Positions 1-64,000 of a DNA stretch of 64,000 nt are shown one piece after another; the first letter of the stretch is position 1, and each line of letters opens with the position of its first letter. The position numbers and the translations under genes are program-made. The notes under the pieces are model-generated. The model saw nothing but the letters and a program-made list of their open reading frames with translations, was not told where the DNA came from and did no database searches. The DNA comes from Vulcanimicrobiota bacterium (GTDB lineage Bacteria; Vulcanimicrobiota; Xenobia; Xenobiales; JADMJV01): the NCBI GenBank assembly GCA_050250895.1, contig JBFWNU010000013.1, forward strand, positions 1 to 64,000, given 5' to 3'.

Positions 1-188
1 GCTTTTCGCCGGATGGCAAGAGGATCGTGTTCTGGTCGACCCGCGAGGGTGGGGCTCAGTTGTATCTGATGCGGCCGGATGGGACCGATGTGCGGCCGGT
101 GATTCGCAAGGACGAGGCGGTGCCGACCACGGAGTGGGAGAAGAACCCTTGCTGGTTGCCGGTGGCGCGCCCGGTCCTGCAGAATTGA
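1..188 (+). CDS. TolB-like/PD40-repeat beta-propeller protein, C-terminal fragment (5' end outside window)
   Basis: Frame starting at base 3 reads FSPDGKRIVFWSTREGGAQLYLMRPDG..., stop TGA at 186-188; FSPDG-x-I-x-F-x-S-x-R-x-G is the PD40 motif. Confidence 0.75.
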   Translation, partial: FSPDGKRIVFWSTREGGAQLYLMRPDGTDVRPVIRKDEAVPTTEWEKNPCWLPVARPVLQN

Positions 189-246
189 GGAGAGCAAGGC
201 CCCGCCTCAGGTAGGAGATCCAGCCGGCCGGTGCGCATCCAGGCAG

Positions 247-687
247 ATGGAATATCTTCACACGATGGTGCGCATCCGCGACATCGACGAGTCGCTGGAC
301 TTCTACTGCAACAAGCTCGGCATGGTCGAAGTCCGCCGGTCCGAGAACGAGAAGGGGCGCTTCACGCTCATCTTTCTGGCTGCCGATGGCGACGCCGCGC
401 GGGCTAAAGAGAGCAAGTCACCGCTGCTCGAGCTGACCTTCAACTGGGATCCCGAAGAATACAAGGGGGGCCGCAATTTCGGCCATCTCGCCTTTCGGGT
501 CGACGACATCTATGCCACTTGCCAGCGGCTGGCCGATGGGGGCGTGACCATCAATCGTCCTCCCCGCGACGGCTATATGGCCTTCATCAAGTCCCCCGAC
601 GGCATCTCGATCGAGCTACTGCAAAAGGGCGAGCCGCTGCCCGAGCAAGAGCCGTGGAAGTCGATGGCCAGCACCGGCAGTTGGTAG
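247..687 (+). CDS. gloA: Lactoylglutathione lyase (glyoxalase I, VOC family)
   Basis: HTMVR, LELTFNW, GRNFGHLAF, PPRDG-x-MAF-x-KSPDGISIEL motifs; AGGAG upstream. Confidence 0.93.
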   Translation: MEYLHTMVRIRDIDESLDFYCNKLGMVEVRRSENEKGRFTLIFLAADGDAARAKESKSPLLELTFNWDPEEYKGGRNFGHLAFRVDDIYATCQRLADGGVTINRPPRDGYMAFIKSPDGISIELLQKGEPLPEQEPWKSMASTGSW

Positions 688-1053
688 TTAGGCCTCGGGG
701 TTGTTGGCCGTCTGATCGCGGTCGCCATAGCGGTGGCGGTCCGGCCAGCTTGCGAGTGAAGGCCAGATTGACGATATGCTCGGGCGCGTTGCCGCGGCTC
801 CAGGCGTTCCACTCCATGCCGCGCGGGTCGTCATGTTAGGATAGGTGCGGCGCAGGCCGGACCGAATCTGGCCATGGGTTCTCGGTAGTGGCCGAATGGC
901 GGCCGCCCTGACGCGCCGGCTCCCAGGTGCGTTTTCCACCAGTACCCAGCAGCTTTGGCAGGGAAATGCAAGGATCTGTTAACATTCGAGACCCCGTTCC
1001 AGCCGTTGGCCGCGACCCGCTTGCTAGAGTGAGACAAAGCCGACGGAAAGAGG

Positions 1054-1959
1054 ATGGCCATGGACCGCATCTCAGGTTTCTCACCAATGCCCCCGATGTT
1101 GGGCGGGTTTGCTCCCCAACAAAACCCCATGGCGGGAGTGCTCGAGGCCTTGCTGGCGGTGGTCATGCTGGCCCTGACGGGGGCCTTCCAGACGGGTCAG
1201 GGCCAGGGTTTGTTCTCGCCCGGTCAATCGCCCAACTTCGGCGGGATCAACCCGGCCGGCGGCTCGATGGGTGATGGTCTGACCAACTTCCTGGGTCAAT
1301 CTCCCCCGGCGGCCGCTCCGGCTGCGGCCACCAGCGGGCCGGCCCCGGGCGCCGGTCACATCGGCTCGGGCACCAAAGTGCTCGAGATCGGCGACTCGCA
1401 CTCGGTGGGCACTTTCGGACACGAACTCGACTCGAAGCTGCGCGGTACCGGGGCCCAGGTGGCCACCTATGCCAGTGCCGGGGCCACCGGCTCGACCTTT
1501 GCCCAGGGCAAGTCGACCAAATACGGCTATTGGGAAAAGCACGCTGACGGCTCCGAGCGCACCGTCAACTACGGACAGACCGCCCAGACCCCCCGGCTCG
1601 AGGAGCTCATTGCCAAGGAAAAGCCTAACGTGATTGTGGTCAATCTGGGGGCCAACTTCCGGGGCGGCGACCCGAAGTCGCAAGTCGACGAGATCGGGCA
1701 GATCGCCAAGCGCCATAACATTCCCGTCATCTGGGTAGGACCGCCCAAGACCCGCGATGACACCCAGAACGGCGCCTCCATCCAGGCCTTCGACCAGAAG
1801 ATGGCCGAGGCGGTGGCTCCTTACGGCAGCTATGTGGCCTCCAGCCCTTTCACTCCGCAATACTCGGGCTCGGACGGCATCCACTATGGCGGCTCGGCCG
1901 GCACTCAGGCGGCCAAAAACTGGGCCGACGGGGTCTTCCGCGCCATCATGGGCGTTTGA
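1054..1959 (+). CDS. SGNH/GDSL hydrolase-domain protein with low-complexity N-terminus
   Basis: GDS (IGDSHS), block III LGAN, DGIH catalytic motif; SD GAAAGAGG upstream. Confidence 0.75.
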   Translation: MAMDRISGFSPMPPMLGGFAPQQNPMAGVLEALLAVVMLALTGAFQTGQGQGLFSPGQSPNFGGINPAGGSMGDGLTNFLGQSPPAAAPAAATSGPAPGAGHIGSGTKVLEIGDSHSVGTFGHELDSKLRGTGAQVATYASAGATGSTFAQGKSTKYGYWEKHADGSERTVNYGQTAQTPRLEELIAKEKPNVIVVNLGANFRGGDPKSQVDEIGQIAKRHNIPVIWVGPPKTRDDTQNGASIQAFDQKMAEAVAPYGSYVASSPFTPQYSGSDGIHYGGSAGTQAAKNWADGVFRAIMGV

Positions 1960-2016
1960 CGAGCTTTTAAAACTCTCTCAAACATCCGTCGCAGCCGCCG
2001 GGTTAAGCTAGCGACG

Positions 2017-2496
2017 ATGATGATCAATCCCGCCATTACCGCCCGGGTAGCCGAACTCAAGGCTCGCGACACCGAAGTGCGCGAGCATGAGATGGCCCAC
2101 TTCCAGGCAGCCGGTGCCCTGGCCCTGTCAGGCCCCATGATCACCGATTATGTGGTCGGACCCGACGGCGAGATGTATGCCGACGGCGGCCACGTCATGA
2201 TCAACACGGCCGAGACCGGCGATCCCCGCGAGGATGTGCGGCGCGGCGAGATCATCACCATCGCGGCCGAAGCACCCCTCGGCGTCGGCAGCGAACTGAG
2301 TGGGGCCGACCTGGTGGTGGCCGACAAAGGCCGGGCTATGGTGACCAAGAGCCGCCACCTGCTCTCTAAGCTCGACCAGCTCAAGGCCACCCTGGGTGGC
2401 CAGGGCAGTCAAATTCCCCAGGGAAGGCTGGCCACCATGGCAGCCAGTCTGGGTCTCGATCTTCCGCCGGGGCGCATCCTCAGCCTGATCGCCTGA
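2017..2496 (+). CDS. SprA-related family putative metalloprotease
   Basis: LKARD-x-EVR-x-HEMAH and GPDG-x-MYA-x-GGHV motifs typical of the SprA-related family. Confidence 0.8.
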   Translation: MMINPAITARVAELKARDTEVREHEMAHFQAAGALALSGPMITDYVVGPDGEMYADGGHVMINTAETGDPREDVRRGEIITIAAEAPLGVGSELSGADLVVADKGRAMVTKSRHLLSKLDQLKATLGGQGSQIPQGRLATMAASLGLDLPPGRILSLIA

Positions 2497-2502
2497 GTTG
2501 CC

Positions 2503-5500
2503 TTGAGCGACCCTCTCGAGACTCTGCTGCACGAGTTGCGGCAGCAGGGCCAACACGACTCGGAAGGGGTCTTCACCCTCGACTCGGCCCGTGCCCGGCG
2601 CCAGTTGAGCCAGTTTCAACTGGCCGACCCCTACGCCTTCGGTGCCCACCTGGTGGCCAGCGCCGTGGCCAGCGGGGCCCGGCGCATCGATGTCCATCTG
2701 CGGTTGGGAGTGTTTCGTATCGAGAGCAACGGCCGCCAACTGGGCCAGCTCGAACTCGAGTCGCTGGCCGCCAGCCTGTTCGCCGACGCCCCTGCCCTGG
2801 TTCACCTCAAGGAACTGGGCATCGCTCTTTACGCTTGCGCCGGCCTGCATCCCGAATCGATGACCGTGTTGTCGACCGGACCCGAAGGAGGCTGCCAGCT
2901 TAGCTACACCTCGACCGGAGAGAGTCTGGTGGGGGTGGCGGCCGAGCACAACGAGCGCACGGTGGTCGAGATTCGCCAGCGGGGGGGCTGGAAGAAGCTG
3001 TTGCAACCGACCGGGGCCCGCCCCGAGATCTCTGCCATCGAGGACCTGTGCCGCTATTGCCCGGTTCCCCTGCGCATCAACGGCAACAGATTTCAGGCCA
3101 GGGTCAACCCGGGCCAGGTGACCGGCTGGCGCAAGCGGATCGGCACGCGCTATCCTCTTCCCACCGACGAGCCCCTGGCCGGGCTGCACTTCGAGCAGAC
3201 CTGGGAGGAAGAGTTCTCGGTCCTGCTGGTCTTTCCGGGCAAGTCCGAGAGCGCCGGCTTGACCTTCGTGATGAACGGGTTGCGGTATCCTTATGCGGCC
3301 TGGCCGGGCTGGGTGGCGGTGGGCTGGCTACCCCGCGATTTATCCGGCGGCGGCCTGGTCGATTCGCCCGCCCTCGCGCAGTTGCTAGCCCGGGTCGAGG
3401 TCGAGTGGTGGGCGCTGCTGCTGGACCTGGCCCGAGCCGAACTCAGTGAGTCTGACCGCGAACGGCTGCTAGCCGCCGTGGTGCGCGAGGCCTCGCAGCT
3501 TTTGTCGGCCACCGAGACGGTGGCCAGACAACTGGTATCGATGCCACTCTTGCCATGTTGGGACGGTTCGCTGGCCAGCCTCGAGCAGGTCGAGTTCGAG
3601 GACCGTCGGCAGGGATTCGTCTGGGTCAGCAGGCGAGCCACGCCCTGGACCCACCCTCCCCTCGGTGGCCAGCTGATCCTGCGCGACGCGCCCTTTCTCG
3701 GCGCTCGCTACAAGACCCGAGGAGGTGACCACCTGCTGCACGAGGCTGCCGAGAGCTATCGCAGGGGCGAGAAGTGGCGGCGCCAGCCGATCCGCGAGCT
3801 GAAGCTGCCCAGTCCCAACCTGGCTTTCGAGCTGGCCGATTGTCGGGCCCTGGCCTATCTCGACGAGCCCTCGATCGCGCGCGTGCGCTTTCTCAAAGAA
3901 GGTCGCCCGCTCGGCTGGCTCGAGAGCGAGGACCTGCCCCCCGACCTGTTGATCGAGGTCGAGAACGACCGCTTTCGGGCCCTTCCCGATTGGACCTCGG
4001 TCAGTCCCGATTGTCCCATCCTGCGCGAGTTCAGGCGCCAGCTGAAGGGCACTCTGGGCGACCTCTACGCCCAACTGGCCGAGCCCGAACAGCTGAGGGC
4101 CTTTCTGGTCTGGGCTCACCAGCACCAGGTGCCGGCGGGAGCGGCCGCCGCCAGACCCGTTTTCGAGACCGTGGACGGGGGACAGGCCAGCCTCGAGCAG
4201 TTGCGGGACTGGGGCAAACCGCTGCCGGTTGGGTCGCGGGTTTACCCCTCGCTTGATCCCCAGGACCCGAACGCCGTCGTCTATGACCCGGCTCTCGACC
4301 AGCTCTTCGAGGAGGTAGCCTGGATCGATCGCGAACTGGCCGAAAGGGACCGGTTTCGCGAGCAGCGCAACTGGTGGCTGGAGAAATATCGACCAGCCCA
4401 ACCCAGCTTGCCGGCCTCTGAATATGCCTGGACCGGCCAGCTCGACGAGGGGGGCCTGGTGGCCGCCCGTAGTCCCCGCGAGCCATCACGAGCCTTTTGC
4501 TGGCGCGAAGGGCGACCTCTGGGCGAGGTGCCTCTCGAGACTCACGAACTGCCCTGGGGTTTTGACGTGCTGCTGGTGGACGACGAATTTCCTCCCGACC
4601 GTTACTGGGCCCGGGTAGTCGACGGTCCCCGTCTGGACGCTGCCGTGGCCGCCGCCGCCCGGCGCGCTGAGGACTTCTATCGCCAGGCTCAGCCGACCGC
4701 CGAACAGGTGCTGGCCTATTTTCACTATCGCCGGGCCGCCAGGCTGGGCCCCTGCCCTGACCACCCGGTCTGGAGCCGGCCCATCCTCGAAGATCGGTCC
4801 ATGGAAGAGCTGATGCAGGCCGAGCGGGTCGACTATGACCCCGAGGTATACGGTCCCCATCTCGCTCTTCTCCGCGACTGGCTGGGGCCCGAGCGCCTGG
4901 TGCGTCGGACCAGCGATAGCCAGGAAGAAGCGGCCGTGGCCTGGCTGCACTCGGGCGAAGATCAACCCGAGCTTCCTCCTCGCAACTATCTGGTCAAGCG
5001 ACGGCTGGCTAGCGGAGAGTTGGGCTTGACCTGGCCGCATGAATTTGCCCGCCTGCGCCACTTTGACGGACAGCGTCTGGTCAAAGACCACAGCTGGCCT
5101 ACGGCTGTGCCCTTCGAGGCCTATTGGGTCGGCGAAGAACTGCCCGCCGAAGCAGAGTTCGAGGCCTGGGCCAAAGAGCTGGCCGCCAGCCTGCTGCAAG
5201 ACCCCAGCGGCGCCCGCCGCAGCTACCTGCTCGAACTGGTCCGCAAACGGCCCTTCGAGGGACTGGGCCGGGCCCCGTTGTTCGTGGATTGGACTGGCCA
5301 ACGGTATAGCTACAACCAGCTGGAGGGACGTGAAGCGGCCTATGTGGCAGCCGAGCAGGTCGACGAGGTGCGCGAACTGCTAGAACTACGCCCCGAGCCT
5401 CTGGTCCTGGTGCTCGACTACACCGCCCGCATTGCCCTCGAGGGCTGGGCCCAGCTCAAAGAGCTGGGCTCTCACCTGGAACAGATCGCGCGCCGGCGCC

Positions 5501-6342
5501 AACCGGCCGCTCCCGTCTCCCCGCGCGCCGGCTGGGTGCGACTGGCTTTCGATCACGGAGAATTGGCCCTGTCGGCTGCGCAAGAAGGTGTCCATTTGAT
5601 CCGCGGTCCCTGGTCCATGGGCTACTACGACCCCTATCCAGGCCTGGGGCTGACCGGCTGGTTCGAGGCCGACTTCAAGCCCAACCTCGAGTGGGATGCC
5701 CCGGCCGACTTGGCCCGAGTGAAAGAGCTGATGACCCCCTGGGTGGCCGGCTTGATGGATCGGGTGGTCGAGCGTTTTCCAACCCCGCCGGCGCCGGACT
5801 TCGGGCGCGCCCGCCAGGCCATCTTTGCCTGGGCCGAGCAGGCCGCCGAGCTGGTCACTCCGGCCATGAAGGCCCTGCCCATGGTCCCCTGGCGAGGAGG
5901 CGGCTGGGCCCGCCTGGATGACCTGCTGACCGGCGACTCCTTTGCCTTCGCCCCGCCGGGCGTCAAGGTCGATTCGCCGAGGGTGCTCGAGATCGCCTCG
6001 GCCTCTTTGCGAGAGACCTTGAGCCGGCTGGTCGACCTGGTCCCGGTCGAGCACCTGGGCGAGCCCCTGCTGGCCAGTCTGGCAGCGCGCCTGAGCAAGC
6101 TGGCCCCCGAGCGCTTCACCAGCCTGACGCTGGCCCACATCTCGGAGGCGGTGCTGGGCTTCGAGCGTCGACCCGGCGAATTGCTGCTCAATCAGAGCTT
6201 GCCCGCCGTTGACCGCCTGCGGCGCGACCCCCGCCACTGGCGGATGCTGGTTCCCTTTCTGCTCCAACTCATGGGTCGCTCCCACCGGGAGGCCCTCGAC
6301 CAGGCCCGCAGGTCATTCTCTATCGAAAGCGAAGACCTCTAG
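2503..6342 (+). CDS. Large hypothetical protein (1279 aa) with N-terminal degenerate GHKL/HSP90-like domain and internal repeats
   Basis: Long ORF; N-terminal SEGVFTLD..RARRQLSQFQLADP motif shared with three paralogues in this window; repeated EGRPLG...LP segments. Confidence 0.7.
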   Translation: MSDPLETLLHELRQQGQHDSEGVFTLDSARARRQLSQFQLADPYAFGAHLVASAVASGARRIDVHLRLGVFRIESNGRQLGQLELESLAASLFADAPALVHLKELGIALYACAGLHPESMTVLSTGPEGGCQLSYTSTGESLVGVAAEHNERTVVEIRQRGGWKKLLQPTGARPEISAIEDLCRYCPVPLRINGNRFQARVNPGQVTGWRKRIGTRYPLPTDEPLAGLHFEQTWEEEFSVLLVFPGKSESAGLTFVMNGLRYPYAAWPGWVAVGWLPRDLSGGGLVDSPALAQLLARVEVEWWALLLDLARAELSESDRERLLAAVVREASQLLSATETVARQLVSMPLLPCWDGSLASLEQVEFEDRRQGFVWVSRRATPWTHPPLGGQLILRDAPFLGARYKTRGGDHLLHEAAESYRRGEKWRRQPIRELKLPSPNLAFELADCRALAYLDEPSIARVRFLKEGRPLGWLESEDLPPDLLIEVENDRFRALPDWTSVSPDCPILREFRRQLKGTLGDLYAQLAEPEQLRAFLVWAHQHQVPAGAAAARPVFETVDGGQASLEQLRDWGKPLPVGSRVYPSLDPQDPNAVVYDPALDQLFEEVAWIDRELAERDRFREQRNWWLEKYRPAQPSLPASEYAWTGQLDEGGLVAARSPREPSRAFCWREGRPLGEVPLETHELPWGFDVLLVDDEFPPDRYWARVVDGPRLDAAVAAAARRAEDFYRQAQPTAEQVLAYFHYRRAARLGPCPDHPVWSRPILEDRSMEELMQAERVDYDPEVYGPHLALLRDWLGPERLVRRTSDSQEEAAVAWLHSGEDQPELPPRNYLVKRRLASGELGLTWPHEFARLRHFDGQRLVKDHSWPTAVPFEAYWVGEELPAEAEFEAWAKELAASLLQDPSGARRSYLLELVRKRPFEGLGRAPLFVDWTGQRYSYNQLEGREAAYVAAEQVDEVRELLELRPEPLVLVLDYTARIALEGWAQLKELGSHLEQIARRRQPAAPVSPRAGWVRLAFDHGELALSAAQEGVHLIRGPWSMGYYDPYPGLGLTGWFEADFKPNLEWDAPADLARVKELMTPWVAGLMDRVVERFPTPPAPDFGRARQAIFAWAEQAAELVTPAMKALPMVPWRGGGWARLDDLLTGDSFAFAPPGVKVDSPRVLEIASASLRETLSRLVDLVPVEHLGEPLLASLAARLSKLAPERFTSLTLAHISEAVLGFERRPGELLLNQSLPAVDRLRRDPRHWRMLVPFLLQLMGRSHREALDQARRSFSIESEDL

Positions 6343-6363
6343 GCAATTGTCTTTTAGGAAAAT

Positions 6364-6966
6364 TTGTTGACCGAATCAGAACTCAAAGAGAAACTCACCG
6401 AGGCGGTCGCGTCGGTCGAGGGCCGCAGCCGGGTCGAAGTGGTGGTGGCCCTGGCCGGCGCCTCCGACAGTTATCCCGAAGTGAGTCTGGCCGCGGCCCT
6501 TCTGGCCGGCGCCGTGATGCTGTTCGCGGTGGTGTTTAGCCCCGTGGTCGTCCCCGAAGGCTGGGTGGTGGTGCTGGTGGTCCTGGCCCAGCTGGCCGTG
6601 GCCGGTCTGTTGCGTCTGCCTCTTCTCAAGCGGGCCCTGCTGGCGCCAGCCCGGGCCCGCTTGCAAGTGACGCGGGCAGCGGCCGAGGTGTTCTATGACC
6701 GAGGTCTGAGCCAAACCCGCGACCGCAGCGCGCTGTTGGTCTATGTTTCGCTCCTCGAGCGAGAGGTGCGCTGGCTGCCCGATGTGGGTGTGCTGGCCGG
6801 ACTGGGGCGCGGCCCCTTCAACCAGTGGGAGCATCGCCTGGCGGGTCTTTCGCCCGGCCCCGATCTACTCGAGTGCCTGGCCGAGTTGCAAGAACTCTGC
6901 GAGAAGGCTCTACCCCGTCGAGAGGATGACGAAGATGAAATCGTCGAGAGCATTCTGGAGCTTTAG
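6364..6966 (+). CDS. TPM-domain (DUF477-like) membrane protein
   Basis: AV-x-x-VEG-x-S-x-x-EVVV, two TM helices, F-x-x-RGL-x-x-TRDRSALLVYVSLLER motif. Confidence 0.8.
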   Translation: MLTESELKEKLTEAVASVEGRSRVEVVVALAGASDSYPEVSLAAALLAGAVMLFAVVFSPVVVPEGWVVVLVVLAQLAVAGLLRLPLLKRALLAPARARLQVTRAAAEVFYDRGLSQTRDRSALLVYVSLLEREVRWLPDVGVLAGLGRGPFNQWEHRLAGLSPGPDLLECLAELQELCEKALPRREDDEDEIVESILEL

Positions 6967-8476
6967 CCTGATTCTGGTGGGTGCGCTGGCCCTGTGGCTG
7001 TTAGCCACTCAGGACAGCGCGGCCCGGGTGGGGGGCGGAGGCAGCTACAGTTCCGGCTCGAGCCGCAGCTACAGCTCCGGCTCCAGTCGCAGCTACAGCT
7101 CTGGCAACTATTCGAGTTCGGGTCATTCGAGCGGCGGTGGGGGCGGACTGAGCTTTTCCACCATCCTGATCATCGTGCTGGTCCTGATCGTCCTGCGCTC
7201 GAAGGGTGAGGGAGACGAAAGGGCCGGCTTGCTCTATATGCTGGGGAGGCTCGTCGTGGCCGGAGGCGGTGCAGCCCCGATGGTGCCGACGGGTTCTTCA
7301 GGTGGCCCCAGAATGGGCCGAATCAACTGGCGCCTGCTCGACCCCAACTTCTCACGACCGGTCTTCCTCGACTTCTTCTCCAAGCTATACACCGAAGTCC
7401 ACAAAGCTCGCGCCGGCAATCTGGACCGCTGGGCCGCTTACCTTTCTTCGCAGGTGGCCGCCGACTTGCGCCAACAGGCCCAGCAAGCCGGATTGAGCGC
7501 GGTCGGCGACGTGATCATCGGAGCCCTCCATTGGCGACGCCTGACCAAGCAGGGCGCCTTTCTTCATGCCACTATCGAAGTCGAGTCCAACGTGGTCGAG
7601 ACTCGCCGCGGCCAAACGCAGTCCTTCTATCGGGTCGAGAGCTGGCATCTGCGCCGCCGCGAAGGCGTCTTGTCGAAGCCCCCCGAGAAGGTGCAAAAGC
7701 TGGGCTGTCCCAACTGCGGCAATCCCGGCGAGCTGACCGCGCAGGGCAAGTGCCCCTACTGCGATCAGCTGGTGGCCCGCTCCGGCGGCCAGTTCGACTG
7801 GATGGTGGTCAGCATCGCTACCATGCGGCAAGAAGCGGTGGCCCCGCCGGTGGGTTCGGGCGGAGTAGAAGAGGGCACTCGCCTGCCGACCCGCTTCCAT
7901 CCCCAGCTGGCAGCCCGCCGAGAGGCCTTCATGACTCGCTACCCGCAGTTCGATTGGCCAGCCTTCCTGGTCCGGGCCGAACACATCTTTCGGGCCCTGC
8001 AGGCGGCCTGGAGCGAGCAGAAGTGGGAAAAAGCCCGTCCTTACGAGACCGACAACTTGTTCGGGCAACACTGCTACTGGATGGAAGCCTATCGCAGCCA
8101 GGGTCTGGCCAACCGCATCGAGCAGGTCAAAGTCGCGAAGATGGAGCTGGTGGACATCGCCAGCGACGCCTTCTATGACAGTCTAACCTTGCGCATCTTT
8201 GCCTCGATGGTCGACTATACCGAAGAACTCCAGAGCGGGCGCCTGGTGTCGGGCAACAAGGCCAGAGCCCACAGCTTTTCGGAATACTGGACCTTCATCC
8301 GGCGTATCGGCTCGCAGGGCGGTGGCGAAGCGGCCGCGTGCCCGAGTTGCGGGGCTCCGCTGGCCATCAATCAAGCGGGCACCTGCGAACATTGCGGCGC
8401 CCACCTGACCAGCGGCGAGTTCGACTGGGTGCTGTCGCAGATCGAACAGGACGAGTCGTATCAAACTACTATTTAG
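6926..8476 (+). CDS. Tim44-like domain protein with two zinc ribbons and signal peptide/Gly-Ser linker
   Basis: Start reassigned to ATG 6926 or 6935; ARVGGGGSYSS linker, two Tim44-like modules (E-x-W-x-F-x-R), CPNCG..CPYC and CPSCG..CEHC. Confidence 0.8.
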   Translation: MTKMKSSRAFWSFSLILVGALALWLLATQDSAARVGGGGSYSSGSSRSYSSGSSRSYSSGNYSSSGHSSGGGGGLSFSTILIIVLVLIVLRSKGEGDERAGLLYMLGRLVVAGGGAAPMVPTGSSGGPRMGRINWRLLDPNFSRPVFLDFFSKLYTEVHKARAGNLDRWAAYLSSQVAADLRQQAQQAGLSAVGDVIIGALHWRRLTKQGAFLHATIEVESNVVETRRGQTQSFYRVESWHLRRREGVLSKPPEKVQKLGCPNCGNPGELTAQGKCPYCDQLVARSGGQFDWMVVSIATMRQEAVAPPVGSGGVEEGTRLPTRFHPQLAARREAFMTRYPQFDWPAFLVRAEHIFRALQAAWSEQKWEKARPYETDNLFGQHCYWMEAYRSQGLANRIEQVKVAKMELVDIASDAFYDSLTLRIFASMVDYTEELQSGRLVSGNKARAHSFSEYWTFIRRIGSQGGGEAAACPSCGAPLAINQAGTCEHCGAHLTSGEFDWVLSQIEQDESYQTTI

Positions 8477-8580
8477 GCAGGCCCGCCCAGAGAAGCCCGT
8501 CAGCTCGACAGTTGCAGTCGGCCCTCTCGGACCTGCTGACGGTGGAAAGGTAGCCTCGACGCCCCGTCGAACCGCCTCCG

Positions 8581-9567
8581 ATGAAAATTCTGGCTCTGTG
8601 GCTGATGTTGACCCTGACCGCGCTAGCCGCTCCCGGCTTCTTGGGCCTCGGGGTCGAAGAGCAAGAGGCCAGTCTGCTGATCACCCGCGTCTTTCCTGAC
8701 TCGCCGGCCGAAAAGGCTGGCATCGAGGTTGGCGATCGGCTGCAGGCCTGGAACGGCGAGGCCCTCACGACGGTGGATGATTTCTCGGCTCGGGCCAGCC
8801 AGCTCGAGGTGGGCACGCCTTTGCGCCTGACCGTCGTCCACGCCGGAAGCCCGGTCGACCACGAGCTAAAAGCAGCCGAGGTCCCAGCCCTGCCCGAGTT
8901 GACCCAACGCGCCGAAACGCTGATAGCTCACTCCAACTACAAAGACGCCGCCGCCTATTTTGATTACGCCCTAAGCCGCTATCAAAACGACCTCGACGAG
9001 GCCGGTCTGGCTCAGCTGCTCGACCGCTTCGGCTATGCCTTGCTGGGAGCCGACATCCCTTTCTGGGCCGCGTATCGTTTCAGCCAGGCTATTGCTTTGG
9101 ACTCTGAAAATCCCAAACCTCGCTACGGCCGCGCCATCGCCTTCTACTCGATCGGCGACTTCGCCCGGGGCGAATTCGACTGGAAAGAGGTCGGCAACCG
9201 CATTCTCTACACCTGGCCCGGCCGGCCTGAACTCCATCCCGACTACTTGCGCCCGCGCGCGGCCCTCTCGAGCCGCCTGCAAGAGAAGCTGGCTCCCCTA
9301 CAAGAGCGCTGGCTCGACGAACGAGGCGCCGGAGTGTGGGCGGTGATGCGCTATCACATCGACGCCCAGGGCCAGCTCGGCGGAGTCGAGACCCTGTATC
9401 GCTCGGCCCCCGAGGTCGACACGACCGGCTTGCTCGAGGGTCTGTTCATCGAGCCCGCCGAGGGAGTCTCGGGCGTCGAAGTCACCGAGCTCTTCGGCCG
9501 TCCGGTCGAAGGTCAGCCCATCCCGTTCGACCAGGGTCTGCTCAAACGCCGGGCCATGAAGTTCTAG
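8581..9567 (+). CDS. Secreted PDZ + TPR protein
   Basis: Signal peptide, GFLGL...V-x-PDSPAEKAGI-x-x-GD PDZ motif, TPR-like helices. Confidence 0.75.
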   Translation: MKILALWLMLTLTALAAPGFLGLGVEEQEASLLITRVFPDSPAEKAGIEVGDRLQAWNGEALTTVDDFSARASQLEVGTPLRLTVVHAGSPVDHELKAAEVPALPELTQRAETLIAHSNYKDAAAYFDYALSRYQNDLDEAGLAQLLDRFGYALLGADIPFWAAYRFSQAIALDSENPKPRYGRAIAFYSIGDFARGEFDWKEVGNRILYTWPGRPELHPDYLRPRAALSSRLQEKLAPLQERWLDERGAGVWAVMRYHIDAQGQLGGVETLYRSAPEVDTTGLLEGLFIEPAEGVSGVEVTELFGRPVEGQPIPFDQGLLKRRAMKF

Positions 9568-10157
9568 TTTCTCGGCCGGGCGGCAAATTGCATCTCTACG
9601 GTTTCGGCCCGCTCACTGCCGTAACGCTGGTGAGTGCCGACCGCCCGCATGGTGGCGATCTGGCCGGTGTAGCCCACCTCGAAATCGGTAATCTCGCCGG
9701 CCAATCGGCGTCCGCTGTTGGCATAGAAACTCAGTGGCTGAGGACCGCTGCCAAGGTCGACATCGGTGAGAAACTCTCCCTGAGGGATGTTGGCGTGAGG
9801 CAGCTCGCGAGTGTACACCTCTTGACGGACCGAGTCCCACCAGAACAGCACATAGCGTTGCCAGAGAAGGTCTCCGTTGGCATCGCGATGCAGGTTGCCG
9901 GCCGCGTCCGTGGCCACCACCGCCGCCAGGATACGCCTGTCAGGGCTGACCTGCACCGTCTGCAAGTCAGCCTGTTCCAGGCAGGCAACGAAGCGGGCTC
10001 CGATACGCTGGAGAGAGCCGGTCAGGTCCGCCTGAGCGTCGGTCTTGTGCCAGGCTGAGGCTCCGGTGCGAAAGATGGCAAAGAGCATGGCCAGCAACAG
10101 GCCCGTGATCAGGGCTCCTACCAGCAGTTCGCCCAGAGTGAAGCCGCGTCGGTTCAC
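9564..10157 (-). CDS. Prepilin-type (PilW-like) minor pilin
   Basis: RRG|FTLGELLV class III signal with E5. Confidence 0.85.
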   Translation of the reverse strand: MNRRGFTLGELLVGALITGLLLAMLFAIFRTGASAWHKTDAQADLTGSLQRIGARFVACLEQADLQTVQVSPDRRILAAVVATDAAGNLHRDANGDLLWQRYVLFWWDSVRQEVYTRELPHANIPQGEFLTDVDLGSGPQPLSFYANSGRRLAGEITDFEVGYTGQIATMRAVGTHQRYGSERAETVEMQFAARPRN

Positions 10158-10561
10158 GGGGTGAGGTAACCTTGCAGCCGGACCTGGTGGTCGCTGTAGC
10201 GAGCCACCACCTCCACTGCCAACAGTTCGCCCGGAGGCGGACCAGGTTCGACCCTGACCTCGAAGACATACTCCTGTCCCCCCATGCTGACCCGAGGATA
10301 GGGCGCAGGGGGAAAGCCGTTGACAGCCGCGTCGGGCAGGCTGCCGCGAAAGACCGTGACCGTCTGTGGCAAGACGCTATAGTCCAGACTGCGGGCTCGC
10401 TCGAGGATCTCGCCGGCCAGATGGGTGGCGGCTACGGCCTCGCGATTCTGGCTGGTCAGACGAAGGCTGGCCACGAAGACTCCGATCAGGGCCAACAGCG
10501 CCAGGGCTGCCAGAGCCACGGCCATGGCCACTTCGAGCAGCGAGAACCCCCGGGGTCTCAG
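10154..10561 (-). CDS. Prepilin-type (PilV-like) minor pilin; probable CTG start
   Basis: Reading upstream of the tracked GTG gives LRPRG|FSLLEVAMAV; the CTG at 10561 overlaps the upstream TGA. Confidence 0.75.
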   Translation of the reverse strand: MRPRGFSLLEVAMAVALAALALLALIGVFVASLRLTSQNREAVAATHLAGEILERARSLDYSVLPQTVTVFRGSLPDAAVNGFPPAPYPRVSMGGQEYVFEVRVEPGPPPGELLAVEVVARYSDHQVRLQGYLTP

Positions 10562-12393
10562 CGTAGCGCCCAGTTGATCACCCCATACTCGGCCGTACTG
10601 TAGCCGGCGTTGCGGGCCAGTTCCTCCACGAATACGACGGTCGAAGACTTTTCTAGAATGATGTCGCCGGGCTGGGGATTGCTGGGGTTGGGATCTTGGG
10701 GCTGGCTGCCGTCATCGATGGCCATCAGCGCGCCCACGATGGTGACCTCGCCACTGGCCCGCACCGAACCGTTGGTATAGACCAACCCGCTGAAGTAAGC
10801 GGTGCCGGGATGGTCGAAATCAAGCCCGGCCAGCGTGGCCCGCAAGCCCTCGGCCACCTGGGCCTGCTGGCTGGGGGTAAGCAGGGGAAAGACATCGTTG
10901 CTGGCGTCGGTTATGCCTTCGAGAGCGCCGTGATCGAGAAAGGCCAGCACGTGACCGACGGCATCGCCGGTCAGCGTGTAGATGTCGCTGTGAATGGCGT
11001 AGAGGCCCTTGAACTTGTCGGCCGGGTCGCGCAGCAGGGTGAGTTTCTCGAGCAGGAAATCACGGGTGGGCCCAGGCGGGCCACCGTCGACCAACTCGCG
11101 CATGTGGCGGGTGGGATTGGAATAGTTGCCGGTCATCGTGGGCGGCATGCCCTTGTAGCCGTCACCGATGTCATGACCGAGGACATCGTTGGTATTGCTG
11201 AACATCGCGTCCTCGGTCCCAAAGTAGACGGGGTCGCCGAACTTGGCCGGGTCGTTGAGGATGTCGAGCTGGCTGGCGTTCCAGTTGCGGAAGTTGTCGA
11301 TGTGCTGGCTGTAGGGAACACCGTTTGGATCGTTGCCCACCAGGGCCGCCTGGTCACGGAGATACTTACTGCCGTCGAAACCGCTCAAGTCGACATCGCC
11401 GTGCGACAGCAAAGCCACGTGGTTGTCATCACCGGCGGTGACCTGGGTGCTGCCCTTGAGGTGGGTCTCGCCCTTGACATAGACCGACCCTTTGCCTTGA
11501 ACCGAGCCATTGAGCAAGACGTTGTTCTCGACGTAGAGGTTGGCCCCGTCGAGGATGATGTCGCCAGAATAGTCGAGGTCGCCCGAGACATAGTAGTCTC
11601 CGGGTCCGAGCACGGTCACCCCGGGAGTGAGCGTGGGCGCTGTAGCCCCCGCGTGGCGATCGACGGCGCCCACGATATCCGGATCGACCAGACCCGGCGC
11701 TGCCTGATTGATGAGGGTGCCATCGGTGGGCTGCCCGGGAGTGGGCGAGGTCAGCTGGATGGCGTTGGCGTTCGGGCTCGAACTCTTGATGGCCCCATCC
11801 ACGTATAACTCGCCGCCGAAAGTCGGGTCGGGTTGCCAGGTAACCAGGTTCGACTGGTCGCGACCATCGGCCGAGAACACGCTGGCGGGCACTTGAGTGG
11901 CGTCACCGAAGCTCTTGACTCCGCTCACTTTGAGATCGCCCTGCATCCGGATTCTGCCGCTGGAGTACATCGCCTGGTCCAGGGCCACCACCGGAGGACG
12001 GCTGATCCAGCCCTCGAGACGGCGATGCAGACCGAACACGTCCGAGTCGACGATGATGCGGGCTTTGCCCGGGGGGACGCCATCCACCGGAGTGCCGCCG
12101 CCCAGGTTGTTGATGGATTGCCCCGTGCCGAACCGCACGGTGTAGGTGCCCTGGCCGTTGAGCATGGGCCGGGCCACGATATCGGTGTTATAGCCCGGCG
12201 TGATCCGGATGTTGGCCAGCACGTCGGCCAGGCCGGCCTCGGCCACCAGGGTGGCACAAGCGGTCTTTTCGTTGTGGACCGCCAGCCACGCCCCCGCCCG
12301 ATTGCGGCCCAGCAAGGCCGTCACCATCATTACCAGCACGACCAGCATCAGCAGTAGGGAAACTAAAGCAAAGCCGCGTCTGTCCACCCACAT
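10558..12393 (-). CDS. PilX-like N-terminal domain protein with large C-terminal domain
   Basis: RRG|FALVSLLLML lacking E5, A-x-x-x-AEAGL PilX motif, beta-helix-like G-x-x-Y-V-x-G repeats. Confidence 0.8.
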   Translation of the reverse strand: MWVDRRGFALVSLLLMLVVLVMMVTALLGRNRAGAWLAVHNEKTACATLVAEAGLADVLANIRITPGYNTDIVARPMLNGQGTYTVRFGTGQSINNLGGGTPVDGVPPGKARIIVDSDVFGLHRRLEGWISRPPVVALDQAMYSSGRIRMQGDLKVSGVKSFGDATQVPASVFSADGRDQSNLVTWQPDPTFGGELYVDGAIKSSSPNANAIQLTSPTPGQPTDGTLINQAAPGLVDPDIVGAVDRHAGATAPTLTPGVTVLGPGDYYVSGDLDYSGDIILDGANLYVENNVLLNGSVQGKGSVYVKGETHLKGSTQVTAGDDNHVALLSHGDVDLSGFDGSKYLRDQAALVGNDPNGVPYSQHIDNFRNWNASQLDILNDPAKFGDPVYFGTEDAMFSNTNDVLGHDIGDGYKGMPPTMTGNYSNPTRHMRELVDGGPPGPTRDFLLEKLTLLRDPADKFKGLYAIHSDIYTLTGDAVGHVLAFLDHGALEGITDASNDVFPLLTPSQQAQVAEGLRATLAGLDFDHPGTAYFSGLVYTNGSVRASGEVTIVGALMAIDDGSQPQDPNPSNPQPGDIILEKSSTVVFVEELARNAGYSTAEYGVINWALR

Positions 12394-12408
12394 TCTCTGA
12401 TTATAACA
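12394..12408 (-). promoter_or_regulatory. Extended -10 promoter (TGT-TATAAT) 6 nt before ATG; leaderless transcript
   Basis: Minus strand reads TGTTATAATcagagaATG with no SD. Confidence 0.7.
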
Positions 12409-12519
12409 GTCACCCTCGGTGCCGCCAAGCCCGCCTTCTCACCCGGGATGAACGCGGCCGCGGTGAAAGCCGCGGCCGTTGGCCCGCGTGGCCGCACCGA
12501 GGTCAGGCACGACTGGGCC

Positions 12520-13135
12520 GGACTTCCGTGCGGAAGTGGAACCTCGCACGGAAGAGCAACCTCGCCCGAGTACGGCGCTACCACGTGCCGAATCCGGCAC
12601 CACCTGGCGCCGTACCGCCGCCGCCCAGCCTGGGTGGCTCGACCACGGTCGCAGCCAAGCCGACTTCCGCACGGAAGAGCAACCTCGGCCGAGTACGGCG
12701 CTACCACGTGCCGAATCCGGCACCACCTGGTGCCGTACCGCCGCCGCCCAGCCTGGGTGGCTCGGCCACGGTCGCGGGGCCGGCCGACTTCCGCACGGAA
12801 GAGCAACCTCGCCCGAGTACGGCGCTACCACGTGCCGAATCCGGCACCACCTGGTGCCGTACCGCCGCCGGCAGCCTGGGTGGCTCGACCACGGTCGCGG
12901 GGCAAGCCGACTTCCGTGCGGAAGTGCCCGCCGCGATTTCTCGGCGAGAACCGGCCACCCGCGGCCCGCCCAGGCCAGGCTTGGATCGGTGCGGCAGTGT
13001 GGTACGCCGAATCCGGCAGTGGACGCTGCCGAATCGCCGCCGAGGCCGCTCGGCCAGACTTCCGTGCGGAAGTGACCCCCGCCCCCGCCGCCAGGCCCGA
13101 ACCCCCGCGTACTTCCAGCTGGAAGACCGGCCACC
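12520..13135. repeat. Intergenic tandem array, 3 copies of a 123-124 bp palindrome-rich unit plus degenerate flanks
   Basis: GCACGGAAGAGC recurs at 12546, 12669, 12793; units contain CTTCCG-CA-CGGAAG and GTGCCG-AATC-CGGCAC hairpins; CTTCCAGCTGGAAG at 13112-13125. Confidence 0.9.
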
Positions 13136-13158
13136 CCCGGCCCGCCAGCCAAGTCTGA

Positions 13159-14472
13159 CTAGCGCGGCAAGCGGAGCAACACGGCGCTGGCGGAAGGTAG
13201 GGTGAGCACTTCCGAGACGGGCTCGTAGACAGGCTGCCAATGGCCGTCGACGACGGCCGCCCCGCCCAGGGTCACACCTTCGGTAGCGTGCAGGGAGGGG
13301 GCGGAAAGGCGCAGGGCTTGCCCAGAGGCAGGCAGGGCAATCGTCACCGTCTGGTCTTCGTGGCGATTGATCAGCACGAGTTGCAGGTCGCCACCAACGA
13401 TCGCGTAGCCGCTCACGTAGGGATCGGCGAGGGTGACCGGCGCGAAGCGGCCGGGCTTAAGCTGGGCCAGCAGGAGCATGCCGTAGTAGATAGGCCGGGC
13501 CGTTAGCCGGCCTTCTTGCTCGAGCATCGCAGTGTAAACGTCGTTAGCGTTGAGCAGGTCGGTCTGGATATTGATGCCGTCGGCGCCCAGTTCAAGCAGG
13601 CGCAGGGTCCAGTCGGTCACCCACAAAGCCGAGACAAAAGCGTCGCTGACCCCGGGTTGACCGCTGCGGGCGGTGGTGTTGGCCTCGGTCACGCGCATCG
13701 CCAGGCCATGCTGGCGCGCAGCCTCGAACTGCGGTCGGAAGAAGTGTTCGGCGATATAGTCGGTGATCTCGGGCGAGAGCAGGTTCTCGGCGCTGGGTAG
13801 CACAGGCGAGTCGGCGGGTAGCTCGGTCTTGGCTACGGTGGGATAGAAGTGCAGGCTGGCGAAGGTCAAACCGGCGGCTTCTTGCTCGAGAAAGGGCAGG
13901 GTCCAGGCCACGCTCTCGAAGATGACCCCGGCCCCGGGACCGCTCACCGGCAGACCCTCCAGGCCGGCGCGGTAGGTGCGGAACTGGTCCATGAAAGCCT
14001 CGACATCCCAGTTGAGCGGGCGCAGCTTGTGCACAGCGAACAGGTCGGGCTCGTTGCCGATCTCGAAGGCCAGGATGCGATCACTGCCGAGCCGCCAGGC
14101 CAGGCGGGCTTCCGTGGCAGCGGCCGGGGCGTCGTTGGCGCCCAGGTTGAGGCCGTAGATGACCTTCCAGTCGGCCGCTCGGGCCAGGGTGAAAAGGGCC
14201 TTGATGTCGCTCTCGCTATAGCCTGAACCGAGCTTGATCTGGTCGACCGCGTTGCCTCCCAGGCGCAGAGTGCCCGGACCCAGCAGTCGCAGCAACTTGA
14301 CCAGGGCCTGGTGGTCGCCGTCGAGCTTGCCCGAGGCCAGCGACTCTTTCTCGAGACTCAGGCCGAGAAAGGCTTCCGGCAGCTGCCGACCGGCCTCGGG
14401 ACTCACTTTCAGGGTGAGGGGTTCGGCCAATGCCAATCCAGACAACAACAGAGTCAGCAAGAGCAGGCGCAT
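13159..14472 (-). CDS. Glycoside hydrolase family 79 (beta-glucuronidase/heparanase-like), secreted
   Basis: Start reassigned to MRLLLLTLLL; LRLGGN, IYGLNL, EIGNEPD acid/base, TEAN nucleophile, GVSDAF..ALW. Confidence 0.85.
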   Translation of the reverse strand: MRLLLLTLLLSGLALAEPLTLKVSPEAGRQLPEAFLGLSLEKESLASGKLDGDHQALVKLLRLLGPGTLRLGGNAVDQIKLGSGYSESDIKALFTLARAADWKVIYGLNLGANDAPAAATEARLAWRLGSDRILAFEIGNEPDLFAVHKLRPLNWDVEAFMDQFRTYRAGLEGLPVSGPGAGVIFESVAWTLPFLEQEAAGLTFASLHFYPTVAKTELPADSPVLPSAENLLSPEITDYIAEHFFRPQFEAARQHGLAMRVTEANTTARSGQPGVSDAFVSALWVTDWTLRLLELGADGINIQTDLLNANDVYTAMLEQEGRLTARPIYYGMLLLAQLKPGRFAPVTLADPYVSGYAIVGGDLQLVLINRHEDQTVTIALPASGQALRLSAPSLHATEGVTLGGAAVVDGHWQPVYEPVSEVLTLPSASAVLLRLPR

Positions 14473-14543
14473 AGCCACGCTTTCGGGCGCAGCCTGGCAA
14501 ACCCTGGCCAGGGAGCGCGGTCCCCATCGAGGAATAGGAACCG

Positions 14544-15119
14544 ATGCGCTGGTTACTCTGCTTGTTTTTATTGACCCTGCCGGCCTGGGCCGAGCGAACG
14601 CTCGAGGCCGACCTCGATGGCGACGGAACCGCCGAGGTGGTCCGTCTGGTCGAGTACGAGGTCGAGGGGGTGACCCTGGGGCAACTGGTGGTCGAGCACC
14701 AGGGCAAGGTGCTCTGGCGCGGGCCGCGTTCCAAGCAGGCCTACAACGAAGACCCGTTCCGCTTTCTGGGCGAGTTTGACGGCGGCGACCTGATCTTTCT
14801 GGCCGACTACAACGGCGACGGCAAGACCGACCTGGTGGCCAGCGACCAGAAATCGGACGTGCGCCCAACGGTGTATCGGCTCTTTCACTGGAACGGGCAA
14901 AAATTCGTCTTCGAGCGGCGGGCCATGCTGGTGCCCCAGCCGCAAAAGCCGGCCACCTACAACTGGGAAAAACCCGACCCGGGACGCTCGGTCTGGGTCG
15001 AGACCATCCGCGCTCAAAAGGGCGGAGCCTTCGAGCTGCGGGTGACCAATCTCGGTCACAATCCCTACGCTCTCAAGACCCACTGGCTCGCTGGCGAAGG
15101 GTTCGTGCTCAGCGAGTGA
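14544..15119 (+). CDS. Secreted protein with FG-GAP/VCBS-like Ca-binding loops
   Basis: Signal peptide; ADLDGDG and ADYNGDGKTDL. Confidence 0.7.
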   Translation: MRWLLCLFLLTLPAWAERTLEADLDGDGTAEVVRLVEYEVEGVTLGQLVVEHQGKVLWRGPRSKQAYNEDPFRFLGEFDGGDLIFLADYNGDGKTDLVASDQKSDVRPTVYRLFHWNGQKFVFERRAMLVPQPQKPATYNWEKPDPGRSVWVETIRAQKGGAFELRVTNLGHNPYALKTHWLAGEGFVLSE

Positions 15120-15412
15120 AACGCAGGACCTTTCTAGGGCTGATGCTGATGGCTTCGGCCCTGCCCGTCCGGGCCGAGGCCGGCTTCCTGGAGCGCAGCC
15201 GCCAGCTGACCGGGTTTGACGACCTGGATGAAGACCGGGCCCGGCGCATCGAAGAGCAACTTTGGAACGAGGGCTTCGCGGTCGATGCCTGGCTTGCCAC
15301 CGGCGACCGAGCCACGGAAGAGGCCGCCCTCAATCTCTGGTACCAAGACCTTTCCTGGCGCTGTTTGGACAGGCCTCGCCCGGGACGGTGTGAGCCGGCG
15401 TGGATGTCCTAG
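15116..15412 (+). CDS. Tat-exported small subunit of sugar dehydrogenase complex
   Basis: KRRTFL twin-arginine signal, SR-x-LTG, LWY, C-terminal P-x-x-C-x-x-x-W; overlaps GMC gene. Confidence 0.7.
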   Translation: MKRRTFLGLMLMASALPVRAEAGFLERSRQLTGFDDLDEDRARRIEEQLWNEGFAVDAWLATGDRATEEAALNLWYQDLSWRCLDRPRPGRCEPAWMS

Positions 15413-16875
15413 TGGTCGGGGCCGGCGTGGCCGGGTCGATGGTGGCCTGGAAGCTGGCCGAAGCGGGGCTGGGAGTGTGTTTGGTCGAGTCGGGTCCGCG
15501 GGTCCACCGGGCCGAAGCTGTCGAGCGCTTCTTGCAGGGGGGCGAGCCTTATCCCGACCTGAGAGAGGCTCCCCGGCCGCGCAGTGACGACCTGAATCAC
15601 CACTTGCACCAGGCCGGGCCCGAGCTGTTCTATGGCACCTACGAACGACGGGTAGGGGGCAGCACCTGGCACTGGCTGGGCACTACGCTTCGCATGCTCG
15701 AGGGCGACCTCAGACTGCAGAGCCGCTATGGCGTGGGGGTCGATTGGCCGATCGCCCTGGCCGACGTCGAGCCCTTTTATGAGCAGGCCGAAGAGCAGCT
15801 CGGCGTGGCGGGCCCGGCCGGTCCCCTGCCGCCACACCGCTTGACCCGGGTGGATCGGGCCGTAGAGGCGGCCGCCGGGCGGCCGATTCAGGCCTTGCCT
15901 CAGGCTCGCAACTCGGTGAACTATGACGGCCGGCCGGCCTGCTGCGGCAGCGCCAGCTGCATTCCCATCTGTCCGATCGGGGCCAAATATGACGCCAGTG
16001 TGCACGCCACCAAAGCCCTGGCCGCCGGGGCCCGGCTGGTCACTGGCACGGTCTGCCGATTGCAGGCTCGGGGCTCTCGAGTGGTGGCGGCCGAACTGGT
16101 CGGGGGCGAACGCCTCTCGGCCGACTTCTTCGTGGTGGCCGCCAATGGCATCGAGTCGCCCAGACTGCTGCTGATGTCGGGGCTGGGCGGCCCGCAGGTG
16201 GGACGCCATCTGATGGGAGCTACCGCCCAGTTGAGCTGGGCCCTGGCCAACCAGCCGGTGGACGCCTATCGGGGCCCCCAGGCCACGGCCGGCTTCTTGG
16301 ACTGGCGCGACGGGCCGCATCGCAGCCGCCACGCCGGCTATGTGGTCAGCGTGGCCAACGATGGCTGGCCCCATCAGACTCCCCCCAGGCTGGCCGAACG
16401 GCTGATCGCCGAGGGTCTGCGCGGGCGGGCTCTGCGGGCTGCCGTGAGCGACCATCTGAGTCGCCAGGTGGCTCTGGTCAGCACCTGCGAAGAGCTACCG
16501 CTGGCCGAGAATCGGGTGACCCTGGCTCGCTTTCGCGATGGGCTGGGCTTGCCGCGCCCGGCTGTTCATTATCGGGTGGGAGAGTACACCCAACGAGGTC
16601 TCGCGCCAGCCCGCGCCTTTCACGACGAGATATTGACCAGGCTGGGCACCCAGGTGGGGCACTCGGTAGGGGCCGATTCAGCCTATCTGGTGGGGGCCTG
16701 CCGCATGGGTAACGAGCCCGGCCAGGCGGTGGTCGACCGCAACTTGTGCTGCTTTGACCACCCCAACTTGATGGTGGTGGGGCAGGCCGTCTTTCCCACC
16801 ACGGGCACGGCCACTCCGACCTTGACCGTGGCTGCGCTGGCCCTGCGCCTGGCCGAGTATGTGAAGAGCCTATAG
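15400..16875 (+). CDS. GMC oxidoreductase, FAD/Fe-S large subunit (glucose/sorbitol dehydrogenase-like)
   Basis: VVGAGVAG Rossmann, VGGSTWHW, CCGSASCIPICPIGAKY Fe-S motif, AANGIESPRLLL. Confidence 0.88.
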   Translation: MDVLVVGAGVAGSMVAWKLAEAGLGVCLVESGPRVHRAEAVERFLQGGEPYPDLREAPRPRSDDLNHHLHQAGPELFYGTYERRVGGSTWHWLGTTLRMLEGDLRLQSRYGVGVDWPIALADVEPFYEQAEEQLGVAGPAGPLPPHRLTRVDRAVEAAAGRPIQALPQARNSVNYDGRPACCGSASCIPICPIGAKYDASVHATKALAAGARLVTGTVCRLQARGSRVVAAELVGGERLSADFFVVAANGIESPRLLLMSGLGGPQVGRHLMGATAQLSWALANQPVDAYRGPQATAGFLDWRDGPHRSRHAGYVVSVANDGWPHQTPPRLAERLIAEGLRGRALRAAVSDHLSRQVALVSTCEELPLAENRVTLARFRDGLGLPRPAVHYRVGEYTQRGLAPARAFHDEILTRLGTQVGHSVGADSAYLVGACRMGNEPGQAVVDRNLCCFDHPNLMVVGQAVFPTTGTATPTLTVAALALRLAEYVKSL

Positions 16876-17775
16876 GCTGGCGAAGCTGAGGTCGCGGCTG
16901 CGCTGGGCCGCCGAGAGGGTGGCCGAATACTTCGAAAGCTTGCCGCCCTTGGGCAAGAGCTTGCGCAGGGTGGGATAGTCACCGCTGTTGTCGGCCCCTT
17001 CGCCCAGCACCTTGAAGCCCGTCTTGCCACGGGGAGTCATCGTGAACGAGGTGCGGCGGAAGCTGGCGTGATCCACCGGGTCGTCGGTGACCACGAACAG
17101 CTCCATCTCGGAGGTGCCGGGGTTGCCCGAGGTCACCCGCAGCGGATAGGTCAGTTCGCTGGCCTTATAGCTGATGTGCAAAGGGGCGATGGTGCCGTTC
17201 TGCAGCGACGCTCCGGCCTGCTGTTGTTTGGCCGGGCGGATGCGGGCGGCCACGAAATACCAGTCTTTTTTGACGTAGCTGTCGAGGGCCTCGCGCACGC
17301 TGGGCTGGGTAGAGAAGCCGTTCTTCTGCAGCCAGCGATAGAGACCGCCGCCGCTCGAAGCCTGGAGAATCGCGATGTCGTAGGGGCCTGCTTCTTTGCG
17401 CTCGAGCACGACGACACCCTCGGGAGCGGCCGCGCCCGGAGCGGCGGTGGTGGCCATCCTGGGCGCGCGCACGGGCACCCGCGTGGCGTTCCACAGTTCG
17501 TGGAAAGGGGCGCCGGCCTGAACGTCGACTTTGGCCTGGGTCTCGGTGGGGATGACCCAGGCAAACTCGCTGGGCGCGCCGTTATATTGGACCGACAAGA
17601 TCATGTGCTCGACGTTGTCGCGAGCGTAGAGAAAAGCCCGCTGCTCCGGCATGCTGATGTCGGGAGCCTGCGGGTTCTGGGGGTTGTCACGGGGGATGCA
17701 GATGCAACCCAGCGAGGGACGAACGGCCACCAGGACCACGGCGAATAGAGGCAAGAGCCAGAACCACTTCTTCAT
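16870..17775 (-). CDS. DUF2330 domain protein
   Basis: Start MKKWFW; signal peptide then C-x-C, EFAWVIP, L-x-x-WL-x-x-NG, PLHISY..YPLR. Confidence 0.8.
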   Translation of the reverse strand: MKKWFWLLPLFAVVLVAVRPSLGCICIPRDNPQNPQAPDISMPEQRAFLYARDNVEHMILSVQYNGAPSEFAWVIPTETQAKVDVQAGAPFHELWNATRVPVRAPRMATTAAPGAAAPEGVVVLERKEAGPYDIAILQASSGGGLYRWLQKNGFSTQPSVREALDSYVKKDWYFVAARIRPAKQQQAGASLQNGTIAPLHISYKASELTYPLRVTSGNPGTSEMELFVVTDDPVDHASFRRTSFTMTPRGKTGFKVLGEGADNSGDYPTLRKLLPKGGKLSKYSATLSAAQRSRDLSFASL

Positions 17776-17848
17776 GGGGCCATGTTGGCGGCCCGGGTCG
17801 GCAGGTCCTTTCAGTCTTTTTTGGGGCTGTTGGCCTAATCTTCTGGTA

Positions 17849-18913
17849 ATGTCCGTACCCGTATCGTCATCTACCCCCGCGAGCCCGCGGTTGCACAAAC
17901 CTGGCCCGATTCAGAAGGGCCTCGAGGTGGTGGGCGGTGTGCTCAGCGCCGCCACCAAGGTCCCCGGAGCGGCTCTGCCCTGTCTGGTGGCTGGAGCCAT
18001 GCGCGGTGTGGGCGGCGATTCGGTCGAGATCTCTCGCATGGGTAACGCCATGGACATCACCAACGGCTGCCAGTCCGCGGTCGCCTTGACCTTTGCCCTG
18101 GGCGGCGGGGCCAGTGCCGGCCAGTTCGTCTCGACGCTTTTGACCAAAGGCATTGCCGGCGGAGCGACGGTGGCAATGGTCAGCAAGGGGGGCTCGTCGC
18201 TCGAGCTAGCCCGCCAGATTTCAGAAGGTATCGCGGCCAAGGAGAAGCCCGACACGCCGGTGGCCAACCGAGCCGTGCGAGGGCTCTGGGTGGGCGCCCG
18301 AACGGCGGTGGTGGGCGGCGCCAAAGTGGGCTACTCGGAAGGGGTCGGCCTGACCGCCGGCTTGTGCGAAGGGGTGCAGCAGACTCCCGCGGTGCTGCGC
18401 GGAGCCTTCGATCCCTATCCGCGCAACTACGGTTTTCGGGACGCCAACCCGGCGGTGCGCTGGGGCAAGACCGCGATGGGCTTTACGGCCGGAGTGGTGG
18501 GCTCGGCCCTGTATGCTCCGGTGGGGCTGGTGCAGGGCATGGGCGAGGCGATGTTTCCCGGCTTGCTCAACCCCACCCGGCTAAAAGCGGTGATGGCCGC
18601 CGAAGGCGCCGTCTTCGGGGCCGTGGCCGCCAGTGTCACCGGTAGCGAGCTGGTGGGCACTCTGGTCGGAGCCGGGGTGGGAGCGGGTCTTTGCTTTGCC
18701 CTGTCTCACCTGGGTCGCGAGGGTCATCAAGAGCGCACTTTGGGCCGCCTGCGAGCGGCCACCGGTGGGGTCCACGATTTGCGCACCCAGCTCGGCGATC
18801 CCATCGCCACCAACAATCGCGACTACGTCTCGAGCGGGGTGGTGGGAATGCTGGCCGGCGTGCAATCAGGCTTCAACGAGGGCTACCGCCTGGTCAGCGG
18901 AGAGAGCAGCTAG
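17849..18913 (+). CDS. Hypothetical Gly/Ala-rich membrane-associated protein
   Basis: Start reassigned to ATG 17849 behind TAATCT; several Gly-zipper-like hydrophobic helices. Confidence 0.65.
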   Translation: MSVPVSSSTPASPRLHKPGPIQKGLEVVGGVLSAATKVPGAALPCLVAGAMRGVGGDSVEISRMGNAMDITNGCQSAVALTFALGGGASAGQFVSTLLTKGIAGGATVAMVSKGGSSLELARQISEGIAAKEKPDTPVANRAVRGLWVGARTAVVGGAKVGYSEGVGLTAGLCEGVQQTPAVLRGAFDPYPRNYGFRDANPAVRWGKTAMGFTAGVVGSALYAPVGLVQGMGEAMFPGLLNPTRLKAVMAAEGAVFGAVAASVTGSELVGTLVGAGVGAGLCFALSHLGREGHQERTLGRLRAATGGVHDLRTQLGDPIATNNRDYVSSGVVGMLAGVQSGFNEGYRLVSGESS

Positions 18914-20041
18914 AGCCCGAGGAGCGTTGACCAGCCCCGACCCCTGGTCGTGGCGGTCGCCTAAACGGGGCAACTGTTCGGCGCTGCCGGTCACGGCTTG
19001 CTTGACCTGAGCCGGAGTGGCCTCGTGATGCTGGGTTAGCAACAAGGCCACCAGACCGCTGACCATCGGGGCCGCCATCGAAGTGCCCGTTTTGGTCACG
19101 TAGCCGTTGTGGGTGGATAGCGCCCGAATATTGACTCCCGGAGCGACCACGTCGGGCTTGTCGAGACCGTCGACCGGTGTCGGCCCCCGCGAAGAACCGC
19201 GATACATCCGATCGTCCTCGGTGTCGGTGCTACCCCGGTCGTCGAGCCCGCCCACGCTGATCGCTTTAGGCGCATGGGCCGGAGAGCCGATGGTTTGGGC
19301 CGCCGGGCCATCGTTGCCGGCCGCCACCACGGGCACGATGCCCCGGTCCCAGGCGGCCGCCACGGCCCGGGCCATGGGGTCGTGTTGATAAGAATACTTG
19401 GCGATCGAGCGAGCCGACAGGTTGATGACTTCGATGCCGAGGCGTTGCTTGTTGGCCACCGCCCACTGAATCGCCTCGACCACGTCCGAGCCTTTGCCTT
19501 TGCCTTCCGAGTCGAAGGCTTTGATGCCCACCAGCGAGGCCCGGGGGGCGATGCCGAGGTGGCGGTGATTCGAGCGGCTGCCGTCGCCCCCCACGATGCC
19601 GGCCACATGGGTGCCGTGGCCGTGGTCGTCATAAGGTTTGTCGCGATGGTTGACCAGGTCCTCGAAGGCAATCAAGCGGCTGCCCAGATCATCGTGGGGA
19701 GCGATGCCTGTGTCGATGACGGCCACCGTCACCCCTTGACCGGCGATGCCAGCCCGCCAGAGCTGGTCGGCGCCCACGACACGGGCAGCCACATCCAGTT
19801 GGGGCACGACCTCGCCCTCTTCGGGGCGGGGGATCTCCACCTCGGGATCTTCATAGATGCGAAAGCCGGCCTGCGCCAGGCGCGCGACACACTCGGGCGT
19901 AGCCTCGAGGGCGGTTGCCCCGATCAGGGACAGGTCGTGCGTGACCTGGCTGTCTTCGTCGAGGGCGCTGGCAAAGGCCTCGGCTCGTCCGGCCGTGTCC
20001 ACGATAATCGGAAGGCGTGGTCCCCTGTTCGATACCTGCAT
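18866..20041 (-). CDS. Subtilisin-family (S8) serine peptidase, AprX-like
   Basis: VIDTG, HGHGTHVAG, AAGN and GTSMAAP triad motifs; no Sec signal. Confidence 0.92.
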   Translation of the reverse strand: MQVSNRGPRLPIIVDTAGRAEAFASALDEDSQVTHDLSLIGATALEATPECVARLAQAGFRIYEDPEVEIPRPEEGEVVPQLDVAARVVGADQLWRAGIAGQGVTVAVIDTGIAPHDDLGSRLIAFEDLVNHRDKPYDDHGHGTHVAGIVGGDGSRSNHRHLGIAPRASLVGIKAFDSEGKGKGSDVVEAIQWAVANKQRLGIEVINLSARSIAKYSYQHDPMARAVAAAWDRGIVPVVAAGNDGPAAQTIGSPAHAPKAISVGGLDDRGSTDTEDDRMYRGSSRGPTPVDGLDKPDVVAPGVNIRALSTHNGYVTKTGTSMAAPMVSGLVALLLTQHHEATPAQVKQAVTGSAEQLPRLGDRHDQGSGLVNAPRALAALSADQAVALVEA

Positions 20042-20093
20042 GGCCCGAGCTTAGCTCGGGCAGCCGTCAGGTTTGTGAACAGGCTGTTGCGAT

Positions 20094-21485
20094 TCAGGCC
20101 CGAGCCAGTCCCCAGACCAGCTCGCGAATAGCCACCCAGGTCAACTCGGCATCCTTGGCCCAATAGACCGGAGTCAGCTTGCCGACCAGCATCAACGACT
20201 CGCTCAAGCGCCGGGTCAGGGTCGAATCGAGGCACCCCACCAGGGCGGCCAGCTTTTCGCGCCCCCCATGGGCCCGCCGAGGCTGATGATGAATCAATCG
20301 TCGAGCCAGGGCCCGAGGCGAGGCGGCGGCGGCCGCGGCCAGGGCCGACACGGGAGACTCCTCTTCGCCCCAGTGGCGGGTGATGTAACGGGCGCAGCGC
20401 ACGCTATCCGAGCGCACCAACCGCTTGCACTCGGCCAGAGCCGTGAGGGCCTCGAGGGGCAACTCGCGCCAGGCCCGGTGCCAACGCTCGCCGGCCAACA
20501 ACTCGGCGGCCACGCGCTGCTGCAGGCTGGCCTCGTCGCGGGTGAAGTCGTTGAGAGTGTGCAGGGCCATGATGACGTCATCGCCTTGCTCGGGCTCGAG
20601 GAGAGCCATCATCTCGCTAATGACCGCCGTCTGCAAGGCTCGGGGCAGGGCCGTCACCAGAGCAGCCAGGCGAAAAGAGCGAGGTAACTTCGGCGGCACG
20701 GCCTGGCCGGCCAGCATGGCCTTGAGATGGTCGAAGAAGTCTTGCTCGCCGGGGGTCTCGAGGCGAGTCCAGCGGCCGATCTCCTGGCGCAGGCGATGGG
20801 CCTCTTCGGTGGTCAGGCTCGAAAGCGAGGCAAAGCCCGCCGCCAGCCGCTGGCGTTCGGGCAACTCGAGGCCCTCGAGAAAACGTCGCACCCGCAGCGG
20901 ATGTTGGCGTTGCAGCCAAAACGCCACGACTTCGGCACTGGGCCGATCGGCGGCAGGGTCGACCACCACCGTCAGCTGGGCGGGCTTGCGCGGAAAGGCG
21001 GCTTCGAGAGCCAACATCATGCGAAAACGGACGCCCTCCTTGCTGTCGATCACGGCACAACCCAAACCGCTCAAGTGGTCTCGCCGGGCCGGATTTACCG
21101 GGCTGGCAAGCATCGTACCGACCCGCTCCCACTCGAGGTCGGGCAACCGCTGGGCAATGGCCGGCGGAGCCACCGCCAGCATGGTTCGCGGGCGCGTCTC
21201 TCCCTCGAGCACGACCCGCCCGCCGATGGTCAGGCGATAGCCTCTGGGGGGCAGATAGCGCGAAGTCTCGAAGCGGAGCCGCTCGCTCCAGGCAGGCTCG
21301 GGATTCGAGCGCAAGGGGCGACCCCCTTCGCCGATAGCCGGACCCACTTCCCACCAGATGAGGTCGGGATGGGCGTATTGCAGAGGCTCGACCTGTCCCC
21401 CCAGCCAGGTCTCTCGGATTCGCTCGGACACGACGTTTGGCGCCCGCTCGGCGATGGCCAAAAGGAGTTCGCGCAAATCTTCCAT
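20094..21485 (-). CDS. Hypothetical protein with FlhA-cytoplasmic-like and FliG-like segments
   Basis: ORF behind TAATCT; LPPRGYRLTIGG..V..GE..P...LAV resembles the FHIPEP cytoplasmic domain (by eye). Confidence 0.55.
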   Translation of the reverse strand: MEDLRELLLAIAERAPNVVSERIRETWLGGQVEPLQYAHPDLIWWEVGPAIGEGGRPLRSNPEPAWSERLRFETSRYLPPRGYRLTIGGRVVLEGETRPRTMLAVAPPAIAQRLPDLEWERVGTMLASPVNPARRDHLSGLGCAVIDSKEGVRFRMMLALEAAFPRKPAQLTVVVDPAADRPSAEVVAFWLQRQHPLRVRRFLEGLELPERQRLAAGFASLSSLTTEEAHRLRQEIGRWTRLETPGEQDFFDHLKAMLAGQAVPPKLPRSFRLAALVTALPRALQTAVISEMMALLEPEQGDDVIMALHTLNDFTRDEASLQQRVAAELLAGERWHRAWRELPLEALTALAECKRLVRSDSVRCARYITRHWGEEESPVSALAAAAAASPRALARRLIHHQPRRAHGGREKLAALVGCLDSTLTRRLSESLMLVGKLTPVYWAKDAELTWVAIRELVWGLARA

Positions 21486-21514
21486 AGCATAGAGATTAGC
21501 AGAAGTTGACCCCT

Positions 21515-23737
21515 TCAGCTAGACTCGAAGTTGCAGTAAATCCGAGAGAAGTCGCACGCGGCCAGGGCGCTCTTGTGAATCACGAAGAAGAGTTCGCCGC
21601 CCTCACCCCAATTGAACTCCCCCAGCGAGCCCACCTTGAGCAAGACCATCCAGTCCTCGGGATTGCCGCGCAAAGCCAGCGCCGCCTGCAATTCTGGTGT
21701 CTCGAGGGCAGTGAAGACGTAGCTGTTGAGCTCGTGGCAGCGCAGAGGGTCTTCGCCCACCAGGCAATCGATCATCTCCTCGAACAGCCCCTGGTCATCG
21801 CCCAACTCGGGGGACCAGCTGTTGGGCAGACTGGCGTTCTGCCAGGCTTCGACCCGATGCGGCTGTGAGGGAGGAGAAGGGAAATCGAAGAAGTCTTTGG
21901 CCCCCAACTGGAATCGAGTCCCCGTCACGGGGGCCTCCCGAGTGTAGATCACCAGCGGGGCCAGCTGGTGGATCGTATCGAGGAAAAAGTAGAGGTGCCC
22001 CTGGCGCGGCAGATAGTCTTGCAACGGGGCCAACCGAGCGCAATCGAGTTGAGCCACGAATTCATAGGCATACTCTTGCTCGTGGCTGACAAAACGCGGA
22101 TACTCGAGGGTGGCGGGCAGGTCCGGCCAGCCGCCGAATCGGGTGCAACCGACCTCCCAGGCATCGCCCTCTTCGGCGGGCTCGAGACTGACCGACTTAC
22201 GGGCCAGGGCACACAGCATCTCGCTCTGTTCTTCGAAGCCGGCCTCGGTGATGCGGGCCTTCCACTCCTCCATCAGTTCGGCATCGGACTGGACCCAGAA
22301 GACCGAATCATCCCAGGGCTCGAGACCCGGATAGCTGTAGTCGAGCAGACGCAGCTTGTCTTCCACCGAGAGATCGAGGGTCTTGACCTGGTTGTAAGGC
22401 TCGGGTAGCGACTCGAGGGGGTTCTCCTCGAGGCTCAAGAATTCGAGCTTGGGCTGCGTGGCCAATCGCTCGGGCAGGGTGGTGAGCAGGTTGTGCGACA
22501 ACTCGAGACTGACTAGTTCGGGCAGGTCAACCTCGGCCGGAACCTCGGTCAGGCAATTGTATTCCAGACTGAGGTAGGCCAGGTTTGGTAGCCGCCACAG
22601 ACTGGGGCCGGTGGCCGGCAACTGGCAATGGTTGACGCTCAGGCTTTGCAGGCGCGTCAGGCGCGAGAGGTCGGGCAGGCCAGGCAGGGTTCGGTCCCAC
22701 ACCTCCAGACTCTCGAGCTCGACCAGGTTGCTCAACACTGGCGGCAGCGGGCCCTCTCCGCGACGGAGACGAAGGCTGCGAAGATAGAGGAACCGCCCGA
22801 TATCGTCCTCGCCATCGAGTTCGAGATGGCACACCTGGCGAGGGTCGGCGCCCCCCGCCTCGGCCAGGCCGCCGAATCGATAGTTGCTCCAATCGAGGTT
22901 GGCCGGCTCAAAGGGCTGCTGAATCAGCACCTCAAAACGAGGAGCCGACTCCATGGGTCCGGTCAGGTGTCCTTCCAGGCGAAGCCATCCCCCCTCCATT
23001 ACCAGTTGCCCGCAAAACTCGAGCGCGAAGTTCCATCCCTCGTTGCGCAGCGAGATGCCCAGATCGTCGCAATACCCCAGGTCGAACCCGAAGGTCCCCG
23101 CCGGCAGGCCATGATGGTGGATCCCGTAGGCCCTGAGGCGAAAGCCGGCCAGGTCCTCCTCGGCCAACTCGCTCGAGAGGCCGGCCGTGGACGCGGTCAG
23201 ACTGGCGGCCAGGGCATGGTCGAGTTCGCTGATTTCGGCGTCCAGCCGACCCTGTAGCTCTTTTCCGTCGATGCGAAACTGGCGAGCCCGGCGCAGCGAC
23301 CCGAAGGCGCTGAGCAAGAGGGGCACAAATTCGGGCTTGTGTTCGACTTCGCAAAAGGCTCGCATCAGATAGGCCGAGGAAGAGTCGATCGGCCTGGCGC
23401 CAATGAGATAAAACACCTTAGCCTGGCGTTCGGGCCCGGCCCAGACTACTTCGGCCTGGTGAAAGGTGCACGGCCGGCCTTCGACCTCGAGTTCGAGGGG
23501 GTCGAAAAAGGTGAGGTCTCCGAGGTCAGACAGACTGGCCCGGAGGCGCTCATCAAAGCTTTCGCCGGCGAACTCGTCATAATCGGCCAGGGCCACTCGG
23601 GCCAGGTTGAGTTCGGGAGGCTGCATCAAGAAGGGTCGTTCGGTGCACTCGGCCCGCAAGACGTCCCCTTCCAGCTCGACGACCGCAAATGGGGCCGGCA
23701 GGTCAAAGCAGAATGTCCTGGCTGAGATGGTCTTCAC
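21515..23737 (-). CDS. Leucine-rich-repeat + DUF1963 (YwqG-like) protein
   Basis: Start reassigned to GTG 23737; L-x-x-L-x-L-x-x-N-x-L repeats; RFGGWPDLP, FVAQLDC, LP-x-x-G-x-LYFF, F-x-WGEGGELFFVI. Confidence 0.8.
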   Translation of the reverse strand: MKTISARTFCFDLPAPFAVVELEGDVLRAECTERPFLMQPPELNLARVALADYDEFAGESFDERLRASLSDLGDLTFFDPLELEVEGRPCTFHQAEVVWAGPERQAKVFYLIGARPIDSSSAYLMRAFCEVEHKPEFVPLLLSAFGSLRRARQFRIDGKELQGRLDAEISELDHALAASLTASTAGLSSELAEEDLAGFRLRAYGIHHHGLPAGTFGFDLGYCDDLGISLRNEGWNFALEFCGQLVMEGGWLRLEGHLTGPMESAPRFEVLIQQPFEPANLDWSNYRFGGLAEAGGADPRQVCHLELDGEDDIGRFLYLRSLRLRRGEGPLPPVLSNLVELESLEVWDRTLPGLPDLSRLTRLQSLSVNHCQLPATGPSLWRLPNLAYLSLEYNCLTEVPAEVDLPELVSLELSHNLLTTLPERLATQPKLEFLSLEENPLESLPEPYNQVKTLDLSVEDKLRLLDYSYPGLEPWDDSVFWVQSDAELMEEWKARITEAGFEEQSEMLCALARKSVSLEPAEEGDAWEVGCTRFGGWPDLPATLEYPRFVSHEQEYAYEFVAQLDCARLAPLQDYLPRQGHLYFFLDTIHQLAPLVIYTREAPVTGTRFQLGAKDFFDFPSPPSQPHRVEAWQNASLPNSWSPELGDDQGLFEEMIDCLVGEDPLRCHELNSYVFTALETPELQAALALRGNPEDWMVLLKVGSLGEFNWGEGGELFFVIHKSALAACDFSRIYCNFESS

Positions 23738-23812
23738 CCCGGTGTGTAGGACATTTCGGGCTAGACCTCCTTTTCGGGAAGGCTCCGCCAGGTCGTTGTT
23801 AAATAAACAGGG

Positions 23813-24703
23813 GTGCGAATCGCTGCTCTTCTCTTGCTCTTGACCCTGGCCGCTCAGGCCAATCCCCGAGTGGCGCTGGTGCGCTCTTTTGCCGGCCAGG
23901 TGACGGTCGGCGGCGAGGCCGTACGGCGCTATCAGGTGCTCGAGCAGGACACGGTGCTCGACCTGGCCGACGGGGCTCGGGTAGATGTCGACTTTCTCAC
24001 CGCCGGGTTGCGCCAATCGGCGGCCGGTCCGGCCCACCTGACGGTAGGAGCAACCGGCCTGACCGGTGCCAAAGTGCGCTCGACCGTGATGGCCCGCCTG
24101 AGCATGATGCCCGACGAACCGACGGCCAAAGGTGCCGGCACGGTGACGCGCTCGCTCGATGACCCCGACGAGCTGACCCTGCGGCCGGCCCGCCGGACCG
24201 CGTCGCCGGCCTTCATGGTCATTCCCCTGGTGAGTGGGGTGCAGCAGCCTTGCGATGTGGCTGTGATGGAAGACTCGGTAATTCTCTGGAGCAGTCACGT
24301 CTGGCCCGATCAATCCGTGGTGGAATGTCCTCTCCAGCTCGATCCCGACAAGCTCTACACCATTTCGGCCATCCCCAACCACGAGCCCCAGCTCGATCAG
24401 GCCAACTACCAGATGCTGTTCTCGCCGCTGACCGAGGCCGAGGATGAACGGTTGCGGCGTTTGTCGGTCGACCTGCATACCATGGCCCGCGAGACCCAGA
24501 GCGCCACTCCTCTGCTGTTTCTGATGGAATCCCTGGCCGCGCATTATCTCTTCTATGACGCCGCCCAGGTGGCCGAAGAGATTTACAAACTGGGGACGCT
24601 CGGCAGTGATCGCCCCACCTTTCTGGCCAGGGCTCGCGATGTCAACCTGGCCGCCCGCCGCTTTTCGCGAGCCCGCTTTTTCGAGGCCGAATTAAAGCGC
24701 TAG
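23813..24703 (+). CDS. Hypothetical secreted protein
   Basis: Signal peptide (LLLLLTLAAQA); coherent codon usage. Confidence 0.65.
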   Translation: MRIAALLLLLTLAAQANPRVALVRSFAGQVTVGGEAVRRYQVLEQDTVLDLADGARVDVDFLTAGLRQSAAGPAHLTVGATGLTGAKVRSTVMARLSMMPDEPTAKGAGTVTRSLDDPDELTLRPARRTASPAFMVIPLVSGVQQPCDVAVMEDSVILWSSHVWPDQSVVECPLQLDPDKLYTISAIPNHEPQLDQANYQMLFSPLTEAEDERLRRLSVDLHTMARETQSATPLLFLMESLAAHYLFYDAAQVAEEIYKLGTLGSDRPTFLARARDVNLAARRFSRARFFEAELKR

Positions 24704-24746
24704 CCTTCTATGGCGGCCAGATTAGTTTTTCTGTTATGGTATAGGG

Positions 24747-25190
24747 GTGGGGAGACGCGGGTTTTCGATGATCGAACTCCTGACGGCGGTTTTCGTCATC
24801 GCTGTCGGGATCCTCGGTCTTTTTGGCGCCCTCAGCTACGGCCTGACGGCCAGCCGCTCGGGTGAGTTGCGCAGCGAGGCAGTCGGTCACGCCACCCACC
24901 TGATCGAGTTGATCCGCAGCCGCAACCTCGATTTTCAAGGCTCGCCTCCTCCCCCACCCGCCAGTTCGGGCATCAACGACCCTGCCACCACCAAAAAGCC
25001 GCTCAATGCCGCTCCTTTCGCGGCCGAGTTCCCGGCCGGAAGCCCCTTCCAACGAAACATCCAGATCGCGCGGGTAGGGGCGAGCGGCGACTATAACTTC
25101 GACGTCATGCGAATCACGGTCACCCTCTACTGGCAAGAGCAGGGAGGAGAGAGGAATCTTCGCTTTGAGGCCCTTCACAAAAACCAATAG
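24747..25190 (+). CDS. PilV-like minor pilin
   Basis: RRG|FSMIELLTAVFVIAVGILG. Confidence 0.88.
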   Translation: MGRRGFSMIELLTAVFVIAVGILGLFGALSYGLTASRSGELRSEAVGHATHLIELIRSRNLDFQGSPPPPPASSGINDPATTKKPLNAAPFAAEFPAGSPFQRNIQIARVGASGDYNFDVMRITVTLYWQEQGGERNLRFEALHKNQ

Positions 25191-26718
25191 GGCCAGTGTT
25201 CTCTATCTGGCTCTGGTCTTTATGGCCTTGCTCTCGATGCTGGCCCTGGCCTATGTGCGACTCGTCCCTCTCGAGATGAACAGCGCCCTGCGCTATCGCG
25301 AGTCGACCAAAGCCCATTACGTGGCCGAGGCCGGCATCATCGACAGTCTGGCCTATGTCCAGAACGAATTAAAAAACGGCAACGAGCCGACCCCCTCTGG
25401 CCCGGTGACCCGCACCGGAAGCCTGGATGGATGGAATTGGGAGACGTTGATCAGTCCCGACCCCCAGACGCCACCGCTGGGCGACAGCGCCTTGCGCTTT
25501 TATCGCCTGCAGTCGCGAGCTACCAAGCCAGGGCAGTCCAACGCCATCTGGCGCATCCAATGTTACGTCGGCGAAGAGACCTTCGCGCGCTTCACCCGCT
25601 ATATCGACGATTTCCCCACCTCGAACTACTACAATATCCAGACCACGCCTTTCATCGAGGGCCATGTCCACATCAACGATGTCATCCACATCCGCACTTT
25701 CCCCTCCCTCTGGACCACCACCGGAGACCCCGCCTTCAAAGGCTTCGTGACCAGCGCCTCGCAAGACCCGGCCTCGCCCGACGGAATCGACTATTTCGGT
25801 CCGGGCGGCCCTCCCTATCCCGACGATGCCAAGTACGCTCGCCTCTACCTCGGAGGTCGAGCCGGGCTCAATACCGGCGTCTCGCGCATCGAACTGCCCG
25901 AGAATTCCAACGCCCTGGCGCGCCACGCCTGGGGCGACACTACCGCCCAGCCCACCGCACCGGGCATCCACCTCAATACCGATGCCACCGGCAACCTGCA
26001 GGGCGGCGTCTTCATCGTGGGTGATGTGGACGAGATGGTGCTGGGCCAGGACGGGTCGGGCAACCCCACCATCACCGTCACCCAGGGCGGTGACGTGACC
26101 ACCATTACCGAGGCGGTCAACGCCGCCGCGGCCGGAGCCCCCCAGGGCAGCACCGCAGTGGTCGGAGCGACCAGCGCCGTCTTTCCCGGCATCCCCAACG
26201 GAGTCTACTATGTCGACGGCCATATCAACTCGTTCAAGGGGGTCAACCGCAACGCCCACACCATCGCCGTCAATCTGCTGGCCAATAAAGAGATCATCAT
26301 CACCGGCAATGTGACGCGGGCCGATACTCCGGTCAATAGCCGGCCGCAGACGCCCCGTGATGTGTTGGGCATTGTGGCTTATCGCGTGCGGGTCAGCGAT
26401 ACCATTCCTCGTGACTATGCCAACCCTTTGCAACTTTATCTATCCTTTGTGGCCGGTCGCAAGGGTGACACCAACGGCGGCTTCATCATCGACGGTTGGA
26501 GCAATTCGGCTCTGGGCACAGGCCAGTTCAAGGTCTATGGAGCCTGGGCAACGGCCCGCATGGCCATCACCGGCAACTGGGATATGGGTGGCAGTCACAC
26601 CTCTGGCTACAGCTACCTGCAATATTTCGACCCCAGCTTGATCACCAGTCCACCGCCCCACTATCCCACTACCGGCAAGTTGCCAGTCGTGTCCTGGCGC
26701 GAGGATCCCGGCGACTGA
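25165..26718 (+). CDS. PilX-like N-terminal domain protein with large C-terminal domain
   Basis: RA|SVLYLAL hydrophobic helix, KAHYVAEAGI motif, C-terminal FDP-x-L...PP-x-YP. Confidence 0.8.
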   Translation: MRPFTKTNRASVLYLALVFMALLSMLALAYVRLVPLEMNSALRYRESTKAHYVAEAGIIDSLAYVQNELKNGNEPTPSGPVTRTGSLDGWNWETLISPDPQTPPLGDSALRFYRLQSRATKPGQSNAIWRIQCYVGEETFARFTRYIDDFPTSNYYNIQTTPFIEGHVHINDVIHIRTFPSLWTTTGDPAFKGFVTSASQDPASPDGIDYFGPGGPPYPDDAKYARLYLGGRAGLNTGVSRIELPENSNALARHAWGDTTAQPTAPGIHLNTDATGNLQGGVFIVGDVDEMVLGQDGSGNPTITVTQGGDVTTITEAVNAAAAGAPQGSTAVVGATSAVFPGIPNGVYYVDGHINSFKGVNRNAHTIAVNLLANKEIIITGNVTRADTPVNSRPQTPRDVLGIVAYRVRVSDTIPRDYANPLQLYLSFVAGRKGDTNGGFIIDGWSNSALGTGQFKVYGAWATARMAITGNWDMGGSHTSGYSYLQYFDPSLITSPPPHYPTTGKLPVVSWREDPGD

Positions 26719-27296
26719 TGCGCGGTCTGACTTTGCTGGAAGTGATCATCGGGTCGGCCATCATGCTGGTCTTGACCGGCTTGCTGATCATGATCTTTCA
26801 CACCTCGGGCTCGGTGTTCCGACGGGGCTCGACCCGCATGCACGCCCAGCAGCAGGCCCGCGAGGTGGTGCGCCGGGCCACACCCCTGGTGATGAGCGCG
26901 GTGCCCCCGAGCCCTCTAGAGGAAGCCATCTATCTGCCCACCCTCGGCAACGTCGACACCAATCTCGAGTTCTATTCGGCCGACGACCTGCTCACTCCAC
27001 CGGCCGCGCTCAACCCCCGCCTGGTAAGCTATCATCTCTACCGCCTCAGCCACACGGCCGCCACCAAAGAAGTCTGGCTGCAAGAGTTGGCCGCTCCGGC
27101 CCGCACCCCGGTGGGCGCTGGCCAACTCGTGGCTCGCCACGTGGAAGAGTGCGACTTCGAGCGCCTCGACGTGAACATGGTGCGTCTGCGGGTGATGACC
27201 CGCGAACCGGTGCGCACTGCCGTCGGGCAGCAAGAAGACCTCGACGTCGAACGCACGGCGGTCATCGCCCTACCCTATTACGCCGGGCCGCGGTGA
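26718..27296 (+). CDS. PilW-like minor pilin
   Basis: TGATG overlap; MRG|LTLLEVII. Confidence 0.85.
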   Translation: MRGLTLLEVIIGSAIMLVLTGLLIMIFHTSGSVFRRGSTRMHAQQQAREVVRRATPLVMSAVPPSPLEEAIYLPTLGNVDTNLEFYSADDLLTPPAALNPRLVSYHLYRLSHTAATKEVWLQELAAPARTPVGAGQLVARHVEECDFERLDVNMVRLRVMTREPVRTAVGQQEDLDVERTAVIALPYYAGPR

Positions 27297-28519
27297 ACGC
27301 TCAGGGCTTTCGCTATACGGCGGTCACCCGCCAGAGCCAGGTGGTCGAGAGCTTCATCACCTTTCCCGCCTTTTTCCCTTCGGGGCTGGCCGAGAGCCTG
27401 GCCAGGTTCGTGCTCTACCTCTCTTACGACCAGGTTCAGAAGATGGCGCCCGACGCTCGTTTGGGTTATCGGGGCAACCCGGGCGAGCTGATGGTCTACA
27501 CGCGCCAACTGGCCTCGATGGTCAAGGCTGGCATTCCCGTCCACCGCGCCATCTACTTCATCTCGGAGAGCGACGTCACCCCTACCGCCGAGGCTCTGGG
27601 CGAACTGGCTCACCTGCTCGAGACCGGTCACAGCCTGTCTCACGGCACGGCCTGCCTGCCGGGGGTGTTCGACCCGATCTTTCGCGGCTACGCTCGGGTG
27701 GCCGAGACCTCGAGCAGCCTGCCCGAGGCCCTGGGAATGCTGGCCCAGCACATGGAGGAGCGGGTCTGGCTGCGCCAGCGCGTGCGCGGAGCCCTGATCT
27801 ATCCGGCCTTCCTCATGCTCGGCGCCCTGATCCTGGCTTCGGTGCTGGTGTTCGGCATCGTGCCCATGATGACCCCGACGCTGACCGAGCTGGGTGTGCC
27901 GCTGCCGCTCTTGACCCGGATCGTGGTGGCCATCGCCGAGAACGGCAGCCGCCCCCCGGTCATCCTGGCCGTGCTCTTGCTGGTGGGGCTGGTGGCCGGC
28001 TTCTTCAGCTTCGTCTTCGGCCCCACCGGACGCTACAGCCGCAGCCGCCGCCGGGTCGACGCCATCATCCTCGAGTTGCCGGTCTTTGGCCCCCTGGCCA
28101 GGCGGATCTGCTCGAGCTCGATCCTGTCGGCCCTGGGGTTATCCCTGCGGGTCGGAGTCAACCTGGCCAAGGCGGTCAAGGACGCGGAAACGGTAGTGGG
28201 CAACGTCATCATCGTCGAGCGCATGCGGGCCAGTCGCAAGGCCCTGGAAGAGGGTCACTCTTTCGGCGACGCCCTGCTCACCCACGACGTGCTGCCCCGG
28301 GGCGATTGTCTGGTGCTCGAGTGCGGGGCCGAGGCGGGTCACCTGGAAGAGACGGTGGACATTCTGGCCCGCAGCGCTACCGACGAAGTCGACAACCAGC
28401 TCGACACGATGACCTCGCTGCTCGAACCCATCGTGCTGGTGCTGATGAGCGTGGTGGTGGCTACCGTGGCCCTGGCCACCTTCCTGCCCTGGATCTCGCT
28501 AATCCAGACCCTCTTCTAG
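27293..28519 (+). CDS. Type II/IV secretion system F-family (PilC/GspF) platform protein
   Basis: GTGA overlap start; TRQLASMVKAGIP, ALIYP, LPLLT, LLEP motifs. Confidence 0.9.
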   Translation: MNAQGFRYTAVTRQSQVVESFITFPAFFPSGLAESLARFVLYLSYDQVQKMAPDARLGYRGNPGELMVYTRQLASMVKAGIPVHRAIYFISESDVTPTAEALGELAHLLETGHSLSHGTACLPGVFDPIFRGYARVAETSSSLPEALGMLAQHMEERVWLRQRVRGALIYPAFLMLGALILASVLVFGIVPMMTPTLTELGVPLPLLTRIVVAIAENGSRPPVILAVLLLVGLVAGFFSFVFGPTGRYSRSRRRVDAIILELPVFGPLARRICSSSILSALGLSLRVGVNLAKAVKDAETVVGNVIIVERMRASRKALEEGHSFGDALLTHDVLPRGDCLVLECGAEAGHLEETVDILARSATDEVDNQLDTMTSLLEPIVLVLMSVVVATVALATFLPWISLIQTLF

Positions 28520-28562
28520 GGCGAGGGGGTTCTACCCACCAGACAGCGAATTCTGTCCTACC

Positions 28563-29483
28563 ATGCGTTGGCTGCTTTTGTTGCTCCTCCCCTTGCCTGT
28601 AATCGCCCAGGAGCTTGGCCCTATGCCCGAGCTTCCTCCTCGCGTGAAATACGCGCGTCCCACCGCCGAGGCCGAACAAGCCGAACTCGAGCGATTGCGC
28701 CGCCTGCTCTCGGGCGAGGTCGAGCCAGAAGAGATCGGCGTGCTCGGCCCCTTCCTGACGGTCGAGCTGGTCGACGGTCTGCCCGGTGACTTGATCCCGG
28801 TGAGCTTCGTGGTGCCGCTCGGCAACGGCGTGATCACGGCCCGGGGCTTTAGCTCACGCCGGCCCGAGCAGCTCACGAGCCTGCTGGCCCTGATTTCAAA
28901 GCGGCTGGGCGAGTTCTCCGTGCGGCGACCGACGGCGGTCGAGGTCGATCTGTTGTGGTCGATGGTGCCCTATGACCTCGAAGGGCCGCTCTTCGTGCTC
29001 GAGGGCTCGGACCACCGGCTCTTGTGGAACTCGGCCAACGGGCTGCTGTTTCTCGAAGACATGGCCGACATCGGCGAGACCCTCGACGACGGATTCAAAG
29101 CCTTGTCGAGCCTGCCCGACAGCCAATTCGAACCGAGCCCCCAAGCCGACTTCGTGAGCGGCAAACTGCCCGAGATCGTGGCCGAGGCCGAGCAAGAAGA
29201 CGAGACCCAGATCCTGCTGGTGACCGACCAGGAGTCGCTGGGCAAGCGAGTCAAAGTCGATCCCTTGGCGGACTACATCAAGACCTTGCTGGGGCTGGTC
29301 GAAAAGGTCGAGCATCCTGACGTCATTCGCGTCCAGGTCGACTTTGACGCCCAGGCCGGGCCGCTGGTTCGGGTCGGCAGCCGCACGCCTCTGGCCGCTC
29401 CCCAACAGCTCATCGACCAGCTGGCCGCCGTAACCCCGCCCCCCACCACCGGACCGGTATGCTTCGTTCTGCTGGTCAAATAG
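28563..29483 (+). CDS. Hypothetical secreted protein
   Basis: Signal peptide; long ORF. Confidence 0.65.
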   Translation: MRWLLLLLLPLPVIAQELGPMPELPPRVKYARPTAEAEQAELERLRRLLSGEVEPEEIGVLGPFLTVELVDGLPGDLIPVSFVVPLGNGVITARGFSSRRPEQLTSLLALISKRLGEFSVRRPTAVEVDLLWSMVPYDLEGPLFVLEGSDHRLLWNSANGLLFLEDMADIGETLDDGFKALSSLPDSQFEPSPQADFVSGKLPEIVAEAEQEDETQILLVTDQESLGKRVKVDPLADYIKTLLGLVEKVEHPDVIRVQVDFDAQAGPLVRVGSRTPLAAPQQLIDQLAAVTPPPTTGPVCFVLLVK

Positions 29484-29503
29484 TCAAAGCCCTCGAGCGG
29501 CGG

Positions 29504-30625
29504 ATGCTGCCGGGGCTGAAGTTGCTGGCCGAGCGCCACGGCGGCGAGTATTGGTCCGTGACCCTGGCCGATACGGGACACACCCTCGGAGTCGAAGTGG
29601 AGCGTGGCGACGACAGGTTGACCCTCGAGGTGGTGCTGGCCAATCTCGACTCGTGGCCGGCCGTCAATGAGGCCTCGGTCGGGTGGCGCCGGCACGGTGC
29701 CCAATTCTGGCCCTCGATTCGCGGCCCGCTGACCAGGCGCCAGTGGGCGCGGCTCAAGCTCGCCATACCCTGTCTGTTCGCCTTCTTCGACCGCAATGCC
29801 AGGCGACCCGACCACCTTGAAGGCGGGATCCCTACCCGGGTGATGGGAGGCTTCGGGGGTAACCAAAGGCCGGCCCTGAAACCGAAGGTAGAGGCACCTG
29901 AGGACGACCCGGAATACGCGGTCTATCGAACCGCCCTCGAGGCTCTGTTTCCGGACGAAACCATCGTACTGGGGGGCCGCACCCAGCCGGTGGAGTGGTC
30001 CCCAGAGCAAGAGCTGGAGCAAGAACATGAAGCTCTGGGTATTCCTGAACTCAGCCTGGGAATGTTCCGCCAGATGATGGCCAAGCCTGTGTGGTTGCTG
30101 CAGACACGAGATGCTTTGCCCTATGCCACCGAGGAGAATTGGGGAGGGCAACACTTCTGGCGAGGCTTTCATCGTCGCCACCCCGGAGCCAAACGGCTGG
30201 TCGACCTTTCGCGCGTCGGCTTTGACGGTGTGAGCGCCGGTCTTGTCGTCAGGGAATTCCGCTGGGACGGGTTTGACGCCCGAGTGCTCCTGCTCGAGCA
30301 GACAACCTCAGGCTGGCAAGTGGCCAGTATCCTGGACCCTCCAGAGAGAGAACGTCCCCCGGAACCCACGCTGGAGGAAGAGCTGCGGGGCGATGAAGGC
30401 GTCCAATTGCTCGAGGGCCGAGAAGACCAGGTCGAGTTGCGGTGTCGGCACGGCGGGGACTGGATCGATTTGACCGCGGTGGCCTGGCATTCTCCGTATC
30501 GGCAGCACGCTGCTCGGGTGTGGCTTACCCCCGTCGCTTTCGTCGAGCGTCTTGACGCCCGCCACCTGCGAGCGGCCGTGGCTGCTCATCTTGCCAAGGA
30601 GGACCCATGGAAGGGCGGGTGGTGA
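29504..30625 (+). CDS. Hypothetical protein, paralogue of next gene
   Basis: AVYRTALEALFP ... HPGA..LV.LSRVGFD shared with 30607-31731. Confidence 0.65.
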   Translation: MLPGLKLLAERHGGEYWSVTLADTGHTLGVEVERGDDRLTLEVVLANLDSWPAVNEASVGWRRHGAQFWPSIRGPLTRRQWARLKLAIPCLFAFFDRNARRPDHLEGGIPTRVMGGFGGNQRPALKPKVEAPEDDPEYAVYRTALEALFPDETIVLGGRTQPVEWSPEQELEQEHEALGIPELSLGMFRQMMAKPVWLLQTRDALPYATEENWGGQHFWRGFHRRHPGAKRLVDLSRVGFDGVSAGLVVREFRWDGFDARVLLLEQTTSGWQVASILDPPERERPPEPTLEEELRGDEGVQLLEGREDQVELRCRHGGDWIDLTAVAWHSPYRQHAARVWLTPVAFVERLDARHLRAAVAAHLAKEDPWKGGW

Positions 30626-31731
30626 AGCGGCGGCGCCAACTTGAGCGATTCTTGCTGCCGCGGTTGGATGGCCAAACCTGGTCCCACTCGTTGGGCGAGC
30701 AGACTACCTTCGACGGCCACTCTATTGGCATGGCCTATGAAACGGGTTTGCTGATTGAAATCAGGGTCAAGCATCTGCGCACTCGAGCCACGGCCGAGAT
30801 CGAATTCTACGAGCCAGGTTGTCGCCTTCGCTACTACGGCGATATCGTGCTCAGCAGCCGTCGCGATCTCGTGCGACTCTGTCGCCTGGTGGATAGAGTC
30901 CGGGCCTTCGCTGAGACCAGACAGTGGCAGGGGTCCCCGATTAGCGACGCCGCCGATGAGCAGCTTGAGCCTGCCAGCGACGAAGCTCACGAGGTCTATC
31001 GCGCTGTGCTTGAGGCCCTTTATCCCGAGTCTCCCCCTGTCTATCACCGCATCCGCTCACAAGTGCTCGATTGGCCTGAACTATGGTACGACGTGCGAGC
31101 ACGGCGGCTGGATCTCGACCGAGAGGCCTTTCTCGCCTGGGCTGCCGCCCCGAACCAGCGCCTCGTCGGCAAAGGTCCCGAGGTGTTGGACCATTTTCCT
31201 ACTCCGTTTGATTTCTACGCTCGCTTTCCTCGAGCGCCTGGGCTCGTCACCTTCAGTCCGGTGGGCTTTGACTCACACCTTCAACGAGCGTGTGTCTGGC
31301 TCGAGCACGATACACTGCTCAAAGGTTTCGAGCGAGGGCCGATGACCGACAAAGCCGGGCGTTACCGCTCGGTGCGGCGACTGCTCGCCCTGACACGACA
31401 CGATGACTGGCGACTCGATGGCTGGATCGAAGGGCACCCTGGCGAGAACGAATGGAAGGAGTTCGAGCGGGCTCGTCTGGCGGCGCTTCTTCCGAAACAC
31501 GTGGTGCTCAAGCGACTTGAGTACCACGAGGAAAGGCCAGGTAGCGCTCTACTAGAGGCAACCTGGAAGGGTACAACCCGTCAGGTGTTGGTGGTTGACC
31601 GATGGGCCCTACCGCGCCTACTATCTGGATATCCCAGCGTTCTCGTCCCGGGCATGCCCACGGTGATCACATACCCTCTGAGTCCCGAGGTCATTGTTGA
31701 GGGGATTCAAGCTCTACTTGACGAGGCATGA
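30607..31731 (+). CDS. Hypothetical protein, paralogue of previous gene
   Basis: EVYRAVLEALYP ... FPRAPGLVTFSPVGFD. Confidence 0.65.
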   Translation: MEGRVVKRRRQLERFLLPRLDGQTWSHSLGEQTTFDGHSIGMAYETGLLIEIRVKHLRTRATAEIEFYEPGCRLRYYGDIVLSSRRDLVRLCRLVDRVRAFAETRQWQGSPISDAADEQLEPASDEAHEVYRAVLEALYPESPPVYHRIRSQVLDWPELWYDVRARRLDLDREAFLAWAAAPNQRLVGKGPEVLDHFPTPFDFYARFPRAPGLVTFSPVGFDSHLQRACVWLEHDTLLKGFERGPMTDKAGRYRSVRRLLALTRHDDWRLDGWIEGHPGENEWKEFERARLAALLPKHVVLKRLEYHEERPGSALLEATWKGTTRQVLVVDRWALPRLLSGYPSVLVPGMPTVITYPLSPEVIVEGIQALLDEA

Positions 31732-31756
31732 GGTCGGGCCTGGTGAATCAAGGGGA

Positions 31757-33097
31757 GTGGACGAGTTAGCGCGCTTTATCCTGAGCGCTCGAGGAGAGGG
31801 TCGGGCCGAGAGCGAGGGGCAACTCGAACTCGACGTCGAGAAGGCAGTGGACAAGCTCAACCGGGCCCGTCTGCCTGGGCCGACGACCTTCTTGCTGCTG
31901 GCCACGCAAGCCCTGGTGCAGACCAACTGCGCTCCCATCAAAGCCTGGAGCTGGCGCAGATTCAAGCTGACCGGCGGTGCGGCCCCGGAGTCCCTGCATC
32001 CCGAAGCGATCCTGGCTCGTCTGGACTCGCTCCTGACCAGCTGGACATCCCCCCTGGAACGAATGGTGGTGGCCTGGCAAAGCGCCGAGGCCCAGCCGCT
32101 GCAGTCGCTCGTCTGGTATTGGTACGATGGCCAGGAGCGTGTTCGCTTGCGCTGGGACGGGCGCAAGCGCTATCTCGAAAAACCGCGCTGGGGAGGAGTC
32201 GGCACCGCTTTCATTGCCACCCCCCGCAACTGGCAACAGTTCCACCATCGGTGCCTCCCCTTGTTTGACCAGTTCCGCTGGTCCCCAGTGCCGCTTTTTG
32301 CCGGCGGAGCCCGCAAATACGGGGCTCCCGACCACCGCGATGCGGTGGCGGTGAGTTTTCGCCAGGTGGATGAGCCGGTGCCCGAGCACAGCTTCTCTTA
32401 TCTTGCCTTTCCCATGCAGCAAAACCCGTGCCTCAAGCAGTTGCTGGCCCACGTCACCCACCAGCGCGGCGGTTCGGCCACCACCCAGATCGAGGTGGTC
32501 AAAGGCGACTTTCAGCCCAGCTATCGGGGGCCGATCCCGCTGGTCGATGAGCTCATCTGGCTCGACCCGCGCTCGGCGGGCGAGATTCGGTTTGTCCAGC
32601 ACGGAGTCCACACGGCCACCTTCGAGTGGGGTCTGCCCGGCGTGGTCATGGTCAGCCACTCGCGCGACCTGGACTTTGACCTGTCGGGGTTGGTTCCCAT
32701 CGACAACGACAAATTCCAGGCGCGCTTTGACGAGCTGCTCGAGAGTCTGAGCCAGCTCGTGCCGCTGGCCCTCGAGCATGTCGATAGCTATCGACAACGG
32801 GCCGACCTGCCCCTGATGGACAAGAGCTTTAAAGTTGGAGGGATGGGCCTGGCCGGAGGAGCGGTGGCCGGCGGCGCCCTGGCCTTGCTCACGGGATTGC
32901 CTTTCTTGACCGTGGGTGCGGCCACGATGGTCCTGGGTACCTGGCTGGGCGGGCGCCGAGGTCATCGCCAGGACAAAGAAAGATACGTCCAAGATGTGCG
33001 GGGCTGGCTGGAACACCTTCAGCACGCTTTGAAGGAATGGAAAGAGGCCGAAGGAAGCAGTGCGGATGAAGGTCCTGATCATCACCAAGACGGATGA
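31757..33097 (+). CDS. GHKL-like N-terminal domain paralogue with C-terminal TM hairpin
   Basis: ESEGQLELD.EKA.DKL motif; DL-x-FDLSG; Gly-rich double TM near C-terminus. Confidence 0.7.
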   Translation: MDELARFILSARGEGRAESEGQLELDVEKAVDKLNRARLPGPTTFLLLATQALVQTNCAPIKAWSWRRFKLTGGAAPESLHPEAILARLDSLLTSWTSPLERMVVAWQSAEAQPLQSLVWYWYDGQERVRLRWDGRKRYLEKPRWGGVGTAFIATPRNWQQFHHRCLPLFDQFRWSPVPLFAGGARKYGAPDHRDAVAVSFRQVDEPVPEHSFSYLAFPMQQNPCLKQLLAHVTHQRGGSATTQIEVVKGDFQPSYRGPIPLVDELIWLDPRSAGEIRFVQHGVHTATFEWGLPGVVMVSHSRDLDFDLSGLVPIDNDKFQARFDELLESLSQLVPLALEHVDSYRQRADLPLMDKSFKVGGMGLAGGAVAGGALALLTGLPFLTVGAATMVLGTWLGGRRGHRQDKERYVQDVRGWLEHLQHALKEWKEAEGSSADEGPDHHQDG

Positions 33098-34052
33098 AAA
33101 CGACTCGGTTCGACTGGTAAGCGAGGCCCTGCAAGCGCGCGGGGCCAGCGTCATCCGCCTCGACACCGACCTCTACCCGCAGGATGTGCGGCTGGCCAGC
33201 ACCTATGAGAACGGCAAGTCCAAGATGGTGGTCAGCAGTGGTGGCCGGCGCCTCGACCTGGGTGACGTCGAGGCCGTCTATTATCGTCGTTTCGCGGCCG
33301 GCAATCTGCTCGACCCGCGCCAGCTGGGCGATACTCACGAGGCCTGCTTCAAAGAGTCGCGGCTGACCCTGTACGGCCATATCGTCTCCATGGATTGCTT
33401 TCATCTCGACCGCCTGGCGTCGGTGCGCAAAGCCGACTATAAAGAGCTTCAATTGCGCGAGGCGCAACGGCTCGGCATCGCCTGCCCGCGCACCCTGATC
33501 ACCAACGACCCTGACGCCGTGCTCGAATTTCTGACCCGCACCAAAGGCCGGGTCATCACCAAGATGCAGTCGCAGTTCGCCATCTATCGCGAGGGCGAAG
33601 AGAACGTGGTCTTCACCAACGAGCTCAAGCTCGACGACCTGTCGAGCCTCGACGGGCTGCGCTTTAGTCCGATGATGTTTCAAGAGATGGTGCCCAAGCA
33701 GCTCGAACTGCGGGTGACCACGGTGGGCCACCGGGTCTTTGCGGCCGCCATCGATTCGCAAGTCTCCGACCGTGCCAAAGTCGACTGGCGCCGCGACGGT
33801 CACGCCCTCATCGACTCGTGGCAGCCTTACGAGTTTCCGCCCGACGAGGCCGAAAAGCTGCTCAAGCTAGCCAGCTGGTTCGGGCTCAACTATTCGGCGG
33901 CCGACTACATCCTGACTCCCGACGGGCAACTGGTATTCCTCGAGATGAACGCCGCCGGAGAGTGGTTCTGGCTGCAACTGATGAGCGGCCTCAACATCGC
34001 TGAAGCCATGGCCGAGGTGCTCGTCGATCCGGCCGCCCGCCGAGTGGGTTAG
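33066..34052 (+). CDS. mvdD: MvdD/MdnC-type ATP-grasp RiPP ester-forming macrocyclase
   Basis: VLIIT..D.N.S, R.DTD.YP, AV.YRR, K.LQL, TKM.SQFAIY..E.VVFT, FQE.VPK.LELR, DWRR.G, FLE.N..GE.FWL: colinear with MdnC as I recall it. Confidence 0.88.
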   Translation: MKVLIITKTDENDSVRLVSEALQARGASVIRLDTDLYPQDVRLASTYENGKSKMVVSSGGRRLDLGDVEAVYYRRFAAGNLLDPRQLGDTHEACFKESRLTLYGHIVSMDCFHLDRLASVRKADYKELQLREAQRLGIACPRTLITNDPDAVLEFLTRTKGRVITKMQSQFAIYREGEENVVFTNELKLDDLSSLDGLRFSPMMFQEMVPKQLELRVTTVGHRVFAAAIDSQVSDRAKVDWRRDGHALIDSWQPYEFPPDEAEKLLKLASWFGLNYSAADYILTPDGQLVFLEMNAAGEWFWLQLMSGLNIAEAMAEVLVDPAARRVG

Positions 34053-34714
34053 CGTTCGGCGATAAACACGCTCATGGCCGCCACCGAGCCAGGATAGAGC
34101 GGGTTGCGGTCGGGGATGTTCTTGTCGTCTCCGAAGATCTCCCAGAGCACGGGGAAGAGTCCCAGTTCCGACGGTAGCCGACCGTCAAGCTGCAGATCCC
34201 CGTCGTGTTCTCGATGGGCGGTGAGACGGTAGCGCTCGGAGTTCGCGCTGCGAATCTCGAAGTCGCCGCTGCGAGGATCGCGGTCGATGGAAAAGCTCAG
34301 ACCGTGGCTCGTGAAATCGACCTGCTCGTCGCCCTCGCGGAGCTCGCGCTCGATGTGGCCCCGCACGCCTCCGCGCAGGTCTAGCTGGCGGCCCTGATCG
34401 GATCGGTCGAGCTCGAGGCGCCGGCCGTTGAGCTCGATCGTGGTGTCGCCGTCGGGCCTACCGCGAGCGATGGTTCCTTCGAGGTGGCGCCCGCCGTAGC
34501 GGCCGGTGAGAGAATTGTAGCCCTGGGCGGCGTCGCGTCCGACGGTCAGGTCGACCCGGTCGGCGCCGATTCCGCCTTCGATATGCGCATCGCCGTCGCT
34601 CGCGCCCCGGTGAACCTCGAGTTCAACCCGGTTCGGGCCGAAAGAACCTCGAATGGACGCGCTTCCGTTGGTGGGGTGGCGGTCGATAGTGATGCGAACA
34701 GGCACGGTAGACAT
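34049..34714 (-). CDS. Hypothetical beta-strand-repeat protein
   Basis: ATG 6 nt after TAGAGT; recurring I/L-D-R...G...I-x-G units. Confidence 0.65.
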   Translation of the reverse strand: MSTVPVRITIDRHPTNGSASIRGSFGPNRVELEVHRGASDGDAHIEGGIGADRVDLTVGRDAAQGYNSLTGRYGGRHLEGTIARGRPDGDTTIELNGRRLELDRSDQGRQLDLRGGVRGHIERELREGDEQVDFTSHGLSFSIDRDPRSGDFEIRSANSERYRLTAHREHDGDLQLDGRLPSELGLFPVLWEIFGDDKNIPDRNPLYPGSVAAMSVFIAER

Positions 34715-34749
34715 GGCCACACTCTAATCGGCCATGATCAAAACAACGT

Positions 34750-34778
34750 AAAAAAACAGGCCCGCGTTGCCGCGGGCC
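34750..34778 (-). terminator. Rho-independent terminator of the RiPP precursor gene
   Basis: GGCCCGCG-GCAA-CGCGGGCC then TGTTTTTTT on minus strand. Confidence 0.85.
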
Positions 34779-34784
34779 GGGGTG

Positions 34785-35384
34785 TTAGGTGGGTCGGATG
34801 CCGCCCAGGTCGTGGTCGCTATCACTGGGATAGCGCAGCGTGGAAATGACTGGCGGCTTGGGACCGATGGGACACGAGTCGTGGTCAGAATCAGAGGGGT
34901 AGGCCATCGTCGTCAAGTGGGGAGGCTTGCCGCCGTGAAAGGGGGGCTTGCCACCAATGTCACCATCGCTATCGCTAGGGTAGCGAAGGGTCGAGATGCC
35001 CGGCGGCTTCGGACCGATCGGACACGAGTCGTGGTCAGAGTCTGAAGGGTAGGCCATGGTCGTCAATTGGGGAGGCTTGCCGGGATGGTTCGGAGGCCTG
35101 CCACCACCGTCGTGGTCTGAGTCGGACGGATAGGCCATGGTGGTCATTTGCGGAGGCTTAGGACAACCGCCGCGGTGCTGGTCTTCGAGAAAGCGCTCGA
35201 AGAAGGGGCGACTGGCTGCGTTGTGGCCTCCGCCAACGTCGTTCCAGGTGCGACCGAGCAAACCGTTGAGAGCTTTGGCACGAATGCCGGAGCCGCTATC
35301 GACGGCGGACTCAGCCGCGGCCTGGGGGGTGAGATTATATTGAAAGGGACGAGCTTCGATGGACGTTGCACTGGTGATTCGCAT
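34785..35384 (-). CDS. Multicore microviridin/marinostatin-type graspetide precursor (5 cores)
   Basis: SD GGAGG before ATG 35384; leader motif PFFERFLE; cores TTMAYPSDSD x3 and STLRYPSDSD x2. Confidence 0.9.
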   Translation of the reverse strand: MRITSATSIEARPFQYNLTPQAAAESAVDSGSGIRAKALNGLLGRTWNDVGGGHNAASRPFFERFLEDQHRGGCPKPPQMTTMAYPSDSDHDGGGRPPNHPGKPPQLTTMAYPSDSDHDSCPIGPKPPGISTLRYPSDSDGDIGGKPPFHGGKPPHLTTMAYPSDSDHDSCPIGPKPPVISTLRYPSDSDHDLGGIRPT

Positions 35385-35521
35385 CTTAACCTCCGCGTGT
35401 GTGCTTCTATGGGTTAAATGCAACAGCACGATGTTTCCAAGTCGTGAACATCAGGTTAAATGAAAATTAAAGACTTGCAATCTCTGGAAAAATCGGTTTT
35501 TGCCGACACTATTCAGTGTCC

Positions 35522-36373
35522 CTAGCTGAGAGCGACCAGCAGAGAGCCCAATCCCGCCAGGGCCAGGGCCGCCAACCGCCGCGGAGTCAGCCGCTCGTGC
35601 AGCACCAACCAGGCCAGCAAGATCACGAACACCGTGGAAAGCTGGTTGTAGATGGCCGCCCGCCCGGGAGTGGTGTACTTGAAGCCAGAGATCCAGAACA
35701 CGGTGGCCAGGTACGGACCCAGCAGACTGAGGGGGATGGTCCATTTATAGAGGTCGGTCTGGCGAAAACCTGCCCACAAATCCTCACCGCGCCACCAGGC
35801 GTAGAGCCCCAGCACGGCCGTGGCCACCAGAAAGCGATAGCCGGCGATCCACAGGACCGACTCGGTGCGATAGAGATCTCGCACCATCAAGATGCCGACC
35901 GCCATGACGACGTGGGCCCCGGCGGCCAGAGCTACTCCGGAGAGCAATTCACGGGGTGGGGCCTCGGAGTCAAAGCGCAGCCCCACGCCGACCAGCACGC
36001 CCGCCACCACCAGGGCGCCACCCACCACCTCCCAGCCGTTAAGACCCTCGCCGAACATCAGAAAGCCCACGAAGGCCACCGAAGGAGCGTAGATGCAATC
36101 GGCAATCGCCTGCAGACTCGCCCCCAACCGGTTGAGAGCAGCCACGAACAAAGTGTCCGCAATGGAGATGCCCAGGATCGCGCTAATCGCCAGCCGGCCG
36201 TAGGCCACGGGCGGAAGGTCAGGCCACAGCGGCAGGCCCAGGTAAAGGATGGTCGTGTAGAAGCACACCAGGGCAACCGCACTTTTGAAGAAGGTCAGCG
36301 GAATGGGCGCCAACCGCAGCCCCGACAGCCGCAACAAGATCACGGCGACCGACCAGAGCAAAGCCGAGGCCAT
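35522..36373 (-). CDS. DMT/EamA family transporter
   Basis: About 10 TM helices in two EamA halves; L.E.L motifs. Confidence 0.88.
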   Translation of the reverse strand: MASALLWSVAVILLRLSGLRLAPIPLTFFKSAVALVCFYTTILYLGLPLWPDLPPVAYGRLAISAILGISIADTLFVAALNRLGASLQAIADCIYAPSVAFVGFLMFGEGLNGWEVVGGALVVAGVLVGVGLRFDSEAPPRELLSGVALAAGAHVVMAVGILMVRDLYRTESVLWIAGYRFLVATAVLGLYAWWRGEDLWAGFRQTDLYKWTIPLSLLGPYLATVFWISGFKYTTPGRAAIYNQLSTVFVILLAWLVLHERLTPRRLAALALAGLGSLLVALS

Positions 36374-36474
36374 CGCCGAGAATTCGCCGTGGATGACCGG
36401 TTCGAACGCCTTTGCCAGAGTTTCTAACAGGCGCCGAGGATTCTGCCTGGCTCAGCGCCTTCCTTCGTGCCGGG

Positions 36475-38010
36475 TTAGTAAGCCACGGCGAAAAGGACCT
36501 GCTCCTTGGCGGGCTTGCCCGAGTAGACGCAGACGCCTTCGCCGCCGGGCTGGTCGAAGGGAATGCAGCGCACGGTGCCTTTGGTCTCTTCTTTGATCTT
36601 CGCCTCGGCCTCTTCGTCCTCGTTAAACCAGCAGCGAACGAAGCCTTTGCGCTCGGCCAGGGCGGCTTTGAGCTCGTCGTAGTTGTTCGCCTCGACGGTG
36701 TGCTCGTCGCGAAAGGTCGAGGCTTGCTCGAGCATGCGAGCCTGGATCTCTTCGACCTTGCCGGCCAGCCACTCGGGAGTGGCCTCGGCCAGCTCGTGAA
36801 ACGACTTGCTGCGGTCCAGGCGCAGCTTGAGCACGAAGTTGCCCTTCTCGACATCGCGAGGGCCGACCTCGATGCGGAACGGCACGCCGCGCTGCTCCCA
36901 ATAGAAGTGCTTCTCGACCGGCTTCTGATCGCGCAGGTCGAGCACTACCTGTTGGGCAGCCGTGTCGTCGGTGAAAACCGAGAGTTGATCGCGGTTGCCC
37001 ACTCGCGACTCGGCCGCGGCCAGGCGCTTGTCTCCGCATAAGCCAGCCACGATGCGCTTGCAATACTCGAGCACCTGGGCCTTCTCTTCGTCCTTGCGGT
37101 AGATGGGCACCACGGCGGCCAGCACCGGGGCCATGCGGGGGGGCAACACCAGCCCCTCGTCGTCAGAGTGGGTCATCAGCAGGGCGCCGATGAGGCGGGT
37201 GCTGGCTCCCCATGAAGTGGTATGGCACAGGTGTTGCTGATTGTCACGACCGAGGAACTGGATATTGAAGGCCCGGGCGAAATTCTGGCCCAGGTTGTGC
37301 GAGGTGCCGGCCTGCAAGGCCTTGCAGTCTTGCATGAGGGCCTCGATGCAATAGGTCGTGTCCGCTCCCGGAAACTTCTCGCTCTTGGTCTTGCGGCCTT
37401 TGATGACGGGCACGGCCAGAAACTCGTGAGCAAAGTCAGAATAGACGTCGAGCATCTGCAGAGTCTCGGCTTCGGCCTCTTCGTGGTTCTCGTGAGCGGT
37501 GTGGCCCTCTTGCCAGAGAAACTCGGCCGTGCGCAGAAACAGGCGAGTGCGCAGCTCCCAGCGCATGACGTTGGCCCATTGGTTGATCAGCACCGGCAGG
37601 TCGCGATAGCTCTGCACCCACTGGGCATACATGTGTCCGATGACCGTTTCAGAGGTCGGCCGCACGATCAAGGGCTCGGCCAGTTCGCCTTTGGCCACCA
37701 GCCCATCGTCGCCTTTCTCGAGGCCGCTGTGGGTGACCACTGCGCACTCCATAGCGAAGCCCTCGACGTGGTCAGCCTCTTTCTGCAGAAAGCTCACCGG
37801 AATCAGCAGCGGAAAGTAGGCGTTGACGTGACCGGTGGCTTTGAAGCGCCGGTCGAGATCACGCTGGATCCCCTCCCAGAGGGCGTAGCCGGTAGGCCGA
37901 ATGACCATGCATCCGCGCACCGGCGAATAGTCGGCCAACTCGGCCGCCTTGATGACGTCTAAATACCACTGCGAATAGTCTTCACTACGGGGTTTGATGT
38001 TTCTAGCCAT
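36475..38010 (-). CDS. proS: Proline--tRNA ligase (archaeal/eukaryotic type)
   Basis: WY.DVI..AEL.DY.PVRGC, RPTSET, FLRT.EFLWQEGHT, LQAGTSHNLGQNF, C-terminal AY. Confidence 0.97.
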   Translation of the reverse strand: MARNIKPRSEDYSQWYLDVIKAAELADYSPVRGCMVIRPTGYALWEGIQRDLDRRFKATGHVNAYFPLLIPVSFLQKEADHVEGFAMECAVVTHSGLEKGDDGLVAKGELAEPLIVRPTSETVIGHMYAQWVQSYRDLPVLINQWANVMRWELRTRLFLRTAEFLWQEGHTAHENHEEAEAETLQMLDVYSDFAHEFLAVPVIKGRKTKSEKFPGADTTYCIEALMQDCKALQAGTSHNLGQNFARAFNIQFLGRDNQQHLCHTTSWGASTRLIGALLMTHSDDEGLVLPPRMAPVLAAVVPIYRKDEEKAQVLEYCKRIVAGLCGDKRLAAAESRVGNRDQLSVFTDDTAAQQVVLDLRDQKPVEKHFYWEQRGVPFRIEVGPRDVEKGNFVLKLRLDRSKSFHELAEATPEWLAGKVEEIQARMLEQASTFRDEHTVEANNYDELKAALAERKGFVRCWFNEDEEAEAKIKEETKGTVRCIPFDQPGGEGVCVYSGKPAKEQVLFAVAY

Positions 38011-38162
38011 GGCGCCCCTCCTTCGCAGCCGCCCCCCCTCTAGCCTGCGCGTCGAGCCCTCAATTCGCCGTCAACACCGAAGGGGGAGGCGGGCCGCCAG
38101 AGGGCAAGAATCGCACCACCGGTCGGGGCGGGTCGGTGAAACTTTGCTCGGGCCGGCGGCCT

Positions 38163-39986
38163 TTAACCTAGCTCTACATCAGGGAAGTTATCCATCAGCC
38201 GCTCGCTGCGCATGCGTTTGGCCGTGTCGACGAAGCGATCCAGGTCGAGAGTGACCTGCTCTTTGACGCAGTAGCGGCGCCAGGTCACCTGGCGGGCCTG
38301 CTGTTCCTTCTCGCCGACGATCAGGATGTTGGGGATCTTCGAGGTCACGGCCGTGCGGATCTTCTTGTTGAAGCTGTCGTTGCCGAGATCGACCTCGGCC
38401 CGGAAGCCCAGCTTGTGCAACAGGCGCGACACTTCGACCGCGTAGTCGCCGAAGTTCTCGACATGCACCGGCACCACCATCATCTGGGTGGGGGCCATCC
38501 AGGTAGGGAAGGCTCCCTTGAAGTGCTCGATGAGGAAAGCCAGAAAACGCTCGTGGGTGCCCAGCGGCGCGCGGTGGATGCAATAAGGAGTGTGATGCTC
38601 GCCGTCGGCGCCGACGTAGGTCAGGCCGAAACGTTCCGGCACGGCGAAATCGAGCTGATTGGTCGAGGCCGTCTCTTCGCGACCGACCACGTTCTGAATC
38701 TGGAAGTCGACTTTGGGTCCATAGAAGGCGGCCTCGCCGAAGCCGATCTCGAACTCGATGCCCGACTTCTCGAGAATCTTCTCGATGATCTTCTCCGACG
38801 ATGCCCAGGCGGCCGGATTGTCGACGTATTTGGTCTTGTTGTCAGGATCGTAGACCGACAGGCGCATCCAATAACGAGCCAGCCGAAACATCTCGTAATA
38901 GTTACGATGCATCTCGAGCACGGCCGTGAATTCTTCTTCGAGCTGCTCGGCGGTGCAATAGATATGGGCGTCGTTCATGCACATCCCACGCACCCGCAAA
39001 AGGCCCGCCAGGGCTCCTGATTGCTCGTAGCGATAACACTGGCCGTACTCGGCCAAACGCAGGGGCAACTCGCGATAAGAGCGAGGCCGGCTGCCGAAGA
39101 TGAGGTGATGGAAGGGGCAGTTCATCGGCTTGAGATAATACTGCCGCTCTTCGTCGACCGTCATGGGCGGAAACATGGCGTCTTTGTAATACGGCAGATG
39201 GCCTGAAGTCTCGAACAGCTTGCCGTCGGTGACGTGGGGGGTGGCCACCCGCTGATAACCGGCCTGAAATTCGACCTCGCGGGCCAGGGCCTCGAGCTCT
39301 TCGCGCAAGACGGTGCCATTGGGCAGCCACAAGGGCAGACCCGGACCGACCTCATCGGAAATGTGGAATAACTCGAGTTCTTTGCCCAGCTTACGATGGT
39401 CGAACTTGCGGGCTTCTTCGCGCAGCCGGATGAACTCCTTGAGTTCTTTCTTGTCCATGAAGGCCAGACCGTAGATGCGGGTCAGCATCTCGCGCTTCTC
39501 GTCACCGCGCCAGTAGGCTCCGGCCAGGTTATCGAGCTTGAAGCTGTCGGCCGGGATCTTGCCTGTGTCCTCGACGTGCGGTCCGGCACATAGGTCCTCG
39601 AAGGGCCCGTTGCGATAAAAACTGAGGGTCTCGCCGCGGTCGCCCAGTTCGCCGGCGTATTCGGCCTTGAGGTGCTCTCCCTGACCTTTGAGCATCTCGA
39701 CCGCCTCGTCGGGGGACAATTCGCGATACTCGAACTCCTGGCGCTGATTGATGATCTTGCGCATCTCGTTTTCGATGGCCTTGAGGTCTTCATCCGAGAT
39801 CGTCTGGGGCAGCAAGAAATCGTAATAGAACCCGTTCTCGACGGGTGGGCCGAAGCCCAGCTTGGTGCCGGGATAGAGCTTCTGAACGGCCTGGGCCATG
39901 ATGTGGGCCAATGAGTGACGACGACAGTAGAGCGTGTCCTCGCTCTTGGCGGCGTGATCCATAGTGGCGTAGGCTTTACGTGCCAT
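38163..39986 (-). CDS. thrS: Threonine--tRNA ligase (no N-terminal TGS domain)
   Basis: RHSLAH, DLCAGPHV, AGAYWRGD, DHRKLG, KPMNCP, AAFYGPK, IHRA. Confidence 0.97.
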   Translation of the reverse strand: MARKAYATMDHAAKSEDTLYCRRHSLAHIMAQAVQKLYPGTKLGFGPPVENGFYYDFLLPQTISDEDLKAIENEMRKIINQRQEFEYRELSPDEAVEMLKGQGEHLKAEYAGELGDRGETLSFYRNGPFEDLCAGPHVEDTGKIPADSFKLDNLAGAYWRGDEKREMLTRIYGLAFMDKKELKEFIRLREEARKFDHRKLGKELELFHISDEVGPGLPLWLPNGTVLREELEALAREVEFQAGYQRVATPHVTDGKLFETSGHLPYYKDAMFPPMTVDEERQYYLKPMNCPFHHLIFGSRPRSYRELPLRLAEYGQCYRYEQSGALAGLLRVRGMCMNDAHIYCTAEQLEEEFTAVLEMHRNYYEMFRLARYWMRLSVYDPDNKTKYVDNPAAWASSEKIIEKILEKSGIEFEIGFGEAAFYGPKVDFQIQNVVGREETASTNQLDFAVPERFGLTYVGADGEHHTPYCIHRAPLGTHERFLAFLIEHFKGAFPTWMAPTQMMVVPVHVENFGDYAVEVSRLLHKLGFRAEVDLGNDSFNKKIRTAVTSKIPNILIVGEKEQQARQVTWRRYCVKEQVTLDLDRFVDTAKRMRSERLMDNFPDVELG

Positions 39987-40088
39987 GACAATCTCCTTTG
40001 AAGGGGGCGCCTTCGTGTCGGGGACTGGGGGAACCTGTCATGGCCAGAAGTTCGAGGGGACCGGGCCGAGCAAAGAGAAGTTAGCACC

Positions 40089-40841
40089 ATGGCAGTCTGG
40101 TATTGGATGACCGTCGCCGACGTGCGGCGCTGCGAGTGCCTGCCGCCCTGGCTTGCCGAATTGCTGAAGGGCCGCCCCGACGAGCAATCGATGAGCGAGG
40201 TTTATGAGGCGGTCAGACGCCACCAGGACGAGGCGGGCTGGGCGAAACTCGACGGTCTGGTCGGAGTCGGCAGCAATCTGATCATACCGATCGCCTTTAC
40301 CGGCCTGACCGTGGCCTCGTGGGGAGGCTGGGCCTATGTGGCAGGGGCCCTGGCGGCGCTTGGGTCCTATGATGATCTGGCCCAAGCCTGGACCGACCTG
40401 CGCGCGGCCCGAGTGCGCCCTCAGCAGCTGGATGGTTGGCTGCAAACGATGGGACCGCCCTGGCTAGAAGAGCGCCCCTATGGTCAACTGTCGAGGCTGT
40501 TTCCCACTTCGCCCGCTCTGCCGCGCCGCGAAGCCCACCTGGTGGATGGTCAGGCGGTCAGCCGGCTGGTCCAATTCAAAGGGGTGACCTTCAGCCAGAC
40601 CGGCCCACGAATGCGGGTCGAGCGCGGCCACGAGCGGGTCGAGTTCGAGGCCACGTTCGTCGACTTCGAAGGCTTCGACGTGAGCCTGACCACGCTGGAC
40701 CCGAGGTTTCTACTGGAATTGACCCGACGGGGCCAGGCTCATCTGATCGAGAGCGAAGGCCCTGGCGATCCTCTGGTTGAAGCGTCACTCTTTCCTCTCA
40801 GGAGCTCGGCCCTCCCCTTCCCGCTCGAGTGGCTTAGCTGA
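40089..40841 (+). CDS. Hypothetical membrane protein
   Basis: Two TM helices; fills the gap divergent from thrS. Confidence 0.6.
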   Translation: MAVWYWMTVADVRRCECLPPWLAELLKGRPDEQSMSEVYEAVRRHQDEAGWAKLDGLVGVGSNLIIPIAFTGLTVASWGGWAYVAGALAALGSYDDLAQAWTDLRAARVRPQQLDGWLQTMGPPWLEERPYGQLSRLFPTSPALPRREAHLVDGQAVSRLVQFKGVTFSQTGPRMRVERGHERVEFEATFVDFEGFDVSLTTLDPRFLLELTRRGQAHLIESEGPGDPLVEASLFPLRSSALPFPLEWLS

Positions 40842-40923
40842 ACCTCGCCCTGATACTGTGGTATCACCCCCCGCCATCCCGGGGCGTCTGGACGGCCCAG
40901 GCCTGCAGAGTTAGGGTGACGGT

Positions 40924-42300
40924 ATGAGTCCTCGCCTGATGCTGATCCAGATCGACGGCCTTTCCAGAGAGCGCTTCGAGCGGGCCCTGACCAACGGCTC
41001 CATGCCCTACTTGTGCCGCTTGCACGAGTCGAGCCACCACCTCCATTCCGTCTTCTCTGGTCTGCCCTCGACCACCGCCGCCTGCCAGGCCGAACTGCTC
41101 TACGGGGTTAAAGTGGCGGTCCCGGCCTTCGCCTTCTATGATCGAAACCGCCAGCGCCTGGTCTCGATGCTGGACCCGGGGGTGGCCCGCTCGGTCGAAG
41201 CCACACTGCAACGACAGCGAGGATTATTGCGCGGCGGCGTGTCGCTCTCGAACGCCTACTTTGGAGAAGCCCGCCGGGCGCTGGCCTGTGCGCCCACTCC
41301 GCCGTCCCGATACCTCCAACTGGTCCGCCCCCAATTCGTGGTCCCGGCCCTGGGCAGCGCCTGGACCGAGCTGTCGGACCTCATGCACAGCCAGCGCCGC
41401 CCCTGGTGGAAAGAACTTGGACACCTTCCCGAGCGGCTGCTCAGCTGCGGCTTGCTACAGGAGTTGATCACCCTCAACGCCCGCCTCGAGCTACAGCGCG
41501 GACGTCCCGTGGTGATGGTCAACTTTCTCGGTTACGACGAGAAAGCTCACCTCTACGGCCCGGATAGCCACACGGCCATGAAATACCTGAGCCGGCTCGA
41601 CGGGTGCATCCAGCGCATCGCCGCCGCGGCTGAGGATTGCCAGCTGATGGTGTGGTCGGACCACGGCCAGCAGGCCACAGCTCCCTACAGCCAGATCCGA
41701 GGAATGGCCCTGCGCAAAGTGATAGCCCAGGTGATGGGTGAACCGGTAGCTTCAATCCACTTTCGCTGGCCCGGGGCCCGGGTCCTCAACGCCGGGGCGC
41801 GCGTCAAACTGGCCGCTATCGGTCCGATTGGCCACCTCTACCTGCCCGAACCGAGTCGGCTCGAGTGGCTCGCCCGCGAGCTGGTCTGTCACCAGGGAGT
41901 GCCGGCGGTGTTAACGCGCGACGGAAGGGTCTATCGCCGAGACGGTTGGAGCCGGCTCGACGAGAGCCTGCTGGGCCCGGCCCATCCCTGGCCCGAGCAG
42001 ACCCTGGCTGACCTGGGCCGACTGATGGGCCATTTCCATTCGGGCGATCTCATCCTGCTGGGCTACCAGCCCGACCTTCCCCTTTCCTTTGCCGACGAAC
42101 TCGGCGCCCACGGAGGACCGGGCCCGCAAGAGGTCACTGCTTTCGCGCTGTTGCCAGCTCAGTTGACGCCTCCGACTCGGCTGGGGGATCTCCGTCGCCT
42201 GGCTCTACAGGTGCTGGCGGATGACCTCTCACGAACCAGGCTCCCAGCCCGGCCAGAGCAAGCTCGGCAACTGCGCTCCACAGGCGCGCCGTCACGGTGA
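40924..42300 (+). CDS. Alkaline phosphatase superfamily (phosphodiesterase/NPP-like) protein
   Basis: IQIDGLS, SGLPSTT, YDEKAH, SDHGQ, GAHGG. Confidence 0.85.
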   Translation: MSPRLMLIQIDGLSRERFERALTNGSMPYLCRLHESSHHLHSVFSGLPSTTAACQAELLYGVKVAVPAFAFYDRNRQRLVSMLDPGVARSVEATLQRQRGLLRGGVSLSNAYFGEARRALACAPTPPSRYLQLVRPQFVVPALGSAWTELSDLMHSQRRPWWKELGHLPERLLSCGLLQELITLNARLELQRGRPVVMVNFLGYDEKAHLYGPDSHTAMKYLSRLDGCIQRIAAAAEDCQLMVWSDHGQQATAPYSQIRGMALRKVIAQVMGEPVASIHFRWPGARVLNAGARVKLAAIGPIGHLYLPEPSRLEWLARELVCHQGVPAVLTRDGRVYRRDGWSRLDESLLGPAHPWPEQTLADLGRLMGHFHSGDLILLGYQPDLPLSFADELGAHGGPGPQEVTAFALLPAQLTPPTRLGDLRRLALQVLADDLSRTRLPARPEQARQLRSTGAPSR

Positions 42301-43105
42301 CAGCCAGGGCCGTTCCTTTGCCGACCAGGGGCGAGAGCCCCAGGAGATAGATCGATTCTCGCACTCCCAGGCCGTCAGGGGCGAAGACTGCCAGGAAGCC
42401 GACGGTGCGGCCGAGACAACAGATGGCTAGCAGGCGAGGGTAGTCCACGAGGGCCACCGGCGAAAACCCGTGCACCAGGGCCGTGTAGCCTGCCCCAAAA
42501 ATGGCCCAGGCCAGGGCACAGACCAACGCCAGACCCAACAGCTCGCAGTAGCGCAAGCCTATTTCCAGCGGCTCTCGACCCAGCCGACGCAACACCCAAT
42601 TGAGCAGGCTCGCAAAGCAGGACGGGTGGATTGCCACCATCACCATCCCGAGCACCAGTCCCACCATCCAGAGGGGCAGTTCGGGATAGAGTGTCTTGAG
42701 CCCCAGGATCGCCCCGATAGCCAACCCGCTCACCACGTTCAAAGCCGTAAACAGCGTGGTGGCGCTGATGGCCAGACTACGCCGGTAACCGCGGTCCCGA
42801 TAGAATTCGAGACTGAACACCACCGGCCAAACGCCCCCGGGCAGATACTTGGCCTGGAGGGGAATAAAGGACAGAGCGACCGCTTCGAGATAGGCCACGG
42901 GTCGACCCAGCGAGGCGAGCAGGCGAGCCAGCACCCAGGGATGCAGCCCGATCCCCGCCAGCGCCAGGAGCAGGCTGGCCACCAGCCACCGCCAGTCCGG
43001 TGGGTGAAGGCGCCGGATCTGATCCCAGTGACTCCACAGCGTCCAGCCCAGGGCGGCCATGATGGCCGCCGCCAGGGCATACTTAATCATCGACCGCAAG
43101 GCCAT
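42134..43105 (-). CDS. Lysylphosphatidylglycerol synthase TM-domain (UPF0104) membrane protein
   Basis: KYLPGGVW and GF...FAPDGLGVRE motifs; multi-TM; convergent 3' overlap with previous gene. Confidence 0.85.
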   Translation of the reverse strand: MALRSMIKYALAAAIMAALGWTLWSHWDQIRRLHPPDWRWLVASLLLALAGIGLHPWVLARLLASLGRPVAYLEAVALSFIPLQAKYLPGGVWPVVFSLEFYRDRGYRRSLAISATTLFTALNVVSGLAIGAILGLKTLYPELPLWMVGLVLGMVMVAIHPSCFASLLNWVLRRLGREPLEIGLRYCELLGLALVCALAWAIFGAGYTALVHGFSPVALVDYPRLLAICCLGRTVGFLAVFAPDGLGVRESIYLLGLSPLVGKGTALAVTVTARLWSAVAELALAGLGAWFVRGHPPAPVEPGDGDPPAESEASTELATARKQ

Positions 43106-43227
43106 AGGCAAATTATCGAGGCCGTCGAAGTGGTAGCTCAAGCCACTGGAGGATAGGTCACCCCTCTACCAGGGTGGGCTCTAGACAAAGTCTCTACCTG
43201 AGGTATAGAGGGTGAAGGAGGGTTTCT

Positions 43228-45348
43228 GTGTCCACACTTAATGCTGCCGGTAACCAGGGTCAAACCCAAGTACGCACGGCCCGGGGTGCCACCACCACCA
43301 CCACCCCCAGGCAAGCCGAGGGCCCCACGCCCAGCCGTAATGAAATGCGCGCTCAGGCCCTCTCCAATCTGCGCGAGCGCGAAGCGGCTACCCCCCAGGG
43401 CACGGGCGGCACCAAGACCCTGACCGCCCAGGCCGACCGAGCCAGTCAGGGGCGCGGGACGACCCTCACCGACCCCGCCGCCATCATCAATCACGAACTC
43501 AAAACGGCCGGGCTCGACGACGATTTTCGACGGCTGTCTCCTCGAGGACAACAGCAGTATCTGGCTCTGGCCCGCGACCTCGTGGGCGAAGGCACCCGGG
43601 TGAATACCGGCGGCGGCCAGCCCGAGATGCCAGCCCTGGACAAGATGACTCCCGAGCAGCGCACCCAGTTCCAGGCCCAGTCAGGCGGCACGTTGGCCCG
43701 TCGCAACCTGATGAACCTGCTCGAAGCAGGTAAACTCAACGACACCGACTCCCAGGGACGCACTCTCCTTTCCAACCTCGACCATATGCGCACCGACAAA
43801 TATCCCAAGGTCGACAATAAGGCGGCCCTTCAATCCACCCTCGCCAACGTCGGCGCGCGCGGAGGCCACTTCGGTCACGGTCCTGCCGTGGCCAGCTCAA
43901 ACGCCTCGGAGTACACCCGGGTGAGTCACGAACTGTGGCTCAACGGCCAGAGCAAACTGCCCAACGGTGACACCGTCAAGGTCCCCACCGACCCGCCCCA
44001 AAAAACGCAGGGCTTCGGAGGCTTCGGAGGCATAGGCATGGGCATGGCGCCGGGCTTGATGGACGTGCCCCGAGCTCTGTCCGAGTATGGCAAGACCCAG
44101 GCGGCCAAACCTGAACGTCTGGCCGAGTTTCGTGAGCGCGCCGCCGCCGGCCTCAGCGGCGATCAGCGCACCGCCTACGATCAGCTCAGCCCGGCCCAGC
44201 GCAATCAGTTTCTGGATCTGGCCACACGCCCCGGCGACCGCGAGACGGCCGAACTGGCCCGAGCCTTTCAAACTGCTCCTGGCAATCCCATGCTCAACGA
44301 ATCGGTCACCACCTTGCTGCGCGACGGCAAGTTGACCCAGAAAGACACGCAGGGTCACAGCCTGCTCGACAACCTATCGGCCATTCGCGGAGACGGCAGC
44401 AACGAGTTCCTTTACAATCAAACCACGGACGTGCTGGCCGGACGCGGCTTCCGGGCCACGGCCCGGGACTGGACTCTACCCGCCGAACAGAAGATGCGAA
44501 CCGACCAGCCGGCTGAGTATGCTCGCCTGGTCCACGGCCTCACTTCGGGAGACCACTCGGTGAGGACCTCGGACGGCCAGGTGCTTAAGGGCCCGACCGG
44601 TGAAGCCGGACCGTTCGGCGGGATCATCGATCCCGGCCGCCTTTTGCCCGAAGCGATGGCCAATCGAGCCATCGAATCGGGCCAGCCGCTGACCATGGTC
44701 AATTCCAACGGCGAGACCTTCCAGGCCGAATTCAAGCACCTTCGCACCAACGACAAGGGGAATCAGTATTACAACGTGGCCGTGGGCGACCATCGCTTCC
44801 TAACCTACTCCGAAGCGGGCAGCCAGACCACGTCAGCTCTGCTCGACCTGGCCAACTTCGATAGTATGACTCCCAAGCACCTACGGGGCGAACTCAGCCG
44901 GGTCAACATCAGAAAAGACGCCAACCCCAGCGATGAGCACTTCGCCGAAAGATACGGAATCGAGGACTTTCACGCCGCGGCTACGGCCGGCGGTAACGTC
45001 ATCAACTTCTGGAACGGCACCAGCAGCCTCAATGAACCGGTCTTCAATCACGAGATGGGACACCTGATCGGGGCTCGCCGCGGCTTGACCGACGGGGTAT
45101 ATGACAGGATGAACTTCAGCGATGATGCCGGCAACGTTCCTATCGGCTGGGGTGACCGCATCAAGAAAGACAGCCAGTCGGTGTCCGACTATGGCGACAA
45201 AGCCATCGGTGAAGACTTCGCCGAGTCCTGGGAACACTACATGAGGGCCCGCCTCCAGGGCACCGCCGCCGTCACCAAGTTCAAGACCGAACACCCCAAT
45301 CGCTTCCAGTTGCTCGACCGCATCTATAGGGACGGAGATACCTGGTGA
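43228..45348 (+). CDS. Large protein with duplicated helical module and C-terminal zincin metallopeptidase domain
   Basis: SD AAGGAGG; LL..GKL...D.QG..LL.NL twice; HEMGH ... SDYG ... EDFAES. Confidence 0.78.
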   Translation: MSTLNAAGNQGQTQVRTARGATTTTTPRQAEGPTPSRNEMRAQALSNLREREAATPQGTGGTKTLTAQADRASQGRGTTLTDPAAIINHELKTAGLDDDFRRLSPRGQQQYLALARDLVGEGTRVNTGGGQPEMPALDKMTPEQRTQFQAQSGGTLARRNLMNLLEAGKLNDTDSQGRTLLSNLDHMRTDKYPKVDNKAALQSTLANVGARGGHFGHGPAVASSNASEYTRVSHELWLNGQSKLPNGDTVKVPTDPPQKTQGFGGFGGIGMGMAPGLMDVPRALSEYGKTQAAKPERLAEFRERAAAGLSGDQRTAYDQLSPAQRNQFLDLATRPGDRETAELARAFQTAPGNPMLNESVTTLLRDGKLTQKDTQGHSLLDNLSAIRGDGSNEFLYNQTTDVLAGRGFRATARDWTLPAEQKMRTDQPAEYARLVHGLTSGDHSVRTSDGQVLKGPTGEAGPFGGIIDPGRLLPEAMANRAIESGQPLTMVNSNGETFQAEFKHLRTNDKGNQYYNVAVGDHRFLTYSEAGSQTTSALLDLANFDSMTPKHLRGELSRVNIRKDANPSDEHFAERYGIEDFHAAATAGGNVINFWNGTSSLNEPVFNHEMGHLIGARRGLTDGVYDRMNFSDDAGNVPIGWGDRIKKDSQSVSDYGDKAIGEDFAESWEHYMRARLQGTAAVTKFKTEHPNRFQLLDRIYRDGDTW

Positions 45349-46067
45349 GGTCGTTCCAGCGTCTTCGTCGCGACCTGGAACAAAGCCTCAATCAACGCCC
45401 CTACACCCCACTCTATTCGCTGCTGGCGAGTCTGGACCGCTATCATCGAGGCGTCTTCTCGGAGGAAGCCCTGGTAACCGAGCTCGAGCGTAGCCACGCC
45501 GAGCTTTCCGAGTTGCAGGTGACCCACGAGCAGCCCGTGTTGCTGGAGGCAGTCGAACTCATCGAGAACTACAACGAGATGGAGCTCGACGAGTTTCAAG
45601 CGGCCCTCGAGGCGCTCGAGCCTCGCTTGCAGGCGTTGGACCTGGCCGCCATGGGCTCGCAGGCCGAGCGCCAACGCCACCACGCTCGCCTGCAGGCATT
45701 GATGGACGAACCGGTACCCGAAGACGAACTGCTCCTGGGCTATTACAAAGAGATCGAGGACCGCCTGGCCAGCTGGTTCGAAAGCGACGGCGAAGATCCC
45801 ACTCCCCTGCTGGCCGGACACCTGGCTCGAATCCGCGCCGCCAGCGACGACTACGAAGGTACCTATGTGGAAGAGCAAGAGTGGACCATGGAGGTGGCTC
45901 TGGCCGACGAGTTGCTGCAGCACGCCTACCAGAGCTGGGCCCACGGTCTGGGCCTCTTGCTCGAAGCCGTGCAAAGTGGCTCGCCCGAATTGGCCGAAGA
46001 AGGCCTGAGCGCCCTGCTCAGCGGCAATCACTCCTTTGTCAAAGTCGATCAGCTGGCCAGACCTTGA
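45345..46067 (+). CDS. Hypothetical acidic helical protein
   Basis: GTGA overlap with upstream gene; Glu/Leu-rich. Confidence 0.7.
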   Translation: MRSFQRLRRDLEQSLNQRPYTPLYSLLASLDRYHRGVFSEEALVTELERSHAELSELQVTHEQPVLLEAVELIENYNEMELDEFQAALEALEPRLQALDLAAMGSQAERQRHHARLQALMDEPVPEDELLLGYYKEIEDRLASWFESDGEDPTPLLAGHLARIRAASDDYEGTYVEEQEWTMEVALADELLQHAYQSWAHGLGLLLEAVQSGSPELAEEGLSALLSGNHSFVKVDQLARP

Positions 46068-46106
46068 CCGAAGGCTAGACGGGCCTCGATGACGAAGTCG
46101 GTTCCC

Positions 46107-46694
46107 ATGCGGTGGGTCATCCTTTTCTCCCTTGTGTTGCTTTCTCCAGCCTGGGCCGACCGGGCAAAGCTCGGTGAAGATTCCTATGTTGTCGGGGTAT
46201 CGACCCAGAACTACGAGGCCTTCGCCGACCCCGACGGCCAGGGGCAGGCGCTCGAATCCAATTGGGGCTGGGCGGCGGCCATGCAACAGATCCTCAACTT
46301 TCACGGCCTCAAGGTCCGCCAGCAGGAATTGGTAGAGAAAACGCTAGGCGCGGCCGAGAACAAGACGGCCGATCTCGACCAGATCCTGGCGAAAGTGCCG
46401 GGCCGCTATCCCGACAGTCGAGGCCGCGACTCGACGGTTCAACTGGTCACCACCGAAGAACTCGAGCAGGTGTGGAAAGACCTGGAAAAAGACTGGCCCG
46501 CCCTGGTCGGCATTTCCTCGCCCGGACTCGATGTGCTCGAGGCTCAGGTGTTGACCTCGGCAACCTTCGAGGCTGGCAAACTGGTGAAGGTCGGACTGCG
46601 CAACCCCGTGTCTACCGGCAAGGTAGAGATGGACGGCGACGAGTTTCGCCAACGGGCTCAGTCCATCGTCCGAGTCTACGTCGAACGGAATTAG
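46107..46694 (+). CDS. Secreted papain-like (C39-like) fold protein, probably inactive
   Basis: Signal peptide; Q..SNWGWAAAMQ.ILNFHG..V.Q..LV matches Q..SNWCWAA with C>G. Confidence 0.65.
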   Translation: MRWVILFSLVLLSPAWADRAKLGEDSYVVGVSTQNYEAFADPDGQGQALESNWGWAAAMQQILNFHGLKVRQQELVEKTLGAAENKTADLDQILAKVPGRYPDSRGRDSTVQLVTTEELEQVWKDLEKDWPALVGISSPGLDVLEAQVLTSATFEAGKLVKVGLRNPVSTGKVEMDGDEFRQRAQSIVRVYVERN

Positions 46695-47914
46695 TGCGGA
46701 GGTTTCTCGAGGCCCTCGAGCTCGGCCACATCGACCGCGGCGGCTGGCAGGACGGTCGCGTCGTCGACCTGCGTAACTATTCCGGGTCCGTTTATGTAGT
46801 GGGCGACCTCCACGCCCGCCATCAGCGCATCGACGCCATCCTACAGCACGCTCGACTGCCAGCTCAGTTAGAGCGTGGTGAGGCGGTCCTGGTCTTTCTC
46901 GGCGACCTGTTCCATCCCGAGGCCGATGACGAGGCCGGAGAGATGGACACTTCGATCGCCACTCTGAAGGCTGTGGCGGAGCTCAAGACATCCTATCCTC
47001 GCAATGTCTATGTCTTGCTGGGAAACCATGAGTTCACCCGCAGCGAGAGCACCAAGCGTGGCTATTTTCAGGGAGCCCTGTTTCGCACGGCCCTCGAGGC
47101 GCACGGCTTGAGCCAGGTGTATGACGATTTCCTACGGGGCAGCCCACTGGTCATGATCCATCCCCGCTGGGTGGGCGTCCACGCCGGCCCCGCCGTGAGC
47201 GTGACCTCCCTCGAGGAGTTGAAAACCGTCGAGGTGGTCGACCTTCCCCCTCTGGAAATGCCGGCCGCCCTGCGCGAATTGACCTTCACCCGCCACGTCG
47301 ACTGGTCACCCAACCCCACCAAATCCTACGGCGACTATGAGGTCGAGGATTTCCTCAAGCTGTGCCAAGTGCCCGAAGCTCGGCTGGTAACCGGACACAC
47401 TCCCCTTGATCGCGAGACCGATTGGACCTGGGAAATCGGAGCTCACCTGACGGTCATCTTTGCCGCTGGCCGCGAACTTGGTTACTTGCGCATCGAGCCC
47501 GATGGCCACCAGCTGGTGCGGGTGGGACGCTATCATGGCTCGAGCCTGGTGGCCGATCGTAGCTCGGGCCGGGTGGCCGAAGCGGCGGGCCGGTTGGAGC
47601 CCGATGTCATCTATCGGTTCGACTATGACCAGCCGCTCCACCTGGAGGGGCCGCATCCGCTGAGCATCCGCCACTACCGCCACCTGTCGGCCTCCTCGCA
47701 AAGCTACTATGGACAGGGTTATTACCTGGTAGGAAACGAATTCCGCGGCGAGGTGCTCAACCTCAAGAGCGAGTCGGCCCTGGTTTTGGGTGGTCCCGGC
47801 TTGTGTGGCGGAGTGCGCTTTCATTGGCCCGACCAGGAATTCGGTGTGCTCTGGCAGCGGCAACCAGGACGGTTCGAAGTGAGGGCCCTGGTGGAGGGAA
47901 TACGCTTTGCTTGA
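46694..47914 (+). CDS. Calcineurin-like metallophosphoesterase
   Basis: GDLH, FLGD, LGNHE, HAG, GHT; TAGTG overlap start. Confidence 0.88.
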   Translation: MRRFLEALELGHIDRGGWQDGRVVDLRNYSGSVYVVGDLHARHQRIDAILQHARLPAQLERGEAVLVFLGDLFHPEADDEAGEMDTSIATLKAVAELKTSYPRNVYVLLGNHEFTRSESTKRGYFQGALFRTALEAHGLSQVYDDFLRGSPLVMIHPRWVGVHAGPAVSVTSLEELKTVEVVDLPPLEMPAALRELTFTRHVDWSPNPTKSYGDYEVEDFLKLCQVPEARLVTGHTPLDRETDWTWEIGAHLTVIFAAGRELGYLRIEPDGHQLVRVGRYHGSSLVADRSSGRVAEAAGRLEPDVIYRFDYDQPLHLEGPHPLSIRHYRHLSASSQSYYGQGYYLVGNEFRGEVLNLKSESALVLGGPGLCGGVRFHWPDQEFGVLWQRQPGRFEVRALVEGIRFA

Positions 47915-49142
47915 AGATTATCTAGAGCAGTTTCGCGGCCAGGTGGCCGAGAGCGGCACCTTCACCGTCAACGTGTCCAAGGCCCGCATCAAGTTGCGCC
48001 AGTTTCTGCTGCGTGAGCGGCATACCTATGCCTGCCACCTGGTGGCCGCCGGCATCGCCTGGGGAGCTGACGAGGTCCGGGTCGAAAACGACGCCGACGA
48101 CCTGATCGTCGAATTCGACGCACCCGGCTTCTCGGCCCATACGCTTGAGAATCCGTTCGGCCCGTTGCTCGATCCCGAGACAGCTCAGAACGCGGCCGGG
48201 CGTGAATTGGCCATCGGCCTGAACACGGCCCTGAGCTTTGACCCGCGCTGGGTAAGCGTAGAGACGCGCGGCCTGCAACTGACCCTGCACGGCGACCGTC
48301 AGGAAGTAGTGGCCACCGAGACCGGCCCCGGGGTGAGGATCCACGTCAAAGAACGCACCAGTTGGCGCACCCTTAAGAAGTATCTCTCCCGCAGTGGTCC
48401 CCCCGAAGCGGCCGCCATCCGCTGGCGCATGCGCTTCTCTCCCATTCCGATCTGGGTCAACCAGCAGCGGGTTGACGGGCCCTGCTCACTGGACCGTTGC
48501 CTGGCCCGCCTGACCATCCACGGGGCTGCCCAGGTCGGTCCGGTGGAGGGAACCTTCGGATTGCACCTCGAGGAAGAAGGCGAGTATTCGGCCGAGATCG
48601 CCCTGACCGACTCCGAGAGCTTCGCCAAGCTGGTTTTCAACGGCTTCGTCTACGAAGCCGGCCCGGTAGCCGGAGTGCGAGCGGTCGTGGCCGTGCCCCA
48701 CCTGCCGCGCGATCTGTCGCAAGAACAGCTCCGCCACTCCCCCGCCTTGAGCGAAGTGCTGTCTTTCGTCGAACAAGCCCGCGAGCGGTTGGTCAAGCAT
48801 TGCCTCGAGCACTACGAGCAGCTCGAGGCGCGCTGGCGCGCTCAGGCTCGAACTCTCGCCGTGGGGCGGTTGGACAGTCACTATGACGACGTGCAAGACC
48901 TGCCCCTCTTCGAGCTGGTCGACGGCTCCTGGACCTCGGCGCGGCGCCTGCGAGAGCTGCCTTCTCTTCGCTACTGGGCCGAGACGTGGCCGGGCCGGCC
49001 TCGCTTGAGCGAACCGGTGGTAGTGGCTGACTATCAGGTCAGACCGTTTCTGGTCCGCTGGTTCGGCGCGCGGCTGGTGGTAGCCGAAACCGAGCACAAG
49101 CAAGCGATGGCCGCGCACCTTCGCCGCCTCCGCCAAGAATAG
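47907..49142 (+). CDS. GHKL-like N-terminal domain paralogue
   Basis: ESGTFTVN.SKAR.KLRQFLL; LAIGL; LPRDLS; LPLFE..DG. Confidence 0.72.
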   Translation: MLEDYLEQFRGQVAESGTFTVNVSKARIKLRQFLLRERHTYACHLVAAGIAWGADEVRVENDADDLIVEFDAPGFSAHTLENPFGPLLDPETAQNAAGRELAIGLNTALSFDPRWVSVETRGLQLTLHGDRQEVVATETGPGVRIHVKERTSWRTLKKYLSRSGPPEAAAIRWRMRFSPIPIWVNQQRVDGPCSLDRCLARLTIHGAAQVGPVEGTFGLHLEEEGEYSAEIALTDSESFAKLVFNGFVYEAGPVAGVRAVVAVPHLPRDLSQEQLRHSPALSEVLSFVEQARERLVKHCLEHYEQLEARWRAQARTLAVGRLDSHYDDVQDLPLFELVDGSWTSARRLRELPSLRYWAETWPGRPRLSEPVVVADYQVRPFLVRWFGARLVVAETEHKQAMAAHLRRLRQE

Positions 49143-49179
49143 CGGTTCGTCTGGCTCGCCCCGGTTGCCCGCCGGGGCC

Positions 49180-50375
49180 AGGCTCGCCGCCCGGCCGCGG
49201 CGGTCGCGAGGAACTTGCCGGCTCTTCCAGCTGGAAGTACGCGAGTGGCCAGCGGGTTGGGGCAGCGCCACGGCTCGGCTGGTCGCCGCGGGCGGCGGCA
49301 CGCGAGGCTCGGCTGGCGCACCGCCCGGCCCCGGCCCTCGTGAGGAACTAGCCGGTTCTTCCAGCTGGAAGTACGCGAGTGGCCCAGCGAGTCGGGGCAG
49401 CGCCAGGGCTCGGCTGGTCGCCGCGGGCGGCGGCACGCGAGGCTCGGCTGGCGCACCGCCCGGCCGCGGCCCTCGTGAGGAACTAGCCGGTTCTTCCAGC
49501 TGGAAGTACGCGAGTGGCCCAGCGGGTTGGGGCAGCGCCACGGCTCGGCTGGTCGCCGCGGGCGGCGGCACGCGAGGCTCGGCTGGCGCACCGCCCGGCC
49601 GCGGCCCTCGTGAGGAACTAGCCGGTTCTTCCAGCTGGAAGTACGCGAGTGGCCCAGCGGGGTCGGGCAGCGCCAGGGCTCGGCTGGTCGCCGCGGGCGG
49701 CGGCACGCGAGGCTCGGCTGGCGCACCGCCCGGCCGGGGCCCTCGTGAGGAACTAGCCGGTTCTTCCAGCTGGAAGTACGCGAGTGGCCCAGTAGGTTGG
49801 GGCAGCGCCAGCGCTCGGCTGGTCGCCGCGGGCGGCGGCACGCGAGGCTCGGCTGGCGCACCGCCCGGCCGCGGCGGTCGCGAGGAACTAGCCGGTTCTT
49901 CCAGCTGGAAGTACGCGAGTGGCCCAGCGGGGTCGGGCAGCGCCAGGGCTCGGCTGGTCGCCGCGGGCGGCGGCACGCGAGGCTCGGCTGGCGCACCGCC
50001 CGGCCGGGGCCAACTTGGCTCGCCGCCGGGGCTCGGCTGGTCGCCGCGGCCCGGCCCGCCGGGGCCGAACTGGCTCGCCGCGCCCCCGGCCACTCGGCAG
50101 GACACACTGCCGAATCACGGTCGCCGCCGGGGCTCGGCTGGTCGCCGCGGCCCGGCCCGAACGCTTGCACGCTCGGTTGTGCGCCGCACAGCCCGGTTTG
50201 CTCAGTGTGCGGCGCAAGTGTGCGCCGCACAGCCTGGTTTGCTGAGTGTGCGGCGCACACCCTGGGCCCCGGCCGCTAGCCCGGGCTCGGCAGCCACACA
50301 CTGGGCCGAATTCGGCGGACCCCGCTGCCGAATCGCGGACGTCGGCCGGGGCTCGGCTGGTTCGGAGCGTCCCAC
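49180..50375. repeat. Tandem array: 6 copies of a 135-bp unit plus degenerate tail
   Basis: Palindrome CTTCCAGCTGGAAG at 49224, 49358, 49493, 49628, 49763, 49898. Confidence 0.95.
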
Positions 50376-50825
50376 CTAGTGCTCAGGAAGATTCTCCAAG
50401 TCGGCTAGGTCCTTATGGCGACCAGACGCCCGCTTGTTGGCTCGCAGGTCCTCAAGACCGAGAAAGGCGATCGGGTGGCCCTCAATGTAGGCGACTCGTC
50501 TGCGTGCATAGCAGTCGGCGAAGTTCACGCCGTCGATGTAAGTGGTGACTTCTAGCCTGGTCGGCGGCACGCCGATTCTGATGATCCCGCGCTCTCGAAG
50601 AAACAGATCGGGCGTGACTCCCTCACGGAACCCGAACTCATTGAACACCTGGACCATCTTGTGGGCCGTACCGGGAGATCTAGCAATCCAGACGTCGATG
50701 TCCCCGGTCGCTCTGGGATAGCCGTGATAGCCCACCGCATATCCACCTATGACAAGATATTCCACCTCATGGGCGTTGAGCAGTTTCAAGAACTCGAGAA
50801 AGGCCTTGGGAAACGAGGTCGCCAT
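50376..50825 (-). CDS. Nucleotidyltransferase (DUF6036/AbiEii-related)
   Basis: YLVIGGYAV..HG..RATGDID and C-terminal NK.ASGR.KDL.DL motifs. Confidence 0.88.
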   Translation of the reverse strand: MATSFPKAFLEFLKLLNAHEVEYLVIGGYAVGYHGYPRATGDIDVWIARSPGTAHKMVQVFNEFGFREGVTPDLFLRERGIIRIGVPPTRLEVTTYIDGVNFADCYARRRVAYIEGHPIAFLGLEDLRANKRASGRHKDLADLENLPEH

Positions 50826-50955
50826 AGTTTCGAACCCTGAGAGTCTCCATGATTTCCAGGCGCTGGAGCGGCGTGAGGGACCAAAAATAGAGACGATCCT
50901 CCTGGTCCGCCTGCTCAAAGCTTTCGATGACTTGAAACCCCTCGTGACCTTCCAT
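50767..50955 (-). CDS. Small partner protein (putative antitoxin) of the nucleotidyltransferase
   Basis: 62 aa, SFEQAD..D..Y.WSLTP.QRL...E.LR..YG; overlaps NTase start. Confidence 0.75.
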   Translation of the reverse strand: MEGHEGFQVIESFEQADQEDRLYFWSLTPLQRLEIMETLRVRNYGDLVSQGLSRVLETAQRP

Positions 50956-51026
50956 AGCTTAGAAAGTTCGCTCGGGCTTCTCCGTGACCCTGCCCGCTTG
51001 GCTCGTCGCGCCACCAAGGCAGCGAC

Positions 51027-52440
51027 GGTCGTGAGGAACTAGCCGGCTCTTCCAGTTGGAAGTACGCGAGTGGCCCGACCGAACACTTGTCCGCCATCGC
51101 CCGGCGGGTGTGCGCCGCACAAGCGGGTTTGGCCATTGTACGGCGCAAGTGTGCGCCGCACAGCGCGGTTTGCTCAGTGTACGGCGCACAATCTGGGCCT
51201 CGACCACTGGCCCCGGCTGCATTCGGCGGCACACCCGCCGAATTCGGCGTACCACGCTGCCAAATCGCGGTCGCCCGCCCAGTCACGACTGGCTCGCCGT
51301 GGCCAGGTTGCCCGCGGTCGCTCACCGAGGCTCGGCCGGCCGCGGCGGTCGCGAGACCGGTTCTTCCAGCTGGAAGCACGCGAGTGGCCCGACCGAACAC
51401 TTGTCCGCCATCGCCCGGCGGGTGTGCGCCGCACAAGCGGGTTTGGCCATTGTACGGCGCAAGTGTGCGCCGCACAGCGCGGTTTGCTCAGTGTACGGCG
51501 CACAATCTGGGCCTCGACCACTGGCCCCGGCTGCACTCGGCGGCACACCCTGCCGAATTCGGCGTACCACGCTGCCGAATCGCGGTCGCCCGCCCAGTCA
51601 CGACTGGCTCACCGTGGCCAGGTTGCCCGCGGTCGCTCACCGAGGCTCGGCCGGCCGCGGCGGTCGCGAGACCGGTTCTTCCAGCTGGAAGTATGCGAGT
51701 GGCCCGACCGAACACTTGTCCGCCATCGCCCGGCGGGTGTGCGCCGCACAAGCGGGTTTGGCCATTGTACGGCGCAAGTGTGCGCCGCACAGCGCGGTCT
51801 GCTCAGTGTACGGCGCACAATCTGGGCCTCGACCACTGCCCCGGCTGCATTCGGCGGCACACCCTGCCGAATTCGGCGTACCACGCTGCCGAATCGCGGT
51901 CGCCCGTCCAGTCATGACTGGCTCGCCGTGGCCAGGTTGCCCGCGGTCGCTCACCGAGGCTCGGCCGGCCGCGGCGGTCGCGAGACCGGTTCTTCCAGCT
52001 GGAAGCACGCGAGTGGCCCGACCGAACACTTGTCCGCCATCGCCCGGCGGGTGTGCGCCGCACAAGCGGGTTTGGCCATTGTACGGCGCAAGTGTGCGCC
52101 GCACAGCCCGGTTTGCTCAGTGTACGGCGCACAATCTGGGCCTCGACCACTGGCCCCGGCTGCATTCGGCGGCACACCCTGCCAAATCGCGGTCGCCGCC
52201 GGGGGCTCGGCTGGTCACCGCGGGCCGGCCGAGCACTTCCTCGCTGTCCCCGGCCGGGGTCAACTTGGCTCGCCACCCGACCGCGGCCCTCGCGAGGAAC
52301 TAGCCGGTTCTTCCAGCTGGAAGTACGCGAGTGGCCCAGCGGGTTGGGCAGCGCTAGTCCGGCAGCCCCTCCTCGCCGGCCCCCCGGTCATTCGACAGCA
52401 CACGCTGCCGAATCGCAATCGCCCGCCGCCCGCTCGCCCG
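51027..52440. repeat. Tandem array: about 4 copies of a ~315-bp composite unit
   Basis: CTTCCAG(C/T)TGGAAG at 51049, 51363, 51678, 51992, 52310; each unit has TGTGCGCCGCACA twice and most have GCCGAATTCGGC. Confidence 0.95.
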
Positions 52441-52463
52441 GAGACGGTCCGTCAAAAACCTGC

Positions 52464-52506
52464 TTGACAAATATTACCTTTCGTGTTAGCCTGGGTCACG
52501 AAAGGT
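52464..52506 (+). promoter_or_regulatory. Sigma70-type promoter with inverted-repeat operator
   Basis: TTGACA 52464-69, 17-nt spacer, TG-n-TAGCCT 52487-92; ACCTTTCGTG (52476-85) N11 CACGAAAGGT (52497-506). Confidence 0.8.
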
Positions 52507-52516
52507 TCCTCCAAAG

Positions 52517-52594
52517 ATGATGTTCGCTCGGTCCTATATTCACTCGCACCTACTCGGGGCCTCGCGCTCCGAGACGGCAGAGCCGGTCGTCTAA
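52517..52594 (+). CDS. Putative attenuator leader peptide MMFARSYIHSHLLGASRSETAEPVV
   Basis: 25 codons between promoter and terminator, GAAAGG upstream; last codons are complementary to the terminator. Confidence 0.6.
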   Translation: MMFARSYIHSHLLGASRSETAEPVV

Positions 52595-52617
52595 GCGACC
52601 GCCGAGGGTAGCCAGCC

Positions 52618-52650
52618 AAGCACCCGCTCTGCCCGGGTGCTTTTTCTTTT
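52618..52650 (+). terminator. Intrinsic terminator/attenuator directly in front of the first tRNA
   Basis: AAGCACCCG-CTCTGCC-CGGGTGCTT, with the U-tract TTTTTCTTTT at 52641-52650. Confidence 0.85.
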
Positions 52651-52728
52651 GGCCACGTAGCCCAATTGGCAAGAGGCGCGAGTTTCAGAAGCTCGAGGTT
52701 GCTGGTTCGAGTCCAGCCGTGGTCACCA
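52651..52728 (+). tRNA. tRNA-Leu(CAG) with short variable loop
   Basis: Acceptor GGCCACG/CGTGGTC, anticodon arm CGAGT-TTCAGAA-GCTCG, V-loop AGGTT, T arm GCTGG-TTCGAGT-CCAGC, A73, encoded CCA. Confidence 0.88.
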
Positions 52729-52729
52729 T

Positions 52730-52815
52730 GGGAGTTCGCCGAAGTTGGAGAGTCGGAGGCGGCTGTAACCCGTCGCGTATATCGCCAGGGGGTTCAAATC
52801 CCTCAGCTCCCACCA
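52730..52815 (+). tRNA. tRNA-Tyr(GTA)
   Basis: GGGAGTT/AGCTCCC, GGCGG-CTGTAAC-CCGTC, V-arm GCG-TATAT-CGC, TTCAAAT, A73, CCA. Confidence 0.9.
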
Positions 52816-52820
52816 AACCT

Positions 52821-52907
52821 GGACAGTTGGCCGAGTGGTAAGGCGCCGGTCTTGAAAACCGGTGAGGGCGCAAGCCTGCGTGGGTTCGAATCCTACACTG
52901 TCCGCCA
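52821..52907 (+). tRNA. tRNA-Ser(TGA)
   Basis: GGACAGT/ACTGTCC, CCGGT-CTTGAAA-ACCGG, long V-arm with GCAA loop, TTCGAAT, G73, CCA. Confidence 0.93.
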
Positions 52908-52922
52908 AATTTGCCCGAGGCG

Positions 52923-54200
52923 CTACCAACGCCTGAAGTTCAGGATGTCAGCGGTGCTCGCTCCGCCGGGGGCATCGGCCAGGGCCTGATCGTAGTGGAC
53001 GGAAGAAGAGGCCGCCATGATGATCTGGTCTCCCACCACCGAGCCATAAAGATCGCCACCCACCATGGTCACATTGGTGGTGGGGCCGTAGAAGGCGAAA
53101 AACGCCTGGGTGCCGCCAGCAATGATGACCCCGCCAGGGGGACTGTTCTGGACCTGCATTTGCAACAGCCCCGGGTTGCCCGAAGTGTTGACCACGGCGT
53201 CCTGGGCCAGGGTGACTCCGCTGCGGATCTTGACCGTGGTTGCGGTGGTGGCCGACGGCTCTAGACTGACGGTCGAGCCGGCGGCGCTCACGTCGAGGGT
53301 CTCGAAGAAGTAGGTCTGACCCTGGCGAAGTTTGAGATCCCAGCCGCTGACCACCACATCTCCGTAGACTCCCGGCAGAAGATAGCCGCTGGCGTCAAAT
53401 TGCGGGCCGGGCGGGCCCGAACCCACTGCGGAGGCGGCGGCCGTGTTGGTACCCTCCATATCCACGGGAGGCAACGGCTGCGGCTGAGGCATGTATTGCA
53501 AGCTCGAGTAAGAGAGGAAAGGAGTTCCCACCACGGCCGTGGGTGGCGCGCCAGGCGGAACCAGCACATTGCCCGTCGCCACCAGCGGCGAAAGCGGGTC
53601 GAGTTGCGAGGTGGCATCCATGACCACCGAGGCGGGGCTGGTCGAATTGACGCCAACATGAGCCTGGCCGGCTCCGATGACCCGTGAGGTGGCGTAGGAG
53701 CCGACCGACGAATCCCAGGTGTCGGTCGTGCAGTTGGCCGCCATCACCAGCCGATTGGCCGCAAAAATGGCGTTGGGATAGTTGCTCGAGGTCAGCTTGA
53801 CCACGACGCCAGCGTGGCGGTCGGGGCCGTCTTTACTTCGGCCCGTCGAGAGAATGTAGAAGGTGTCGGTGGGTAGAGCGTTGGTCCAGTTGGGGGGAGT
53901 GGCCCCGGGACCGTAGACATCCACGCTATAGGTGGCCTCTACGCTGCTGCCATCGACGGTGGCCATGGCCTGGTTGGTGAGATAGGGCACGGTGGTGGCC
54001 GCTACCGTGCCGTTGGCCACATCGACAATGGTCGCGCGGGCGCCGGCGTCAGCCGCATAGAGCGAAATGGCCGACTTCTGGTCGGCATAGACCACCCGGA
54101 GGTTGTCGGAGCCCATGGTGGCCATGCCGGCGGCTATCAGCGCGAGCAGAGCCAACACCATCAAGACCACGATAATCGCAATGCCGCGTCGGTTTCTCAT
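52923..54200 (-). CDS. PilX-like N-terminal domain protein
   Basis: MRNRRG|IAIIVVL, LYAADAG motif, C-terminal VHYD.AL. Confidence 0.82.
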   Translation of the reverse strand: MRNRRGIAIIVVLMVLALLALIAAGMATMGSDNLRVVYADQKSAISLYAADAGARATIVDVANGTVAATTVPYLTNQAMATVDGSSVEATYSVDVYGPGATPPNWTNALPTDTFYILSTGRSKDGPDRHAGVVVKLTSSNYPNAIFAANRLVMAANCTTDTWDSSVGSYATSRVIGAGQAHVGVNSTSPASVVMDATSQLDPLSPLVATGNVLVPPGAPPTAVVGTPFLSYSSLQYMPQPQPLPPVDMEGTNTAAASAVGSGPPGPQFDASGYLLPGVYGDVVVSGWDLKLRQGQTYFFETLDVSAAGSTVSLEPSATTATTVKIRSGVTLAQDAVVNTSGNPGLLQMQVQNSPPGGVIIAGGTQAFFAFYGPTTNVTMVGGDLYGSVVGDQIIMAASSSVHYDQALADAPGGASTADILNFRRW

Positions 54201-54817
54201 CAGTTCACGAACCTCACGATGTTCTGGAGAGTGATAGTGGTCGTCTTGTCGGAAGCGGTGTCGGTCTGACAGGTCAGTCGAATCAAAACGGCCGCGCCGG
54301 CTTCGGCGGTGAAGCTCAACCCGGTCACGTGGCTCCCTAGACTGCTGGCCCCGGGCAGGGCTTGAAAATAGGGGGCCGTTCCCGGAGGAGCCGGTGGCGT
54401 GGCTCCGACCGGCACGACTGTCGGGGTGCCCAGCGCCTCCTCCACCCGCATCAGCCGCCGCCCGGCCGCGTCGTGGTAGTAACAGACCCACTTACGCCAC
54501 TCGAGGTCGCCGGCCGGGTCGTGAGTGGGCTGGCCCGCCACCGTCTGGGGTCGCTCGGCCGACAGGAAGTAAACGTGAGGGAAGGGCGCGTTAGAGTAGC
54601 TGACGCTGTTGGTGCTGGCGTTCGCCAGCTCGTCACTGAGCTTGCGCAAGCCGACCACGGTCTCTTGCTGCACCGTCTGATAGGCCTCGCCCAGGCGGAA
54701 GTAACGCATGCCACTGTGCATCAGCAAATAGATCGAGCCCAGCAGCAAGGAAAGCAGCAGCGAGTAGACACTCAACTCGGCCAGCGAGAAACCACGGTTG
54801 GACCTAGAAACGAACAA
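54200..54817 (-). CDS. PilW-like minor pilin
   Basis: TTG start; NRG|FSLAELSVY. Confidence 0.8.
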   Translation of the reverse strand: MFVSRSNRGFSLAELSVYSLLLSLLLGSIYLLMHSGMRYFRLGEAYQTVQQETVVGLRKLSDELANASTNSVSYSNAPFPHVYFLSAERPQTVAGQPTHDPAGDLEWRKWVCYYHDAAGRRLMRVEEALGTPTVVPVGATPPAPPGTAPYFQALPGASSLGSHVTGLSFTAEAGAAVLIRLTCQTDTASDKTTTITLQNIVRFVN

Positions 54818-55211
54818 CCATGCCCTCCAATCGAACCTCGCGATGGCGGTCAGATTCATCCCAGCTGACCACCACCAGCACACCTTTGCGCTCGTTGGCC
54901 ACGAACTCTTCGGTCTTGACCTCGAGCTGGAACTGGGTGTCGCTGGTGACCCCGTTGACGGTACTGGTCATGACGGGCATGGGCACGGGCGCGGCGTCGA
55001 CCACGCTGCCATAGGGCAGCAACAGCTGGCGCTCAAGTTCCTGGCGGGCCAGGTTGGTGGCCGTGGCCATGTTCTTGGCCGTGACCGTCGAGCGCTGGCT
55101 GGTGGGAAAGAGTCCGAAGACGAGCAGGATGGCGACAGCCACCAGGCCGAGTCCGAAGACCGCCTCGAGCAACAGGCTCATCCCTCTTCTAGTGGTGGGT
55201 CGGACTCTCAC
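54804..55211 (-). CDS. PilV-like minor pilin
   Basis: RRG|MSLLLEAVFG (Glu at +6), ATNLARQELE, K.V.V.VSW. Confidence 0.8.
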   Translation of the reverse strand: MRVRPTTRRGMSLLLEAVFGLGLVAVAILLVFGLFPTSQRSTVTAKNMATATNLARQELERQLLLPYGSVVDAAPVPMPVMTSTVNGVTSDTQFQLEVKTEEFVANERKGVLVVVSWDESDRHREVRLEGMVVRF

Positions 55212-55278
55212 TCTAAAAGGGTATCAGATAGACCCAGGGTTTACCAGGCACATTGGGGTAGTATCGGGTTAGGCACTT

Positions 55279-56172
55279 ATGCAAACGGTTGAAGATGTCG
55301 TCCTTCGAGGCCACGAATTTCTCAGTCAATTGCCGAACTGGCAGCGGATCGTCGTGGCCATTCGTGACGGCGAGCAGCTGACCGTAAGGGCCGCGACCGG
55401 CCTCGAAGAGGTGCAAGCCGACCTTCCCCTGGAGTTCTTCGAACAGGTGATGGAGAAGGGCAAAGGCACGCTGGTGCTCGACGCCTCTAAAGACCCGAAA
55501 GTGCAGTTGCCCGAGGGCATTCTCTCGGCTCTTTGCTCCCCCATCGTCGATGCGGGCGGGTCGGCGCAAGGGATTCTCTATGCCGACTCGCTGGCCCGGC
55601 CGGGGGCGTTCGCCTACGGCCACCTGTTCGCGGCCGACCAGCTCGGCCGCCAACTGGGGCCGGCCCTGGTCTCGGCGGTGCCGGCCGTACCGGTGCCGAC
55701 CGAACCGGCGGCGGGTAAGCCTCCGTTGGTTCCGCTGGCTCTGTTGGGGTTAGCGCTCCTCTGGGCCTTGTTTGGCTCCTTCGCGGCCTCGGGGCGCAAG
55801 CTCGAGGTTGACAAGGTCGAGTCGACTCCAACCATCGTGACCACCACCACGGCCGAGCCGCCAGCGGTGGTGCGCAGCTTTCTGGCCTGTCTGCAGCAAC
55901 GCAACTCACCCGGAGCCTATCGCTTGCTCTCGCAGAGCCACCAGCGGCGCTTGAGCGAGAAACAGTTCTCGGCTCAGATAGAGACCTGGATGGCCAGGCC
56001 GGAAAACCCCTGGTCTTTGCCCTATCGTCGAGCGGGGCCGGCCATCAAGCTGGGCGACACCGTGGTCGAGGTCGAGATCGACCCCGGCGAGGGCAAGCCT
56101 GGCAAAACCTGGAAGTGGACGCTGGTGCTCGACGATGAAGGCTGGCGCGTCGACCGATGGGAGCTAAAATGA
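55279..56172 (+). CDS. GAF-domain membrane protein with C-terminal NTF2-like domain
   Basis: DAS.DP, SALCSPI, GILYADS GAF motifs; one TM; AYRLLS ... W.LV....GWRV. Confidence 0.75.
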   Translation: MQTVEDVVLRGHEFLSQLPNWQRIVVAIRDGEQLTVRAATGLEEVQADLPLEFFEQVMEKGKGTLVLDASKDPKVQLPEGILSALCSPIVDAGGSAQGILYADSLARPGAFAYGHLFAADQLGRQLGPALVSAVPAVPVPTEPAAGKPPLVPLALLGLALLWALFGSFAASGRKLEVDKVESTPTIVTTTTAEPPAVVRSFLACLQQRNSPGAYRLLSQSHQRRLSEKQFSAQIETWMARPENPWSLPYRRAGPAIKLGDTVVEVEIDPGEGKPGKTWKWTLVLDDEGWRVDRWELK

Positions 56173-56585
56173 ACGACATCAACTGGAACGACTTCTTTGC
56201 TGACTATGCCGCCGCCACGATGGAGGGCGAGCCGCAGGACATCGCCCGGTTCTACGGCCCCGGTTTCGTGGCGGCCAGTCCGAGCGGCTCTTACGGGGCA
56301 CTGAACGATGACAGCTTTCTGACCTGGCTCAAGGGTATCCAGCAGTTCAACGCCCGGACAGGGATGAGCCACATGCGGCCAGTGGATACCAGCGAGCAAG
56401 CCCAGGTCGGGCCCCACCACTGCCTGGTGCTGGTGCGGTGGGGGGCCCGGTTTGCCTCGCTAGAGAACGAAGTGTTCTTCGAAATCAGCTATCTGTTGCA
56501 TCGAAGCCAAGACGGCCCTCGCATCATCGCTTACGTCTCGCATGAGGATCAGCAGACTCGCATGCAAGAGGAAGGGCTGCTCTAG
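56169..56585 (+). CDS. NTF2/SnoaL-like protein
   Basis: FF.DYA..., IARFY, ISYLL....GPRIIAYVSHED; ATGA overlap. Confidence 0.7.
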   Translation: MNDINWNDFFADYAAATMEGEPQDIARFYGPGFVAASPSGSYGALNDDSFLTWLKGIQQFNARTGMSHMRPVDTSEQAQVGPHHCLVLVRWGARFASLENEVFFEISYLLHRSQDGPRIIAYVSHEDQQTRMQEEGLL

Positions 56586-57601
56586 ACTAGCGAGCTTTTC
56601 TGCTCGACCACCCGGGCCACCACGGCCAGGGCTCGTTCGATCTGCTCGGGGGTGACATCGAGGTGGGTGGCGGCACGCAAGCGTTGGCCCACCCCTCCCA
56701 TCCTCACTCCGGCCTCGGCGATGGCCTCGAGAAAGCCGGGGAAGGCCCGAAAGAAGACCAGGTTGGTCTCGACCGGCTCGACCTCGAGGCCCAGTTGCCT
56801 CAGGCCTTCGGCCAGACGCGCGGCCATGGCGTGGTCTTCGGCCAGGCGCTCGACGTGGTGCTCGAGAGCATAGAGGCAACCGGCGGCCATCATGCCGGCC
56901 TGGCGTAGCGCGCCGCCCAGCAGGTGTTTGAAGCGGCGGGCCCGGTCGATGAACTCTTGCGAGCCGGTGAGTACCGCCCCCAACGGAGCTCCCAGGCCTT
57001 TGGTAAAGTCCACCCAGACCGAATCGCACAACGCCGCGAAGTCGGCCGCCGGGCGACCCGAGGCGACGGCCGCGTTGAACAGGCGGGCCCCGTCCAGGTG
57101 AACCTTGAGCCCGTGCTGGCGAGCCGTGTCGGTGACCGCCTTGAGGCGTTCGTAGGGCCACACCGCTCCGCCGCCCAGGTTGTGGGTCTGTTCGACGCTC
57201 AGCAAGGTCGGAATAGGATCGTAATGCGAGTTCTTCGAACTGGCCGCGACCACATCTTCGGGATCGAACATGCCGCGCTGGCTGGGCAGCTGATCGATGA
57301 TGACTCCCGAAATGACGGCCGCTCCGCCGGTCTCGAAGCGGATAATATGGGCCTGGCTATCGGCCAGCACGGCCTCGCCCGGGCGGGTGTGGGTCTTGAT
57401 GGCCACCGCGTTGCACATGGTGCCGCTGGGCAGAAAGAGTGCCGCTTCTTTACCCAGACGCTCGGCCACGGCGGCGGTGAGCCGGTTGACGCTGGGGTCT
57501 TCGCCCCGCTGCTCGTCGCCCACCTCGGCTGCGAAGATGGCTTTGCGCATGGCCGGAGTAGGTCTGGTGCAAGTGTCACTCGAGAGGTCGATCATGCTCA
57601 C
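56582..57601 (-). CDS. ltaE: Low-specificity L-threonine aldolase
   Basis: DLSSDT.T.PT, PSGTMCN, HLDGARLFNA, FTKGLGAP.G, GGALRQAG. Confidence 0.92.
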   Translation of the reverse strand: MSMIDLSSDTCTRPTPAMRKAIFAAEVGDEQRGEDPSVNRLTAAVAERLGKEAALFLPSGTMCNAVAIKTHTRPGEAVLADSQAHIIRFETGGAAVISGVIIDQLPSQRGMFDPEDVVAASSKNSHYDPIPTLLSVEQTHNLGGGAVWPYERLKAVTDTARQHGLKVHLDGARLFNAAVASGRPAADFAALCDSVWVDFTKGLGAPLGAVLTGSQEFIDRARRFKHLLGGALRQAGMMAAGCLYALEHHVERLAEDHAMAARLAEGLRQLGLEVEPVETNLVFFRAFPGFLEAIAEAGVRMGGVGQRLRAATHLDVTPEQIERALAVVARVVEQKSSLV

Positions 57602-58140
57602 GCATTCGCGTTTTGAGCGGGGGAGCCTGTCGGCTTGAGTTGGGCCAGTTCGCTGGCAGTGGGCGGGTCATGGACCGGGTCAGGATGGTCGCTCGGCCGC
57701 GACCATAGCTCTTTGCGCCACTCGTCGGCAAAACGCTGAGCCAACGTCTCGTGGGCGTAGTAGCGTCGGTTGCTGCGGGCCTTCGGGTCCACAATCTGCA
57801 GATGACCAAGCTCGTGGAGAAAGACGTCATAGAGCATGAAGCGGCGCACGGCCAGTTCGGGCCACTGCTGGCCGCGGCGGGCTCCGAAGGTGCGGGCCGA
57901 CTGCGTTCCGCACAGAAAGCGCGTCAGGCTGACCCGAGGGGGCAGGGCGCACAACGAGATCTCGCGACGGCCGCCGGTGACGTAGCCCAGGACCCGACCG
58001 CCCCGACTGCGATCGACGAAATGAATCGCGCGCAAACGGACGTAGGTCTCGGGGGGCAGGCGCTCGAGGACGACCTCGATGTCTTCGGGGGTCAGAACAT
58101 GGCGGCGGTCGGCTCCGGTAGGCTTCTCATAGAATCTCAT
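57598..58140 (-). CDS. Hypothetical zincin-like (HExxH) protein
   Basis: VFLHELGH plus downstream HE..A..FA. Confidence 0.7.
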   Translation of the reverse strand: MRFYEKPTGADRRHVLTPEDIEVVLERLPPETYVRLRAIHFVDRSRGGRVLGYVTGGRREISLCALPPRVSLTRFLCGTQSARTFGARRGQQWPELAVRRFMLYDVFLHELGHLQIVDPKARSNRRYYAHETLAQRFADEWRKELWSRPSDHPDPVHDPPTASELAQLKPTGSPAQNANA

Positions 58141-58177
58141 GAGACAAATATTACCTGTACCAAAGCCCGTTTGTCAA
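58141..58177 (-). promoter_or_regulatory. Sigma70-type promoter for a leaderless transcript
   Basis: TTGACA-18 nt-TAATAT-7 nt-ATG. Confidence 0.75.
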
Positions 58178-58285
58178 CGCGGCCGCTTATCGGGCCAGGG
58201 CGACCACTGGTCTGCTCTCGAGCCCGTGACCACCGGAGCGGTGTAAGCTCAGATGAGCGGTCCCAGCCTCAACGGCTCTCTATCG

Positions 58286-59068
58286 CTAGCTCCGGGCTCG
58301 GGGGCGACGCATGGCTAGCGAGAAAAGGTGGGGCAATCGCACCGGAGCCGGGTAGCGCCAGCGACCCGGCTCCTCTTCTTGCATCCCCGTGAAGCAACCA
58401 TAGGGCGAGTAATCGAACTCGCGAAACCGTTCCAGGGTCAGATGCCTCAGCAACGGGTCCAGGATGTCCTCCAGCGAATGGCTCCAGAAATGCTCCTCAC
58501 GCTCGGCCAGGTCGCCCGCGTAGCTGCCCGTCACTGTCTCGTGATAACCGCGATGAAAGTATTCATAGGCGAGCTGGCCGGTTTCGAAGTCGAGCATCAT
58601 CAGGGCCGGATGAAACTCGACCACATAGAACAGACCCCCCGGGGCCAGGTGCCGGACCACCACCTCGGCCCATCGGTCGAGGTCGGGCAGCCATCCGAGC
58701 ACACCGTAAGAAGTGAAGACGATGTCGAAGGTTTGGCCCAGCTCGAGGGCCAGCACGTCCGATTCGACAAACTCCGCAGCCAGGTCGAGGTCTCTGGCCA
58801 TCTGCCGGGCGGCCGCGAGGGCAACCGAAGAAAAGTCCACGCCGGTGACCCGCGCTCCGCGGCGGGCCCAACCCAGAGTATCCTGGCCAAAGTGGCACTG
58901 CAGGTGCAGTAGACTCTTGCCCCGCACCGGACCCACCGCCTCGACTTCGATCGAGTTGAGCGAGCAGCGCCCGGCCCGGAAGGCCTGATTGTCATAGAAC
59001 TTCGAGTGGAGGTGGACCGGCACCCGCAAATCCCAGGCGCGACGGTTGGTCAGCAGTCTTTCGTCCAT
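58286..59068 (-). CDS. Class I SAM-dependent methyltransferase
   Basis: LHLQCHFGQDT, GVDFS, FDIVFTSYG, WLPDL..W, EFHP. Confidence 0.9.
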   Translation of the reverse strand: MDERLLTNRRAWDLRVPVHLHSKFYDNQAFRAGRCSLNSIEVEAVGPVRGKSLLHLQCHFGQDTLGWARRGARVTGVDFSSVALAAARQMARDLDLAAEFVESDVLALELGQTFDIVFTSYGVLGWLPDLDRWAEVVVRHLAPGGLFYVVEFHPALMMLDFETGQLAYEYFHRGYHETVTGSYAGDLAEREEHFWSHSLEDILDPLLRHLTLERFREFDYSPYGCFTGMQEEEPGRWRYPAPVRLPHLFSLAMRRPRARS

Positions 59069-59206
59069 AGTCGGGCCTTCGACGCGCCGGGGCCTGGAGC
59101 CTCACGAAGAGGAGAGAACGCGGCTGCGGCACGAAGCCCATCCCATGCGCGATGTGGCCGACCAACAAGAGGCGGGCTGAGCACAATTTCTCTCTCGAGA
59201 CGTGCC

Positions 59207-60847
59207 ATGCTCACGGCCTTCACCCCGCTCTTGCTGATGGGGCTTGGTCTGGTCGTGTTGGCCTGGTGGACGGGGCTACGCCCGGCCGAAGAGGCTATCT
59301 TAAAAGACGCCGAACAGCATCAGCAGCGCCTGGTCGACGCGGCCTCTGAATTCGTGGAAGGACGACGCCACCTGCTCGAAATCCTGGCGCGCCGCCCGGA
59401 ACTGGCCAGGGGCACCCCCGAAAGCGCCCTGCCCATTCTGCGCCAGGAAGAGCTTGCCCTTAAGGGATTGTTCGAAGGCCTCTACTTCGACAGCCTGGAT
59501 GGCACCGTGTATTCCGCCCAGGGCAAGCCCTTCTCGGTGGCCGACCGTCCCTATTTCGCACGTGTGCTCAAAGGCCTGGCAGTCAACGAAGTGCTGGTGA
59601 GCCGGGCGACGAGACGCCCGGTTCTGCTCGAAGTGGTGCCCGTCACCTCGAACGGCAAACTGGTAGCGGCCCTGGCCGGGACCGTGGTGCTGGACGACTT
59701 TCTCGAGAAACTCTCGGCCGAATCGGGCCTGGGTGAACTCAAGCTGGGGCTGGTGACTCCCGAGCAGGTTCTTGCCGGGCCGGCCATCTTCCAGCAGTTG
59801 AAGGGAAACGGCCGCCAGGAACTCGCCACCGAAGACGGTGTCATGCTCGCCTGGTCGTCACCGGTTCCCGAGGTGGCCTGGCGAGTCGTGGTCGCGGTTC
59901 CGCAACAGGCGCTGCTGGGCCGAGTTCGCAACCTCTGGCTGGGGTTTGTCGTCTGCGCCGCGCTGGCCTTTTTGTTGGCTGGCACCATGGCCTGGAGAAT
60001 GCAGCAGGTCATGGTGGGGCCGATCGAAGAGATCACGGCTTCACTGGGAACCTACCAAGGCAAAGGCGAACTTGCCCTGCCTGAGGTGGGCCCACCCGAA
60101 CTAGCCAATCTGGCGGGCACCCTCAACCAGATGTCGTCGCGGGTCGAGTCCGAGACCGCTCGCCGAGTCGAAGTCGAACATCAACTGGCCGCTCTGGCCC
60201 AACAAGAAAGTCTCGGCCGACTGGCCGGCTCGATCGCCCACGATTTCGGCAACCTGCTTTCGGGCATCCTCAATCTGGCCGGGTTAGCCCTCGAAGAGGC
60301 CCATGGCTCGGCGAGCAAAGATCTGGAAACCATCGTGACCGCTTGCGAACAGGGCGAGGCCCTGGTCAGGCAACTCAGGGAGTACGCGCGACCTCAGCCA
60401 GCTAGCGAAGAGGCTTTCGAGTTCGACCGCCTGCTGGCCGGCTGGCAACCAAACCTGGCTGCCCTGCTGCCCGACTCGGTCGAGTTCACCCTCGAGACCG
60501 GGGCCGGCCCGGCCAGGGTCAAGACCGAGCCCAACCGACTCTTTCAAGCCGTGCTCAATCTGTGCAGCAACGCCCGTGATGCCATGCCCGAAGGTGGCAA
60601 GCTCAACCTGAGGTCGAGCGCGGATCGTGAGACGGTCAGACTGAGCGTGTCGGACACAGGTCCGGGGGTCGCGGTCGAAAATCGGGAGAGAATCTTCGAG
60701 CCCTTCTTCACCACCCGGGCCAAGAAGGGCGGCACGGGCCTGGGCCTGGCCACCTGTAAGCGTATCATCACGGCCCACGGAGGAGTCATTCACGTCGAAG
60801 AAGGGCCAGGAACGACCTTTACGGTCTGTCTGCCGCGGGCGGAGTGA
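59207..60847 (+). CDS. Cache/HAMP sensor histidine kinase
   Basis: DRPYF..SRAT Cache motif, H-box AHDFGN, NARDAM, DTGPG, FEPFFTT, GTGLGL. Confidence 0.92.
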   Translation: MLTAFTPLLLMGLGLVVLAWWTGLRPAEEAILKDAEQHQQRLVDAASEFVEGRRHLLEILARRPELARGTPESALPILRQEELALKGLFEGLYFDSLDGTVYSAQGKPFSVADRPYFARVLKGLAVNEVLVSRATRRPVLLEVVPVTSNGKLVAALAGTVVLDDFLEKLSAESGLGELKLGLVTPEQVLAGPAIFQQLKGNGRQELATEDGVMLAWSSPVPEVAWRVVVAVPQQALLGRVRNLWLGFVVCAALAFLLAGTMAWRMQQVMVGPIEEITASLGTYQGKGELALPEVGPPELANLAGTLNQMSSRVESETARRVEVEHQLAALAQQESLGRLAGSIAHDFGNLLSGILNLAGLALEEAHGSASKDLETIVTACEQGEALVRQLREYARPQPASEEAFEFDRLLAGWQPNLAALLPDSVEFTLETGAGPARVKTEPNRLFQAVLNLCSNARDAMPEGGKLNLRSSADRETVRLSVSDTGPGVAVENRERIFEPFFTTRAKKGGTGLGLATCKRIITAHGGVIHVEEGPGTTFTVCLPRAE

Positions 60848-61593
60848 GCATGGATACGGTCCTGATGCTACATAGCGGTGGCCTGACTGGACGCCAATGG
60901 CGCCGGGTCGCGTCGTTTCTCGAGGGCTATCGACTGTTGACTCCCGACTTTTTGGGCTGCGGGCAAAACCCGCCCTGGCCCGCTGAGCAAGAGTTTCATT
61001 TCGAGCTGGATCTGGCCGCCCTCGAGCCTTTGCTTGACCGGCCGCTTCACCTGGTGGGCCATTCTTACGGCGGCTTTCTGGCTCTACAGCTAGCTCGCCG
61101 CCATCCCGAACTGGGGCTGAGTCTGAGCCTGTATGATCCGGTGGCATTCGGGGTCTTGCACAGCACGGCCGACCCCGAAGGTCTGGCCGATCTCGAGCGG
61201 GTGGCCAGCCAACCTCTTTTCGGCGACCTCGAGCGGGGTGGCGGCCCCGAGTGGCTGGAGCTGTTCGTCGACTACTGGAATGGTCCGGGCGGCTGGCAAG
61301 CCATGGCCGAGCCAGCCCGCCAGGCCTTTCTCGAGGTGGGCCGCAAGGTATTCTTCGAGGTGCGTTCCCTGTCGGCCGATCGCACCGGACTGGCCGATTA
61401 TGCCAACCTGACCATGCCGGTGTTGCTCATGACGGGCGAGCAGACCCCTGCTTCGGCGCGGCGGGTGTGCGCCTTGCTGGCCGATTCTCTGCCCCGCGCT
61501 CGCCATCTGGTCATCGAGGGCGCCGGCCACATGGGCCCCATCACCCACGCCGAGGCGGTGGGCCGGGCCATCGCCAGTCAGCTGAGCGGATAG
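60844..61593 (+). CDS. Alpha/beta hydrolase
   Basis: GHSYGG nucleophile elbow, GAGHMGP. Confidence 0.9.
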   Translation: MSMDTVLMLHSGGLTGRQWRRVASFLEGYRLLTPDFLGCGQNPPWPAEQEFHFELDLAALEPLLDRPLHLVGHSYGGFLALQLARRHPELGLSLSLYDPVAFGVLHSTADPEGLADLERVASQPLFGDLERGGGPEWLELFVDYWNGPGGWQAMAEPARQAFLEVGRKVFFEVRSLSADRTGLADYANLTMPVLLMTGEQTPASARRVCALLADSLPRARHLVIEGAGHMGPITHAEAVGRAIASQLSG

Positions 61594-62903
61594 GCTTCGA
61601 GCCACTGCTCGATCAGCTGGTCGCGACCGCGCTCCAGGGCCTTATCGATCTTGGCCAGACCGTTAGCCATCATCAGCATCGAGAATCCCCCCGCCGCTGC
61701 AGCCAAAAAGCCCAGCGGACTAAATGCTCCCACCGCCAGACCGGTCAAGGCCATTCCACCAGCCGCCTTCATCTTGGTGCGATGCCAGTCCCAGTCGATC
61801 AGGCTCAGGTCATAATCGGCCGCTCTCAATACCTGCGAGACCTGCAGGCACACAGCCTGGCGCAGGGGGTCCAGCTCGTCCTCGTTGAGGCCAAAGCCGG
61901 TCAGATCGGTGCGGATATGATCAGCGTTGGCCAGGACATTGAGCGAGACGGTAGACTTCGTTAAAGCGAATTCCTCTTGCTGGACCACGACCCCCCGACG
62001 AATCCACGACAGGCAAGAAGCCGTCGGGAAAGATTCCCAGTTGCTGTTCCTCCCGGACGACACCAAATCGGCGTGGGCGCTGACCAGGACCGCCGCCGTG
62101 GGCTTCATCCCATTCGGGACGGTGGTCCGAAACGATCCCGAGAGCTTCTGCAGCTCTTGCTGGGCCGGCTGGGCCACCCTCAATCCGGTCTCGGTCGCCG
62201 GAGGGATGGCCAGTGGCATCTGGCCAGGCACTTGCAACCAGTGCAGAGACAGCGGGTGATTGCGGGCCGTAAATCCGTGCGTCGCCGAGAACTGGAAGCC
62301 GTCGACGCGCCGCGAGTCCACTCGCAACTCCAGCGGCATGGTGAACAACGAAGCCCCGATCACCTTTAGCAGCGAGGCGTTGTAGAGAGCCGCCTGAACA
62401 TCGCGCAGCAGGGGCAGCCCCTTGCCCTCGCTGACGGTTCGGTGCGAGACATCGATGGTCAGTCTGGGGCCGGTGGCCCCCTCCACCCGGGCCAATCCGA
62501 ATCCATCCCAGTAGAGCGCCGCCGACTGCCCCGGTAGACTCAAGCGAAAAGGGCGATGGTGGCCGATGCCCACCGACCAGAGCCCCGCTCGGAGCAGGTC
62601 CAGGCCTTCGTCGGCGCACGGTGACGGGTCGAAGAAGCTGCTCTCGAACTCGTCGTTGGTCCAGCACCGGCGGGGATCGAGGCTGATCTCGGTCTCGCTG
62701 CGCCCTTGCTTGAGGTCGAGATAGTGGCTGTCCAACACCGTGGCCGCTTGGGCCAACTTCAGGATCCAGGCCTCGGGATAGGGCAACCCGAACCGGGCAA
62801 TCTTCTCGAGGGCCTTCTCGCGATGCATCGTAAAGCGGCCCGGAAAGACAGCTTCTCCCCCTTGATACTGCTGCTGCAGCAATCGCTCGAGCGGTGACGA
62901 CAT
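61578..62903 (-). CDS. GHKL-like N-terminal domain paralogue with C-terminal TM hairpin
   Basis: G.FT..REKALEKIARF.LP.P..WILKLAQAA; TDLTG; double TM at C-terminus. Confidence 0.75.
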   Translation of the reverse strand: MSSPLERLLQQQYQGGEAVFPGRFTMHREKALEKIARFGLPYPEAWILKLAQAATVLDSHYLDLKQGRSETEISLDPRRCWTNDEFESSFFDPSPCADEGLDLLRAGLWSVGIGHHRPFRLSLPGQSAALYWDGFGLARVEGATGPRLTIDVSHRTVSEGKGLPLLRDVQAALYNASLLKVIGASLFTMPLELRVDSRRVDGFQFSATHGFTARNHPLSLHWLQVPGQMPLAIPPATETGLRVAQPAQQELQKLSGSFRTTVPNGMKPTAAVLVSAHADLVSSGRNSNWESFPTASCLSWIRRGVVVQQEEFALTKSTVSLNVLANADHIRTDLTGFGLNEDELDPLRQAVCLQVSQVLRAADYDLSLIDWDWHRTKMKAAGGMALTGLAVGAFSPLGFLAAAAGGFSMLMMANGLAKIDKALERGRDQLIEQWLEAYPLS

Positions 62904-63025
62904 GGTGCCGTTTTTCGCGGCCGAGGGTTTTCAGTCCCGCGACTATGCTCGGCCTCATTCTCGAACACCCTTTCGAGTCGCCCAAAATCGGCCGGAATTC
63001 CCCATAAAATCGGGCGTTCCGCTTA

Positions 63026-63055
63026 TTGCCAAGAGGCCCCGAAGTTGTCTATAAT
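63026..63055 (+). promoter_or_regulatory. Sigma70-type promoter
   Basis: TTGCCA-18 nt-TATAAT. Confidence 0.7.
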
Positions 63056-63211
63056 GATCGAGCCGGGATCTCCCGGCCGAGCCAACCGACCGCCTACTCT
63101 AGTTCCTTTTTGACCACTCAAACCGACTCCTGGCTACTGCATTGCCTGCAACCAGCCACGACCACAACTTAGAGAACCTACTACACTGAAAAAAATTCAA
63201 GGAGAAATGGA

Positions 63212-63868
63212 TTGTCTGAAGAGCTGAACGAAGTCAACGCCAGCGACGAAGCCGAAGTGGCCGAAGCCACTGAAGAGACCGAGGTAGCCGAAGAAGTCGA
63301 GGTAGCTGAAGAAGCCGAGGCGAGTGAAGAGGCCGAGGCCGCCGAAGAGGCGGAGGCCGCAGAAGAGGTAGCCGAAGAAGCCGAGGCCACCGAAGAAGCC
63401 GAGGCCACCGAAGAAGCCGAGGCCACCGAAGAAGCCGAGGCCGCCGAAGAAGCCGAGGCCGCCGAAGAGGCGGAGGCCGCAGAAGAGGTAGCCGAAGAAG
63501 CCGAGGCCACCGAAGAAGCCGAGGCCGCCGAAGAGGCGGAGGCCGCAGAAGAGGTAGCCGAAGAAGCCGAGGCCACCGAAGAGGCGGAGGCCGCTGAAGA
63601 GGTAGCCGAAGAAGCCGAGGCCGCCGAAGAGGCGGAGGCCGCTGAAGAGGTAGCCGAAGAAGCCGAGGCCACCGAAGAGGCGGAGGCCGCTGAAGAGGTA
63701 GCCGAAGAAGCCGAGGCCACCGAAGAGGCGGAGGCCGCTGAAGAGGTAGCCGAAGAAGCCGAGGCCACCGAAGAGGCGGAGGCCGCTGAAGAGGTAGCCG
63801 AACTCGAGAAGAAACCGGCCCACGAGGTTGCCGAGGACGACGAAGGCGAAGCCGAAGAGGCTGCCTAA
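63212..63868 (+). CDS. Extremely acidic Glu/Ala tandem-repeat protein
   Basis: SD AAGGAG 7 nt before TTG; EEVAEEAEATEEAEAA-type repeats with synonymous variation; hairpin after stop. Confidence 0.8.
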   Translation: MSEELNEVNASDEAEVAEATEETEVAEEVEVAEEAEASEEAEAAEEAEAAEEVAEEAEATEEAEATEEAEATEEAEAAEEAEAAEEAEAAEEVAEEAEATEEAEAAEEAEAAEEVAEEAEATEEAEAAEEVAEEAEAAEEAEAAEEVAEEAEATEEAEAAEEVAEEAEATEEAEAAEEVAEEAEATEEAEAAEEVAELEKKPAHEVAEDDEGEAEEAA

Positions 63869-63871
63869 TCG

Positions 63872-63900
63872 AGGCGAGGGCGGCCGAGCCGCCCTCGTCT
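63872..63900 (+). terminator. GC-rich hairpin after acidic-protein gene (no U-tract)
   Basis: AGGCGAGGGCGGC-CGA-GCCGCCCTCGTCT. Confidence 0.5.
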
Positions 63901-63927
63901 GGCCAGGGGCCCGGGCCCAAGTTGCGA

Positions 63928-63964
63928 ATTCCCACGAGTATGACGCTTTCATACTCGTGGGAAT
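63928..63964. repeat. Perfect 16-bp inverted repeat
   Basis: ATTCCCACGAGTATGA-cgctt-TCATACTCGTGGGAAT. Confidence 0.85.
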
Positions 63965-64000
63965 CGGTCGAGTATTCTGACCGTCATCCCCTTTGGGGCG

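What the first reader, a model, noticed from the sequence alone, without database searches (positions are those of the whole stretch)
52464..52907. tRNA mini-operon under leader-peptide attenuation plus operator control
Seen, in order: promoter TTGACA-17-TAGCCT; a 25-codon ORF (52517-52594); a strong intrinsic terminator whose U-tract ends at the base before tRNA-Leu; then Leu, Tyr and Ser tRNAs. Bases 52576-52587 (GGCAGAGCCGGT, codons 20-24 of the leader) pair 11 of 12 with 52622-52633 (ACCCGCTCTGCC, terminator 5' arm and loop), an antiterminator incompatible with the terminator. Alternative hairpins lie at 52553-73 and 52585-600. A ribosome reaching the stop would mask the antiterminator and cause termination; a stalled or absent ribosome would allow read-through. 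The leader has 4 Ser, 1 Tyr and 2 tandem Leu codons, the same amino acids as the three tRNAs, though CTA/CTC are not read by CAG. Known: this logic governs amino-acid operons and antibiotic-inducible genes, and a cryptic tRNA operon induced by translational stress exists in Anabaena under a protein repressor. I do not know of leader-peptide attenuation described for tRNA genes. Inference: a reserve tRNA set switched on when translation fails.
Basis: partly seen in the sequence, partly recalled or inferred. Interest (0 to 1): 0.88.

Follow-up and report, generated by a model that had tools for sequence, protein, structure and literature searches.

The report
Extra tRNA trio behind leader terminator
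Three extra, virus-type tRNA genes sit behind a normal-looking tRNA promoter, but an unusually long leader carrying a small reading frame and a transcription stop signal lies between them; it could be a new kind of switch for tRNA genes, though nothing yet shows that it switches.

Summary

New evidence for a real unit:
- The promoter matches the class used by this genome's own tRNA genes.
- The 158-nt promoter-to-tRNA distance is the longest of 28 tRNA units.
- Canonical terminators are rare here.
- Folding favours the antiterminator (pair probability 0.85-0.9, against 0.07-0.1 for the terminator).

The three tRNAs are extra copies of virus-associated types, including a short-variable-loop tRNA-Leu.

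Against leader-peptide attenuation:
- The leader has no homologue in 41 relatives, 401 genomes of the phylum, or the viral contigs scanned.
- The only related cluster (same genus) has a similar hairpin but no antiterminator and a different upstream ORF.
- The antiterminator is only marginally unusual against natural-sequence controls (30-36 of 800).
- Ser/Tyr/Leu codons are not enriched (P = 0.21).
- No expression data exist.

Verdict: a real and odd accessory tRNA operon with a self-masked terminator. I put ribosome sensing at about 0.2; it is untested.

The parts
52464..52492 (+). Sigma-70-type promoter: -35 TTGACA (52464-69), 17-nt spacer, TG (52484-85), -10 TAGCCT (52487-92). The predicted start of transcription is about 52498-52501.
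   Evidence: Sequence. It is the same class as the promoters of this genome's housekeeping tRNA genes. The motif occurs only 26 times genome-wide. The start site is inferred from spacing, not measured.
52476..52506 (.). Perfect 10-bp inverted repeat (52476-85 / 52497-506, 11-nt gap) bracketing the -10 box and the predicted start site. It looks like an operator.
   Evidence: 100% complementary. It is unique in the genome. Such repeats occur 0.079 per kb on contig C2. No binding protein has been identified.
52517..52594 (+). 25-codon ORF (ATG ATG ... TAA). It is the only ATG-started ORF lying wholly inside the predicted leader transcript.
   Evidence: GAAAGG at 52500-05 is complementary to the 16S 3' end and lies 11 nt before the ATG. 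There is no core GGAG/GAGG/AGGA motif. GC by codon position is 0.58/0.46/0.77. Translation has not been shown.
52553..52573 (+). Leader hairpin A (8 bp, 5-nt loop), inside codons 13-19.
   Evidence: Minimum-energy folds.
52584..52601 (+). Leader hairpin B (7 bp, 4-nt loop CUAA). The loop holds the stop codon.
52576..52583 (+). 5' strand of the antiterminator. It pairs with 52626-52633. A second helix, 52546-51 with 52635-40, sequesters the terminator's 3' arm.
   Evidence: Pair list. The 12-nt repeat is 92% complementary. Ensemble pair probability is 0.85-0.9. It is already the best fold once transcription has reached 52633.
52618..52650 (+). Intrinsic terminator: 9-bp stem (6 G-C pairs), 7-nt loop, U-tract running to the base before the first tRNA.
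   Evidence: -14.5 kcal/mol, z = -3.67. Only 0.07-0.1 pair probability in the full-leader ensemble.
52651..52728 (+). tRNA with Leu anticodon CAG, short 5-nt variable loop (type I shape), A73, encoded CCA.
   Evidence: Rfam tRNA 56.9 bits; 84.1 bits against a model of virus-associated short tRNA-Leu. The housekeeping Leu(cag) is an 87-nt gene at C1:876191.
52730..52815 (+). tRNA-Tyr(GTA) with a long variable arm. It is atypical: C at position 8 and a low model score.
   Evidence: Rfam 31.1 bits against a gathering score of 29. Its D-arm motif occurs in 39 viral-contig stretches. The housekeeping Tyr is at C7:176062.
52821..52907 (+). tRNA-Ser(TGA) with a long variable arm.
   Evidence: Rfam 63.7 bits. 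It is 95% identical to the Ser tRNA of the same-genus cluster and 78% identical to this genome's own Ser(tga) at C1:3474273.

Best explanation
This is an accessory tRNA operon.

What it contains: three extra tRNA genes of virus-associated type: a short-variable-loop tRNA-Leu(CAG), tRNA-Tyr and tRNA-Ser(UGA). They duplicate a complete housekeeping set.

How it is transcribed: from a host-type tRNA promoter whose -10 box and start site lie inside a perfect 10-bp palindrome. The palindrome is most likely the operator of an unidentified repressor.

What is unusual: unlike every other tRNA unit in the genome, a leader of about 150 nt separates promoter and tRNA and ends in a canonical terminator that touches the first tRNA. 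There is no room for another promoter, so the tRNAs can only be made by reading through this terminator.

How read-through happens: the leader's own fold pairs 52576-83 with 52626-33 and 52546-51 with 52635-40. This fold forms before the terminator's 3' arm is transcribed and dominates the ensemble. Naked leader RNA is therefore predicted to read through.

My reading: the main control is at the promoter/operator. The terminator is a largely self-masked, leaky brake, possibly carried in with the tRNA cassette. It needs no peptide sensing.

Shown: the sequence anatomy, its rarity, the extra-copy status and the virus-type affinity. Inferred: the transcription start, read-through, repressor binding, and whether the tRNAs are charged.
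For: Promoter and leader:
- 28 of 45 tRNA units in this genome have a promoter-like site scoring at least 9 of 12 within 200 nt. In 27 of them the -10 box ends 8-73 nt before the tRNA; here it ends 158 nt before.
- TTGACA-N14-TGn-TAnnnT occurs 26 times genome-wide, several at tRNA genes.
- The palindrome is perfect, unique in the genome and of a rare kind.

Terminator:
- It is canonical and abuts the tRNA.
- Such terminators are scarce in this genome: 81 sites against 40 in a reversed-sequence control on 985 kb.

Folding:
- The full leader folds at -57.0 kcal/mol as the antiterminator, against -54.2 with the terminator forced.
- Pair probabilities are 0.85-0.9 for the antiterminator and 0.07-0.1 for the terminator. 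The antiterminator is already the best fold at prefix 52633.

The tRNAs:
- They are extra copies.
- The D-arm signature of the short Leu occurs in 2 of 40 genomes of the order but in more than 120 viral-contig stretches. There, 74 of 81 motif hits in the first 80 loci lie in 74-78-nt tRNAs with Leu anticodons.

The same-genus cluster:
- It has an 8-bp-identical hairpin stem upstream of its tRNAs, after a 65-codon ORF, in an unrelated chromosomal context. This fits a terminator that travels with the cassette.

Precedent: an accessory tRNA operon repressed at its promoter is known in Anabaena (PMC8421152 abstract and passages; PMC10272220 passages).
Against: - There are no expression data. No RNA run was on offer, so read-through, the start site and tRNA maturation are all predictions.
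- A terminator that is masked by default has no obvious purpose unless something unmasks it. That favours a regulated switch over a leaky relic.
- The hairpin similarity to the same-genus cluster is not significant as an alignment: score 30 against 25.5 +/- 3.6 in shuffles.
- The antiterminator complementarity is stronger than in most controls (6 of 500 shuffles, 36 of 800 natural segments), which a pure 'relic' reading must put down to chance.
- No repressor gene was found nearby.
- Thermodynamic folding ignores kinetics, RNA polymerase pausing and ribosomes.
Confidence: 0.4

Rival explanations
1. Ribosome-mediated (leader-peptide) attenuation. A ribosome that completes the 25-codon ORF covers 52577-52606, blocks the antiterminator strand and lets the terminator form. 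A stalled, slow or absent ribosome leaves the antiterminator in place and the tRNAs are transcribed. The trio would then be induced when translation falters.
For: - Masked folds behave exactly this way. Masking a ribosome at the stop codon gives the terminator; masking at codons 12-13 or 6-7 gives the antiterminator.
- The stop codon sits in the loop of hairpin B, next to the antiterminator strand.
- The ORF is the only ATG-started ORF in the predicted transcript.
- GAAAGG, complementary to the 16S 3' end, lies 11 nt upstream of the ATG.
- GC by codon position (0.58/0.46/0.77) resembles that of coding frames in this genome.
- A very rare Leu codon, CTA (3% of Leu codons), sits at codon 12.
- The terminator is otherwise masked, so a cis-encoded unmasking device would make sense.
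- One other array (L148) also places an ORF stop directly before a hairpin that competes with a terminator-like stem upstream of its first tRNA.
Against: - The leader ORF and antiterminator are found only in this genome.
- The same-genus cluster keeps its terminator in the minimum-energy fold. Its best upstream complement is no better than 104 of 300 shuffles.
- 5 of 6 other tRNA arrays with an abutting terminator show no antiterminator.
- Ser+Tyr+Leu make up 7 of 25 codons, P = 0.21; 4 Ser, P = 0.054.
- By standard wobble rules (my knowledge) only TCG, TCG and TAT could be read by the encoded tRNAs. CTA, CTC and TCC could not.
- There is no core Shine-Dalgarno motif, although only 359 of 1059 ORFs have one in my crude count.
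- Against natural-sequence controls the antiterminator is only marginal.
- More tRNA would not relieve amino-acid starvation (inference).
Confidence: 0.2
2. The promoter, ORF and terminator form a self-contained small gene, either a roughly 150-nt small RNA or a 25-residue peptide gene, that happens to lie upstream of a promoterless tRNA cassette. In the cell the terminator works, and the tRNAs are a mostly silent relic.
For: - Promoter, about 150 nt, then hairpin and U-tract is the standard anatomy of a bacterial small-RNA gene.
- The locus lies in a repeat-rich, rearranging region.
- Metagenome relatives differ in composition around it. In all four runs the aligned pieces end at 52778, and one contig joins 52595 to 52812.
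- The Tyr tRNA barely passes the tRNA model: 31.1 bits against a threshold of 29.
- E. coli LeuRS did not charge the one type I bacterial tRNA-Leu that has been studied (PMC6614811, passages), so the Leu gene may not function in every host.
Against: - The predicted ensemble masks the terminator.
- All three tRNAs keep full cloverleaves and encode CCA.
- The Ser and Leu genes are 95% and 89% identical to those of the same-genus cluster while the flanks are unrelated. That suggests selection on the tRNAs or recent acquisition.
- Rfam has no match for the leader apart from chance terminator-like hits.
Confidence: 0.2
3. The terminator/antiterminator choice is real but is set by a factor other than a translating ribosome, for example an RNA-binding protein, a small RNA or a tRNA binding the 52576-52606 region.
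For: The alternative folds are nearly isoenergetic, 2.8 kcal/mol apart, so a modest ligand could tip the balance. Hairpins A and B are stable, discrete modules.
Against: No Rfam family matches (T-box, riboswitch or protein-binding leader) at E up to 1 on 3.5 kb or up to 10 on the leader itself. There is no conservation from which to define a binding site. No candidate factor gene lies nearby.
Confidence: 0.1
4. Part of the leader (about 52575-52602) is the decayed remnant of another short tRNA-Leu gene from the original array, and its hairpins are leftovers with no function.
For: Local alignment to the D-loop and anticodon arm of the same-genus short Leu(taa) scores 21, reached by 1 of 300 shuffles. 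Alignment to the Leu(cag) scores 20, reached by 4 of 300 (8 tRNAs were tested).
Against: A covariance model built from 55 short tRNA-Leu sequences gives only 3.9 bits (E about 0.9) anywhere in the leader. The Rfam tRNA model finds nothing there at E up to 10. With 8 comparisons the alignment result is borderline.
Confidence: 0.05

Closest known systems
Leader-peptide transcription attenuators of amino-acid operons (trp, his, leu, pheL type) and ribosome-stalling attenuators of antibiotic-inducible genes (for example bmrCD, mef/mel, msrD)
   Same: The layout is the same: promoter, short ORF, mutually exclusive antiterminator and terminator, and a stop codon placed so that a terminating ribosome would cover the antiterminator strand. 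Paper titles and abstracts were seen only in the search listing.
   Different: The controlled genes are tRNAs, not protein genes. There is no run of regulatory codons, no pairing that would cause termination when translation is absent and no conservation. My searches found no paper describing attenuation of a tRNA operon. One search listed 15 of 202 papers, and none concerned tRNA genes. PMC2965389 has 0 occurrences of 'tRNA gene' or 'tRNA operon'.
Anabaena sp. PCC 7120 cryptic trn operon, repressed by the ribbon-helix-helix protein TrcR
   Same: Both are accessory tRNA genes that duplicate housekeeping ones, and both have a candidate repressor site at the -10 region. The Anabaena operon is induced by translation-inhibiting antibiotics (PMC8421152 abstract; PMC10272220 passages).
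   Different: Anabaena has 26 genes on a megaplasmid; this locus has 3 genes on the chromosome. Neither paper mentions attenuation, a leader or a terminator (0 occurrences each). A TrcR homologue was not searched for here.
Type I (short variable loop) tRNA-Leu(CAA) of Streptomyces coelicolor
   Same: Both are bacterial tRNA-Leu genes with a short variable loop that coexist with normal long-arm tRNA-Leu genes. The Streptomyces tRNA is charged by its host's single LeuRS (PMC6614811, abstract and passages).
   Different: The anticodon is CAG and the host is different. This gene belongs to a sequence family seen mainly on viral contigs. The paper does not mention phages (0 occurrences). E. coli LeuRS did not charge the Streptomyces type I tRNA, so charging in this host is uncertain.
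Phage tRNA gene arrays
   Same: The genes are tightly packed (1-nt and 5-nt spacers). The short Leu and the Tyr carry D-arm signatures shared with many IMG/VR contigs. Some phage arrays also have a terminator touching a tRNA: 3 of 1100 tRNAs, and 9 of 184 arrays within 60 nt of the first tRNA.
   Different: No phage genes flank the trio or the same-genus cluster. There are only three genes. The promoter is of the host's own tRNA type. In 5 of 6 abutting-terminator cases in other arrays the terminator is not masked.

Membership tests
Ribosome-mediated (leader-peptide) transcription attenuator | [quoted passage not shown] | tested here: met
   9-bp stem plus U-tract at 52618-52650, directly before the tRNA. 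The promoter lies 158 nt upstream.
Ribosome-mediated (leader-peptide) transcription attenuator | Antiterminator structure that cannot coexist with the terminator | tested here: met
   Helices 52576-83:52626-33 and 52546-51:52635-40 form in the minimum-energy fold with 0.85-0.9 pair probability. Statistical support is modest: 6-11 of 500 shuffles and 30-36 of 800 natural segments do as well.
Ribosome-mediated (leader-peptide) transcription attenuator | Short ORF placed so that ribosome position decides which structure forms | tested here: met
   ORF 52517-52594. Masking a ribosome at the stop codon yields the terminator; masking at codons 6-7 or 12-13 yields the antiterminator. This is geometry only.
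Ribosome-mediated (leader-peptide) transcription attenuator | The ORF is translated (ribosome-binding site, start context) | tested here: inconclusive
   There is no GGAG/GAGG/AGGA motif. GAAAGG, complementary to the 16S 3' end, lies 11 nt upstream. Only 359 of 1059 ORFs carry a core motif in this genome.
Ribosome-mediated (leader-peptide) transcription attenuator | Regulatory codons matching the controlled product | tested here: not met
   Ser+Tyr+Leu make up 7 of 25 codons, P = 0.21. By wobble rules (my knowledge) only 3 of those 7 codons can be read by the encoded tRNAs.
Ribosome-mediated (leader-peptide) transcription attenuator | Conservation or covariation of the ORF and helices in relatives | tested here: not met
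   No leader homologue in 41 relatives, 401 genomes of the phylum or a viral-contig scan. The same-genus cluster lacks the antiterminator.
Ribosome-mediated (leader-peptide) transcription attenuator | Read-through responds to leader translation | not testable with these tools
   No RNA run was on offer. This needs reporters or Term-seq.
Type I (short variable loop) tRNA-Leu | Cloverleaf with a 4-6-nt variable loop, a Leu anticodon, A73 and a Leu-type D-loop (A14, A15, G18G19) | tested here: met
   In an alignment of 55 sequences A73, A35 and G18G19 are invariant. The window's gene scores 84.1 bits against the family model.
Type I (short variable loop) tRNA-Leu | Charged with leucine by the host LeuRS | not testable with these tools
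   Precedent cuts both ways: Streptomyces LeuRS charges a type I tRNA-Leu and E. coli LeuRS does not (PMC6614811).
Anabaena-type cryptic tRNA operon (long array under TrcR) | Long array of tRNA genes (26 in Anabaena, up to 43 in the family) | tested here: not met
   Only three genes. The abstract of PMC8421152 gives up to 43.
Anabaena-type cryptic tRNA operon (long array under TrcR) | Repressor binding site at the promoter, and a TrcR-like repressor | tested here: inconclusive
   A palindrome brackets the -10 box. No repressor was identified and a TrcR homologue was not searched for.
T-box or other curated cis-regulatory leader RNA | Match to an Rfam covariance model | tested here: not met
   The only matches are to tRNA models, plus chance terminator-like hits below threshold.

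The most novel reading that the evidence does not exclude
This is the first ribosome-sensing attenuator found in front of tRNA genes. A virus-type reserve tRNA set is held off twice: by a repressor at a palindromic operator, and by a terminator that forms only while ribosomes efficiently finish a 25-codon leader ORF. The tRNAs would then be produced when translation initiation or elongation fails, for example under antibiotics, tRNA-cleaving toxins or phage attack.
Probability: 0.17. Interest if true: 0.85.

Novelty: new variant of a known kind. Interest (0 to 1): 0.5.

Why it matters
tRNA genes are usually treated as constitutively or growth-rate controlled at the promoter. Transcription attenuation in front of tRNA genes has not been described in the papers I could search.

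If the leader does switch, it would link tRNA supply directly to the performance of the translation machinery. It would be a second, mechanistically different example, beside the Anabaena trn operon, of a stress-inducible reserve tRNA set.

Even on the conservative reading the locus is a compact test case for three questions:
- how a bacterium domesticates virus-type tRNAs under one of its own tRNA promoters;
- whether a type I tRNA-Leu works beside normal type II ones;
- what a terminator touching a tRNA 5' end does to RNase P processing.

The reporter and in-vitro transcription experiments that would settle it are simple.

Tried and rejected
Expression. No RNA holder was listed for the stretch. 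The 20 DNA holders listed each hold at most 0.20 of the sampled words. Laying four sludge metagenomes gave only short contigs, with no cover of 52444-52563, so nothing can be said about transcription.

Homologues of the leader.
- BLAST in 41 relatives found none.
- BLAST in 401 genomes of the phylum gave a best non-self match of 29 nt, E = 6e-4. All such hits are short, chance-level matches. That tally includes 10 unpublished genomes (G370, G237, G344, G263, G329, G328, G232, G275, G177, G212), which contribute only to this negative count.
- A viral-contig pattern joining the hairpin's 3' arm to the tRNA start found 0 matches.
- Metagenome and genome-collection scans with the tRNA 5' half found 3 and 2 loci. 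All are tRNA arrays without this leader.

Known RNA families. No Rfam match for the leader.

tRNA-remnant idea. A local alignment hinted at it, but two covariance models did not support it.

Homology of the hairpin with the same-genus cluster. The stems share an identical 8-mer, but the alignment score is not above shuffles.

Prophage context. No phage, integrase or defence families were found among the 17 window ORFs scanned with Pfam. The 9 window ORFs scanned with PADLOC had no defence match. The 10 ORFs scanned around the same-genus cluster also had no phage families.

BLAST of the short Leu against GenBank phages. The 25 top rows shown were tRNAs annotated as other isotypes; this was not informative.

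A caution on method. The mononucleotide-shuffle duplex test gave low counts for every AT-rich phage case (0-4 of 200). That shows the test is too lenient, so I re-ran the window's test against natural genome segments and rely on that result.

Taxon. Not determined. The sister contig's record title says 'uncultured Burkholderiales bacterium'. I could not verify this, and it sits oddly with the small number of families (21) in the phylum sample.

Supplementary files of papers were not opened. Those of PMC8421152 and PMC6614811 might list tRNA structures or type I tRNA-Leu occurrences that bear on the novelty of the virus-associated family. I did not use the large protein searches, structure prediction or complex prediction, because the finding concerns RNA.
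Full report
WHAT IS THERE. The window is contig C13 (1-64000) of a 9.5-Mb, 63% G+C genome in 17 contigs. ARAGORN finds three adjacent tRNA genes on the + strand:
- a 78-nt tRNA with the Leu anticodon CAG (52651-52728);
- tRNA-Tyr(GTA) (52730-52815);
- tRNA-Ser(TGA) (52821-52907).
They are separated by 1 and 5 nt. Rfam confirms the Leu (56.9 bits) and the Ser (63.7 bits). The Tyr only just passes, at 31.1 bits against a gathering score of 29.

- TTGACA (52464-69), a 17-nt spacer and TAGCCT (52487-92);
- a 25-codon ORF at 52517-52594;
- a 9-bp, 7-nt-loop hairpin at 52618-52642 whose U-tract ends at 52650, one base before the first tRNA;
- a 12-nt, 92%-complementary repeat between 52576-87 and 52622-33;
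- hairpins at 52553-73 and 52584-601.

THE tRNAs ARE EXTRA AND OF A VIRUS-ASSOCIATED TYPE. The genome carries 64 tRNA calls, including an ordinary 87-nt Leu(cag), a Tyr(gta) and a Ser(tga) elsewhere. The trio's sequences differ clearly from those copies (Ser is 78% identical to the housekeeping copy).

The 'Leu' gene has a 5-nt variable loop, that is, type I shape. Its D-arm signature was found in 2 of 40 genomes of the order: this genome and a same-genus genome, G001.
- In the first 80 of those loci, 74 of 81 motif hits lie in 74-78-nt tRNAs with Leu anticodons (tag 34, caa 26, gag 6, taa 5, cag 2, aag 1). The other 7 overlap no ARAGORN call.
- Across 124 loci there are 102 distinct such sequences.
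- I aligned 55 sequences: the window's, 3 from G001 and 51 of the 102. A73, A35, G18G19 and A14/A15 are invariant.
- A covariance model built from that alignment scores the window's gene at 84.1 bits. The next best hit in the genome scores 64.5 bits.

The Tyr D-arm motif occurs in 39 viral stretches. Of the 34 ARAGORN tRNAs holding it in those loci, 27 are tRNA-Tyr and 7 tRNA-Trp.

No phage genes flank the trio. Downstream are pilin-like genes and upstream is a non-coding repeat field.

G001 has a five-gene cluster: short Leu(taa), short Leu(gag), Ser(tga) 95% identical to the window's, short Leu(cag) and Gly. It sits in an unrelated chromosomal context next to a TrmO gene.

A type I tRNA-Leu that coexists with type II ones and is charged by the host LeuRS is documented for Streptomyces coelicolor. 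E. coli LeuRS did not charge that tRNA (PMC6614811, abstract and passages). A review states that E. coli leucine identity rests on A73 and D/T-loop tertiary contacts, not on the long arm (PMC9976931, passages).

THE PROMOTER IS CREDIBLE AND THE LEADER IS ABNORMAL. Housekeeping tRNA genes of this genome have obvious sigma-70-type promoters, TTGAC(A/G/C)-17-TAnnnT, often with a TG extension.
- Of 45 tRNA transcription units, 28 have a site scoring at least 9 of 12 within 200 nt.
- In 27 of those the -10 box ends 8-73 nt before the tRNA, mostly 8-15 nt.
- In the trio it ends 158 nt before.
TTGACA-N14-TGn-TAnnnT occurs 26 times in the genome. Base composition predicts about 0.8 (my arithmetic).

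A perfect 10+10 inverted repeat (52476-85 / 52497-506) brackets the -10 box and the predicted start site. It is unique in the genome. Repeats of this kind occur 0.079 per kb on contig C2.

Canonical hairpin-plus-U-tract terminators are uncommon here: 81 sites against 40 in a reversed-sequence control on 985 kb. One ending within 25 nt of a tRNA is seen for 1 of 64 tRNAs in this genome, which is this one. It is seen for 3 of 1100 tRNAs in the viral and metagenome loci.

FOLDING. The leader (52499-52650) has a minimum free energy of -57.0 kcal/mol in a fold that pairs 52576-83 with 52626-33 and 52546-51 with 52635-40. Forcing the terminator gives -54.2.
- In the ensemble the antiterminator pairs have probability 0.85-0.9 and the terminator pairs 0.07-0.1.
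- The antiterminator is already the best fold when transcription has reached 52633, before the terminator's 3' arm exists.
- Masking 52577-52606 (a ribosome at the stop codon) restores the terminator. Masking a ribosome at codons 12-13 or 6-7 leaves the antiterminator.

How unusual is this?
- Whole-leader stability is not unusual (z = -1.55).
- With 500 dinucleotide shuffles of 52499-52617 placed before the same terminator, the terminator is lost from the best fold in 48. The energy gap is matched in 11 and the duplex energy (-21.0) in 6.
- With 800 natural 119-nt segments of this genome at similar G+C, the figures are 102, 30 and 36.
The pairing is real but only marginally beyond what GC-rich sequence provides.

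THE ORF. It is the only ATG-started ORF within the predicted transcript.
- It lacks a core Shine-Dalgarno motif, but GAAAGG, complementary to the 16S 3' end, lies 11 nt upstream. Only 359 of 1059 long ORFs have a core motif, against 132 in a control window.
- Its GC by codon position (0.58/0.46/0.77) resembles that of coding frames here. With 26 codons this is weak evidence.
- Ser+Tyr+Leu make up 7 of 25 codons, against a genome frequency of 0.199 (P = 0.21). Four Ser gives P = 0.054.
- By standard wobble rules (my knowledge) the encoded tRNAs could read only TCG, TCG and TAT among those seven codons.
- CTA at codon 12 is very rare, 3% of Leu codons.

CONSERVATION. This is the weak point.
- No part of query positions 1-211 (promoter and leader) matched in 41 relatives.
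- A leader-only search in 401 genomes of the phylum gave only short chance matches.
- A viral-contig scan for the hairpin-tRNA junction found nothing.
- In four sludge metagenomes, contigs of a close relative cover 52634-52778 with 7-9 differences. These include a CAG-to-GAG anticodon change at 52686.
- Other contigs in those runs cover 52812-52997. No contig covers 52444-52563.
- One 514-nt contig has 168 nt upstream of 52634 that do not align at 80% likeness.
- One contig joins 52595 to 52812 with a 31-letter side, a kind of joint the tool warns about.
- In G001 a hairpin with the same 8-bp stem sequence lies 35 nt upstream of the first tRNA, 12 nt after the stop of a 65-codon ORF. Its terminator stays in the best fold, and its best upstream complement is matched by 104 of 300 shuffles.
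- As an alignment, the hairpin similarity is not significant: score 30 against 25.5 +/- 3.6.

Among 184 arrays of at least 3 tRNAs in the fetched loci, 9 have a terminator-like hairpin within 60 nt of the first tRNA. The opposite-strand control gives 10. Of six abutting cases tested, five keep their terminator in the best fold. The sixth (L148) has a weak 6-bp stem, and there an ORF stop immediately precedes a competing hairpin.

INTERPRETATION. The tRNAs have no room for a promoter of their own, so any expression must pass the terminator. I see four readings.
- (a) Operator-controlled accessory tRNA operon whose terminator is largely self-masked, a leaky brake possibly carried in with the cassette: 0.40.
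- (c) A self-contained small RNA or peptide gene upstream of a mostly silent tRNA relic: 0.20.
- (d) A switch set by some other factor: 0.10.
A fifth idea, that part of the leader is a decayed tRNA, is not supported by covariance models.

Reading (b) is attractive because a terminator that is masked by default makes most sense if something unmasks it, and the only cis-encoded candidate is a ribosome on the ORF. Against it, the leader is an orphan, the codon argument fails, and the statistics are marginal.

COMPARISON WITH WHAT IS KNOWN. The logic matches trp-type and antibiotic-responsive leader-peptide attenuators, but two defining features were tested and not met: cognate regulatory codons and conservation. 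The biology resembles the Anabaena trn operon, which is repressed at its promoter by the RHH protein TrcR and induced by translation inhibitors. Neither Anabaena paper mentions attenuation, leaders or terminators. I found no paper describing attenuation of tRNA genes. This rests on two searches and one paper's text, and subscription journals are not covered.

VERDICT. If real, the feature is a new variant of a known kind. Interest is 0.5. The most novel reading has probability about 0.17 and would deserve about 0.85.

Supplementary files of papers were not seen.

Noticed in passing
window 49114-52440: A 3.3-kb non-coding repeat field lies directly upstream of the promoter: a 135-nt unit x 6.1 copies (49187-50011) and a 314-nt unit x 3.6 copies (51043-52187). 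Both are built from palindromic modules. TTCCAGCTGGAA occurs 135 times and GTGTGCGCCGCACA 78 times across the genome. No ORF between 49142 and 52923 passes a GC3 filter.
   Followed up: partly
IMG/VR loci L025-L144; window 52651-52728; L002 1427-1760: A large family of short-variable-loop (type I shape) tRNAs with Leu anticodons shares the D-arm GTAGCCCAAYTGGCA(N)GAGGCG. A73 and A35 are invariant. It occurs in more than 120 viral-contig stretches with six different Leu anticodons, often two or more per array. The one paper I found on bacterial type I tRNA-Leu (PMC6614811) does not mention phages.
   Followed up: partly
L002 1351-1760 (G001:C33, minus strand): The same-genus genome has three short tRNA-Leu genes with different anticodons (taa, gag, cag), plus Ser and Gly, next to a TrmO tRNA-methyltransferase gene. 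Unlike the window's Leu, these Leu genes lack an encoded CCA.
   Followed up: partly
window 52651-52907: The trio is exactly the three isotypes that have long variable arms in bacteria (Leu, Tyr, Ser), although the Leu here is the short form. By my rough estimate the chance of this set is about 1 in 1000. I did not test any link to toxins or defences that target such tRNAs.
   Followed up: no
window 50376-50822 (-): A low-G+C (55-59%) ORF between the two repeat arrays has a sub-threshold match to DUF6036, a nucleotidyltransferase of unknown function (E = 2.8e-4, 21.2 bits against a cut-off of 23.6). It has no PADLOC match.
   Followed up: partly
window 52634-52997, in coded runs X1, X2, X3, X7: Sludge-metagenome relatives carry the short Leu with a GAG anticodon (52686 C>G). 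In all four runs their similarity stops at 52778, inside the Tyr gene, which suggests mosaic tRNA genes. One contig joins 52595 to 52812, skipping the terminator, Leu and Tyr.
   Followed up: no
L148 5098-5427 (Myxococcales MAG contig, minus strand): Upstream of a tRNA array (20 tRNAs on the contig), an ORF stop is immediately followed by a strong hairpin. The 3' arm of that hairpin overlaps the 5' arm of a T8-tailed stem 24 nt before the first tRNA. This layout is reminiscent of the window's.
   Followed up: partly
genome G000: C5:136419-136491, C1:2905514-2905594, C3:556962-557049, C6:5059-5141 and others: There are several odd ARAGORN calls: a 73-nt 'Leu(cag)', an 81-nt 'Ser(aga)', an 88-nt 'Ala(ggc)' and an 83-nt 'Thr(cgt)'. 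None has a promoter-like site upstream, so they are probably false positives or pseudogenes.
   Followed up: no
genome G000, contig C2: Canonical hairpin-plus-U-tract terminators are scarce: 81 sites against 40 in a reversed-sequence control on 985 kb. Most genes here presumably end transcription some other way.
   Followed up: partly
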